This document shows, in pieces, positions 1 through 46,810 of a stretch of 46,810 nt of DNA. Each line of letters opens with the position of its first letter. Within the stretch, counting starts at the first letter, position 1. The translations under genes and the position numbers were made by a program. The notes below the pieces were generated by a model. The model was given only the letters and a program-made list of their open reading frames with translations, was not told the origin of the DNA and did not search any database. The DNA is from a virus (Duplodnaviria > Caudoviricetes): positions 1-46,810 of IMG/VR virus record IMGVR_UViG_3300032303_000909. One strand, 5' to 3'.

Positions 1-6
1 ATTTAT

Positions 7-82
7 TCCCCAGTAGCACAGCGGTAGTTGCACTTGACTGTTAATCAAGGTGTCCGTGGTTCGATCCCACGCTGGGGAGCCA
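7..82 (+). tRNA. tRNA-Asn(GTT)
   Basis: Acceptor TCCCCAG/CTGGGGA, anticodon arm CTTGA-CTGTTAA-TCAAG, GTTCGAT T-loop, encoded CCA. Confidence 0.95.
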
Positions 83-107
83 ACAGTTTTTCAACAAAAG
101 GTAGCAA

Positions 108-338
108 ATGTTACAAGTAACTAAAGCAATGTTTTCACCACAGAACATCGACACAGACCAGTGTGTGGCAAATGTAGGTAATCGATTTGATCTAGTATTA
201 ATCGCATCAGTTCGAGTTCGCGAACTACGTCGCGGTCATACCAAGCAGGTCAAGGGACTTAACAGTCCTACCATTACTGCACTCCAAGAAATTGAAGCAG
301 GACTTATTGGTCGTGAGTACCTTAAGAAGGTGCGTTAA
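108..338 (+). CDS. rpoZ: RNA polymerase omega subunit-like protein
   Basis: NRFDLVLIASVRVRELRRG...TALQEIEAG matches the omega NRF/YxLV...R...AL.EI..G pattern; 76 aa. Confidence 0.85.
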   Translation: MLQVTKAMFSPQNIDTDQCVANVGNRFDLVLIASVRVRELRRGHTKQVKGLNSPTITALQEIEAGLIGREYLKKVR

Positions 339-587
339 ATGAGCAAAGGTAGCAGATCACGCCCATTTAGTGTTAGCCAGGAAAAGTTTGGCAATAACTA
401 TGATGCTATCTTCCGTAAGCCCGATCCACGTGTAGTAGAGGATCAGAAAAACGAAGATGAAGCATTTGAACAAATTGCAAAATACAGTCAAGTAAAAGCA
501 CCGGATACTCCGTTAGGCTGGACTCGACATGCTGACGGTAAGGTAAGTCCTCCCCCGGGAACTATCTTCACTGCTCAAGGTGGTTAA
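339..587 (+). CDS. hypothetical phage protein
   Basis: ORF abutting the rpoZ stop; no recognisable family. Confidence 0.65.
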   Translation: MSKGSRSRPFSVSQEKFGNNYDAIFRKPDPRVVEDQKNEDEAFEQIAKYSQVKAPDTPLGWTRHADGKVSPPPGTIFTAQGG

Positions 588-597
588 ATAGATTTAC

Positions 598-672
598 GCC
601 CTTGTAGCTCACTGGCAGAGCACTCGCCTTGTAAGCGATAGGTAGTTAGTTCGATTCTAACCTGGGGCACCA
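598..672 (+). tRNA. tRNA-Thr(TGT)
   Basis: Cloverleaf; anticodon loop CTTGTAA; GTTCGATT; CCA end; one acceptor mismatch. Confidence 0.92.
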
Positions 673-680
673 AATATAAA

Positions 681-1289
681 ATGAAAAAACTTACAACTAA
701 TCCTTATAGAACTACAGTATTGCCTTATGCTATATTTTGGCCCAATGCGTTTTCTAACAGTGAAGTAGATAAGATTGTAGAGATGCACGATAGTTCGGTT
801 ATTCCGGCAACAGTAGGATTAGGCGGTATAGACATCGATGTTTCCTATAGAAAGAGCCAAACTACTTTTTGTCATCCTAACAGTGAAAATGCCTGGATAT
901 TTGACAAACTATTTCATTTGTTTGAACGTACTAACAATGAATATTTTGATTTTGACCTATTAGGATTTGAATCATTTCAATATACAAAATATGAGCCAGG
1001 CGAATATTACAACTATCACATGGATACATTTATGGGAGATTGCGGATTGGACAAAGATGCAATCCTTAATAGAAAGTTAAGCATGAGTATTCTACTCAAT
1101 GATCCTTTAGAATTTGATGGCGGTGATTTTCAAGTTGCTACGGGTAGCCCAGAAAATCCACATTCCTACAAGATAGAAAAAGGTCATGCAATTTTCTTTC
1201 CGTCTTTTATGTTACACAGGGTAACTCCTATAACAAGGGGTGTAAGAAAATCATTAGTAGTATGGGCCCTAGGACCTAAATTTAAATGA
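681..1289 (+). CDS. 2OG-Fe(II) oxygenase (prolyl 4-hydroxylase/PKHD-like)
   Basis: YNYHMD...RKLSMSILLN...FDGGDF...FPSFMLHRVTP...RKSLVVW (HxD...H...R). Confidence 0.9.
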   Translation: MKKLTTNPYRTTVLPYAIFWPNAFSNSEVDKIVEMHDSSVIPATVGLGGIDIDVSYRKSQTTFCHPNSENAWIFDKLFHLFERTNNEYFDFDLLGFESFQYTKYEPGEYYNYHMDTFMGDCGLDKDAILNRKLSMSILLNDPLEFDGGDFQVATGSPENPHSYKIEKGHAIFFPSFMLHRVTPITRGVRKSLVVWALGPKFK

Positions 1290-1495
1290 ACCCCGTCTTA
1301 CTATTTCTACGTTAACGAAATAGCGTCCCTGTAACGATAGACCAGGGGGTACGCTAGGACCTGACCTCACAGTCCCTCTTTAAGGGATACTGGAAACTGC
1401 CTAGGGTGAGGTATAACGCCTTTCCAGAAGAATAAATGTTGTGGACAGAGTAACAGCTCAGTCTAGGGCCTATGTGGTGTAGGTAGCTAGACAAC
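1290..1495 (+). ncRNA. putative structured non-coding RNA (unassigned)
   Basis: GC-richer intergenic stretch with several helices: CTATTTC/GAAATAG, TAGCGT-CCCTG/CAGGG-ACGCTA, ACCTCAC/GTGAGGT enclosing a TCCCT/AGGGA hairpin, GTCTAG/CTAGAC. Confidence 0.55.
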
Positions 1496-1511
1496 TAATT
1501 TATGGAAAACT

Positions 1512-2138
1512 ATGATTGAAATTGATACCGGTAGTAAGACCGTTTGTAGATTTGATAATGTTTTAGATAATGTTGCCTGTGACCAAATCTACAAATATGC
1601 AACAGAATTTAAACACAACAGAAAAAATGACGGTCGTGGAAATCTTCCGTGGAATGACGGCGATCATTTTTCTTGGTACGAAATTAAAAATAGTTTATTA
1701 AAGAAACAGATTTTAACACATCGAGAAACGGTGTCCTACTTAATTAGAGAAAAATTAAAACTACATGTATATCCAGAATTTACTGATATAGTACTTTGGA
1801 AAACTGGTAAAGAACAACCGAGACATAAAGATAACGGATACACGCCCAATGATGTATTACGCCGTAGGTCGGTAAGTTGTGTTACTTACGTTAACGATAA
1901 TTTCGAAGGCGGAGAAACTTTTATAAAAACAGAAAATGGAAATGACTATATCAGTAAACCCAAAAAAGGCAGTGTAGTATTCTATTTAAGTGACTCTACG
2001 AATGAGCACGGTGTAAATAAAGTATTATCAGGTCTTCGAGTAACTTTGCCAATATGGTTTTGCACTGATCAACAATACTCGGAAGATCTTAAAGATTCAG
2101 AAAAGATTTTAAAATTTTTAAAAGCGGGGTTCGTATAG
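1512..2138 (+). CDS. 2OG-Fe(II) oxygenase
   Basis: PRHKD...VTYVNDNFEGGET...HGVNKV...RVTLPIWF; last codons overlap tRNA-Gly. Confidence 0.88.
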   Translation: MIEIDTGSKTVCRFDNVLDNVACDQIYKYATEFKHNRKNDGRGNLPWNDGDHFSWYEIKNSLLKKQILTHRETVSYLIREKLKLHVYPEFTDIVLWKTGKEQPRHKDNGYTPNDVLRRRSVSCVTYVNDNFEGGETFIKTENGNDYISKPKKGSVVFYLSDSTNEHGVNKVLSGLRVTLPIWFCTDQQYSEDLKDSEKILKFLKAGFV

Positions 2139-2197
2139 TGGTAATACCTGAGCCTTCCAAGCTCATGCGGAGAGTTCGATTCTCTTACCCCGCTCCA
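2124..2197 (+). tRNA. tRNA-Gly(TCC)
   Basis: GCGGGGT/ACCCCGC acceptor, TGAGC-CTTCCAA-GCTCA, U73, CCA. Confidence 0.95.
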
Positions 2198-2205
2198 TAT
2201 TTTTT

Positions 2206-2280
2206 GCCTGGTTAGCTCAGGGGGAGAGCGTTTGCTTTACACGCAAAGGGTCCGCGGTTCGAAACCGTGACCAGGTACCA
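2206..2280 (+). tRNA. tRNA-Val(TAC)
   Basis: TTTGC-TTTACAC-GCAAA anticodon arm, GTTCGAA, CCA. Confidence 0.95.
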
Positions 2281-2286
2281 GTTATT

Positions 2287-2364
2287 CGGAATGTAGCGCA
2301 GTCTGGTTAGCGCATCGCGTTTGGGACGCGAGGGTCGTAGGTTCGAATCCTACTATTCCGACCA
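2287..2364 (+). tRNA. tRNA-Pro(TGG)
   Basis: CGGAATG start, TCGCG-TTTGGGA-CGCGA, GTTCGAAT, CCA. Confidence 0.95.
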
Positions 2365-2368
2365 ATTT

Positions 2369-2444
2369 GGGGGATTAGCTCATTTGGGAGAGCGGCTGCT
2401 TTGCAAGCAGTAGGTGATCAGTTCGATCCTGATATCCTCCACCA
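2369..2444 (+). tRNA. tRNA-Ala(TGC)
   Basis: GGGGGAT/ATCCTCC with G3:U70, anticodon loop TTTGCAA, CCA. Confidence 0.95.
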
Positions 2445-2449
2445 ATTAT

Positions 2450-2525
2450 CGCAGAGAGGGTCTGGTCACCAGCGAGGTCTCATAAGCCTTTGCCATCCTT
2501 GGTTCGAATCCAAGCTCTGCAACCA
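2450..2525 (+). tRNA. tRNA-Met(CAT), initiator-like, atypical D arm
   Basis: C1:A72 mismatch over GCAGAG/CTCTGC, GAGGT-CTCATAA-GCCTT, CTTGG-TTCGAAT-CCAAG, CCA. Confidence 0.85.
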
Positions 2526-2545
2526 TTTTTAATATTGATATTAAC

Positions 2546-3214
2546 ATGAATAATATACCTGCCTTATGCGTTGATGACTTTTATAGTGATCCGGACAGTG
2601 TTCGAGAATTTGCATTAAAACAGGAATACTCCTTTCCATTGGAAGGAAACTATCCAGGAAAGCGAACAAAGCATTTAGATGAACTAGACAGGAATTTTTT
2701 TAATCAGTTTTGTAATAAACTACTTTCGGTATTTTTTGATTTAAATTCTGCATCTATTAATTACGAAATAGAAACAAGTTTTCAATTAATACCGTCTATC
2801 GACCCTAACCCAATGTCTCCAAAAAACATGGGATGGGTTCATTATGATGATGTCGATGTTGTTTTTGCTGGAGTTATTTTCTTAACTCCAAAAATAGATT
2901 TAAATTGCGGAACTTCTATCTTTAAGTTAGTTGACACAGAAAAATTAGACTTATCTAGTGCTAAAAAAGATTTTTATAAAAATGGTATAGATTTGGATTA
3001 TAATAACCGTATTCAAAGACATAGAGATGCGTATGTTGAAACAATTAGATTTAATAATATCTACAATCGATTGATTGCATTTGATTCAAGTTGTGCTCAT
3101 GGTGTAAACAGTTATTATTCAGATTCTGAGCCTAGACTGACGCAGGTCTTTTTTGTAACAAAAATAGACACTCGGACTAAATCTCCTATTTTAAGACAAA
3201 AGCAATATCTTTAA
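2546..3214 (+). CDS. DUF6445-like 2OG-Fe(II) oxygenase-fold protein
   Basis: VDDFYSDPDSVREFAL...YPGKRT...WVHYD...AGVIFLTP...GTS...YNRLIAF...H...RLTQVFF. Confidence 0.75.
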   Translation: MNNIPALCVDDFYSDPDSVREFALKQEYSFPLEGNYPGKRTKHLDELDRNFFNQFCNKLLSVFFDLNSASINYEIETSFQLIPSIDPNPMSPKNMGWVHYDDVDVVFAGVIFLTPKIDLNCGTSIFKLVDTEKLDLSSAKKDFYKNGIDLDYNNRIQRHRDAYVETIRFNNIYNRLIAFDSSCAHGVNSYYSDSEPRLTQVFFVTKIDTRTKSPILRQKQYL

Positions 3215-3215
3215 T

Positions 3216-3289
3216 GCGGGTATGATGTAATGGTAACCTGATTGCTTGCCAAGCAATACATGCGAGTTCGATTCTCGCTACCCGCTCCA
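3216..3289 (+). tRNA. tRNA-Gly(GCC)
   Basis: GCGGGTA/TACCCGC, ATTGC-TTGCCAA-GCAAT, U73, CCA. Confidence 0.95.
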
Positions 3290-3296
3290 AACACGG

Positions 3297-3340
3297 CCCC
3301 ACCCCCTGAAGTTATAAACTCACGGTGGGGTTTTTCTTTT
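3297..3340 (+). terminator. probable intrinsic terminator of the tRNA cluster
   Basis: CCCCACC/GGTGGGG stem followed by TTTTTCTTTT, just after the last tRNA and facing a convergent gene. Confidence 0.6.
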
Positions 3341-3526
3341 AGCGTTATATAATCTATCTTTAATTTCGTTATGGACGATGTAGTCGGTAGTAGCAAGTCG
3401 AGCCAACCATCCAGATAGTAATCCACGCTGATAGATCAACTTTTCTACTTTATCACCTGTGTAACAGAGCTCGAGCAATTCGTCAATCTCTTGTTGAATT
3501 TCTTCTAGGTGAGTTCTTGGTTTCAT
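3320..3526 (-). CDS. hypothetical protein
   Basis: 68-aa ORF with TAAATA motif just upstream on the - strand. Confidence 0.6.
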   Translation of the reverse strand: MKPRTHLEEIQQEIDELLELCYTGDKVEKLIYQRGLLSGWLARLATTDYIVHNEIKDRLYNAKRKTPP

Positions 3527-3542
3527 GCTGTTATTTACTTAC

Positions 3543-3571
3543 TTGACAAAATAGTAAAATAATATTATAAT
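3543..3571 (+). promoter_or_regulatory. sigma70-type promoter
   Basis: TTGACA-N17-TATAAT. Confidence 0.8.
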
Positions 3572-3623
3572 TAAATATAATGTAATTCTTACTATTTGTA
3601 GTTGTCACACTATATGTTAAACA

Positions 3624-3845
3624 ATGGGAGACTCGGTGATGGAAATCTCAAGAGCAGAACAAAGCATTATAAAATATAATCTAGAAAAATATAGATTAGA
3701 GCAGATTCGATTGCAGGACAAACGCGATAATGATTATTTTAAGGTTGTTGAAAAACGTAGATTTGATCAAATTATTGCAGAGCGGGTACGTAGAAACCTT
3801 CGTTTGGATTTAGACAAAGGTCGAAATATCGATGTAGAATGTTAA
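3624..3845 (+). CDS. hypothetical protein
   Basis: ORF downstream of promoter; start may be the second ATG after GGAG. Confidence 0.6.
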   Translation: MGDSVMEISRAEQSIIKYNLEKYRLEQIRLQDKRDNDYFKVVEKRRFDQIIAERVRRNLRLDLDKGRNIDVEC

Positions 3846-4141
3846 AAATTAGGATCAATACTTATTTCAATATCGAGTATTTTTACATCATATTTTTCAG
3901 ACATTTCTAGTACAAATTTTTTCCATTCCTCTGCAGATTCTCGATCTAACCAATTACGTTTAAATACGTTTTTTCTAACAGTTCTTACAAAAGAAAAAGT
4001 TTTTCCCTGTAGCTCTAGTATTTCGGCTTTTGAATGTAATTCTTTGCCAAATTCTATCAAGTTAACTCTTGCAGATGTTCCACGTTCTGGAATGTCAGCA
4101 AATGTAATAAGTGTTTGTATTGGATGGTCGGGGATATTCAT
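3842..4141 (-). CDS. hypothetical protein
   Basis: 99-aa ORF, TAAATA on the - strand at 4161-4166. Confidence 0.6.
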   Translation of the reverse strand: MNIPDHPIQTLITFADIPERGTSARVNLIEFGKELHSKAEILELQGKTFSFVRTVRKNVFKRNWLDRESAEEWKKFVLEMSEKYDVKILDIEISIDPNF

Positions 4142-4185
4142 ATTTTTTTATTTACAACTATATTTACCGTGTAAATATATTTAAC

Positions 4186-4851
4186 ATGACAAACATTCCA
4201 ATACCTAATATATCTCCTATTCGATCCGACGTAGTTCCAATTATGTTCATAGGAGGGACAGGTGGAAATTTTTTAAGTTCGTTATTGTACCATGCTAGAA
4301 AAAATATAAAGTTTGACACCAATAATTTTAGCAGTACCGGTAATGCACATGGGTGCCCAAAAGATGGAATCAGTTTTACCGCTGGCGCAAGATGCAGTCC
4401 TATACTTCACTTAAAATATTTTTTAGAAATACCAATCACAGATGAAGTAAAATATGTACATACGCACTGTCGAGACCCTTTATTTTTTTTAAATTACTTT
4501 GATAAAATCATCAAAACTTGTTATACGCCCGATGATATAAATGAAATTGCAGTAACATTTGCAGTTAAATGGACTACAGATCATGGTACCGGAATACTGG
4601 ATCATATGTCCACAAATGTGGAAATATGCAAATATAATCTCACTAGATATACTTCATTATCTAATCCCTGCGATAACAACCGTGTACTTAATATTAGTTG
4701 GAAAGAATTACTGTACTTCGACACATCAATAGTCATATCTCATCTAAGTGAGTTTACTCAGATTCCTTACGATAACTTTGATTTAAATGCATTTTTGGAA
4801 TGGAGAAAATTAACATTATTAAATCTCGAAACCAATAAACAATATCTATAA
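4186..4851 (+). CDS. P-loop/sulfotransferase-like protein
   Basis: N-terminal IMFIGGTGGNFLSSLL; start moved to ATG 4186 after TAAATA. Confidence 0.45.
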   Translation: MTNIPIPNISPIRSDVVPIMFIGGTGGNFLSSLLYHARKNIKFDTNNFSSTGNAHGCPKDGISFTAGARCSPILHLKYFLEIPITDEVKYVHTHCRDPLFFLNYFDKIIKTCYTPDDINEIAVTFAVKWTTDHGTGILDHMSTNVEICKYNLTRYTSLSNPCDNNRVLNISWKELLYFDTSIVISHLSEFTQIPYDNFDLNAFLEWRKLTLLNLETNKQYL

Positions 4852-6258
4852 TTTCAAAGATTTTTGCACATATTGATTAACGTGGTTTTTCTTTTTTTGT
4901 TGTATTTCATTGGCTAATTGATGAGTCATTACTGTATGTTGTACCTCTTGGATATCTATACCTAATCCGCAGACATCACCTAATGCAAAAGCACCTAATA
5001 CTCGCGGCCTTGGTCTCTTTGCAAAATCATAGGCCGTTTTATAATTCCAATATTTGTTTTCCCAATATATTGGATTATTATCAGGATTTGGGAATTTATA
5101 TCCATACAAACTGTAGTTTACAGTAAAATCACTTTTGTTATTCGGAGAAGGATCGGAGGGATCTAGATACAATCCAGTCCATGTTGAATAAACATCAAAT
5201 TTATTTTGTTCTAACCATGAAACTGTGTCTTGCACATCGTCGGGTGTTTCATGAGGCAACCCAGCAATAAATGATAACGTATATGTTATATCTTTACCCC
5301 ATATGTCTCGTAATTTACATAAAAAATCTTTCCCATGCTTTCCCATAAAACCTTTACCAATAGCCATACTTGCCTTGGGATGAAAAGATTCAATTCCAAA
5401 ATAAGTGCTAACCAATCCACTATCTTTTAATGCAGAACATTGGTCTGGTTTACTCCAGATCAAATCCATGCGATTAAAACCAACCCAGTTTAATTTAAAA
5501 GGTAATTTTTGCACTAGGTTAGCTAATGCAATTATTTTATCAGTGTCTTCATTAACTGTTGAATCAACAAAGTAATAATTGGTAGTGCCAAATTTTTCAT
5601 AGTTATCCATGATCTCTCGGCGCACACATTCCATGTCGCGAATGTATGTACCTTTCTTTTTTCCTATAATAGGTTCTGCACAAAATTTACATTTAAATTG
5701 ACAACCTCTTCCTAATTCCATCGGAAGCCATTCGTAGGGCATAATAAAATCAGTTTCGTGCTGTGTTTTAATATACAAATTAGGTTCAAACGGTGAGAAG
5801 GAAGTTCTATTAAATTTTGTATCTGCATATTGTAAAATCTCATCTTCACAGTATCCTTGAAATTTAATCCAAGGAAACTTAAAAAAAGATTTATGATACG
5901 AACCATTAGGTCCACCTAATACCCAATCTAAATTGGTGTATTTTCTTTCTAGTATTAGTCTAGCATCAATAACCCATTGTGGTTCAGCAATGGTATTGGT
6001 AGTTGCACGTATATCTGCGTCGAACTTTTCTATTCTACTATTAGACCAGAATGTAGAACTAACACCAATTGCTACTGTGGTGTCATCCATGTATTTTTCA
6101 GTAATTGCTACCAATTCTTCAGTTTTTAAATATGCACAATAACTTATAACCTTTACAGAATAACCATTCTGTCTCAAGTGACTGGCAATAACATGGGCTC
6201 CTAGAGTCCTAGGCAATCCGTGGTTTATTACTGTTGTTTCCCATAAAATAATATTCAT
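4846..6258 (-). CDS. B12-binding radical SAM protein
   Basis: ELGRGCQFKCKFC (CxxxCxxC), YFGIESF, FIAGLPHET; N-terminal cobalamin-binding-like region. Confidence 0.88.
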   Translation of the reverse strand: MNIILWETTVINHGLPRTLGAHVIASHLRQNGYSVKVISYCAYLKTEELVAITEKYMDDTTVAIGVSSTFWSNSRIEKFDADIRATTNTIAEPQWVIDARLILERKYTNLDWVLGGPNGSYHKSFFKFPWIKFQGYCEDEILQYADTKFNRTSFSPFEPNLYIKTQHETDFIMPYEWLPMELGRGCQFKCKFCAEPIIGKKKGTYIRDMECVRREIMDNYEKFGTTNYYFVDSTVNEDTDKIIALANLVQKLPFKLNWVGFNRMDLIWSKPDQCSALKDSGLVSTYFGIESFHPKASMAIGKGFMGKHGKDFLCKLRDIWGKDITYTLSFIAGLPHETPDDVQDTVSWLEQNKFDVYSTWTGLYLDPSDPSPNNKSDFTVNYSLYGYKFPNPDNNPIYWENKYWNYKTAYDFAKRPRPRVLGAFALGDVCGLGIDIQEVQHTVMTHQLANEIQQKKKNHVNQYVQKSLKL

Positions 6259-6304
6259 ACAGATTATTTATTGTGGGGTATTAGATGTCGCAATAAATAA
6301 TTGT

Positions 6305-6844
6305 ATGCAGAGACACATAGATTACATTGCAAATCTAATTAAATTGAACACAAACACAGGTCCATTTTTAACTGGCAGCTCGATGACATGGCAGTTGGAA
6401 ATTGATTACCACGGCACTGTTCCGAATTGGTTACCAGATGATTTAGATATTTGTTGTACCAGCGAAGATCAATTTCGAGATGTAAAACAAATCCTTCAGC
6501 CTTTGGCCACAACAACAAAAGAAACTAATTGGTTAGGACACAGTGGAACATATTGGACAATCAACGAGTTTAAATATCAAGCGTTTGTACATCCTGTAAG
6601 TGTGCAAGAGCGCCTAGATATTGTAGATTATACAATAACAGCAATTGCCAGTGATGGTATAAATTGTATCACTGGAAAATATACACAAGCAGATATTGTT
6701 AACCGTATTATTAGATTAAATGAAAACATTTATAATTGGCCAGTTGCAAGTGTCATGGGTCGTTATAAAAAATATTTGAGTAGGGGTTATGTAGATTTAA
6801 ATAATGAAACATTGACAAGACTTAATCAAATATATGAAACCTGA
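6305..6844 (+). CDS. nucleotidyltransferase-like protein (Pol-beta fold, CCA/poly(A) polymerase head-like)
   Basis: LTGSS...DDLDI and DYTITAIA resembling the DFTINAIA motif. Confidence 0.5.
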   Translation: MQRHIDYIANLIKLNTNTGPFLTGSSMTWQLEIDYHGTVPNWLPDDLDICCTSEDQFRDVKQILQPLATTTKETNWLGHSGTYWTINEFKYQAFVHPVSVQERLDIVDYTITAIASDGINCITGKYTQADIVNRIIRLNENIYNWPVASVMGRYKKYLSRGYVDLNNETLTRLNQIYET

Positions 6845-7550
6845 ACCACCTTTCAAAACATATTTGCAACCAGATAATAAAAAGCTCTTTCAAATATTTG
6901 ATAATAAAGAATTAAATATTGATTGGAAAAATGTATCAATACTCGACTATGGATGCAACCAAGGAAATTTTTTAAATTCAGCGGCAAATAATATAGACAA
7001 CAAAAAATATCTAGGGATTGATATTATTTTAATGGCAATAGAAACTGCTAAAGTAAAGCACCCAAACCAAAAATTTATACATTATGATAAATGGCACCAA
7101 TCATGGAACCCTGACGGTAATAAAAAAATTAAAGTTTCAGATGTAATAGATGAAAAATTTGATGTAATTATCTGTTATAGTGTATTCACACACAATACAA
7201 TTGAACAAACCAAAGAAGAATTAAATGATTTAAAAAAATTACTAAACCCCAAAGGTGTAATTCTATTTACTATTTGGCGCTCAGAAATTTTTGAACCTTT
7301 TCACAAATGGATATTAGAAAGATTTGAAAAAGTAGTTCCCATAGATTTTAGTACAGTTAAATACAACAAAATGGCATATTGGGTAGACACAGCATTTGTT
7401 ATTACTGATACATTTAACTATAAATTATCAGAATCAAATTCATTTAATAGTTATTACAACTTAGAATGGTTTAAAGAAGAAATCAAACCAGCAGTTCATT
7501 TGGGAATTCATGAAGGACAACACCAAGATTTATTTTGTTTAAAAAATTAA
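6834..7550 (+). CDS. class I SAM-dependent methyltransferase
   Basis: ILDYGCNQGNF, YLGID, FDVIICYSVFTH, LLNPKG. Confidence 0.9.
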   Translation: MKPEPPFKTYLQPDNKKLFQIFDNKELNIDWKNVSILDYGCNQGNFLNSAANNIDNKKYLGIDIILMAIETAKVKHPNQKFIHYDKWHQSWNPDGNKKIKVSDVIDEKFDVIICYSVFTHNTIEQTKEELNDLKKLLNPKGVILFTIWRSEIFEPFHKWILERFEKVVPIDFSTVKYNKMAYWVDTAFVITDTFNYKLSESNSFNSYYNLEWFKEEIKPAVHLGIHEGQHQDLFCLKN

Positions 7551-7551
7551 T

Positions 7552-8082
7552 ATGAAAAAAGTTATAGTAACCGGACATACAAGTGGATTAGGTTTACAAA
7601 TCTATAATCACTTTAAAAATAAAGAAAATTACAATACAATTGGAATATCTAGATCAAACGGATTTGATATTGAGCACGACATCGAAAAAGTAATTCAGTT
7701 TGTCAAAGACGAACGTCCAGATTATTTTTTTAACAATGTATATTGCCATGCCACACAGAGTACCTTAATTGAAAGATTGTCAGAATTTACAATTGTAATT
7801 ACATCTGGATCAATGGCCGCAGATGCCAGTGAGCCAAGCAGACAGATTAATTCATATTACAATAACAAATATATCATCGAACAAACACATAAACGTGTTA
7901 AAAAGAATAACCAGCTACCGATGTTATTACTTAAAATGGGTTATCTAGAAAATTATCCTGACAAAGAACCTATTATGTATTCAGAGGTACTGAATGGTAT
8001 AGACTTTTGGATAACTAATACCAGAGTTAGCATAATCGAATGGGATAATATAAATTATGATAAAAATTTTAAACGACATTGA
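7552..8082 (+). CDS. short-chain dehydrogenase-like Rossmann protein
   Basis: VIVTGHTSGLG and YxxxK (YYNNK). Confidence 0.7.
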   Translation: MKKVIVTGHTSGLGLQIYNHFKNKENYNTIGISRSNGFDIEHDIEKVIQFVKDERPDYFFNNVYCHATQSTLIERLSEFTIVITSGSMAADASEPSRQINSYYNNKYIIEQTHKRVKKNNQLPMLLLKMGYLENYPDKEPIMYSEVLNGIDFWITNTRVSIIEWDNINYDKNFKRH

Positions 8083-8605
8083 TATCGCCGATGCGTTAAA
8101 TGAGTACTACAGATTAGAACCAAATATTGTTTGGACTAATGATGGACCCAAGGGCAGGCAGGCAGGACTGCAATATAAAGATAATACACTTGGTAATTCT
8201 CAAGAGACAATAAATCCAGATACAAATCAACCATGGACTAAACACGAGTGGACTAGTGCTGTTGGAAGAAACCAAGGCATGGAATTAGCTTATAATAACA
8301 TTAATCCTTTTTTTAAAGATACAATTTTTGAAAAGCTAATTATAGATTATAAAATGACCAGGACTAGATTAATGTGGATTAATCAAATGAGTTGTTATAG
8401 CATACATAGAGATTCTACTCCTAGGGTTCATATTCCCTTGATCACCAATCCCGAATGTTATTTTGTTTTTAAAAATGATGATATGGCCACACTAACACAC
8501 TTAAAAATAGGTCATGTATATTGGGCTGATACAAGAAAAGATCATACGTTTATGAATTGTTCTGAAATGAGTAGGCTACATCTAGTAGGAATTGTAGAAA
8601 GTTAA
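8057..8605 (+). CDS. Asp/Asn beta-hydroxylase-like cupin oxygenase
   Basis: CYSIHRD...RVHIPLITN...HTFMN...RLHLV. Confidence 0.75.
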   Translation: MIKILNDIDIADALNEYYRLEPNIVWTNDGPKGRQAGLQYKDNTLGNSQETINPDTNQPWTKHEWTSAVGRNQGMELAYNNINPFFKDTIFEKLIIDYKMTRTRLMWINQMSCYSIHRDSTPRVHIPLITNPECYFVFKNDDMATLTHLKIGHVYWADTRKDHTFMNCSEMSRLHLVGIVES

Positions 8606-8606
8606 T

Positions 8607-9152
8607 ATGGACAAAATTAATGTAATAGTACTATCAGCTGATAATAAATCTAAATTCACTAAAAAGTTAATTAAAGGTTTAACTGAATACTTTAACACAG
8701 ACATAGATAATCTACCAGAAAACTACGGCTATAAGCATCCGTGGAGTTTATTAAGTTTGTTAAGAGATGATAAGTTAGACATATATACTTTGGTTTATGT
8801 TAATGGAAAATTATGGGGTGGTAGCGGTGGCATAGTTAGATGTGTTGATAATAAGAAAATATACCAAGGAGGATTTCGTTGGTTTTCAAATGCTGAAAAT
8901 CTTGTAAAAGGCCTCGGATGTATGAAAGCCTATACTCACACTCATACTATGACTGAACAATTTAAAAGAGCTCGAGAGCAGAAATGCAATCAGTACATTC
9001 TATCTTTTAATGACTACAATCAAAGGTTATATGAGATAAGTAGAAAATATCATTTAAAGAAAGCATTTCCAGATACCGTATTTGTTCCAAGTAACGGTCC
9101 GGTAATGTTTAATGGTGTACTTCAGCAATTATTAACAGTGGAATTACAATAA
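8607..9152 (+). CDS. hypothetical protein (possibly GNAT-like)
   Basis: 181-aa ORF in operon; fold guess only. Confidence 0.55.
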   Translation: MDKINVIVLSADNKSKFTKKLIKGLTEYFNTDIDNLPENYGYKHPWSLLSLLRDDKLDIYTLVYVNGKLWGGSGGIVRCVDNKKIYQGGFRWFSNAENLVKGLGCMKAYTHTHTMTEQFKRAREQKCNQYILSFNDYNQRLYEISRKYHLKKAFPDTVFVPSNGPVMFNGVLQQLLTVELQ

Positions 9153-9791
9153 ATGTTTAGCATTATTAAAGATTGTAGTCCATACTATATAACCTTCTCA
9201 TACGCTGGCTTAGATAATTATATAAAATTGTTACAAGATATCGCTAATAGATCAAATTTTGTTGTTTCTAATAATAAAGGTGTTACTGCAATACAAGAGG
9301 TATATCCTAATTATCAAACTGAAGAATTTTATGTTAAGGACGACAAGGATTTAACGTCACTGATAGACAATAATCCATGTTCTGAATTTTTACATCTGGA
9401 TAGGTCGACGGCATTTTTAACTACATACCCCGGAGTTAAAAGTCCTATCCATTTAGATATAAACGCTAAAATTAATAAACCAGTAAATTTTAGAATTAAT
9501 TATCCTGTGTTTATTAAAGATAATCAATGTATTACTAGATGGTATGATAGTCAAGATGCTGTTCATCACAAAAAAGTAAATTATATACTCGACGAATCAA
9601 TTAAAAAACCCAAGTGCGTAGAGTCCTTGCATTTTTCTCAAGATCATGCTATATTGTTTAATACTACAATATATCACGAATGGGATAATACATTAAGTAA
9701 TAATCCAAGAACTATCGTTGGTATGAGAACTAACAATGAATATCGTGATATGACTTTTGCCGACGCAAAAAAAATATTATTTGGAATTTGA
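9153..9791 (+). CDS. cupin/2OG oxygenase-like protein
   Basis: PIHLD...RINYPV...LFNTTIYHEWDN...R. Confidence 0.6.
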   Translation: MFSIIKDCSPYYITFSYAGLDNYIKLLQDIANRSNFVVSNNKGVTAIQEVYPNYQTEEFYVKDDKDLTSLIDNNPCSEFLHLDRSTAFLTTYPGVKSPIHLDINAKINKPVNFRINYPVFIKDNQCITRWYDSQDAVHHKKVNYILDESIKKPKCVESLHFSQDHAILFNTTIYHEWDNTLSNNPRTIVGMRTNNEYRDMTFADAKKILFGI

Positions 9792-9792
9792 T

Positions 9793-10443
9793 ATGAGCAA
9801 CAATTTATTATTTGCAACTGTTGATCTGCCTCCCATTGACAAAGATAAAGCGATAGCAGAAATCGAACCACTACTAGGAACTGACGTCGTTTTCTGGGAT
9901 GCATATCGAGAAATCCATATGATTCCACTAGTTACAAAAACAGGGCAACTAGGCGCCCATAGTATCTCTAATAGATATCAAGGCGACTTTGTTTGGGCAG
10001 ATCATACTCCCCCTACCATTAAAGGTTATTTTGAAAATGTAGTATTTCCTTGGACAGGCATGCGTAGTAGATTAATGATTCTTATTACACAGCCTGGTGC
10101 AAAAAATGCAATTCACATTGACAGCAAGATACATGAAGTGGGTAGTAGGAAGCATAAATTCCGAATTGTATTACGAGGTCGTACTGATTCTTTGTTTTTT
10201 AAAACCAAAAATGGCGATGTGCATGTACCAGAAATTAACAGTGCATTTTTGATGGACGGCAGTTGGGTGCATGGTATGGACAACGAAAGTGACACAGTAA
10301 AATTAACTCTAGCATTAGGTAGTCCGTGGGAAGGCCATGATGAGTACGGCCCCGAAGTAAAGATTTTAATGGATCGTCGAGATTATAAAATGATAGACAA
10401 CCTCGATCAATATGCAGAAAAACCAGGCACCGCCACCTATTAA
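9793..10443 (+). CDS. Asp/Asn beta-hydroxylase-like cupin oxygenase
   Basis: AIHID...HKFRIVL...WVHGMDN; start moved to ATG 9793. Confidence 0.6.
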   Translation: MSNNLLFATVDLPPIDKDKAIAEIEPLLGTDVVFWDAYREIHMIPLVTKTGQLGAHSISNRYQGDFVWADHTPPTIKGYFENVVFPWTGMRSRLMILITQPGAKNAIHIDSKIHEVGSRKHKFRIVLRGRTDSLFFKTKNGDVHVPEINSAFLMDGSWVHGMDNESDTVKLTLALGSPWEGHDEYGPEVKILMDRRDYKMIDNLDQYAEKPGTATY

Positions 10444-10452
10444 TAGTTAAAA

Positions 10453-11196
10453 ATGATTATAAATGTTTGGTCAACTCCTCGTACTGGTAGTGTATGGTAC
10501 AGTTATTATCTTAAATCAATATACTCCGATTCAACGTATATCAATGAGCTGTTTAATAAACATCACATGAAAAATTACTATATGCGTAATAATGATGGAT
10601 TAATGTTTGCATTAAACAACTACGAAGAAAATGCATATTATTTAGAATATTTTATCGACAGTGGTTCAATTAATTTTAAAAAAGTTTTTGAACCAAGAAC
10701 AAGAACCCCCGACGAAGAAGAAAATCATAGGTTTGCATTGCTAAGACAGTATTCGTCAGATAAGAAAACAATAATGCACAATCATGTTGATCCTATAAAT
10801 CCCGAAATTAGACAATATTTAATGGATATTGCAGAAAAAAATTATTATCTTTATAGAAAAGATAAACATGCTCAACTCGGTAGCTATGTGATTGCATATT
10901 CAACAAAACAATTTGGTCAACTAGTCAAAGGCGAGTTTACAGATAAAGTAGCCGATATAGATCCAACGGTACTGTGCAACTTGGTTAATAGGATAAAGAC
11001 CTTTGATAATATAGTCAAAAGTATTAATACATCCAATATAGAAGTGTTGGCTTACGAAGATATAGATTTTTTTGAGCGCGATGGTTTTCCTAGGAAACAA
11101 AACAGAGATTACCGTATTAGACTAAGTCAGGAAATGTTAGAATTAGTTGAAAAATTAGCATCCGAATATGAAGATACAAAACAAAAGACCCGATAA
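10453..11196 (+). CDS. sulfotransferase-like protein
   Basis: WSTPRTGS (5'-PSB loop), NELF, YLYRKD...S, LAYED. Confidence 0.65.
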   Translation: MIINVWSTPRTGSVWYSYYLKSIYSDSTYINELFNKHHMKNYYMRNNDGLMFALNNYEENAYYLEYFIDSGSINFKKVFEPRTRTPDEEENHRFALLRQYSSDKKTIMHNHVDPINPEIRQYLMDIAEKNYYLYRKDKHAQLGSYVIAYSTKQFGQLVKGEFTDKVADIDPTVLCNLVNRIKTFDNIVKSINTSNIEVLAYEDIDFFERDGFPRKQNRDYRIRLSQEMLELVEKLASEYEDTKQKTR

Positions 11197-11791
11197 CAAT
11201 CCCGTCATTTGGATAATAGGATGTAGCATTTCGCACGGAACCGGTGTTGGTGATGACGAAAGATACGGGCACTTAGTATCACAGGAATTAAATATGACTC
11301 CTGTATATCTAACAGAACCGGGAACATCAATCGAATGGGCGGTAGATCAAATATTGAGAGCAGACATACGACCCGGTGATAAACTTGTATGGGGACTTAC
11401 TGGTATTAATAGATTTGTTTATTATTTCCCAGACGGTACTAAACAAAATGTAACCTGGCATTATTATAATAAGTTGAATCCTAAATTTGAAAATATTATT
11501 AGTCAGGGTAGATTATTAGATGAAAATTTAGCATTCAAAGCACGAGATTATGTATATCAGGTTATTAATTTTTTAGAAAAAATTGGATCAGTTGATTACT
11601 GCATAGTATGGGTAATGAGAAGGATATTAAAAGAGCAAACTGATCTTTTTTTAAAATTAGTTAACAATATACCTAATTTTGTTCTAGGAGTCGACGGTGA
11701 CGAATTTATAGACGTTGGTACAGATAATCAACATCCGGGACCTAGACAACATCAAATTTACAAAAATAAAATTTTAAGTGTTTTAAAATAA
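11168..11791 (+). CDS. SGNH/GDSL hydrolase-like protein
   Basis: IIGCSISHG near the N-terminus and DNQHPG near the C-terminus. Confidence 0.6.
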   Translation: MKIQNKRPDNNPVIWIIGCSISHGTGVGDDERYGHLVSQELNMTPVYLTEPGTSIEWAVDQILRADIRPGDKLVWGLTGINRFVYYFPDGTKQNVTWHYYNKLNPKFENIISQGRLLDENLAFKARDYVYQVINFLEKIGSVDYCIVWVMRRILKEQTDLFLKLVNNIPNFVLGVDGDEFIDVGTDNQHPGPRQHQIYKNKILSVLK

Positions 11792-11803
11792 AAGGAAAAT
11801 AAA

Positions 11804-12337
11804 ATGCCATGGATTGAAAACGTAGCCGCCGCTGATATACCTACAAGGTTCCATCACGAAGCTGGTGAGAATAGTATGCTGATCAGCATTGTTGATCCAG
11901 CAAGTTGGAGACCAACTCCTGCCCACAAGTTCAAAGAAATTCATAATTTTGAGTTTCTTGATATTGAAGAAAAAGACTTTGCATTGGACGAAGCCATGCG
12001 ATGCAGCCAAGAGCAGGCTAATGAGCTGGTGCGATTGTTGCAACATGCATTGGCCAATAGAATGAACGTTGTTGTTCATTGCTATGCTGGTGTATGTCGC
12101 AGTGGTGCAGTTTGTGAAGTCGGAGTCATGATGGGCTTTGATGACACCGCACGTTTCCGTAGTCCTAATCTGCTGGTCAAACACCGCATGATGAAGGCCT
12201 TGGGTTGGACGTATGATAGTAAAGAATTACCTACTATTAATGGAAAGCCATTGGACAAAGAATGGGTCGATTCAAATGAGCGATGGACTACTCTTGCTCA
12301 GGCAAGACGAGAACATAGATTAAAAGGCAATACCTAA
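11804..12337 (+). CDS. CX5R (PTP/dual-specificity-type) phosphatase
   Basis: VVVHCYAGVCRSGAV; RBS AAGGA. Confidence 0.85.
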   Translation: MPWIENVAAADIPTRFHHEAGENSMLISIVDPASWRPTPAHKFKEIHNFEFLDIEEKDFALDEAMRCSQEQANELVRLLQHALANRMNVVVHCYAGVCRSGAVCEVGVMMGFDDTARFRSPNLLVKHRMMKALGWTYDSKELPTINGKPLDKEWVDSNERWTTLAQARREHRLKGNT

Positions 12338-12344
12338 CTTTTGG

Positions 12345-12373
12345 TTGACTTCTAACTTAATTTGTGTTATAAT
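12345..12373 (+). promoter_or_regulatory. sigma70-type promoter
   Basis: TTGACT-N17-TATAAT with TG extension. Confidence 0.75.
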
Positions 12374-12402
12374 TATTCATTGTTTTATAGAAATAGTGAA
12401 AT

Positions 12403-12867
12403 ATGCCTAAATGTTATCAATTAGTTGGTGTGCCCGGTTCAGGTAAATCTACCTGGGTAGAAGCACAAGATTGGGCATTAACCTGTGCTAGAGTTAGCAC
12501 AGACAAATGGGTTGAAATCTATGCCAAAGAAGTAGGTCGTACCTACACCGAAGTGTTTGCAGATTTCATGCCCACTGCTGTAGATCTTATGGCCAAGGAA
12601 GTTGTTGCGGCTCGAGAACTAAAACGAGATATCATTTGGGACCAAACTAGTACCACTGTTGCTAGTCGTATTCGAAAGTTTAATATGTTGCCCGACTATG
12701 AGCATATTGCTATAGTATTTGAAACTCCACCAAGGCTTGAATTAAAACGTCGATTGGCCGGCAGACCGGGCAAAGAAATTCCAGATGCTGTAATAGAAGG
12801 AATGTTGGCTAGTTTTGAAATGCCTACAGAGGAAGAGGGTTTCAAAGAAATCTGGTTTGCTGTTTAA
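12403..12867 (+). CDS. P-loop kinase (AAA_33, polynucleotide kinase-like)
   Basis: GVPGSGKST, VSTD, IIWDQTS, RRxxR lid as in Pnk kinase domains. Confidence 0.8.
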   Translation: MPKCYQLVGVPGSGKSTWVEAQDWALTCARVSTDKWVEIYAKEVGRTYTEVFADFMPTAVDLMAKEVVAARELKRDIIWDQTSTTVASRIRKFNMLPDYEHIAIVFETPPRLELKRRLAGRPGKEIPDAVIEGMLASFEMPTEEEGFKEIWFAV

Positions 12868-12893
12868 GTTATATTTTAAGAAAGGAGGGCAAG

Positions 12894-13460
12894 ATGCCAA
12901 GTGTATTTTTAGTCAGTGACACGCACTTTGGTCACACAGGTGTTTGCCGCTTCACATGCAACGACGGTGTTACAAAGTTGCGTCCTTGGACTGATCCCGA
13001 GGAGATGGACGAAGCTATGATTAAGTCCTGGAACGATCGTGTTCGACCCAAAGACAAAGTCTATCACTTAGGTGACGTTGTTATTAACCGCAGGGCATTA
13101 AAGACATTAAGTCGTTTAAACGGCGACAAGGTTTTAATCCGCGGTAACCACGACATCTTTCCAGATGTAGAGTATCGTGAATACTTTAGAGAATTACGTG
13201 CATATCATGTTATGAACGGAATGATTTTAAGCCATATCCCAATTCACGAAGAATCGTTAGGACGTTTCGGTGTTAACATTCACGGTCACCTTCATGCCAA
13301 TCGTGTTATGAAAGACGGTGCAGTTGATCTGCGTTATCATTGTGTCTGCGTAGAACAAACACCCGACTTTGCACCCATCTTGTTTGAAGACGTTATCAAA
13401 CGTATTGAAGCAGAAGGTGGAAGTGTTGGTTTTAAAAACGGCAACGGACCTACAATGTAA
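12894..13460 (+). CDS. calcineurin-like metallophosphoesterase
   Basis: SDTHFGH, HLGDV, RGNHD, LSHIP, HGHLH; RBS AAGGAGG. Confidence 0.92.
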   Translation: MPSVFLVSDTHFGHTGVCRFTCNDGVTKLRPWTDPEEMDEAMIKSWNDRVRPKDKVYHLGDVVINRRALKTLSRLNGDKVLIRGNHDIFPDVEYREYFRELRAYHVMNGMILSHIPIHEESLGRFGVNIHGHLHANRVMKDGAVDLRYHCVCVEQTPDFAPILFEDVIKRIEAEGGSVGFKNGNGPTM

Positions 13461-13461
13461 T

Positions 13462-13575
13462 ATGTCATATATAACCAACAAATACAATTCCATCCGACTG
13501 CCCGTTGAACCGGGTATGCTGGAATGGTTGAGAGAACGTTATCCACACTCTGGATATTATGTTGTAAACACTTGA
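13462..13575 (+). CDS. small hypothetical protein
   Basis: MSYITNKYNSIRLP... 37 aa starting 1 nt after the previous stop. Confidence 0.5.
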   Translation: MSYITNKYNSIRLPVEPGMLEWLRERYPHSGYYVVNT

Positions 13576-13600
13576 CATCTAGCGTAAAGTACGCTATAAT
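13572..13600 (+). promoter_or_regulatory. sigma70-type promoter for DUF2828 locus
   Basis: perfect TTGACA-N17-TATAAT. Confidence 0.85.
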
Positions 13601-13625
13601 TAATGTTGTTAAGATAAGAAGTTTT

Positions 13626-13679
13626 AGGATCGATTCAGCAAACTTTAATACATTTCATAATTGTAAAAAGACGATCCTG
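13626..13679 (+). ncRNA. CAGCA-stem element 1 (5' leader of DUF2828 gene)
   Basis: AGGATCG-ATT-CAGCAA...CGATCCT-G; internal TACA-T-TTCATAA-T-TGTA hairpin. Confidence 0.7.
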
Positions 13680-13703
13680 TCATTTTAACGAAAGGAGAAA
13701 GAG

Positions 13704-15095
13704 ATGACTACATTTGCAGAAGCAGTTAAGTCTACCCCAGCGGTAGCTCGTACCGAAAACGGTATGAAGGCAAAGGCTCATTCGGGCAATGCCCTTGTAG
13801 ACCTGTTCTATAAGATTGGTGCCAGCCGTGGTAAGTCTGTGACCGCAGACTTTGAGCGGGCTTTCCAAGAAGACGCAGACCTTGCAATGAAGATTGCGTT
13901 CTGGTCACGTGACGTCCGTGGTGGCGCAGGTGAACGTCAGCTGTTCCGTGATGTCCTAGTGCATCTGGAAAAGTTGCATCCAGAAACTCTGGAAGCAGTT
14001 CTTCCTTTCGTGAGCGAGTTCGGCCGTTGGGACGACTTGCTGGTATTCAAGACTGAAAAGTTCAAGCACATGGCCTATACCCTAATCGGTGATGCCCTGC
14101 GTGAACGCAACGGTCTGTGTGCCAAGTGGATGCCTCGTCAAGGCCCAATCGCGGTTGAAATCCGTAACTTCTATGGTATGACTCCAAAGTTCTACCGTAA
14201 GAGTTTGGTTGCATTGACCAATGTTGTCGAAAGCAAGATGTGTGCAAAGGACTGGGATTCTATCGAATTCGGTAAGTTGCCATCACTGGCTTCGGCTCGT
14301 TACAACAAGGCATTTGCCAAGAACGCTTCTGCGTCTTACACTGCCTACAAGGCTCGTTTGACTGCAGGTACAGACAAGGTAAACGCTAGTGCGGTTTACC
14401 CATACGATGTCATCAAGACCTTGCGTCATGGTGGCGATAGTGTGGTAGCAGATGCTCAATGGGCTTCTCTGCCAAACTACATTGGCAATGCCAGCGTTAT
14501 GCCTTTGGTTGACGTTAGCGGTTCGATGAGCTGTCCAGTTGGCGGAAACGCTAACCTAATGTGCATCGATATTGCCTTGTCGTTGGGTCTGTACTGTGCT
14601 GATAAGAACACTGGTGTATTCAAGGATACATTCTTGACTTTCAGTGCAAAGCCAAAGGCACAGGTTGTTAAGGGTACACTTGCTCAGAAGATGAGCCAAA
14701 TGAACTCTAGCGACTGGGGCATGAACACTAACCTACATGCGGCGTTTGACGAAATCCTACGCATCGCAGTCAAGGGCGGTGTGAACGCAAGTGACATGCC
14801 AAAGACTTTGCTGATCCTTTCGGACATGCAGTTTGATCAATGCGTAAGTTTTGATGACTCTGCTCACCAAATGATCAAGCGCAAGTACAAGGACGCTGGA
14901 TACGAAGTTCCAAACATCGTATTCTGGAACCTGAACAGCCGGGACAATGTCCCTGTTAAGTTCGACAAGCTCGGTACCGCGTTGGTGTCTGGGTTCAGCC
15001 CAGCAGTTATGAAGGGTATCCTATCGGGTACTGACATGACTCCATATGGTATCATGCTAGCCACTGTTGATGTGGATCGCTACAGCGTTCTATAA
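13704..15095 (+). CDS. DUF2828 family TROVE/Ro60-like protein with C-terminal vWA domain
   Basis: TENG, RDVRGGAGER, GRWDDL, AKWMPR, VYPYDV, MIDAS DVSGSM, TNL, SDMQFD, IVFWNL, VSGFSP; RBS AAGGAG; GC-richer codon usage than neighbours. Confidence 0.85.
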   Translation: MTTFAEAVKSTPAVARTENGMKAKAHSGNALVDLFYKIGASRGKSVTADFERAFQEDADLAMKIAFWSRDVRGGAGERQLFRDVLVHLEKLHPETLEAVLPFVSEFGRWDDLLVFKTEKFKHMAYTLIGDALRERNGLCAKWMPRQGPIAVEIRNFYGMTPKFYRKSLVALTNVVESKMCAKDWDSIEFGKLPSLASARYNKAFAKNASASYTAYKARLTAGTDKVNASAVYPYDVIKTLRHGGDSVVADAQWASLPNYIGNASVMPLVDVSGSMSCPVGGNANLMCIDIALSLGLYCADKNTGVFKDTFLTFSAKPKAQVVKGTLAQKMSQMNSSDWGMNTNLHAAFDEILRIAVKGGVNASDMPKTLLILSDMQFDQCVSFDDSAHQMIKRKYKDAGYEVPNIVFWNLNSRDNVPVKFDKLGTALVSGFSPAVMKGILSGTDMTPYGIMLATVDVDRYSVL

Positions 15096-15106
15096 ATAGT
15101 GTTGTA

Positions 15107-15264
15107 AGGTTAGGTTCAGCAAAATTCAATAACATCGAATTGCTTGTATCTATGTCAATAGCTGGAGCCTGAAAGGGCTTTGAAGGTTACGGACATATAT
15201 GGATATAAGATAGGTGTGTTTCGATATTGACACCGATATAAACTCAAAGTAGACAACTAACCTG
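15107..15264 (+). ncRNA. CAGCA-stem element 2 (~158 nt)
   Basis: AGGTTAG-GTT-CAGCAA...CTAACCT-G; internal helices CTTGTATC/GATATAAG, TATGTC/GACATA, GAGCCT-GAAA-GGGCTT, GGTGT/ACACC. Confidence 0.75.
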
Positions 15265-15272
15265 TTATACAA

Positions 15273-15519
15273 AGGATGACTACAGCAGTATTAAAATACT
15301 AAAGTAATTACCATAGAAAGTGGTCGTAGGACAGTAGCAATACTTCTAGGCAACTAGACGCAGAAGGAATGGATGACGTGGGGAAAGACTCTCTATGTTG
15401 TTAGTAGCAGACACAATTACTAACTAGGCAACGTGAATCGTTGATAGGGTCGCAGTAACTGAACCGGTATACAGGGGATAGGGCGACCAGAAAATAAAAT
15501 AACGGTTACCATCATCCTG
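15273..15519 (+). ncRNA. CAGCA-stem element 3 (~247 nt)
   Basis: AGGATGA-CTA-CAGCAG...TCATCCT-G; GCAA-tetraloop hairpins AGTA-GCAA-TACT and TCTAG-GCAA-CTAGA, plus GTTAGTAG/TTACTAAC, CAACG/CGTTG, GGTCGC/GCGACC. Confidence 0.75.
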
Positions 15520-15521
15520 TT

Positions 15522-15550
15522 AATAGGACTCTTCGGAGTCCTATTTTTTT
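15522..15550 (+). terminator. strong intrinsic terminator
   Basis: AATAGGACTC-TTCG-GAGTCCTATT followed by a T tract. Confidence 0.92.
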
Positions 15551-15594
15551 GGCTATTTGATCTATAACAAACATTAAAAATAACTGCTCGTATA

Positions 15595-15623
15595 TTGCAT
15601 TTACATTTTTTAAAACGTATAAT
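15595..15623 (+). promoter_or_regulatory. sigma70-type promoter
   Basis: TTGCAT-N17-TATAAT. Confidence 0.65.
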
Positions 15624-15632
15624 TAAACATAT

Positions 15633-16655
15633 ATGACAACATTACACATTTTATCCAGTCCCCATGATCCAGTACACATACAAAATAGAATAGATCCATT
15701 TTCTATATCTACTTTAAAATTTATCAACTACATGACCAAATACGGATGGAATTGTATTCATTATAGTATACCCGGATCTGAAGTTTCCTGCGAATCAATT
15801 AATTGTTTGCCTTTAAAGTCTTCTGATTCTGGAACCAATGTAACAGAATATAACACTAGAGCAGGTAGAGAAATTTCCCTCCGTAAAAAGCCAGGCGATA
15901 TAATTATTTGTATGTATGGTTTAGAAAATAAAGATGCCGCAGAAGCAAACAGTGATCTTAAAGCAGTTGAACCCGGCATAGGCTACTCTATGTCGGCGGC
16001 GTGGGCTACTTATAAAGTATTCACATCGTATGCACAGATGCACATGCATTACGGTTGGAAAGGTAATGAACAGAATCCAGGATGGTTTGATGCAGTAATC
16101 CCAAACGGTATTACAGCCAGCGAATTTGATTACACAGAAGAAAAGGGAGATTACTTCTTATATTTTGGTAGGGTAATTTCAACCAAGGGCGTTGATATTG
16201 CAATCCAAGCAACTGAAAAAACTGGTAACAAATTAATAGTTGCTGGATCGGGTTCTTTGGCAGACTTAGGATATAAAACAATACCATCCCATGTAACAGT
16301 AGTCGGACCGTGTGATGTTGAACAACGTAGGAAGCTGATGGCAAAGGCAAAGGCTATTTTAGGTCCCACATATTATGTTGAGCCGTTTGGTAATATGGTA
16401 GTAGAAGGTTATATGAGCGGCACTCCGGCAATTACCACAGACTGGGGCGGGTTTACTGAAACAGTGATACAGGACGTGACCGGATATCGTTGTAGAGAGT
16501 TTAAAGAATTTGTTAATGCTATTAATAACATTGGTCGAATCAACCCTCAAATATGTAGGAATTGGGCATTAGCAAATTACGAAGATTCTGTAGTACATGA
16601 AAAATTAAACGATTATCTTAAAAAAATACAACAATTAGATTTTTATAGACCATGA
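15633..16655 (+). CDS. glycosyltransferase family 4 (GT-B)
   Basis: IPNG, LYFGRV..KG, EPFGNMVVEGYMSGTPAITTDWGGFTE. Confidence 0.9.
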   Translation: MTTLHILSSPHDPVHIQNRIDPFSISTLKFINYMTKYGWNCIHYSIPGSEVSCESINCLPLKSSDSGTNVTEYNTRAGREISLRKKPGDIIICMYGLENKDAAEANSDLKAVEPGIGYSMSAAWATYKVFTSYAQMHMHYGWKGNEQNPGWFDAVIPNGITASEFDYTEEKGDYFLYFGRVISTKGVDIAIQATEKTGNKLIVAGSGSLADLGYKTIPSHVTVVGPCDVEQRRKLMAKAKAILGPTYYVEPFGNMVVEGYMSGTPAITTDWGGFTETVIQDVTGYRCREFKEFVNAINNIGRINPQICRNWALANYEDSVVHEKLNDYLKKIQQLDFYRP

Positions 16656-17413
16656 AAAAAGCATTTATTGTAACAAGTGCTATAGAGGTAAACAATAATA
16701 ACCCATTAACTTATAGCAAGGTACGATCCTATTTTTCTAACGAAGAAAGATTTAGGCAAACTATAGCAACTATTGCTACATTAGATATAGCGTCAGATGC
16801 CGAGACTACAATCTATCTGTTAGATACTAGCGATAATTGGCAACAATATAAAAACCAATTATTGTATCAAAAAAATCTAAAATTTATTAGTATCAAAGAA
16901 GAGTTTCCTGAAATATACGAAACAGTAACTACGCATCCCCAAAAAAGTTATTGCGAGTGTTTGTCTGTGTCCACTTTTATGAGAAAGTATCAAAAAGAAT
17001 TGTTTGAAAATGATTACATTTTAAAAGTAAGTGGTCGATATTTAATCGATAGTTCATTTGATACAATATTACTTAACAGATATAATACAGATAAAATATT
17101 TTTTAAAGAGCCTATTAAATGGGATTGGAAAGACTCTTGGTGTTACTCGTTGGTTGACAGACGACAAGAACAAGGCGACAACAATCTTTGCCAGTATTCT
17201 TCTGTTCTTTTTGGTTGGGGTAAAAAACATCATAAACATTTTATGGATTTATGGAATGGTATGGCAGCAATGCTAGTCCTACCTCATATGTCACATTTTG
17301 ATATCGAAACTTTGGGTTATTATTTAACAAGACCGTTTGAAGGTGATATTATCGAGACTGACTGGGTAGTTTACGGTTGGTTAGGACCTTCGGGTCAATT
17401 TGTAAGGTATTAA
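16652..17413 (+). CDS. hypothetical protein (glycosyltransferase-associated)
   Basis: FIVTSAI...ERFRQT...LKVSGRY; overlaps the GT stop. Confidence 0.6.
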   Translation: MKKAFIVTSAIEVNNNNPLTYSKVRSYFSNEERFRQTIATIATLDIASDAETTIYLLDTSDNWQQYKNQLLYQKNLKFISIKEEFPEIYETVTTHPQKSYCECLSVSTFMRKYQKELFENDYILKVSGRYLIDSSFDTILLNRYNTDKIFFKEPIKWDWKDSWCYSLVDRRQEQGDNNLCQYSSVLFGWGKKHHKHFMDLWNGMAAMLVLPHMSHFDIETLGYYLTRPFEGDIIETDWVVYGWLGPSGQFVRY

Positions 17414-17415
17414 GC

Positions 17416-17982
17416 ATGAATGTAAACTTAATTGTGATAGATGATTTCTACAGCAATCCCTACGGTGTTAGGGAGTTTGCTCTTTCACAGGAATTTACGG
17501 TAACCGGAAATTATCCAGGCTCTCGGACGCAACCCCATATTGCAGAAGGTGTAAAAGAAGCAATAGAATACAATATGCAATTTGCCGGTAAGATTACAGA
17601 TTTAATGAACCACGATCCTAATACCGCATATACCGGTGCGTTCCAATTAGCTACCGCCAGTGACCGGACATGGATCCATGCTGATCATCATAACATGTGG
17701 GCGGGTGTGTTATATCTAACTCCAGAGGCTCCGTTTACCGGAGGTACTGCTTTGTATAGATATAAAGAAACAGGAGCCTTTAAAAGAACAGGAAAAGAAT
17801 GTGATGTATATGAAGGATATGATTATACCAAATGGGATAAATTTGATGTTGTTGGAAATAAATTTAATCGTTTAGTAATTTATCGTGGAGATTTGTTCCA
17901 TGCTAGTATAGATTACTTTGGTCACGATAAAGAAACTGGTCGGCTATTCCAAACATTTTTCTTTAATACCGAGAACTACTAA
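17416..17982 (+). CDS. DUF6445-like 2OG-Fe(II) oxygenase-fold protein
   Basis: IDDFYSNP..VREFAL, YPGSRT, WIHAD, AGVLYLTP, HAS, RLFQTFFF; paralog of 2546..3214. Confidence 0.8.
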   Translation: MNVNLIVIDDFYSNPYGVREFALSQEFTVTGNYPGSRTQPHIAEGVKEAIEYNMQFAGKITDLMNHDPNTAYTGAFQLATASDRTWIHADHHNMWAGVLYLTPEAPFTGGTALYRYKETGAFKRTGKECDVYEGYDYTKWDKFDVVGNKFNRLVIYRGDLFHASIDYFGHDKETGRLFQTFFFNTENY

Positions 17983-18740
17983 TGACATATAAGATTTGTC
18001 AGGTTATTATTTCTACTAATAGATTACAATATCTACCACGTACTCTAGCTTCACAGACTAATATCAACTTTGAAGGATGTGAGGTTGATAAAATTTTTAT
18101 CGACGATTATCCTAATGGTAGAAATAATCTTTTAATAAAAACATTAGCAACAGTCCACGGATTTAATGAAGTGCATCTGCATCCTGAAAATATGGGATTA
18201 ACTAGAACGTGGCAACATTTCTATGATATTATTAGAGATAGGAACTATGATTATATCTGGCAACAAGAAGACGATGTTGAAATTGTTTATCCTGTAAAAA
18301 TAATTGATCTCATAGATATTTTAAAAACAGATCCGTCGTTATCACAATTACAAATGAAACGAAACAATTGGTACCTTCACGAAACCGAAGATGTTATGTG
18401 TAAAGACACAGATACAGTAGTTCCCGGTTATAGATACGAACGAGATCCTCGTTGGTTTTGGATGATGGCTTCGTTATATCCAGGATGGATTGCCAAAGAA
18501 CCTATATTAGAAACAACTGGCAATAATCCTGCAGAATGTGTGGTTGCTGATTATCTTAGAAAAAAATACAATATAGGCACAGGATTATTAAAAACAACCA
18601 ATGGTAATTTTATAGTCAATCATATTGGTGAAATTAATAGGGGTAAGAGAGTTGCTCCCGGAGAACCAAGCTGGGAGCAATTTAAAATGTTTGACCCTAA
18701 CAAAGACTATGATTCGAGAACTGGAAAAGAAATACTATGA
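17982..18740 (+). CDS. glycosyltransferase family 2-like protein
   Basis: IFIDD, ENMGL, YIWQQEDD, HIG. Confidence 0.65.
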   Translation: MTYKICQVIISTNRLQYLPRTLASQTNINFEGCEVDKIFIDDYPNGRNNLLIKTLATVHGFNEVHLHPENMGLTRTWQHFYDIIRDRNYDYIWQQEDDVEIVYPVKIIDLIDILKTDPSLSQLQMKRNNWYLHETEDVMCKDTDTVVPGYRYERDPRWFWMMASLYPGWIAKEPILETTGNNPAECVVADYLRKKYNIGTGLLKTTNGNFIVNHIGEINRGKRVAPGEPSWEQFKMFDPNKDYDSRTGKEIL

Positions 18741-19255
18741 AGGATAAGTTTGTTAACTTATACATGGATTGGGCAAAGCGATGTGCCGAACTGAGTCATG
18801 CCAGGAGATTACATGTTGGTGCTGTAGTTGTTAAGGACGATACTGTTATCAGTTATGGTTATAACGGAATGCCTGCAGGCTGGGACAACGATTGCGAAAA
18901 TGTAGAGTGGTGCAGTGCTGGCGGCTGGCTAAGTCCAGAAGAGATTGAAGAAGGATGGCCCTACAAAGGCACATACCTAGACGCAGATGGTAACACAATG
19001 CAGGGTCGTTATCGTTTAAAAACTAAACCGGAGGTATTACATGCTGAATCGAATGCAATTGCAAAACTGGCGAAGTCTAACAACAGTGGTATTGGGGCTG
19101 ACCTATTTGTTACTCACAGTCCTTGTCTCGACTGTGCCAAGCTCATTTATCAGTCAGGTATTAGTCGTGTATATTACGGTGCAAACTATAGGGATGATGC
19201 AGGAATCAAATTCCTTGAAAAATCCGGAGTCACAGTAACAAAAATTGATAAGTAA
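18737..19255 (+). CDS. dCMP deaminase
   Basis: GYNG, HAESNAI, THSPCLDCAKLI. Confidence 0.92.
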   Translation: MKDKFVNLYMDWAKRCAELSHARRLHVGAVVVKDDTVISYGYNGMPAGWDNDCENVEWCSAGGWLSPEEIEEGWPYKGTYLDADGNTMQGRYRLKTKPEVLHAESNAIAKLAKSNNSGIGADLFVTHSPCLDCAKLIYQSGISRVYYGANYRDDAGIKFLEKSGVTVTKIDK

Positions 19256-19261
19256 TTAATT

Positions 19262-19750
19262 ATGAACTATATCAAACTAGACGACATTAATCATACCCAG
19301 TTAGTAGACTGGTATTACAGACACGAAAAAAAAATAAAGTGGTTAACTACCGGTAATACTCGACAAACTAGTGTTCAGTATGCACAAGGTGATGATGTAT
19401 TCTTAAGTAGTACCGATAGTTTACAACCGGGTCGATTGGCCCAAGAATACAATTTGTTAAATCCTTTTTTTGTTAATACACCATTTGAAGATATTTTAAA
19501 AAAATACAATCTTAGTAGAACAATTTTAGTCTGGTTAGAACCTAGATCATGTTACACTATTCACATGGACCTGTCTGCCCAACTACATATTCCTTTAATA
19601 ACCAATAATGATTGTAGATTTATATTTCCAGAAGAGTTAGATTTGTTTCATTTGCCAGCAGGCGGAGTCTACAATATTAAAACAAATAAACCTCACAGTT
19701 TCTGTAATTTTTCAACAGAGGCGAGATTACATATTATAGGCTGTGTATAA
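19262..19750 (+). CDS. Asp/Asn beta-hydroxylase-like cupin oxygenase
   Basis: CYTIHMD, LHIPLITN, HSFCN, RLHIIG; paralog of 8057..8605. Confidence 0.75.
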   Translation: MNYIKLDDINHTQLVDWYYRHEKKIKWLTTGNTRQTSVQYAQGDDVFLSSTDSLQPGRLAQEYNLLNPFFVNTPFEDILKKYNLSRTILVWLEPRSCYTIHMDLSAQLHIPLITNNDCRFIFPEELDLFHLPAGGVYNIKTNKPHSFCNFSTEARLHIIGCV

Positions 19751-19751
19751 T

Positions 19752-19859
19752 ATGAACATTTTTAAAAAAGCCTGGATCTGGGTTCGAGATTATAAAAAAA
19801 GAAAAGAATTAAAGAAACGCATTGCAGAATTACGCAAGCGAGATCCTTTCATTTATTAA
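19752..19859 (+). CDS. small basic protein upstream of carbamoyltransferase
   Basis: MNIFKKAWIWVRDYKKRKELKKRIAELRKRDPFIY; fills the gap exactly; below the ORF-track cutoff. Confidence 0.65.
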   Translation: MNIFKKAWIWVRDYKKRKELKKRIAELRKRDPFIY

Positions 19860-19860
19860 A

Positions 19861-21315
19861 ATGATACTCGGAATAACTGCCCAAAATCACGACGCTAGCA
19901 TGGCGCTAATTAAAGGGAAAAACATTGTGTGGGCCGCACATAGCGAGCGTTACAGTCGCATTAAAAACGATAGTATGTTAGATGCGGACATGGTTAGAGA
20001 AATGCGCTCATACGGTGAACCTACACAGATTGTATGGTTTGAAAAGACGTGGACCAAGAATTTACGTAGATTATATGCGGGGCAAACCCCGTGGATGGTA
20101 AGTCCTAGAGATCAACTTAGACTAGTAGGTCTTAATACACTCCCTATAGAATATGTACAACATCATGAAAGTCATGCTGCCGCAGGATTTTACACCAGTG
20201 GGTTTCTCGATGCTAGCATTTTAGTTGTCGATGCTATCGGTGAATGGGATACTGTAAGTATATGGAATGCTAGCAGTAATGGATTAAACAAAGTATGGAA
20301 TAGACGTTATCCTAATAGCATAGGGCTGTTCTATACTGCGTTTACACATTGGCTAGGACTTAAACCCAACGAAGAAGAATATATTCTTATGGGTATGGCC
20401 GCGTTAGGAAAACCTAATATTAAAGAATTTATTAAACGAGAATTTTTCTCTAACTTTGATGCCCCTAACTTTAAATTAAAGCATAATCTACATCAAGGAT
20501 GTTTATGGTGGACTGCGCCAGACGGAGTAAACAAATATGATATTGCTGCCAGTGTACAGGCAGTTATGGAAGAATATTTGTTAGGTACAGTTAAGTGGAT
20601 GAAAAAACAATTGCCTAGTAAAAATTTAGTGTTCATGGGAGGTTGTGCTCTTAACTGTGTTGCTAATACAAAAATAGCACAATTAAAGTTATATGATAAT
20701 ATCTGGCTCATGCCTAATCCCGGAGATGCAGGTAGCGCCATCGGTGCTGTGGCTGCATATACTAAACAACAGCTAAACTGGCAAGGGCCGTATTTGGGTA
20801 CAGACATCAATCGTGAACTAGATATAGACGGCATTGTCAAAGAATTGTTAGCAGGTAATGTTGTTGCTGTGGCAAACGGTCGGGCAGAATTTGGTCCAAG
20901 AGCTCTAGGAAACCGTAGTTTACTCTGTGACCCACGTGGTCCAAATGCCAAACATCGCATGAACAAATTAAAGAAACGAGAAGAATTTCGCCCATTCGCT
21001 CCGGCAGTTTTGCTAGAAGAAGCCAATAATTACTTTGATATGCCGGTAAAATCAAGCCCATATATGCAGTTTGTAGCCCGGTGCAAGCACCCTAAACTAC
21101 TGCCCGGAATATGCCACATAGACGGTACAAGTAGGGTTCAAACTGTGACAAAGCAAGATAATCCACAGTTTAGGACCCTGTTAGAAGCATGGTATGCCGC
21201 CAGCGGATGTCCGATTTTAATGAATACCAGCATGAATGTCAAGGGCGAACCTTTGGTAAATTCATGGGCAGATGCCCTGCGTTGGCAAGAAATAAACGGC
21301 GTTAAAGTATTTTGA
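19861..21315 (+). CDS. carbamoyltransferase (NodU/CmcH family)
   Basis: MILGI...HDAS, HHESHAA, VDAIGE, GGCALN, GDAG, EFGPRALGNRS, FRPFAP, DGTSRVQTV, NTSMN; start moved to 19861. Confidence 0.93.
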   Translation: MILGITAQNHDASMALIKGKNIVWAAHSERYSRIKNDSMLDADMVREMRSYGEPTQIVWFEKTWTKNLRRLYAGQTPWMVSPRDQLRLVGLNTLPIEYVQHHESHAAAGFYTSGFLDASILVVDAIGEWDTVSIWNASSNGLNKVWNRRYPNSIGLFYTAFTHWLGLKPNEEEYILMGMAALGKPNIKEFIKREFFSNFDAPNFKLKHNLHQGCLWWTAPDGVNKYDIAASVQAVMEEYLLGTVKWMKKQLPSKNLVFMGGCALNCVANTKIAQLKLYDNIWLMPNPGDAGSAIGAVAAYTKQQLNWQGPYLGTDINRELDIDGIVKELLAGNVVAVANGRAEFGPRALGNRSLLCDPRGPNAKHRMNKLKKREEFRPFAPAVLLEEANNYFDMPVKSSPYMQFVARCKHPKLLPGICHIDGTSRVQTVTKQDNPQFRTLLEAWYAASGCPILMNTSMNVKGEPLVNSWADALRWQEINGVKVF

Positions 21316-21341
21316 CATACCCAAAAACGGTTATATAATAG
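21312..21341 (+). promoter_or_regulatory. sigma70-type promoter
   Basis: TTGACA-N18-TATAAT; TAAATA at 21356. Confidence 0.55.
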
Positions 21342-21385
21342 ATACTGTACCTAGCTAAATATTTAGGTACTAGAAGGGCTGTACA

Positions 21386-22120
21386 ATGGCTAGAAATACT
21401 GCAAAGTTTGATTGGTCAATGCTAGATCGTCAAGGTCTAACACAGTTTTTGGCTGAAATTTCTCCAGAGTTAGTTAATCAAGAACTAACCAATGCCAAGT
21501 TCCACAGTATAATTTCCAAACACATCAAATCTCGTCTTCCAATAAAAGTAGCTAAACGGTCCGATATCAAAGTAGATTTTGGATATGTTTATACAGGTGG
21601 CCTATATTACAGCGACGAGGACCGGGCCAAACGCAGATGTATAGAGATTGTCTTTGTTTACAATCCCATTATTGGATCCGTGTGTATAACTCCCCAGCGA
21701 TTTAAAAGAATGTGTGCATTGTTTGCAGACACTGTTCTGCACGAACTCATGCACATGCGACAGTATAGGAGTAGAAAGTTTAAAGAACTTCCAGATTATG
21801 CTAGTAGTGCCGAAAAAACCGAGCAAAGATTAGAACAAGAATATCTAGGTAACCCGGACGAAATCGATGCCTACGGTTTTAATATTGCCTGCGAACTTAT
21901 GGATAAATTCAAAGGCAATGAATACCAGGTTATTGAATATCTTAGTGAAGATCAAAAAGGTCTAAGACGCAGATACAACAGTTGGAGAATGTATCTTAAA
22001 GCATTTAACCACGATCATGATCATCCGATTATTAAACGGGTAAAGAAAAAAGTCATGCGTTACATACCCTACGCCGAATTAGGTAGACCATATCGCTCTA
22101 AAGATTGGATAAGTCGATAA
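21386..22120 (+). CDS. HEXXH zinc-metallopeptidase-like protein
   Basis: LHELMHMRQ...EYLGNPDEIDAY. Confidence 0.6.
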   Translation: MARNTAKFDWSMLDRQGLTQFLAEISPELVNQELTNAKFHSIISKHIKSRLPIKVAKRSDIKVDFGYVYTGGLYYSDEDRAKRRCIEIVFVYNPIIGSVCITPQRFKRMCALFADTVLHELMHMRQYRSRKFKELPDYASSAEKTEQRLEQEYLGNPDEIDAYGFNIACELMDKFKGNEYQVIEYLSEDQKGLRRRYNSWRMYLKAFNHDHDHPIIKRVKKKVMRYIPYAELGRPYRSKDWISR

Positions 22121-22149
22121 TTGACCTAACTTAAATTTCGTGCTATAAT
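22121..22149 (+). promoter_or_regulatory. sigma70-type promoter
   Basis: TTGACC-N17-TATAAT with TG extension. Confidence 0.7.
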
Positions 22150-22155
22150 GATAGC

Positions 22156-22383
22156 ATGACATACACAATTCACCAAAGCCGGATACGCACTATCAAACCG
22201 GGCGACCCTAATTTTACCATCACTGATGGATTAGTTCAAGCCAATCGAGCCGGGATCGAAATTAGTCAACGGTGTCCAAGCAATTATGCAAGTTTGATTA
22301 ATGAATGTCTCAATCACGGTTGGATCAAACCTGTGGCACATGTCACAGAGCGTGAACTCATTTTCATGGGGCTCACTAAATGA
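22156..22383 (+). CDS. hypothetical protein
   Basis: 75-aa ORF directly after promoter. Confidence 0.6.
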   Translation: MTYTIHQSRIRTIKPGDPNFTITDGLVQANRAGIEISQRCPSNYASLINECLNHGWIKPVAHVTERELIFMGLTK

Positions 22384-23288
22384 CTTTAGATATGCCCGGC
22401 ACACTCGGCGGTGCAAAAATTATCTTCACTGACGAAATAGTGGATAATTACATTACAACTACAACGATGAAAGAATTTGAAATGTTTAATAGACCAAAAG
22501 TTGGCATTGTCGGCCTAGGATTTGTCGGCAGTGCTATTAAAGATAACATGGAACATGTATGCGATTTAATTCTGGTAGATCCACCCAAGGGGTTGCCGGG
22601 CAAATACGAAGACCTCTTAGATTGTGACGGAGTATTTGTATGTGTACCAAGTCCTCAAGATGAAGATGGCAGTTGCGACACAAGTTATTTAGAGAGTGCA
22701 TTGGATACATTATCTACACTTGGATATACTGGTGTCACTATTAGTAAGAGTACTGCTCCTCCTAGTGTTTATAAAGTATTACAGGCCAAACATAAAAATC
22801 TAGTTCACGCTCCTGAGTTTTTAACTGCGGCTAATGCTAGTAGAGATTATGCCAATGGCAAGTTTGCTATCATAGGCGGTGCCGTAGGAGCCTATCAAAG
22901 AGAAGCAGAACGTATTATTCGCTGGGGCCAGTCCGGAATTGGCAATAATGTGCAATTCTGTACCATTGAAGAAGCTTCATTGGCCAAATATACCATCAAC
23001 ACATTCCTTGCCACAAAGGTTGCATACATGAATGAAATCTATAATCTTGCCCTTAAAGAGGGAATGGACTACAATAAAATTTCTAACATGATACAAATGG
23101 ATGAAAGAATTGGTAATAGTCATCTTCGCGTACCGGGTCCAGATGGAGTATTCGGATTTGGCGGTGCATGTTTTCCAAAAGACACTTCAGCTTTGTTAAA
23201 GTATGCTGACGAAAAAGGCGTTGATATGATGGTATTGGACGCCGCAGTTAGAAAAAATACTCTACTACGGTTGACAGAACCTAAATAA
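22380..23288 (+). CDS. UDP-glucose/GDP-mannose dehydrogenase family protein
   Basis: GIVGLGFVG, VCVPSP, KST, PEFL, KYTINTFLATK, GFGGACFPKD; lacks the usual C-terminal domain; true start may be later. Confidence 0.88.
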   Translation: MTLDMPGTLGGAKIIFTDEIVDNYITTTTMKEFEMFNRPKVGIVGLGFVGSAIKDNMEHVCDLILVDPPKGLPGKYEDLLDCDGVFVCVPSPQDEDGSCDTSYLESALDTLSTLGYTGVTISKSTAPPSVYKVLQAKHKNLVHAPEFLTAANASRDYANGKFAIIGGAVGAYQREAERIIRWGQSGIGNNVQFCTIEEASLAKYTINTFLATKVAYMNEIYNLALKEGMDYNKISNMIQMDERIGNSHLRVPGPDGVFGFGGACFPKDTSALLKYADEKGVDMMVLDAAVRKNTLLRLTEPK

Positions 23289-23299
23289 TACTGTACTAT
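23271..23299 (+). promoter_or_regulatory. sigma70-type promoter with nested TAAATA upstream of folE
   Basis: TTGACA-N17-TACTAT (TG-extended); TAAATA at 23282. Confidence 0.6.
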
Positions 23300-23346
23300 T
23301 AGTGCATATGGCAATCCACTGCCTTAACATCGGAGAATAATTATAA

Positions 23347-24090
23347 ATGACAGATAAACAAACAGGATTAGACGCAATGGCAGGCGATGGCGGATACTCG
23401 GAAGCCTACCTAGGTGATCATATTCGCTTTAAAATGAAACGTGAAGGTAAACGTTTTTGGGCAGGCGACAACATCAGTGAATACTTGTACGAAGGTGATA
23501 TAGAACGACTAATTGACGAAGCAACACCAGCATTTGAATCAGTGCTAGATAAGTTGCTGATTGATCGTGAAAATGATCCAAACTCAAAAGGCACTGCAAG
23601 ACGGCTTGCCAAGATGTACTTTAATGAAATAATGGCAGGAAGATATGAACCAGCACCAGACGCTACAGCGTTTCCAAATGATTCGCAGGACCGTTATGAG
23701 GGTATGCTCGTTGTTCGCAGTGAGCTTCGGAGTATGTGTAGCCATCATCACCAACCCGTTACTGGCGTTGCTTATATTGGTATTTTGGCTGCTAACAAAC
23801 TTATTGGACTATCCAAGTACACACGTATTGCCCAATGGTGTGCCCGTCGAGGTACTCTCCAGGAGGAGCTTTGTAATGATATTGCTAGGGAAATACAAAA
23901 AGCCACTGACTCAGAGAATGTAGCAGTCTATATCCAAGCGACACATGGTTGCTGTGAGAATCGTGGTATTATGGCACATAGTAGCTTAACACAGACTACA
24001 GTACTCAAAGGTGCGTTCAAAGACGACGGCAATACTAAGAAAGAGTTTTTTGATAATATTAAACTACAACAAGAGTTTGCACCACGATAA
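23347..24090 (+). CDS. folE: GTP cyclohydrolase I
   Basis: SMCSHHHQP, GLSKYTR, LQEEL, HGCCENRG. Confidence 0.95.
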   Translation: MTDKQTGLDAMAGDGGYSEAYLGDHIRFKMKREGKRFWAGDNISEYLYEGDIERLIDEATPAFESVLDKLLIDRENDPNSKGTARRLAKMYFNEIMAGRYEPAPDATAFPNDSQDRYEGMLVVRSELRSMCSHHHQPVTGVAYIGILAANKLIGLSKYTRIAQWCARRGTLQEELCNDIAREIQKATDSENVAVYIQATHGCCENRGIMAHSSLTQTTVLKGAFKDDGNTKKEFFDNIKLQQEFAPR

Positions 24091-24103
24091 CAATAAGGTA
24101 AAA

Positions 24104-24826
24104 ATGAAAAACAAAGGTAAACTAAACATTCCGCAAAAGCAGACTGCGGCTGCGACTATGCGGCAGAATATGGGCCAACCCGCACCACAACAACCAGGCC
24201 AGCGTCCTAGTGTTATGATTGCCGTTCCGGCAATGGAAATGGTCAATGCAGAATTTGCACAACACTTAGCAATGGCGGCTGCTAATATGGTTGCTAATGG
24301 TATTAAGATCAACTGTGCATTTAACATTGGATCAGTTATTACTATTGCTCGTCGTAACTTAGTTGACATCTTTTTGAAGAGTGACTTTGATTACATTTGG
24401 TGGGTTGATAGCGATATGAAATTTCCAATTGATGCGCCAATGAAATTGTTAGCTCGAGACAAACCAATTGTTGGGGCTAACTATCGCAGACGCCGTTTTC
24501 CTAACCCTAACTTTACAGGCATGACTGGTAGTGCTGGTTCTTTTCAAGAGTTCCAAACTACAGACAACAGCCCGGCAATGGAGTTGATTGATGTCCTACC
24601 ACATGGTATGGTATTGTGTAAACGGGAAGTTTACGAAAAGGTGCCACAGCCTCATTACTTGCAAGAATATGTTCCGCATCTAAATTTAGAAATTGGTGAG
24701 GACATCTTTTTCTGCCAACAGGCACAAAAAGCAGGTTATGAGATTTGGTGCGATCAAGAGTTGAGCCGAGAAGTTGCACACATCGGTATTTTCCACTTTA
24801 ACTATAACCTCAGTGTGCCGAAATAA
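24104..24826 (+). CDS. glycosyltransferase family 2-like protein
   Basis: ARRNLV, WVDSDM, GEDIFFC, HIG; start moved to ATG 24104. Confidence 0.7.
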   Translation: MKNKGKLNIPQKQTAAATMRQNMGQPAPQQPGQRPSVMIAVPAMEMVNAEFAQHLAMAAANMVANGIKINCAFNIGSVITIARRNLVDIFLKSDFDYIWWVDSDMKFPIDAPMKLLARDKPIVGANYRRRRFPNPNFTGMTGSAGSFQEFQTTDNSPAMELIDVLPHGMVLCKREVYEKVPQPHYLQEYVPHLNLEIGEDIFFCQQAQKAGYEIWCDQELSREVAHIGIFHFNYNLSVPK

Positions 24827-24840
24827 AAGAAAGGATTCCT

Positions 24841-25005
24841 ATGTTTGAATCTATTGAAATACGCAAAGTTAAAAACGGTGTTATCGTTACTTTGCGTACC
24901 GACGAAGATGAAGATCAAGAATACGTCTATGATACTGACCGTAAGGCTATCAAATTCGTTAAAGATCTGCTTGAAGTTAAAAGCAAAGAACAAGTTCCGG
25001 CTTGA
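24841..25005 (+). CDS. small hypothetical protein
   Basis: MFESIEIRKVKNGVIVTL... 54 aa, RBS AAGGA; not in ORF track. Confidence 0.7.
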   Translation: MFESIEIRKVKNGVIVTLRTDEDEDQEYVYDTDRKAIKFVKDLLEVKSKEQVPA

Positions 25006-25011
25006 TAAATT

Positions 25012-25500
25012 ATGACAGTTAAAAAGAAATACAATATAGGTGATACTGTTTGGGTCTACGGTATTACAAATGGCAGATCCACCGAGGGCAAAATTGTTCA
25101 ATGGTTTAAAGTTCCGGTGGAGGGATGGGATAATAACACAGTTCATTATGTTGTAGCAATACCAACTGAAATAGAATATTTGCTAGAAGTAAGAACATGG
25201 GAAACTATTAGTCAAACTAAAGACGGGCATGTAGGTAGTTTGCGAGAAGCATTTGAAGATCCGGATGCAGCTCGTAGGATGCTAGCAAGAACTGGAGTGA
25301 AATTTATTTCAGATGCAGATGCCGATTATGATGGTGACGGACATGACGGTATGGGATCATTTGCCAATGAGGATGACATCGACCCGGATTTAATCCACGC
25401 GGCAATGGAACGTGCTCAAAAGGATGTTAGCCACACTCCTTTAATGATCAAAGATGCCAAACCCAAGCGCCGTAACTTTACTCGAAAGAAAAAAGTTTGA
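25012..25500 (+). CDS. hypothetical protein
   Basis: ORF in tightly packed operon. Confidence 0.7.
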   Translation: MTVKKKYNIGDTVWVYGITNGRSTEGKIVQWFKVPVEGWDNNTVHYVVAIPTEIEYLLEVRTWETISQTKDGHVGSLREAFEDPDAARRMLARTGVKFISDADADYDGDGHDGMGSFANEDDIDPDLIHAAMERAQKDVSHTPLMIKDAKPKRRNFTRKKKV

Positions 25501-25805
25501 ACGCACTTGATGATTTACAAGCCGTAATGTTTCAGTGGAAAGATCAAGATTCGATGATTAAACCCACACTACATCAAAGAAATAGTCATTGGTGGCGCCT
25601 ACAGCTCGTTGAAGATTGGGGAACTGTTGATGATGCCGGTAATTATCAGCCTTCTAGAAAATTAGATGTTGGTGTAACATGGGTTGAAGAAAAGTTAAAA
25701 GATTGGCCTAACTGTACGCGAATGGCTTGGGACATATGGGATTTCAAACATCGTGAAGATGCTGAAAAGTTTATAACACTATTTCATCTATCATGGGCAC
25801 AGTAA
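25497..25805 (+). CDS. hypothetical protein
   Basis: TTG start overlapping the previous stop. Confidence 0.6.
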   Translation: MNALDDLQAVMFQWKDQDSMIKPTLHQRNSHWWRLQLVEDWGTVDDAGNYQPSRKLDVGVTWVEEKLKDWPNCTRMAWDIWDFKHREDAEKFITLFHLSWAQ

Positions 25806-26101
25806 GATATAAAGTTGAAAACAATGTTGTGAAAGAAATACACAAGATAGTTGTTCATAGCTTTAGTATGGGCGATGTCGAAGATCCAGACTTATATGCC
25901 GCACAGCCGTTAATGGAGTGGCAAGAAAGCGATCCTGGTAAGTTTGTTATGGAACATGCCGTAGATAAACCCGAATGGCATAGGCACATAGATCATACAA
26001 TATACGGACACAGATATGCTATCACAGCAGAACTCGAAGCAAAGAAACTAAGTGAATTCTATTTAAGATGGGGCAAAGATGGAAGTGGTGAGATACGGTG
26101 A
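25793..26101 (+). CDS. hypothetical phage protein
   Basis: GDVEDPDLYAAQPLMEWQ; tightly packed. Confidence 0.7.
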   Translation: MGTVRYKVENNVVKEIHKIVVHSFSMGDVEDPDLYAAQPLMEWQESDPGKFVMEHAVDKPEWHRHIDHTIYGHRYAITAELEAKKLSEFYLRWGKDGSGEIR

Positions 26102-26312
26102 GACCTGTACCGTTAAACAGGCCAACTCAAGTAAAACGGTAGAAGCAGCTGTACACGAGTTCAAGGAACGACAGAATCTAACTGTGGTCCTTAACAAGAG
26201 TGTAAAGTTACCCATGACTTGGAATGGTAAGATGTATGAAGGTCGCATGGCCGGAATTGATTTTACCAGCACAGGCCCTTCAATTACTAAAACAACCACA
26301 GGCCGAGGATGA
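26079..26312 (+). CDS. hypothetical protein
   Basis: 77 aa, overlaps both neighbours. Confidence 0.65.
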   Translation: MEVVRYGETCTVKQANSSKTVEAAVHEFKERQNLTVVLNKSVKLPMTWNGKMYEGRMAGIDFTSTGPSITKTTTGRG

Positions 26313-27145
26313 AACTCCTTATCACAGGTAATTCCGGATACATAGGAAGTCACCTCTGTGATTTATTAAAAGAATACGATATCTATGGATTAGATATTAC
26401 AGATCCCAAAATTCCTGTTAGAGAATTTTTTAATCTCGACATAACCCAATCTTGGGAGTTGGAACAAGAATTTGATTGTGTTATTCATCTAGCCGCGCTG
26501 GTCAAAGTAGGAGAAAGTGAAGTTGATCCTATTAGCTACTATCAAACAAATATTATGGGAACAATTAATGTTCTTAGACAAATTAAAACAAAAAATTTTA
26601 TATTTGCCAGCACAGGCGTTGCCGAGAAATGTACTAATCCCTATGGTATTAGTAAACGTGCCGCTGAGGATTGTGTAGCACAGTATTGTCGAAATAACAA
26701 CGTTAACTATACTATATTTAGATTCTATAATGTAATAGGCAGTAGAGTAGTAGGACCAACTAATCCCGACGGCTTGTTTTATAAACTAATAGAAGCAACT
26801 AAGACAGGCAAGTTTTCTATCTACGGTGGAGATTACAATACACCAGACGGTTCTGCTATTCGTGACTACGTACATGTTGACGAAATATGCCAAGCTATTA
26901 AACTTGCCGTAAATACTCCTACAAACAGTATAGAAAATCTAGGACACGGTCTAGGAAAGACTGTTAAAGAGATAGTACAATTATTTAAAGCTGCTAACAA
27001 TGTCGAGTTTGATGTTAAAGTAGTAAAACGCAGAGTAGGCGATCTAGAAAAATCAGTTTTAGCTAATCCGTCTGTGTATATGAAGAAAATTTTTTCATTT
27101 GAAGAATTATTAAAGGTAGTAAACAATGACCAATCCGTTTCGTGA
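26309..27145 (+). CDS. galE: NAD-dependent epimerase (UDP-glucose 4-epimerase-like)
   Basis: TGNSGYIGSH, HLAA, YGISK, FRFYNV, TPDGSAIRDYVHV, RRVGD. Confidence 0.85.
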   Translation: MKLLITGNSGYIGSHLCDLLKEYDIYGLDITDPKIPVREFFNLDITQSWELEQEFDCVIHLAALVKVGESEVDPISYYQTNIMGTINVLRQIKTKNFIFASTGVAEKCTNPYGISKRAAEDCVAQYCRNNNVNYTIFRFYNVIGSRVVGPTNPDGLFYKLIEATKTGKFSIYGGDYNTPDGSAIRDYVHVDEICQAIKLAVNTPTNSIENLGHGLGKTVKEIVQLFKAANNVEFDVKVVKRRVGDLEKSVLANPSVYMKKIFSFEELLKVVNNDQSVS

Positions 27146-27497
27146 TCAAGAAAAATTTATGCGAGCCTGCGACCAAAGTGTCGACAGCTTCAATGAAAAA
27201 CAATACGCAATGTATGTTAAACTTATTGATGAAGAACATCAAGAATTGTTAGAAGCAACATTAGCGGAAGATAAGGTAGAGCAATTGGACGCACTGATTG
27301 ACATCCTAGTAGTCACCATTGGTGCTATTCATAGTATGGGTGCAGATGGTGAAGGTGCTTGGAAAGAAGTAATGCGAACTAACTTTGCTAAGATTGATAA
27401 AGAAACAGGCAAGGTTCGCAAGCGCGAAGATGGTAAGGTTCTTAAACCGCTTGGTTGGACTCCGCCAGAATTAGCACCATTCATTAAGAAAGAATAA
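27126..27497 (+). CDS. MazG-like NTP pyrophosphohydrolase
   Basis: LIDEEHQEL...EQLDALIDILVV...N..K...REDGKVLKP. Confidence 0.8.
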   Translation: MTNPFRDQEKFMRACDQSVDSFNEKQYAMYVKLIDEEHQELLEATLAEDKVEQLDALIDILVVTIGAIHSMGADGEGAWKEVMRTNFAKIDKETGKVRKREDGKVLKPLGWTPPELAPFIKKE

Positions 27498-27499
27498 AA

Positions 27500-27907
27500 G
27501 TGTTTTTCGAATCATTACTCGACGACTTAATGGTACAACAGCAGATTGACGGAGCATGGCAACACATGGTAGGTGTTATCATGTTGAATCAAACTGGACG
27601 CAAACCAGTCAAACATACCCTACCAGAATTTCTATACTGGTTTCCTACTCCTCATTCCTTAATCAAGGCTGACGAGGAATTTGTCAAGAGCATTATCCAA
27701 CCTCTGGGCATGGTCAATGTCCGTTTCAAGCGTTTGAAAAAAATGAGCGAGGACTACTTGACCTGGGACGGGAATGATGCTACAATGTTATATGGCATCG
27801 GAAAGTACGGCAGTGATAGTTATGAAATTTTCTTTAAACAAAATTATTCTGTCCAACCTACCGATAAAGAATTGATTAGATATTTGAAAGAAGAGATATA
27901 TGCGTGA
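27500..27907 (+). CDS. HhH-GPD DNA glycosylase (MBD4-like)
   Basis: IMLNQT, PLGM...R, LYGIGKYGSDSYEIF, PTDKEL. Confidence 0.8.
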   Translation: MFFESLLDDLMVQQQIDGAWQHMVGVIMLNQTGRKPVKHTLPEFLYWFPTPHSLIKADEEFVKSIIQPLGMVNVRFKRLKKMSEDYLTWDGNDATMLYGIGKYGSDSYEIFFKQNYSVQPTDKELIRYLKEEIYA

Positions 27908-28328
27908 ATATATTAATATTGTTGAAGGCATCACAGATTCTTGGTTTAAAGATGGTAGTTTTGAAACATATAAACGACCTGCCAAAGAACACTATAACAT
28001 TGCCACCGAACCGGGAACTATTGACACACTGGAGGGTCCTGTAAAATATCCAGCAGGCTACTACATCATGCGTGGACCAAAGGGAGAAAAATATCCAATT
28101 AGTCCAGAAAAATTCAAAGAACTCAAGGATGATCATGGATATGGCATTTGTACTCCTAAAAAAATTATGAAAGTTGCTAAACTAGCAGATCACTCTGGAA
28201 CAGTTGACACCAGCTGGGGCGAGAAACTACATTACAATCCGGGCGAAGATGTTATTGTTCGACACGGTCCAAATGACTACGGTGTAGTTAAGAAAGACAT
28301 TTTTAATCAAACCTACGAGAAAGTATAA
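27900..28328 (+). CDS. hypothetical protein (PGDYG-like)
   Basis: Two internal repeats: TLEG...GPKGEKYP and TSWG...GPNDYGVV...F..TY. Confidence 0.6.
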   Translation: MREYINIVEGITDSWFKDGSFETYKRPAKEHYNIATEPGTIDTLEGPVKYPAGYYIMRGPKGEKYPISPEKFKELKDDHGYGICTPKKIMKVAKLADHSGTVDTSWGEKLHYNPGEDVIVRHGPNDYGVVKKDIFNQTYEKV

Positions 28329-29167
28329 TGGCACAACATTCACGATACTGGAGTTGCAGTCCTTTTGCAGACTGGCTTCGAGGTACTGCAAAACTCAGTG
28401 CGGGTACTAGCGAAGAATGGGATGAGTGGCGAACCACTGCACAAATGAAGCATAACTTTCGCTACTGGCTAGCAGAAGAAGCATTAGATGCTATCCAAGA
28501 CTTTGTCACTTGGCCTACAAGGAGTTTATACAGTGTTAAGTACTATATTAATAACCGTTGGGTTAGTCGCACTCATAGTCTTACTGCTCACCCAAGAGAT
28601 ATCAAGCCGGGTCAATGGTGCGATGTGGGTAATCGCTTTTTGCCTTGCTTATTCAATGAGCTGGTTGATTTTGTTGAAATAGAATCAGCATGGATGCACA
28701 TTGCCTGGGGCAGTGCCGAAGACAAAGCAAAGTATGCGGCACCGTTCTGGGCCACTGGTTGGTTCCGTTGGCGTACATGGCGCTGTCCACAAGCAGGGCT
28801 CGATCATCTTGATTGGGCAATGACATTGACCAACAGTGATTGGTGTACTCCTGAAGATCCAAACTATGGCAAGCCTACTAGTCAAGCAATACGTGCCAAG
28901 GAAATCAAAGAGCTGTACACCTGGTGGACTGTTACCTATCGCAATCGTCCTGATCCATATGATGCCAGTGGCTGGACTGAAGCATGTGAAGCAAGTCGTA
29001 TTGCCAACGGTGGTCGACTAAATTTTGGTGGAGATAAAGATCCTGCTCTTAAAAAGGCTAGCGACAAGGCTCATAAACTGTTACAAAAGATCGAAGCGGC
29101 ATATGAGAAGGAAGATGAACAAATGATGATCAGGTTAATCAAGACTCGAGACAGTCTATGGACCTAA
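28328..29167 (+). CDS. hypothetical Trp-rich phage protein
   Basis: 279-aa ORF. Confidence 0.75.
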   Translation: MAQHSRYWSCSPFADWLRGTAKLSAGTSEEWDEWRTTAQMKHNFRYWLAEEALDAIQDFVTWPTRSLYSVKYYINNRWVSRTHSLTAHPRDIKPGQWCDVGNRFLPCLFNELVDFVEIESAWMHIAWGSAEDKAKYAAPFWATGWFRWRTWRCPQAGLDHLDWAMTLTNSDWCTPEDPNYGKPTSQAIRAKEIKELYTWWTVTYRNRPDPYDASGWTEACEASRIANGGRLNFGGDKDPALKKASDKAHKLLQKIEAAYEKEDEQMMIRLIKTRDSLWT

Positions 29168-29331
29168 ATACACTCTGCTGCCAAGCACCAAAAAATTACT
29201 CGGAAAAGTATGACTGTTACTATTGCGAGCCTTGCAACGTCTGGTCAGAGTCCAAGTGTGATGATCCAACATGTGAATATTGTGTCAATAGACCAGAAAG
29301 ACCCTATGACCAAATTGAGTCGAAGCCCTGA
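29158..29331 (+). CDS. small Cys-rich (zinc-binding?) protein
   Basis: MDLNTLCCQAP...CYYCEPCNVW...CDDPTCEYC; 57 aa, not in ORF track. Confidence 0.55.
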   Translation: MDLNTLCCQAPKNYSEKYDCYYCEPCNVWSESKCDDPTCEYCVNRPERPYDQIESKP

Positions 29332-29875
29332 ACGTAATACGTTCCAACGAGATAATTACCTGAATCGTAAAGTGGAAGAAGGCAAAATACCCGATCCAGC
29401 AATAGTTAAGATGTACGAAGAAATCAATTTTGATAAAATGTCTAGAGAAGAAGATCCTAACTGGAAAAAAGATAACTTGGAGTATGATCTCCGTAGTACC
29501 GATTGGATATTGGCCAAGGTCCGAGAAAGTCGCATCTACTCTCAAAATCTTTATGCCGCTATCTGTAATAACGATTTCCAAAAATTAGATGTTATGCCAA
29601 TCCTCAAGGATGAGCGTTGGAGTGCCAGTTGGCGTTATGCTGGAGGTATTATTGCCGACATGCGTGAAGAAGGTGACTATATTGATTGGTACTGTAGTGG
29701 TATCCGAAACAACGATCAATTAGAACCGGGCGAGTGGGAAAATTGGACATTGGAACAGCAAACTTATTACAAGGAAGGACAGGCATTTGTATCCGAAAGT
29801 GCAGTCACTGATGAAATCCGAGAAGATCTAAAAAAGCTAGGTTGGATTGTAGTAGATCAAAACAACGAGTTTTAA
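29306..29875 (+). CDS. hypothetical phage protein
   Basis: NLYAAICNN...SWRYAGGIIAD...YIDWYCSG; start moved to 29306. Confidence 0.7.
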   Translation: MTKLSRSPERNTFQRDNYLNRKVEEGKIPDPAIVKMYEEINFDKMSREEDPNWKKDNLEYDLRSTDWILAKVRESRIYSQNLYAAICNNDFQKLDVMPILKDERWSASWRYAGGIIADMREEGDYIDWYCSGIRNNDQLEPGEWENWTLEQQTYYKEGQAFVSESAVTDEIREDLKKLGWIVVDQNNEF

Positions 29876-30840
29876 TCGTTTAGATTAACCTGTTGTGATA
29901 ATGGAATCCAAGTGTTCCTTAGTTTCTCAATTCCTCGAGCAAAACCTTCAGGATTCAATTCTCGTTCATCTAAGAAAATTAAGTTATCATCGTAATATGA
30001 TTTAATTTCTTTAGAACGTAACGCAGGTATAAACGTTTTCTGATACCATTCTACAATTTCCTTAGGAGTGTTAGGTGGTAAGATCATTGCCCAGGCTGCA
30101 AACACATCAATGTAGCTACCACCTACCCGAATGGTTTCAGCAGTAGGTAACCTATCTAATTTGCGTTCGCCAGTGATGCCAATAACTTTAACTCTACCTG
30201 CCTGAACTAATGGCAAGGCAATAGCAATAGGCATAATACCAAATTCTATTCCGCTGTCACCTGCCACACCGGTCACAGCCTGTAGTGGGCCAGGAAAGGG
30301 AATAGTTTTAACTAGCTGTTTGTTACCTTTGGCCTTTAACATAAAGTATTCAAAGGTCATACGATGTGCCCCTCCACCAACAGCAACATTGACGGGTTTG
30401 TTTGTGTTTTTAAACAAATCTGCCAACTCATCTACTGTATTAATTTTGCTTTTAGGATTAGCAACAATAGTTAAAGGACTCTTGCCCATACCAAAGATAT
30501 TAGTGAAGCTATTGTATTCAAACTTTTTAATATCTTTCTGCCAGATGTCATTGGTTACAAATGTACTCATGTAACTGGGAATAGCAATAGTGTAGCCGTC
30601 TGGTTTAGCTTCGTAGAGCATATTCATTGCTACTACACTATCAGCTCCTGGTTTCAGCTCAATAATAAATGTTGCATTAGGATTTGTCTTTGCTACCTGT
30701 GCTGATATAGCACGAAACCCTACTTCGTTGCCCGAGCCGGGTTGATTGCCAATTAGTACTGTAATAGGCTTAGTTGGTTCCCAAGCGTGTGTCAATAATG
30801 CAGTTGTTGCTAAAAATAAACTAACGACTATCTTTTTCAT
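29872..30840 (-). CDS. tripartite tricarboxylate transporter substrate-binding protein (Bug/TctC family)
   Basis: Signal peptide, WEPTKPITVLI...PG, KPGAD, PDGYT, PPNTPKEIV. Confidence 0.85.
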   Translation of the reverse strand: MKKIVVSLFLATTALLTHAWEPTKPITVLIGNQPGSGNEVGFRAISAQVAKTNPNATFIIELKPGADSVVAMNMLYEAKPDGYTIAIPSYMSTFVTNDIWQKDIKKFEYNSFTNIFGMGKSPLTIVANPKSKINTVDELADLFKNTNKPVNVAVGGGAHRMTFEYFMLKAKGNKQLVKTIPFPGPLQAVTGVAGDSGIEFGIMPIAIALPLVQAGRVKVIGITGERKLDRLPTAETIRVGGSYIDVFAAWAMILPPNTPKEIVEWYQKTFIPALRSKEIKSYYDDNLIFLDERELNPEGFARGIEKLRNTWIPLSQQVNLND

Positions 30841-30904
30841 TTTTTCTCCTATTTTAGATAAAGATGTACCAATCCTGGTATGATAATATAAAACACGTGA
30901 TCTT

Positions 30905-31480
30905 TCATTTTAATATTGTGACCAAAATGTCAGGATAGGTCTTTGTTATATTAAGTTCTTGTCCAAAGTTCTCGGTAACCCATTCCTGTGTAAAATAGTT
31001 CCAGGTCAACTCGTGTTTACTGGCAAATTGTAAAATATTATTATTTTGTTTGGCTATTTCGCCTAACATTGTTGTGCTGTCTTTATATGCCGAATAATTA
31101 GGGTACTTAATATTAAATCCTCCAGCTTCGTGCCACCAGGCATAGCTAGGCATGTCTGGTCTATAAACAAGCATGATCCAATCATCGGAGAATAGTTGTC
31201 TAACTAAATCTAACTTATAGGCCCAATCATGACTCTTAACTATTCTGGTGCCACCCGGATTAGTCCATGCACAATCAATATACCGTTTATCAGGATAGGC
31301 CTCTAATTCCATGCCTTGTCCAAAGTAAACACCTCGGTGGCCGCTGTATTGATTATGCGTATATTCTCGTTCGGGTGTACGATCGCTAGTATTAAAACCA
31401 TCTAGTTGTTCTAGTGTCTGTGCTATACCACTCCAGCGACTACCTGGTACGCCTGTAAAAAATATTCTATTAGGTAACAT
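30905..31480 (-). CDS. P-loop/sulfotransferase-like hypothetical protein
   Basis: FTGVPGSRWS, VKSH, LVYRPD. Confidence 0.55.
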   Translation of the reverse strand: MLPNRIFFTGVPGSRWSGIAQTLEQLDGFNTSDRTPEREYTHNQYSGHRGVYFGQGMELEAYPDKRYIDCAWTNPGGTRIVKSHDWAYKLDLVRQLFSDDWIMLVYRPDMPSYAWWHEAGGFNIKYPNYSAYKDSTTMLGEIAKQNNNILQFASKHELTWNYFTQEWVTENFGQELNITKTYPDILVTILK

Positions 31481-31507
31481 AGTATTAAATAACTATTTAA
31501 TGAATAT

Positions 31508-32041
31508 ATGACAGTTGACCAAAATTATTTAAACCACTACTTCGGTAACATCTGGCACCGTAAAAACGGAGACCTACAACAGTTTGACAAAACAGGACTT
31601 GCTTTAATTGAAAAAGTTAAAGAAGGCGAAACTGTCATAGATGTTGGTTGTGGTGCCAATCCTTTTAAAGGACATATCTCAAACCTAATCGGAATTGATC
31701 CGGCGTTTGATCAAGCTGACGTAAAGTGCGGCATTGATGAATACGAAACAGATCAACAGTTCGATGTTGCGTTTTGTTTAGGTAGTATCAACTTTGGAGA
31801 AGTCACAGACATCGAACGTCAGATTGCCAAAGTTATCACCTTACTAAAACCCACATCTAGAATCTATTGGCGTAGCAATCCCGGACTACAAGATCACAAA
31901 AACGAAGAATGTAAACTAATTCCGTTCTATCCCTGGAGCATTGAGGAACATGTGCGCCTAGCAGACAAATTTGGGTTTAGACTAGTAGAATGTTCTTGGG
32001 ACACAAAGAATCGCATCTACGCCGAATGGCATAGACCTTAA
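31508..32041 (+). CDS. class I SAM-dependent methyltransferase
   Basis: VIDVGCG, IGID, FDVAFCLGSINF. Confidence 0.8.
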   Translation: MTVDQNYLNHYFGNIWHRKNGDLQQFDKTGLALIEKVKEGETVIDVGCGANPFKGHISNLIGIDPAFDQADVKCGIDEYETDQQFDVAFCLGSINFGEVTDIERQIAKVITLLKPTSRIYWRSNPGLQDHKNEECKLIPFYPWSIEEHVRLADKFGFRLVECSWDTKNRIYAEWHRP

Positions 32042-32066
32042 ACTAATTTAGTGCTACAATAGAACT

Positions 32067-32372
32067 ATGTCTAAACCTATAGTTCTATCTGAAGCAGCCT
32101 GGCTTAAAATCTATAATCAGATTGCTAAAAACTATCCACCCAGTGTGTTGCTTATCCGCGACAAGATGAGATCAGTTCTAGGCTTTACTAGCAGAACACA
32201 CAATGAATGGTCAGATAGTCATGTTGATATCGGCGGTAGTAGATTTGAAACTAGATGGCAAATAACCACTATCCATTTAGATTTTTACAATGAGTCAAAA
32301 CGCACTATGTTTCTACTGAAATACAGCGAATATTTGGACAAATCTGGTAATACCGAGCTTGACATAGAATAA
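32067..32372 (+). CDS. hypothetical protein
   Basis: 101-aa ORF after TAGACC-N17-TACAAT. Confidence 0.65.
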   Translation: MSKPIVLSEAAWLKIYNQIAKNYPPSVLLIRDKMRSVLGFTSRTHNEWSDSHVDIGGSRFETRWQITTIHLDFYNESKRTMFLLKYSEYLDKSGNTELDIE

Positions 32373-32387
32373 AAAACGCTGTATAAT
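32359..32387 (+). promoter_or_regulatory. sigma70-type promoter
   Basis: TTGACA-N17-TATAAT. Confidence 0.85.
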
Positions 32388-32418
32388 ATATAGATACACT
32401 AGCAACAAGGAGTCGCAA

Positions 32419-33636
32419 ATGGCAACAGTAGCAGGCATTAAGATCAAGCCCAAAGTTAAAAAAGAAAAGATCACCAGCGTAAGCATCCGTGAGAATGCCA
32501 AGCGCGACTATAGCCCAAAGTGGGATGGTGCAGAAACTTGGACTAGTGCTCAATTTACCAAACACTTCCGCGGTGCTATGGAATACTACCGTTTGGAAAA
32601 GACTACCAAAGAGCTCAAGCCACAGATTATTAACTGGATGGCTCTTAATGATTATACCAAAGCTGAAATCGCGGCTTTTAAGAAGACCAAAGATAATCGC
32701 TGTTCGATGACTGTAGCGGCGTTGGCTGCTTGTCTGCAACGAGGTATGCCGGCAGTTCACGACGGATTTAACGAGGGCCGTGACAGCACTATTTGGTTGC
32801 GTAAAGAAATTGCCAAAATTGTTGAGCAAGGCAGAGACGATGTCGACGAAACCGAAACGATTAAGCCAGTGATTAAGGTAGAAGTATATATCCCAACTAT
32901 TCAAGATCGTCTGCGTGAAGCCGCAGGCGGTATGAGTGAAGAACTGGATATTGCAATTGATGCATGGATTATGGATCCGGAATCTTTTAATCCTAAAGAC
33001 ATTAAAGTTGTTAACTTGTTAAAGGGCAAGGGTGCCAAGGCTGCTCACTCGCGCATGATCAAAGGTTATTTCCAACGAGGCTATGATGAGTTGATTGAAT
33101 TGAGTAGTGGCAAAGCTGACGATCAATTGAAAGAAGCCTACAAGCATAACAGCCGCAAGAATGTCAACAAGCTAATTGAGTTTTATGCGGCCATTATGGC
33201 CGCCTGTGAGCAGATTGCCGCAGAACAGAAAGTCTTGAAGAAGCCACGTACCGCCAAAATTAAACCAGCAGAAGAAGTTGTTAAGAAACTCAAGTTCATG
33301 CTAACTGATACTAAATTAGGCGTAACGTCAGTGCCTCCTGCTACCATTATTGGTGCCCAAGGTGTTGTTGTGCTCAATGCCAAGACACGTAAGATCGGCT
33401 ACTACATTGCCAAGAGCAGTGAAGGTATTGGAGTTAAGAATAGTAGTGTTACTAACTTTACTGAAAAGAGTATGCAAAAGACTCTGCGTAAGCCACCAGA
33501 ACAAGTCAAAGAGTTCAAAGAGCAGAATACGCAAAAGCGTTTTGAAACTTGGTTTGCCAAGGGTGTCAAGACTACAGAGACAGTGCTGAATGGTAGATTT
33601 AGCGAAGACACAATTATCCTGAAGGTGTATAAATGA
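32419..33636 (+). CDS. Lys-rich hypothetical phage protein
   Basis: 405 aa, strong RBS AAGGAG, ends KTLRKP...NGRF.EDTIILKV. Confidence 0.8.
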   Translation: MATVAGIKIKPKVKKEKITSVSIRENAKRDYSPKWDGAETWTSAQFTKHFRGAMEYYRLEKTTKELKPQIINWMALNDYTKAEIAAFKKTKDNRCSMTVAALAACLQRGMPAVHDGFNEGRDSTIWLRKEIAKIVEQGRDDVDETETIKPVIKVEVYIPTIQDRLREAAGGMSEELDIAIDAWIMDPESFNPKDIKVVNLLKGKGAKAAHSRMIKGYFQRGYDELIELSSGKADDQLKEAYKHNSRKNVNKLIEFYAAIMAACEQIAAEQKVLKKPRTAKIKPAEEVVKKLKFMLTDTKLGVTSVPPATIIGAQGVVVLNAKTRKIGYYIAKSSEGIGVKNSSVTNFTEKSMQKTLRKPPEQVKEFKEQNTQKRFETWFAKGVKTTETVLNGRFSEDTIILKVYK

Positions 33637-33872
33637 ACGAAAGAATTAAAGAACTTATAGAAAAAGTAGGTACAGATTGCAGTGGTAAGTGGATGGCAAC
33701 TGAAAAAATTAATGAGATAGCTGAGTTGATTTTAGCAGATGTAATTGCTATAATTAACAATCCACAAACCTATAATAGGTGTGTATTTACTAGCTTTGAC
33801 GAACATAAAAGTAAATGTATTACAATAGAATTAGTAAGAGAAATTAATCAACAATTTAAGGATGTAAAATGA
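33633..33872 (+). CDS. hypothetical protein
   Basis: MNERIKEL-type small phage ORF. Confidence 0.65.
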   Translation: MNERIKELIEKVGTDCSGKWMATEKINEIAELILADVIAIINNPQTYNRCVFTSFDEHKSKCITIELVREINQQFKDVK

Positions 33873-34381
33873 TTACACTAAAAGAATGGATGGAACTGGT
33901 AGATTACCGTATCACCGAAGGTGGTGATTATAACCTGTTCAGCGACAATGCCTATGCACTGTCATCATGGAACGGTGATCAAGCTGGCTACAGCATGGAA
34001 ATCATCTTCGATACAAAGACTCAAGTAGTCTATTGTGTCGAAGCCTGTGACTACAAACATCAACGTGCCTATCGTTTGTTTCACCCCGACTACAAGAATG
34101 TAGATCAGATTAAAGAAGCGTGGGACACTGTTGAGTGGTGTGACCTAGAAGCAGATGACGATTTTATTCAAAAGTCTCTGTCTATTGTAGCAGGTGAGGA
34201 TTATGACACTCGTGTTAGTATTCCGATTGACTTGCCAGACCACGAATTGATGGCTATTTTTAAAATGGCTCACGAAGCTGATATGACATTTAACGATTTT
34301 GTTGAAAAGATTCTGCGTGAAAAACTGGCAGATGAAGGTTTTGTTGCAGGAATGAAAGCCGCACATGAAGCAGGAAAATGA
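33869..34381 (+). CDS. hypothetical protein (possible C-terminal ribbon-helix-helix)
   Basis: AHEADMTFNDFVEKILRE C-terminus. Confidence 0.7.
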   Translation: MITLKEWMELVDYRITEGGDYNLFSDNAYALSSWNGDQAGYSMEIIFDTKTQVVYCVEACDYKHQRAYRLFHPDYKNVDQIKEAWDTVEWCDLEADDDFIQKSLSIVAGEDYDTRVSIPIDLPDHELMAIFKMAHEADMTFNDFVEKILREKLADEGFVAGMKAAHEAGK

Positions 34382-34748
34382 AGACTACCTGAAACAGGTA
34401 TATCCAAACATGTTCTCTAAAGACTTTTGGGGCTTTGAGTGCAACGACGGATGGTTTAATATCATCAATATGCTGTGCCGTAATACTCAAAGTCACCTTA
34501 ATTGGAAAAAGGAAATTCCGCAGGTAATAGTGACACAGGTCAAGGAAAAGTTTGGGTCACTACGATTCTATTATGATGGCGGCGATGAATATGTTTCCGG
34601 ACTTGTTAGTATGGCAGAAGCAATAAGTGAAGTCACTTGCGAAGTGTGTGGGGAACCCGGCGAAGCTCGTCAAATTGGTTGGCACAAAGTATTGTGTGAA
34701 ACTCATCATCAAGAAAGAGAACAGGCTCGCAATGACACTCCCCGATGA
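34365..34748 (+). CDS. hypothetical phage protein with CxxC
   Basis: QVKEKFGSLRFY...CEVCG. Confidence 0.7.
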   Translation: MKQENEDYLKQVYPNMFSKDFWGFECNDGWFNIINMLCRNTQSHLNWKKEIPQVIVTQVKEKFGSLRFYYDGGDEYVSGLVSMAEAISEVTCEVCGEPGEARQIGWHKVLCETHHQEREQARNDTPR

Positions 34749-34968
34749 ACGGTATCGTGCAGTAGTAAAGACTCAGGAGTTTTTAGTAGAGATACTTAAT
34801 ACTCCTCGAGTCCCAAAGGCAATCAAGGATCAGGCTCGTTGGTGCCTGCGACACTATCCAAGTGCGTGGGATATGAAGGTGGCTGCTGAAAACTGCCCGT
34901 CGTTATTTCAAGAACAAATGGAACCGTTGTATAGAATGGTCAAACAATATGAGCAGGATAAAGAATGA
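34732..34968 (+). CDS. hypothetical protein
   Basis: MTLPDERYRAV...LRHYP; start moved to 34732. Confidence 0.65.
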   Translation: MTLPDERYRAVVKTQEFLVEILNTPRVPKAIKDQARWCLRHYPSAWDMKVAAENCPSLFQEQMEPLYRMVKQYEQDKE

Positions 34969-35369
34969 AAATCGGACTCAGCCTTAGTCGGTGCGTTCGT
35001 GACATTGTAGATGGTTCTGTGGATATTAAAGATGTGTTGGTTGTTATCAGCCGCACGGATTTTGACCCACGCAATGACGAACAATGGGCAGGCATTTGGG
35101 AAGGCTATCACTACGATAATCCCGAATGGTACAACTACCCAGACGAAGACGAACATCGTTTTCGAAAAGTTAGTATCGATCTGTGGGAACAGGGCAAACT
35201 ACACCAGCCTCGTAAATTTGGTGCAAGGCCCCGGCGGATGAACTACTACTGGATGGAGGTAAGCCTATCATCACACGATATCGATAGCAATCCCGCAGTA
35301 AAAAAAGCATGGGAACATTTCCAAGTCCTTGCAGGACTTACAAATACAACAATAAAGGATAATTTTTAA
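34965..35369 (+). CDS. hypothetical protein
   Basis: [14 protein letters not shown]...GKLHQPR. Confidence 0.7.
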
Positions 35370-35370
35370 T

Positions 35371-35964
35371 ATGTACTCACAACTAGTACCAATGGTGGTC
35401 GAGAAGACCGGACAGGGCGAACGTGCCTTTGATATTTTCTCAAGGCTGTTAAACGAGAGGATCGTGTTCTTAAATGGACCAGTTGATGATAATTCAAGTA
35501 ACTTAATCGTAGCACAGATCCTACATTTAGAGAGTGCCGATTCAGAAAAGGATATCCACTTTTATATTAATAGCCCCGGGGGTGTTATTACATCAGGTAT
35601 GGCTATCTATGACGTCATGCAGTTTGTCAAACCAGATCTATGTACTTATGTTATGGGTCAGGCCTGCTCAATGGGTAGTTTCCTAGCACAGGCAGGTAGT
35701 CCAGGTAAACGTTATATGTTGCCACACGCACGTCATATGATTCATCAGCCAAGCGGTGGTGCTCGTGGTATGCAAAGTGATATTGCTATTCAATATAAAG
35801 AAATTACGCAGATGAAAACTATGTTGACTAATTTATATGTAAAGCATAATACAGCAGGTAAGACCTATGCTGAATTCGAACGTGATATGGATCGTGATAC
35901 ATTCATGGGTGCCGAAGAAGCATTGGCCTACGGTCTTTGCGATAAAATCGTAGATAAACGATAA
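35371..35964 (+). CDS. clpP: ATP-dependent Clp protease proteolytic subunit
   Basis: [35 protein letters not shown]. Confidence 0.97.
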
Positions 35965-36023
35965 ACTGTGGATTAAATTCTTCTGTAGGGGTGAGTAAAT
36001 ATTACACTTATGGGAGAAACATT

Positions 36024-36197
36024 ATGGTTGAAAATTTATTACTGGTATTTTTATTTACAGGTGGTTTTATAGGGTGGAGTTTATTTGGTGTTACGTTAGC
36101 ACAACTTCTCTGTATTCGACAATCAGAAATTAAAATGATCAATTTGATCCAAGAGGATCTTAAAATTGTTAGAGAAGAACTTAAAAAACTTAAATAA
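36024..36197 (+). CDS. small membrane protein
   Basis: Hydrophobic N-terminal half; RBS GGAG. Confidence 0.55.
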   Translation: MVENLLLVFLFTGGFIGWSLFGVTLAQLLCIRQSEIKMINLIQEDLKIVREELKKLK

Positions 36198-36227
36198 CAA
36201 TACAGCGGCCTTGGCATCATTTCCCGC

Positions 36228-36256
36228 TTTACAAACTCTGCTGCCTATGCTATAAT
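36228..36256 (+). promoter_or_regulatory. sigma70-type promoter nested in structured queD leader
   Basis: TTTACA-N17-TATAAT (TG-extended). Confidence 0.6.
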
Positions 36257-36274
36257 CTAACATAGGAGAAATAA

Positions 36275-36724
36275 ATGGCAAAATTTTATTCAACAAAACA
36301 TTACGGACACAATATTGGTCTGTCAGCAGTATTCCGCCAACCCAATGCGGATCATAGCCACTGTCATTTGCTACATGGCTACAGTTTGGCATTTACATTC
36401 ACGTTTGGCTGTGATAATTTAGATGATAAAAACTGGGCAGTGGACTTTGGCGGACTCAAAGCACTCAAGGCATGGCTAGAAGATCACTTTGATCACAAGT
36501 TAGCGTTGGATGAACAAGATCCGCACTTGGCTAAGTTTCAAGAACTAGAAGCACTAGGGTTGGCTGAAATTAGATATTTTGATGGTGTAGGTGCAGAGAA
36601 GTTTGCCGAACATGCTTTTAATTTTGCTAACACGTTGATAAGAGAAAAGACTGGCGATCGCTGTTATTGCGTTAGGGTAGAATGTGCAGAACATGGTGCC
36701 AATAGTGCAATCTATGAAGCATAA
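36275..36724 (+). CDS. queD: 6-carboxy-5,6,7,8-tetrahydropterin synthase / PTPS family
   Basis: HCHLLHGYS, VDFGGLK, FDH, AEKFA, C-terminal E..ANSA. Confidence 0.85.
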   Translation: MAKFYSTKHYGHNIGLSAVFRQPNADHSHCHLLHGYSLAFTFTFGCDNLDDKNWAVDFGGLKALKAWLEDHFDHKLALDEQDPHLAKFQELEALGLAEIRYFDGVGAEKFAEHAFNFANTLIREKTGDRCYCVRVECAEHGANSAIYEA

Positions 36725-36748
36725 TGAATATAACAGAGACTCGATCAC

Positions 36749-37546
36749 ATGGCACCTAAAAGAATTTTAATAATGGGTCTCCCGGGTGCGGGAAAAACAT
36801 ATCTAGCACAGCATATTGTAGATCATCTGCAGGCAGAAAAGAAACGTGTAGGTTGGTTAAACGCCGACGATGTTCGCAAGAAATATAATGATTGGGACTT
36901 TAGCACAGAAGGTCGTATTCGTCAAAGTCATCGTATGCGTGAACTAGCCGATGCAATGACTGGTACGGATTATGTTATCTGTGATTTTGTTGCTCCATTG
37001 GTCGAAATGCGTAACAACTTTAAAGCAGATTGGACTGTCTGGGTTGACACTATAGACAAAGGTCGTTATGAAGATACTAATAAAGCATTTATTCCTCCAG
37101 AAGTTTATGATTTTAGAATCACAGAACAAAATGCTAAAAAATGGGGCGAGTTCGTTGCCGCGCATATTGTAGACAATCGTAGACGTCCTGTATTTGATTG
37201 GAAGAAACCTACAGTACAAATGTTAGGTCGTTGGCAACCTTGGCATCAAGGACATCGTGCTTTATTCGATCGTGCTATTGCTAAAACAGGACAAGTTGTT
37301 ATTCAAATCCGTGATTGCCAGGGTTGGAACAATACGAACCCTTTTGCCATAGAACAAGTAAAAAACTTTATTAAACGAGATCTTGATATGTTATACCAAG
37401 GCCAATATGAGATACAAATTGTCCCAAACATTGTAAATATCACATACGGGCGTGACGTAGGCTACACAATAGAACAAGAAAGTTTTGATAAATCTATTAC
37501 AGATATTTCTGCTACAAAAATCCGAAAAGATTTAGGACTTGAATAA
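36749..37546 (+). CDS. adenylyl-sulfate kinase-like domain fused to HxGH nucleotidyltransferase domain
   Basis: GLPGAGKT, NADDVR, FS.EGR, FVAP then GRWQPWHQGH...ISATKIR. Confidence 0.8.
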   Translation: MAPKRILIMGLPGAGKTYLAQHIVDHLQAEKKRVGWLNADDVRKKYNDWDFSTEGRIRQSHRMRELADAMTGTDYVICDFVAPLVEMRNNFKADWTVWVDTIDKGRYEDTNKAFIPPEVYDFRITEQNAKKWGEFVAAHIVDNRRRPVFDWKKPTVQMLGRWQPWHQGHRALFDRAIAKTGQVVIQIRDCQGWNNTNPFAIEQVKNFIKRDLDMLYQGQYEIQIVPNIVNITYGRDVGYTIEQESFDKSITDISATKIRKDLGLE

Positions 37547-37547
37547 A

Positions 37548-37697
37548 GTGTGGCGCATTTGGGTAAAAGCGTTAGGTGAGAAGGCAGGCAATACAGATCA
37601 AGAAGCCGACCGTATTGCTTGCATTCGAACAGTTATTGTGTTATCTTATATCATAACAAACTGTTTTATTATAGCAGGCGTTATAAGGCATTGGTAA
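37548..37697 (+). CDS. small membrane protein
   Basis: MWRIWVKALGEKAG...IIAGVIRHW, 49 aa, fills the gap. Confidence 0.6.
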   Translation: MWRIWVKALGEKAGNTDQEADRIACIRTVIVLSYIITNCFIIAGVIRHW

Positions 37698-37700
37698 AGT

Positions 37701-37916
37701 ATGAATAAAAAAATGGAAGAACTTGCTAAACAAGCTGGATTTAAATTAGATGAGTTACCAGATGACATATTCATTCCTTTAGAAAAATTTGCTGAATTAT
37801 TAATTAGAGAAAGCGCCAACCCCGTTAGTAATCTTTATAAACAAGGTGGCGGTACTTGGGGAGAAGTTATTTTAAAATACTTTGATATACCAGTCCGTGT
37901 AAAAGATAAAAAATGA
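37701..37916 (+). CDS. hypothetical protein
   Basis: ELAKQAG...EKFAELLIRE small phage ORF. Confidence 0.65.
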   Translation: MNKKMEELAKQAGFKLDELPDDIFIPLEKFAELLIRESANPVSNLYKQGGGTWGEVILKYFDIPVRVKDKK

Positions 37917-38059
37917 TTGATAAAAATTGGTTAGAACGAATTACAATTGCATACAAAGTATATCCTTATCCTAGCAAAGAAATTGAAAGATTTATAAACT
38001 GGATTTATAAACAGTACGGTATCGAACAACCGAAAGATAAACCAATTAACAAAGTATAA
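37913..38059 (+). CDS. small hypothetical protein
   Basis: MIDKNWLERITIAY..., 48 aa, ATGA overlap. Confidence 0.55.
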   Translation: MIDKNWLERITIAYKVYPYPSKEIERFINWIYKQYGIEQPKDKPINKV

Positions 38060-38063
38060 TATT

Positions 38064-38645
38064 ATGGAAGATTTTATTAGGATATGGCCGGGTAAGGTTA
38101 CTCCCGAAGATTGTCAGTTAACGATCGAAGCGTTTGAACGTGTTATTAGCGATCCCAATTTAACAGCACATGTTCACAATAATGACAAACAATTTAGCAA
38201 CTCAAATTTAGGTCGCAAAGATCTTGGTATATTTTTAGAAACACCTGAATTAAAAATAAACGATTTGGCTAGTAAGTATCTATATTACATACACGATTGT
38301 TTATTAGAATATATGCACGAATTTGGACAATTATCAACTACTAAATTAACCAATAATAAGTGTCTCAAAATGCAGAGAACTCTGCCTATGGGCGGTTATC
38401 ATGTTTGGCACTACGAAAATGGTGATAGACCAGAAGCATATAATAGAGAATTAGTGTGGATGATTTATCTAAATGATATGCCCGAAGGCGAGGGCGAAAC
38501 TGAATTCCTTTACCAAAAGAAACGCATTCGTCCAACGCAAGGAACTGTGGTAATTTGGCCTGCAGGGATGACTCACCCACATCGAGGTTTAACTGTTTAT
38601 ACACAACCAAAATATATTCTAACCGGTTGGTATTCTAAATACTAA
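38064..38645 (+). CDS. 2OG-Fe(II) oxygenase
   Basis: GGYHVWHYE, WMIYLND, GETEF, WPAGMTHPHRG, KYILTGW. Confidence 0.9.
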   Translation: MEDFIRIWPGKVTPEDCQLTIEAFERVISDPNLTAHVHNNDKQFSNSNLGRKDLGIFLETPELKINDLASKYLYYIHDCLLEYMHEFGQLSTTKLTNNKCLKMQRTLPMGGYHVWHYENGDRPEAYNRELVWMIYLNDMPEGEGETEFLYQKKRIRPTQGTVVIWPAGMTHPHRGLTVYTQPKYILTGWYSKY

Positions 38646-38674
38646 TTGACAATCTGCAAAAAATATTGTATAAT
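38646..38674 (+). promoter_or_regulatory. sigma70-type promoter
   Basis: TTGACA-N17-TATAAT. Confidence 0.8.
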
Positions 38675-38679
38675 AATTT

Positions 38680-38949
38680 ATGACACACGGTATTATTGCA
38701 CAAGAAGTCGGAGAGGCATTTTCAGAAATGTTTATTATTAATGATCCACAACCTACTCCGGTATTATCAGTAACTAGTCCTCCTGAAAATAACATCGTAT
38801 TCCATTCTGGTAAATCCGAGACTCTCAAAATTACAGAAGATGGATTTTATGTTAGAGGAGTAAAGGTTCCTGTAGACGACAAAGAAGCAATCACTGTCTA
38901 TAAGGCTTTCAAAGAGTTTTTAGTTTATCACGCACTTACAAGGAATTAA
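38680..38949 (+). CDS. hypothetical protein
   Basis: 89-aa ORF after promoter. Confidence 0.6.
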   Translation: MTHGIIAQEVGEAFSEMFIINDPQPTPVLSVTSPPENNIVFHSGKSETLKITEDGFYVRGVKVPVDDKEAITVYKAFKEFLVYHALTRN

Positions 38950-38950
38950 T

Positions 38951-39127
38951 ATGAGCAATTTTCGAGATTGGTACATTCGCAACCAGGATGCGATCACATG
39001 GTTTATTATTGGAGTATGTTTTATGTCAGGGCTAGGTTCTCTGGCTTCGGGTAATTATACCGGAGCCGCAATCAACTTTGGCATTGCTTTTCTAAATTAC
39101 ATGCTCTCCAACGTTCGACTACGATGA
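38951..39127 (+). CDS. small membrane protein
   Basis: MSNFRDWYIRNQDAITWFIIG..., 58 aa, RBS AAGGA. Confidence 0.6.
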   Translation: MSNFRDWYIRNQDAITWFIIGVCFMSGLGSLASGNYTGAAINFGIAFLNYMLSNVRLR

Positions 39128-39291
39128 CACAGTGGACTGTTACTATCGATGAAGATCCTGAAACAGGTGATCTTATTTTGCCGTTACCCGAAGATATGTT
39201 ACAATTACAAGGGTGGGGCGAAGGTGACATATTAGAATGGATTGACAACGGTAACGGCACATGGTCGTTACAGAAAGTAAAAAATGACTAA
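39124..39291 (+). CDS. AbrB/MazE-like small protein
   Basis: GDLILPLPEDMLQLQGWGEGDILEW swapped-hairpin pattern; 55 aa. Confidence 0.65.
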   Translation: MTQWTVTIDEDPETGDLILPLPEDMLQLQGWGEGDILEWIDNGNGTWSLQKVKND

Positions 39292-40312
39292 GAAAATCGG
39301 CTTTGCCTGTAAGTGGATTGATCACGCAGAGCAAGTAGATGGTATTAAACCCAAAGATGATGCTAAAAAATATAACACAGGTAGCACTACCGTTGCTTGG
39401 TTAAATAGACAGAGCAAAGAAGTTGCAGAACAAAAACTCTATGACCTAATGGTAGGTAACATCGAAAGTGTTCGCAAACTTGTAGAAAAGGTAGGAATAC
39501 TTGATGAAAATCTTAGAATGGTACGACTCGGCAGCGATATCTTGCCTGTGTACACTCAGTCAGATTGGTCTTGGTTTTGGCGGCTTAGCCACGTTAGAGC
39601 CTATTGCGAAAGAGCATTTGGAGCCGTGGGAGCTTTGGCTCGCGAGAGGGGCGTTAGGCTGTCTTTTCACCCTGGCCAGTTTACTGTTCTTGCAAGTGAT
39701 AACCCAGAAATTGTAAATCGTAGTATTGAGGAGTTTGAATATCATGCTGACATGGCACGTTGGATGGGTTATGGCAGAACCTTTCAGGACTTTAAAATCA
39801 ATGTCCACATCGCAGGTCGAGCCGGTCCCGCAGGCATCAAGGCCGCGCTCAAACGGTTATCCCCAGAAGCAAGAAACTGCATCACAATTGAAAACGACGA
39901 AATCTCGTGGGGTATCGATTCGAGCCTAGAGTTAGTCAATGATTGTGCTCTAGTTTTAGACATACATCACCATCATATACACACAGGAGAATATATTGAA
40001 GCAAATGACGACCGTACTAAAAGGATTATTGATAGCTGGCGCGGCGTTCGCCCTGTTATACATTACTCCGTTAGCCGTGAAGACCTACTTGTCGGCCATC
40101 CCCGACACCAACGCCCCTCTCTTGTTTCGCTGATGGAGCAAGGATACAAAAAGGGAAAGCTCAGAGCACATTCTGATTTCTATTGGAATACAGCAGTTAA
40201 CGAATGGGCACTGGGCTTTCTCAACACACATGATATCATGTGTGAAAGCAAAGGGAAGAACTTAGCCAGCTTCGAACTGGCTAAGCAAGGTCGGGCTTTA
40301 GGCCTTCTTTGA
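39284..40312 (+). CDS. uvsE: UV damage endonuclease
   Basis: IGFAC, RLGSD, RLSFHPGQF, IENDE, LDIHHH, HYS, AHSD, MCESKGK. Confidence 0.92.
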   Translation: MTKKIGFACKWIDHAEQVDGIKPKDDAKKYNTGSTTVAWLNRQSKEVAEQKLYDLMVGNIESVRKLVEKVGILDENLRMVRLGSDILPVYTQSDWSWFWRLSHVRAYCERAFGAVGALARERGVRLSFHPGQFTVLASDNPEIVNRSIEEFEYHADMARWMGYGRTFQDFKINVHIAGRAGPAGIKAALKRLSPEARNCITIENDEISWGIDSSLELVNDCALVLDIHHHHIHTGEYIEANDDRTKRIIDSWRGVRPVIHYSVSREDLLVGHPRHQRPSLVSLMEQGYKKGKLRAHSDFYWNTAVNEWALGFLNTHDIMCESKGKNLASFELAKQGRALGLL

Positions 40313-40636
40313 AGTAGTCTTCTTGGCAGCAGCCTTCTTAGCAGGGTCTGCTTTTTTTGCGGCTGGAGCTTCTGCTTTAGGAGCACGTGGTTTACGTGTC
40401 TTCTTAGCGGGAACTTCTTCAACAGTTACACTAGTAGCAACCGCAACTTCTGCTAGTTCAACTGTAGCTTCCTTAATTTCAATAGCTGTTTTAGCTTCTT
40501 CAGCTACTGGTGCAGGTTCTGCAACTAAGGGCGTTTCAACCTTGTGAGGTACTGATGTAATAACTTCTTCCTTTGTACGGAAGAAAAACCAGTATACTAA
40601 ACCGGCTGCAACTACGAGAGCAATAATGATTTCCAT
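40298..40636 (-). CDS. membrane-anchored Ala/Lys/Pro-rich protein
   Basis: N-terminal TM helix, histone-like AKK tail; RBS AAGGA. Confidence 0.75.
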   Translation of the reverse strand: MEIIIALVVAAGLVYWFFFRTKEEVITSVPHKVETPLVAEPAPVAEEAKTAIEIKEATVELAEVAVATSVTVEEVPAKKTRKPRAPKAEAPAAKKADPAKKAAAKKTTSKKA

Positions 40637-40690
40637 TTTAAGGATTCCTTTATAAAAATGTATGTATATTTAACTCTCTATAAATACCAT

Positions 40691-40999
40691 GTGAAAAAAA
40701 TATTCTCTGAATTAACGCAGTTGATAATTCAACGTGCAATAGGCGTATTGTCTAAACTCAGCAAGGAAAACACCGTTCCTGACCAACCAGTACCAACTGC
40801 TGGCAAAATTATTGAACTAGAATTAGACAGCGATCTAAGTCCTGGGGATTTTGGATTTATACTTAATCCAGATGGTAGCTTAAAAAGTCTAATGATTCCG
40901 GAGGATCTCATGGAAGAACCTCCGGAAGAAGTTCAAATAATATTAGAAATGTACGGAATCGATAATGTACATCAGTTAGAGAATAGAATCCTGCACTAA
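40691..40999 (+). CDS. hypothetical acidic protein
   Basis: ORF after TAAATA at 40681; start uncertain. Confidence 0.55.
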   Translation: MKKIFSELTQLIIQRAIGVLSKLSKENTVPDQPVPTAGKIIELELDSDLSPGDFGFILNPDGSLKSLMIPEDLMEEPPEEVQIILEMYGIDNVHQLENRILH

Positions 41000-41052
41000 T
41001 TTATCAGAGCTATTTTAGGTAAATACCTCTATACAAGGTAAACCTAAAGCTC

Positions 41053-44000
41053 ATGACTTCTATCCCATCTTGGATAACTACCGCAGGGTTCTTATTCACT
41101 GCTACAGAACTAGTTTCTACTGCCACTGCATTGGTTGCATCCGGTACAAACATCTCATATACCCTATTATCTGGCAGTTTACCCAGCGGATTGTTACTAT
41201 CATCAACAGGTACAATTTATGGCACACCTATTGCTGTAATAAACACTACTACTAATAAGTTTGTAGTTAGAGCAACTAATACATCGGGTATTGCAGATCG
41301 CACTTTTAAGATAGATGTAACTGGACGCGATAATCCCACATGGAGTACAGCTGAAGGATTTTTAATAGTAGGCGTAAATCAAGAAAATTATGCATTAGAT
41401 AATCAATGGATTGATTATCAACTTTCGGCAACGGCTACAGAAGCACCGACAGGAACTACTATATCTTATTATATTCCCACAAATGGCGGCAAACTACCTC
41501 CGGGATTATCAATGGATAGATTTGGTAGGATTACAGGGTATGTTAACGATACTTTAACCTATGACAGTTTTATTTCCGATACAGGCGGGTACGATGACGA
41601 AAGTTATGATAGTTATACCTACGATCATGATATTGTTGCTCCGCTGGTAGTGTCTGGAGCAACTACACCAGGTATTCCTAAAATATATAGATTTAAAGTT
41701 GTTGCCACAGACGGCATTACTAATTCAGAACGCACGTTTAAAATCATGGTATCGAGTACTGAGATTTTATACAATAATGTATCAGCAATGACTGTTACAG
41801 GAGTTACTGTAACCACTGCCTCTATATATAGTCTACAACCTATGCAATGGTTAAATGGCACAGACTTAGGTATTATTAGAGCCGGCAATAATCATCAAAT
41901 ACCTGTAACAGTTTACAACCCTGCTCCGTATGTTGGCACAGTTACCTACAGTATTGTAACAGGTAGTTCTATTGCTTCTAATCTTCCCGAAGGTCTCTTA
42001 CTTGACACAGAAAAAGGTTATATTTACGGTTACGTTCCTTATCAACCCGCATACACTCGTAGTTATTCTATAACAGTAAAGGCCAGTAAAGAAGGAACAA
42101 TTTATTTTAGGCCCAACAACCCGAATGTTTTAATTCCGCAAAATTATACAACAACCACTAATGCCATTAATACATTTACGTTAGCAATAAAAGGTGAGGT
42201 GGAAAGTACTATAGAGTGGATTTCTACCAACAGTTTGGGTAGTATTGAACTAGGCATAACCAGCGAATTAGCCGTAGTTGCCCGACAACTACAAACTGAC
42301 TACAGCATAAAATATTTGCTAGTCAACGGAACCTTGCCCTCAGGATTAACATTAGAGCGTGATGGTAGTTTATCAGGTCAAGTGGCATATACTGCAAATA
42401 CAGGGACTTATTCTTTTACAGTAGCTGCCAGCGATGTTTACGAATTAAGTACTATAGAAAAACAATTTACGCTGTCTGTTACTGGGACTAAAAAAAATCC
42501 TACAACGATTTATAAAACCGTTACAACATATTCTACAACATCTACATATCACTCAACTGGGACCTCTACAAAGGTTGTATTGCTAACGTCGGGTACAACT
42601 TGGTCAGTTCCTGCAGATTTTACTAGAATTAATTCTGTCGAAATCTGGGGAGCTGGTGGCGCAGGTTCTGCATATCAAGGACACACAGGAGGCGGTGGTG
42701 GTGGATATGCAAAAATAACTAACTTATTAATAACCACGTCCACTATTAGATATTCTATTAATTCATCTACAACAATATTTGGAAGTATTTCTACAAGCTC
42801 TCCGTATATTATTAGCGCAACATCCGGAAAAAGTGGAAGCAATGGTGGTGATGGCGGTGTCGGTTTAATAGGAGCATCCACTGCATCATGGACTTCATCA
42901 ACCACTGCAACTATATTCTACGGTGGCGACGGTGGCATCAGCAACCCAGATGTCTACGGTGGTGGCGGAGTAGGTGGCGGAAGTTCAGGTGGACCGGCAA
43001 GCAATGGCAATAATGGTGATAACATCTACGGGCTAGGTGGAGAAAATGTTAATTCTCTGGGCAGGGGTGTGGGCGGATACGGTGGACGACATGCATTTTA
43101 TACATCGACTACTACAAACAATGATATAAACGGCTGTATATTTGGTGGGGGCGGCGGCGCAGGAGGTATTGGGCAAGGCGCACATTATTACGGTTTAGGT
43201 GGACAAGGTGCAATTGTTATTACATACACCTATACTGGTACACAAACAACTTCATTAATTACAACAACCAGTTCAGTTGCTATAGGTACTGTTACATATA
43301 CTGATAATACATTTACTAAGATCTACGCTAAGCCGTTCTTTACACAACAAAACCGTGACAGATATCGAGATTTTATCTCTAATTTGTTTACATTTGATCC
43401 TAAATTAATCTATAGATACTTTGACACTAATTTCGGTGTACAACATGACATTAAATTAATGTTAGAATTTGGCATAGAACAGATTAACCTAGATGATTAT
43501 ATGCCTGCATTACGTGAAAACTTTTACAGGAAAAAGTTCTATTTTGGCAATATTAAAAAAGCTGTTGCCGCAGATAATGCAGGTACAGTTATCTACGAAG
43601 TTATATACGTAGATATCATAGACGAATTAACCAATAACTCCGGAGTCAGTGTTAACCAATCCGTGGAAAACGGTGCTGATGTGTACTATCCTAGCAGTTT
43701 AGAAAACATGAGAAAACAGCTAGAAGTAATACAATTACAAAATGGAGAGGCTATCAAGGTAAACGAATATAACGAGCCTAAATTTATGCGTACTCCACAA
43801 AACGGAGATTATAGACCACCCGGTTATATTAGAGCCGTGCCGCTATGTTACGCTCTACCCGGACAAGGTGACAAAATTATTAGTCGTATTAAACTCAGCG
43901 GATTTGACTTTAAGCTGTTAGATTTTGAAGTTGATAGACTAATCGTACAAGAAACTGCCGATAGTTCTACAGCTAAATACCTATTATTAGAACGTCAGTC

Positions 44001-44103
44001 GCTGAGAGATAGTATTGCATCAGATAATTACCTATTTGGCACAGACTGGTGGCAATTTGCTCAGCTACCCACTGATAAAACTGACCCTCTAACTAGAGAA
44101 TAA
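41053..44103 (+). CDS. virion structural protein with putative Ig (He_PIG-like) repeats and a Gly-rich domain
   Basis: Repeated GxLPxGLxLxxxGxIxG motifs; Thr-rich; WGAGGAG...GGGGG block; TAAATA at 41020. Confidence 0.8.
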   Translation: MTSIPSWITTAGFLFTATELVSTATALVASGTNISYTLLSGSLPSGLLLSSTGTIYGTPIAVINTTTNKFVVRATNTSGIADRTFKIDVTGRDNPTWSTAEGFLIVGVNQENYALDNQWIDYQLSATATEAPTGTTISYYIPTNGGKLPPGLSMDRFGRITGYVNDTLTYDSFISDTGGYDDESYDSYTYDHDIVAPLVVSGATTPGIPKIYRFKVVATDGITNSERTFKIMVSSTEILYNNVSAMTVTGVTVTTASIYSLQPMQWLNGTDLGIIRAGNNHQIPVTVYNPAPYVGTVTYSIVTGSSIASNLPEGLLLDTEKGYIYGYVPYQPAYTRSYSITVKASKEGTIYFRPNNPNVLIPQNYTTTTNAINTFTLAIKGEVESTIEWISTNSLGSIELGITSELAVVARQLQTDYSIKYLLVNGTLPSGLTLERDGSLSGQVAYTANTGTYSFTVAASDVYELSTIEKQFTLSVTGTKKNPTTIYKTVTTYSTTSTYHSTGTSTKVVLLTSGTTWSVPADFTRINSVEIWGAGGAGSAYQGHTGGGGGGYAKITNLLITTSTIRYSINSSTTIFGSISTSSPYIISATSGKSGSNGGDGGVGLIGASTASWTSSTTATIFYGGDGGISNPDVYGGGGVGGGSSGGPASNGNNGDNIYGLGGENVNSLGRGVGGYGGRHAFYTSTTTNNDINGCIFGGGGGAGGIGQGAHYYGLGGQGAIVITYTYTGTQTTSLITTTSSVAIGTVTYTDNTFTKIYAKPFFTQQNRDRYRDFISNLFTFDPKLIYRYFDTNFGVQHDIKLMLEFGIEQINLDDYMPALRENFYRKKFYFGNIKKAVAADNAGTVIYEVIYVDIIDELTNNSGVSVNQSVENGADVYYPSSLENMRKQLEVIQLQNGEAIKVNEYNEPKFMRTPQNGDYRPPGYIRAVPLCYALPGQGDKIISRIKLSGFDFKLLDFEVDRLIVQETADSSTAKYLLLERQSLRDSIASDNYLFGTDWWQFAQLPTDKTDPLTRE

Positions 44104-44106
44104 CAC

Positions 44107-44511
44107 ATGACCACTATTAACAAATTACCTCAATTAAGCAGTACAGCCACTGATGTGCTAATTCCCGTAGTTGATCGTGCTGACAACAGGACTAAACAAA
44201 TGGCACTGTCACAGCTAACTACCCTAGCAAAAGGTGATACAGGTCCTAGTGGTCCTAGAGGATTAGACGGTATTACAGGACTCAGTGGTCCGCAAGGCCC
44301 ATCAGGTGCAGCCAGTACAGTAAGTGGTCCACAAGGCCCGTCAGGACCATCTGGTCCATCTGTTGTTGCAAATAGCGGCACCGTAGCACATTCAACTAGT
44401 ACCGGAATTGCGGGATCAATGTTATATAACACTAATTACCTGTATGTTTGTGTAGCAACAAACACCTGGATTAGATTAGGAAATACTGCAACAAATATCA
44501 CAATTTGGTAA
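44107..44511 (+). CDS. short collagen-repeat fibre protein
   Basis: G-X-Y repeats and YLYVCVATNTWIR C-terminus. Confidence 0.8.
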   Translation: MTTINKLPQLSSTATDVLIPVVDRADNRTKQMALSQLTTLAKGDTGPSGPRGLDGITGLSGPQGPSGAASTVSGPQGPSGPSGPSVVANSGTVAHSTSTGIAGSMLYNTNYLYVCVATNTWIRLGNTATNITIW

Positions 44512-44569
44512 TTCACTACTTTTTAATTTAATAAATACACTATTGCATATATGATAGGTACCTATACAA

Positions 44570-46810
44570 ATGACCACTAACAGATCACCGCTGCCGCAGG
44601 TTTTAGACACTAATTTAACCACTCCTACGCTTGGCGAAACCAAGTTTATCGTAGCAGATTCATCTGTAGAACAATACTTAACAGCAGAACAGGCAGCTGA
44701 GTTATTACAAATTCGAGGTGACCCGGGCCCACAAGGACCTCAGGGACCTCAGGGAGCAAGCGGACCACAGGGACCGAGCGGCGTACAGGGGCCACAAGGT
44801 GTTCAAGGGCCAAGTGGACCATCGGGCCCAAGTGGACCACAAGGACCGCAAGGACCGCAAGGACCACAAGGACCATCAGGCCCAAGTGGACCGCAAGGCA
44901 ATGTTGGTCAACCAGGAAATCAAGGTCCACAAGGTCCAAGTGGTCCAAGTGGTCCTCAGGGCGCACGTGGTAATCAAGGACCACAAGGCCCTGTATCCTC
45001 TACACTTACAAATATAGTAGGCGGTGCCGTAGGTAGCATCCCTTATCAAACAGCCCCTAGTACAACTGGATTTATTCCTATTGGTGCAGCTGGGTTTCTA
45101 TTACAAAGCAACGGAACTACTGCAACTTGGGTCAGCACATCTACAATTGTTCCGGATAATGCAGGTCAAGCAAACAAAATTTTAATTAACAACTTTAACA
45201 ATACCAGTACAATTTATTATCCCATGTTGGCTGCTGGTCCGGGTTCGTATCTAACTCCCGGTGTTGACAGCGATTTAAATTATCTAGCCAGTACAGGCGC
45301 ACTATCTACACCGGTAGTACTTGTTACTACAACAACCAATGCTGTTTCTACAACAACAGGTGCCGCTGTGGTCTCGGGGGGTTTGGGTGTTGCAAAAGAC
45401 ATTTATTTCGGCGGCAAACTATATCAAAATGGTGTAGAATTTACAGGTGGTGGGCCACAAGGGCCGCAGGGCGTTCAAGGACCAAGTGGACCATCAGGAC
45501 CAAGAGGTGTTCAGGGCCCGCAGGGAGTTCAGGGCCCGCAGGGACCAAGTGGACCAAGTGGACCATCGGGACCTCAGGGGCCGCAAGGACCTCAAGGACC
45601 TCAAGGACCAAGTGGACCACAGGGTAATCAAGGAGCCTCATTAATAGTTAAAGGCAGTGTTCCGTTTGTTAGTAGTTTAAATTCAATCATTAATCCGCAG
45701 ATCAATGACGGTTATGTTGTAACCGGAGGCGGCACAGCAGGACATTTATATGTTTATGATGGTAATGGTTGGACAGACGTTGGGCAATTTGTAGGTGATC
45801 GAGGACCACAGGGGCCGAGTGGACCGAGCGGGGTACAAGGACCCCAAGGACCGCAGGGACCCCAAGGACCGCAGGGGCCAAGTGGACCGCAGGGCAGTAA
45901 AGGTGATCCCGGCGTTGATAGCAATATGTCAGGTCCAAGCGGGCCACAAGGGCCACAAGGTCCGCAAGGTGTCCAGGGACCCCAAGGAAATCAGGGCCCA
46001 CAAGGCCCACAAGGCCCACAGGGGCCGCAAGGCGCAATGGGTCAGTTTGTTACATTAAGAGGCCATGTCAATGCACAGGCTGAACTTACGGGTATTTTAG
46101 GTGCAGTAGTAGGCGATGCGTACATTGTAGATACTGGTCCAAAAGCAACACATTTATTCATATATGACGGAAGTGGATGGCAAGACGGTGGAGCAATTGC
46201 TGGTCCAAGCGGACCACAAGGGCCGCAGGGACCAAGTGGGGCACAAGGACCGCAAGGACCGCAAGGACCAAGTGGAGTACCAAGTAATACATCAGGACCT
46301 CAAGGACCGCAAGGTGTTCAAGGACCAAGTGGACCACAAGGACCTCAAGGTCCATCGGGAACCCCGAGTAATGCAGTAGGTCCTCAAGGACCTCAAGGAC
46401 CCCAAGGATCTCAAGGACCAAGTGGACCAAGTGGACCGCAAGGACCTACAAATAACACACCAAGTAATGTATCAGGACCACAAGGACCTCAAGGACCAAG
46501 TGGACCAAGTGGACCCCAGGGACCTGTAAGTAATACAGCAGGGCCACCGGGACCTCAAGGTCCTGCTGGGCCACCAAGCAATGTTGTTGGACCTACGGGC
46601 AATCAAGGACCGCAAGGACCGCAAGGACCACAAGGACCAGCAAGTAATACTGCAGGACCACCAGGGCCACCAGGGCCGAGCGGCCCCGGAAGTAATACAT
46701 CAGGACCGCAAGGACCGCAAGGACCTCAAGGACCAGGCGGACCACCCGGTGCACCAAGTAATGTTGCAGGGCCACCAAGTAATGTTGCAGGACCTCCAGG
46801 ACCTCCAGGA
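44570..46810 (+). CDS. long collagen-like tail fibre protein (truncated by window end)
   Basis: ATG 44570 [10 protein letters not shown]... stays open to the window end; extensive GPQ/GPS triplets separated by small globular domains; absent from ORF track because there is no stop. Confidence 0.88.
44716..46810 (+). repeat. coding 9-bp-period collagen repeats (GGNCCNCAR / GGNCCNAGT)
   Basis: Blocks at about 44716-44995, 45452-45635, 45795-46040 and 46200-46810. Confidence 0.9.

Follow-up and report, generated by a model that had tools for sequence, protein, structure and literature searches.

Element 1, a putative 55-nt RNA element located 24 nt upstream of a gene with a predicted Ro60 fold and on the same strand of a large phage's genome, belongs to a family of handle-bearing elements whose short members carry tRNA-like anticodon loops far more often than their shuffled counterparts. 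By analogy with known Ro60 systems, element 1 is very probably a partner RNA of the Ro-like protein, and its CAU loop has probably been selected as an anticodon look-alike. We regard the chances as evenly balanced that bait is the purpose of this look-alike, and likewise for the combined reading, in which element 1 would be a small Y-RNA-like partner of a Ro60-like protein, with a selected Ile/Met-type look-alike serving as bait for tRNA-attacking enzymes. A role of the leader in feedback on Ro-like protein synthesis is slightly favored.

The predicted transcription unit and its surroundings

The window, i.e. the whole 46,810-nt stretch of DNA that was analyzed, is the entire IMG/VR record IMGVR_UViG_3300032303_000909, a linear virus record estimated by CheckV to be ~13% complete. 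It contains 8 tRNA genes and many auxiliary enzyme genes. The features surrounding element 1 are as follows.

11804..13460, + strand: upstream genes for dual-specificity phosphatase-like, kinase-like AAA_33 and metallophosphoesterase proteins, a putative RNA end-healing-like set
13572..13600, + strand: predicted sigma-70-type promoter matching 12/12 consensus positions (TTGACA, 17 nt, TATAAT)
13626..13632, + strand: 5' strand of the handle stem (7 bp), 100% paired in 14 clade members
13636..13641, + strand: CAGCAA, a conserved unpaired motif and putative protein-binding signature
13649..13665, + strand: anticodon-arm look-alike with 4 bp, U·U, a 7-nt loop and CAU at the anticodon position
13672..13680, + strand: 3' strand of the handle stem (13672-13678) and the CUGU end of the family
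13679..13708, + strand: predicted start-codon hairpin in which 13679-13686 pairs with 13701-13708, covering the ATG
13704..15095, + strand: 463-aa DUF2828/DUF7788 protein with a predicted Ro60 fold (helical ring plus vWA domain with DxSxS)
15107..15265, + strand: element 2, with a handle as in element 1 and a 135-nt structured insert (z -2.9) lacking a T-loop
15273..15520, + strand: element 3, with a handle as in element 1 and a 224-nt multi-hairpin insert (z -2.2)
15522..15545, + strand: intrinsic terminator-like hairpin ending the unit

The predicted promoter places the transcript start near 13607, and close relatives have similar promoters upstream of the element. Judging from this anatomy, the promoter at 13572-13600 would yield one transcript that contains the Ro-like gene and all three elements. 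In RNA data, the word share for the region was <0.2 in each of 24 runs. Contigs from four RNA runs correspond to relatives, and one of these (~93% alike) spans 13663-15304 and continues into the leader of the relative. None of the contigs covers 13507-13607 or extends beyond 15627, and they give no ends, strand, or level.

Elements 2 and 3 are both long handle elements without T-loops. Handle elements of 171-330 nt have conserved words common to different phages (up to 29/52 among the matches listed) and, because the words are shared in this way, look like a separate conserved class of structured RNA. A repeat search of the window missed the handle elements, as the handle alone is common to them, and Rfam at gathering level identified only tRNAs in the whole window, with element 1 covered by no family. 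Two non-coding stretches lie within the tRNA region, at 1290-1510 and 3290-3620, the first of which, ~220 nt long, appears to be structured and was matched by no Rfam family at gathering level. Elsewhere in the window, an RNA polymerase omega/Rpb6-like protein is encoded at 108-338 directly 3' of tRNA-Asn, and long collagen-like Gly-X-Y coding repeats occupy 44100-46810 behind a 1016-aa Ig-domain protein.

Element 1 pairs a stable handle with a weak anticodon-like hairpin

Element 1 owes its stability to the outer 7-bp handle (z -2.3), in which compensatory changes are found at 3/7 pairs among 14 clade members. Nested inside this closing stem (13626-13632/13672-13678) is the hairpin that the earlier note had described as a tRNA-Met-like anticodon stem-loop, and the sequence is as described: TACA (13649-13652) and T13653 precede the loop TTCATAA (13654-13660), which has CAT at its center (13656-13658) and is followed by T13661 and TGTA (13662-13665). 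The near-identity claimed with the tRNA-Met at 2450-2525 of the window is likewise real, as its loop CTCATAA (2479-2485) differs by 1 base. The canonical loop features Y32, U33, and R37 are all present at 13654-13660, with a 7-nt loop requiring U·U at 31-39. In place of the five pairs of an anticodon stem, there are 4 pairs (three A-U and one C-G) plus the U·U. ViennaRNA offers an alternative drawing with a 9-nt loop on 4 bp, and both drawings have energies of ~0 kcal/mol (+0.1 and +0.2), which agrees with the original description of the stem as weak and AT-rich.

The possibility of a chance hairpin, also raised at the outset, applies to the single element, but not to the family. When the 31-nt inner part was dinucleotide-shuffled 20,000 times, a canonical-loop hairpin arose in 3.8% of trials and a CAU-loop hairpin in 0.12%, and the two strands of the window contain 53 such hairpins, 2 with CAU. 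Taken singly, the inner hairpin is only modestly above chance, whereas chance is excluded as the source of anticodon-like loops at the family level, as described below. It is nevertheless conceivable that the family is real, but that the loop of element 1 is a decayed or chance A-U hairpin and the handle alone matters. The 3.8% shuffle rate, the energy of ~0 kcal/mol, and the existence of relatives without a clear loop are all consistent with this account. We consider it very unlikely, since CAU stays centered on changing stems in 9/17 distinct leaders of the window's clade (by eye), others having perfect Thr or Lys arms, and stays centered in other clades as well.

The downstream gene encodes a predicted Ro60-like protein

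The DUF2828 protein encoded downstream of element 1 is predicted from structural modeling to be a Ro60 ring closed by a vWA domain. The earlier note had named DUF2828 without connecting it to Ro60. Pfam identified only DUF2828 and DUF7788 in the 463-aa sequence and no TROVE domain, and the protein is assigned to PHROG 850 ('RNA-binding protein'). A structure model built from 53 sequences (pLDDT 80.5, pTM 0.73) was used for Foldseek, in which ranks 1-13 were all Ro60, with the Ro60 of Thermus phage phiLo as the best match (E 2.5e-9, TM 0.57). A VIA comparison to 1yvp yielded Z 18.0 over 403 residues with an rmsd of 4.1; the Ro60 matches had Z scores of 18.0, 16.2, and 13.8, and the next unrelated fold 10.9. 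The MIDAS DxSxS residues of the vWA domain (D270, S272, and S274) are invariant in the 53 sequences. The primary sequence is only 12-17% identical to solved Ro60s. Signals from database searches were low: a PDB search with the single protein gave nothing meaningful, a PDB profile search reached only phiLo Ro60 (9KOP) at E 0.079, and an Atlas search returned DUF2828 clusters only. Relatives are present in 711/50,697 cultured-phage records, including mycobacteriophage proteins annotated as 'Ro-like' and gp130 of Bas63, which is 39% identical over 463 aa.

Element 1 belongs to a handle family found among tRNA genes

The family was traced from 75 viral loci that encode a related protein; 70 of them had upstream DNA, which was examined. 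Most leaders among these 70 protein-selected loci have the same handle as element 1, and it was here that CAGCAA was first seen, unprompted, before the motif became part of later search patterns. Four pattern scans, constrained solely at the handle ends and in the motif and never in the loop, identified at least 760 elements, at least 513 of them distinct, with at least 352 distinct inner parts of ≤50 nt. Among the matches listed for the least constrained scan, stem length was bimodal, with ≥7 pairs at 65/130 loci, ≤5 pairs at 65/130, and 6 pairs at none. Same-strand tRNAs accompanied 55/65 of the long-stem loci vs 2/65 of the short-stem loci among the matches listed. Similarly, 159/358 listed short elements lie ≤20 nt from a tRNA gene, while none of the 358 listed is beside an opposite-strand tRNA. 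A Ro-like gene was present in 26/45 records with true elements vs 0/44 with chance matches and, for complete records, in 7/7 with true elements vs 0/10 controls, both among the matches listed. For the former test, 47/65 true loci were entered, loci whose flank contained the gene being left out along with most of the duplicates, and 47 control records were entered, of which 44 were counted. Because most copies are found among tRNA genes, we favor the view that the family consists of Y-RNA-like partners whose handle is not of the YrlA type.

Handle elements also occur in the cultured phages KVP40 and S13 and in Felixounaviruses. A relaxed finder placed handle elements before the DUF2828 gene in Clostridia-type genomes too, but it was noisy (sense matches in 51 and antisense matches in 30 of 80 bacterial loci), so only clear bacterial cases were used. 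Classified by position, the 363 distinct short elements among the matches listed comprise 118 leaders of Ro-like genes, 36 leaders of other ORFs, 197 elements with no ORF, and 12 unclassed elements. Among the matches listed, T-loops are found in 0/360 short elements, including element 1, and in 41/69 siblings of 70-120 nt, which often have a permuted T-arm/D-arm body (T-then-D order in 21/69 of those listed). A literature search of open papers retrieved no description of the handle family or of anticodon-arm display, with subscription papers and preprint supplements outside its scope.

Several individual loci deserve mention. Handle elements whose tRNA body is permuted, with a T arm, an acceptor-like stem, and a D arm, are located at L046 2860-2979, L038 769-882, L114 2096-2210, and L591 7946-8289, and tRNA annotations of Cronobacter phage S13 overlap two handle elements with such a body. 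The bacterial-bin records L641 (gene end +70 to +300), L642, L691, and L693 contain handle elements with arms of the Arg(UCU), Lys(CUU), or Lys(UUU) type, a T arm coming next in some of them, and a permuted tmRNA is near the L641 element. YrlA-like matches of 44-56 bits are found upstream of Clostridia-type DUF2828 genes (L660 2188-2287, L664 3551-3651, and L665 3415-3514). One recurrent short class (L149, L112, L053, and similar loci) has, in place of an anticodon arm, a GCTAG stem with an internal hairpin, and another has UUGG-type loops.

Many short elements of the family carry loops like those of real anticodon arms

The expectation that loops of homologous elements would be enriched for YU-NNN-RA with varied anticodons was borne out. 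Among the matches listed, a stem of ≥4 pairs closes a Y-U-NNN-R-A loop in 121/352 distinct short elements vs 8.4±2.9 (maximum 20) in 300 dinucleotide shuffles, which together with a reverse-complement control served as the null. Restricting the listed matches to stems of ≥5 bp gave 97/352 vs 2.8±1.6 shuffled, and elements mismatched at 31-39, as element 1 is, numbered 23 vs 4.6±2.2. The corresponding numbers for reverse complements were 7 (≥4 bp), 5 (≥5 bp), and 11 (31-39 mismatch class) among the matches listed. Moreover, 108/352 listed elements have a loop identical to that of at least 3 real phage tRNAs vs 1.9±1.4 shuffled, using as reference the 924 tRNAs listed from loci holding the elements. 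After clustering at 80/70/60% identity, the weighted counts of real loops were still 47.2/26.9/12.1 vs 1.1/0.7/0.3 shuffled among the matches listed, with 26.9 being out of 135 listed clusters. Likewise among the matches listed, A34 occurs in 2/50 distinct arms vs 30% in shuffles, and stop anticodons in 0/50 vs 11%. The inner stems of short elements also covary. From these homologues enriched for loops with varied real anticodons, we conclude that anticodon mimicry, and with it the decoy role suggested by the earlier note, is credible.

The 143 canonical arms among the matches listed have the anticodons UGU (37), UUU (33), GUA (9), UCU (8), GGA (7), GCU (7), and CAU (6) at the top, and 209/352 listed short elements have no canonical arm. 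In close relatives (protein identity of ~90% or more), a perfect Thr(UGU) or Lys(UUU) arm can take the place of the arm. The stems of mimics match those of real tRNAs with the same anticodon in 4/35 listed cases, chance being 3.3. We also considered whether the mimics retain a nuclease-sensitive A31-U39 that phage tRNAs lose. The case was weak: this pair was found in 7/7 vs 9/23 distinct Lys arms (p 0.007) and in 4/9 vs 6/28 distinct Thr arms (p 0.21) of mimics and phage tRNAs, respectively, and mimics often have A31 whatever their anticodon. A second candidate, that mimics plug gaps in the phage tRNA set, was rejected, since for 12/15 mimics a tRNA close by has that anticodon already. Separately, 20 distinct phage tRNA-Thr genes among the matches listed for loci L001-L624 have U·U at 31-39, a possible signature of nuclease evasion.

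The leader slot of Ro-like genes favors a CAU loop

Among the matches listed, CAU is centered in 31/118 leaders of Ro-like genes vs 1.0±1.1 shuffled, compared with 2/36 leaders of other ORFs (0.3 in shuffles) and 4/197 elements with no ORF (1.6 in shuffles). The broader N-A-U-A pattern is centered in 45/118 listed Ro-gene leaders vs 2.2±1.4 shuffled. In 53 N-A-U-A loops among the matches listed, position 34 is C in 31, U in 11, G in 6, and A in 5, and position 33 is G in 17. Given this pattern with a variable position 34 and frequent G33, the leader slot appears to display an Ile/Met-box arm that is looser than a true tRNA loop. CAU leaders occur in 7/34, 4/16, and 3/10 N-terminal clusters among the matches listed, the last from 65% clustering; hence, descent explains part of the link between CAU and the leader slot, and shared ancestry in a small number of clades may underlie it. 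Several of the weak A-U leader stems also have alternative registers.

The arm of the initiator tRNA, a VapC target, has G-C-rich pairs adjoining the loop, a feature absent from the element 1 stem. Together with the A-U-rich stem and the frequent G33 of N-A-U-A leader loops, comparison with 63 phage CAU tRNAs among the matches listed (U·U at 31-39 in 0, loop CTCATAA in 42, and TTCATAA in 2) weakens the original idea of an initiator or VapC-type mimic.

A CAU loop confined to leaders could also have nothing to do with tRNA, and instead pair with the AUG of the downstream gene to block initiation. This would account for the enrichment of CAU (or wobbling UAU) in the leader slot only, among the matches listed, and for the loosely kept register and U33. 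However, the pairing does not extend beyond the triplet (base 37 with -1 in 6/39, and base 32 with +5 in 5/39), GAU/AAU variants (11/53 among the matches listed) cannot read AUG, and in the window's clade the AUG has a better partner at 13679-13686. We therefore consider loop-AUG pairing highly improbable.

A predicted start-codon hairpin adjoins the handle

The SD (AGGAG, 13693-13697) lies 14 nt 3' of element 1 in the loop of the predicted start-codon hairpin, whose first base is the G of the CUGU end. In 14 clade members, this hairpin is 99% paired, with one-sided changes only. Across 41 leaders with long spacers, pairing between the nine bases 3' of the handle and the start region of the same leader reaches -5.1 kcal/mol vs -3.1±0.3 permuted, and own-start pairing was beaten in 0/5000 permutations; the covariation follows the second codon and rests on about five start types. 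In the 37 leaders with short spacers there is no start-hairpin covariation, and the SD lies near the handle. With either spacer layout, translation could be set by a bound ring or by taking the RNA away. As this second hairpin covaries with the start codon, our results suggest that the leader copy also gates translation, more likely via Ro binding than via a cut. Feedback is proposed because element 1 is an mRNA leader with its 3' end tied into the start-codon hairpin. Production of the Ro-like protein would thus be adjusted when Ro binds the RNA or when processing frees it.

The earlier note had proposed, besides a decoy, a cis-acting cleavage sensor, with a host anticodon nuclease cutting the CAU loop, the handle or protein being freed, and translation of the Ro-like gene increasing. 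Some observations are in line with this. A short element is directly 5' of a Ro-like gene in at least 118 distinct cases, CAU loops are specific to that slot among the matches listed, and the start-codon hairpin adjoins the handle. The Salmonella rsr operon responds to tRNA damage as well, though by another route (PMC7790460). In the 14 clade members, predicted AUG access rises from 0.20 intact to 0.33 when cut and to 0.43-0.52 with the element removed (0.46, 0.59, and 0.56-0.62, respectively, for the window itself). The covarying hairpin and this small gain within the clade are what stands of the cis derepression claim. No gain is evident across 31 leaders, in which mean SD+AUG access is 0.52 intact, 0.53 after an in silico loop cut (up in 4 and down in 3), and 0.63 without the element, so a general cis switch by base pairing was given no support and the sensor is the weaker of the two roles first suggested. 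Even in the clade, AUG access on cutting fell in 3/14 members and barely moved in 2/14, and the in silico cut presumes that the halves separate, whereas a 7-bp handle would hold them together. Leader loops are also often without U33. Furthermore, a sensor cannot be the family-wide role, because most members head no gene: 197/363 short copies among the matches listed have no ORF behind them, and most copies of the family are located among tRNA genes. Overall, we consider a cleavage sensor quite unlikely.

Possible functions of the displayed arms

Cleaving tRNAs is a frequent means of defense against phages, and the responses known so far are resistant tRNAs and repair enzymes. In our preferred reading, the Ro-like ring would grip the handle by its 7-bp stem, CAGCA bulge, and CUGU end, as suggested by the Ro60/Y RNA analogy and the strict co-occurrence of gene and element. 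The variable middle would then face outward, as an anticodon arm in short members and often as a permuted T-arm/D-arm body in 70-120-nt members, and the displayed arms could soak up or distract anticodon nucleases during infection. If true, RNAs that present the arm alone, on a handle bound by protein, would add a third response to tRNA cleavage. Bait is favored because the top anticodons are prime targets of AriB and P2-OLD, relatives swap arms, and gp130 counters a defense. AriB from PARIS chiefly targets Thr(UGU) and Lys(UUU) (PMC12409363) and P2-OLD chiefly targets UGU (PMC12445682). Hughes et al. make the general suggestion that YrlA might competitively inhibit an anticodon nuclease (PMC7790460). 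A bare arm may nonetheless be a poor bait, since AriB was reported not to cut tRNA-Met(CAU) in vitro and to require a D-loop base for full cleavage (PMC12409363).

The arm could alternatively serve in recruitment. The RNA would then link the Ro-like ring to a host partner able to read anticodon arms (the ribosome, a synthetase, a repair ligase, or a modifying enzyme, for instance of the lysidine or t6A machinery), much as a Deinococcus Y RNA joins Rsr and PNPase. The arms are mostly NNU (27/49 vs 17% in shuffles) or NNA (18/49) among the matches listed, and these anticodon classes carry A37 modifications. The end-healing-like genes upstream would fit a recruiting role, as would the alternation of CAU and UAU in leader loops, which is expected of an AUA-reading Ile arm. 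Tethering is also a demonstrated role of Y RNAs (PMC4201824; PMC12135203). Conversely, fast anticodon swapping among close relatives suits an arms race better than a fixed partner, and the top anticodons are known defense targets, so we consider a recruiting arm unlikely.

Candidate RNA partners can now be named for a Ro60-like protein family present in 711 cultured-phage records, and since one family protein is already reported as anti-defense in an E. coli phage, the idea is directly testable in laboratory strains. The start-codon hairpin would also provide a concrete feedback mechanism for the Ro gene. A wider proposal, which we put forward only tentatively and hold to be rather doubtful, is that large phages and some bacteria share a Ro60-fold platform with swappable anticodon-arm baits, that the CAU leader is a Ro-level switch, and that this RNP family is the origin of the amoebal Class I RNAs.

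Comparison with known systems

The closest parallel is the YrlA Y RNA (RF02553; Chen et al. 2014, PMC4201824), likewise a small RNA beside a Ro60-fold gene on the same strand, with an end-joining stem, a conserved 5' motif, and a tRNA-like display domain; element 1 lies within the distance of ~4 kb from the Ro60-fold gene used for YrlA, and on the same strand. The differences are considerable, however. The family motif is CAGCA, whereas that of YrlA is GNCGAAN0-1G (PMC4201824), which occurs in 0/513 distinct elements among the matches listed. Element 1 has an anticodon arm, while YrlA lacks one and has the handle in its place, and the permuted T/D tRNA-like domain is absent from element 1 and present in its 70-120-nt siblings. 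RF02553 (gathering 69 bits) gave no match for element 1 up to E 10, and longer siblings scored 26-31 bits against the same cut-off. The copies of the family are also many and dispersed in tRNA arrays, and unlike Rsr/Ro60, its protein is DUF2828/DUF7788, 12-17% identical to solved Ro60s.

Two phage systems resemble the present one. The Ro60 of phiLo with Yrl1/Yrl2 (Hu et al. 2025, PMC12135203; PDB 9KOP, 9L5Y) also combines a phage Ro60 ring with upstream small RNAs, but the phiLo protein is TROVE-type and its RNAs have a CGAA motif; the word anticodon is absent from the main text of that paper. In the Felixounavirus Bas63, gp130 belongs to the same protein family, is upstream of a tRNA array, and is reported to counter the Ppl defense (PhageMaP preprint, PMC11482910), and the authors guess that some tRNA genes near gp130 are Y RNAs. 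We find four handle elements between the Bas63 tRNAs, at L715 16072-16908. In contrast to element 1, none of the four is directly 5' of gp130, and none has a canonical anticodon loop by eye. Nuclease-resistant phage tRNAs acting against PARIS, OLD, VapC, and others (PMC11464382, PMC12445682, PMC10264068) have the same anticodons (Lys UUU, Thr UGU, and Tyr GUA). They are working replacements for cut tRNAs, whereas handle RNAs cannot decode and would be bait.

Outside phages and bacteria, element 1 resembles the Class I RNAs of Dictyostelium (RF01414; Kjellin et al. 2021, PMC7919456), which are ~55-60 nt with a covarying short closing stem, an unpaired CAGCAA adjoining the stem, a CUGU end, and a variable middle. 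In element 1, G13627 pairs with C13677 and CUGU is at 13677-13680, the length being 55 nt. Of the 11-nt Class I motif, C6, C9, A10, and A11 are present and T3 only with a one-base gap, and the motif is one base nearer the stem start than in Class I RNAs. RF01414 aligns to element 1 end to end at 17.5 bits (cut-off 41.5). It also matches 15 elements in 12/20 loci at 20.5-29.4 bits, all below 41.5, the loci having been chosen for CAGCAA. Table S4 of PMC7919456 lists rejected outgroup candidates that include stem-plus-CAGCAA sequences, one at 40 bits with an Arabidopsis-type label. Class I RNAs are reported to be unique to dictyostelids, with the RRM protein Rnp1A as the reported direct binder (PMC7919456), and the likeness described here would supply a testable partner for this RNA class.
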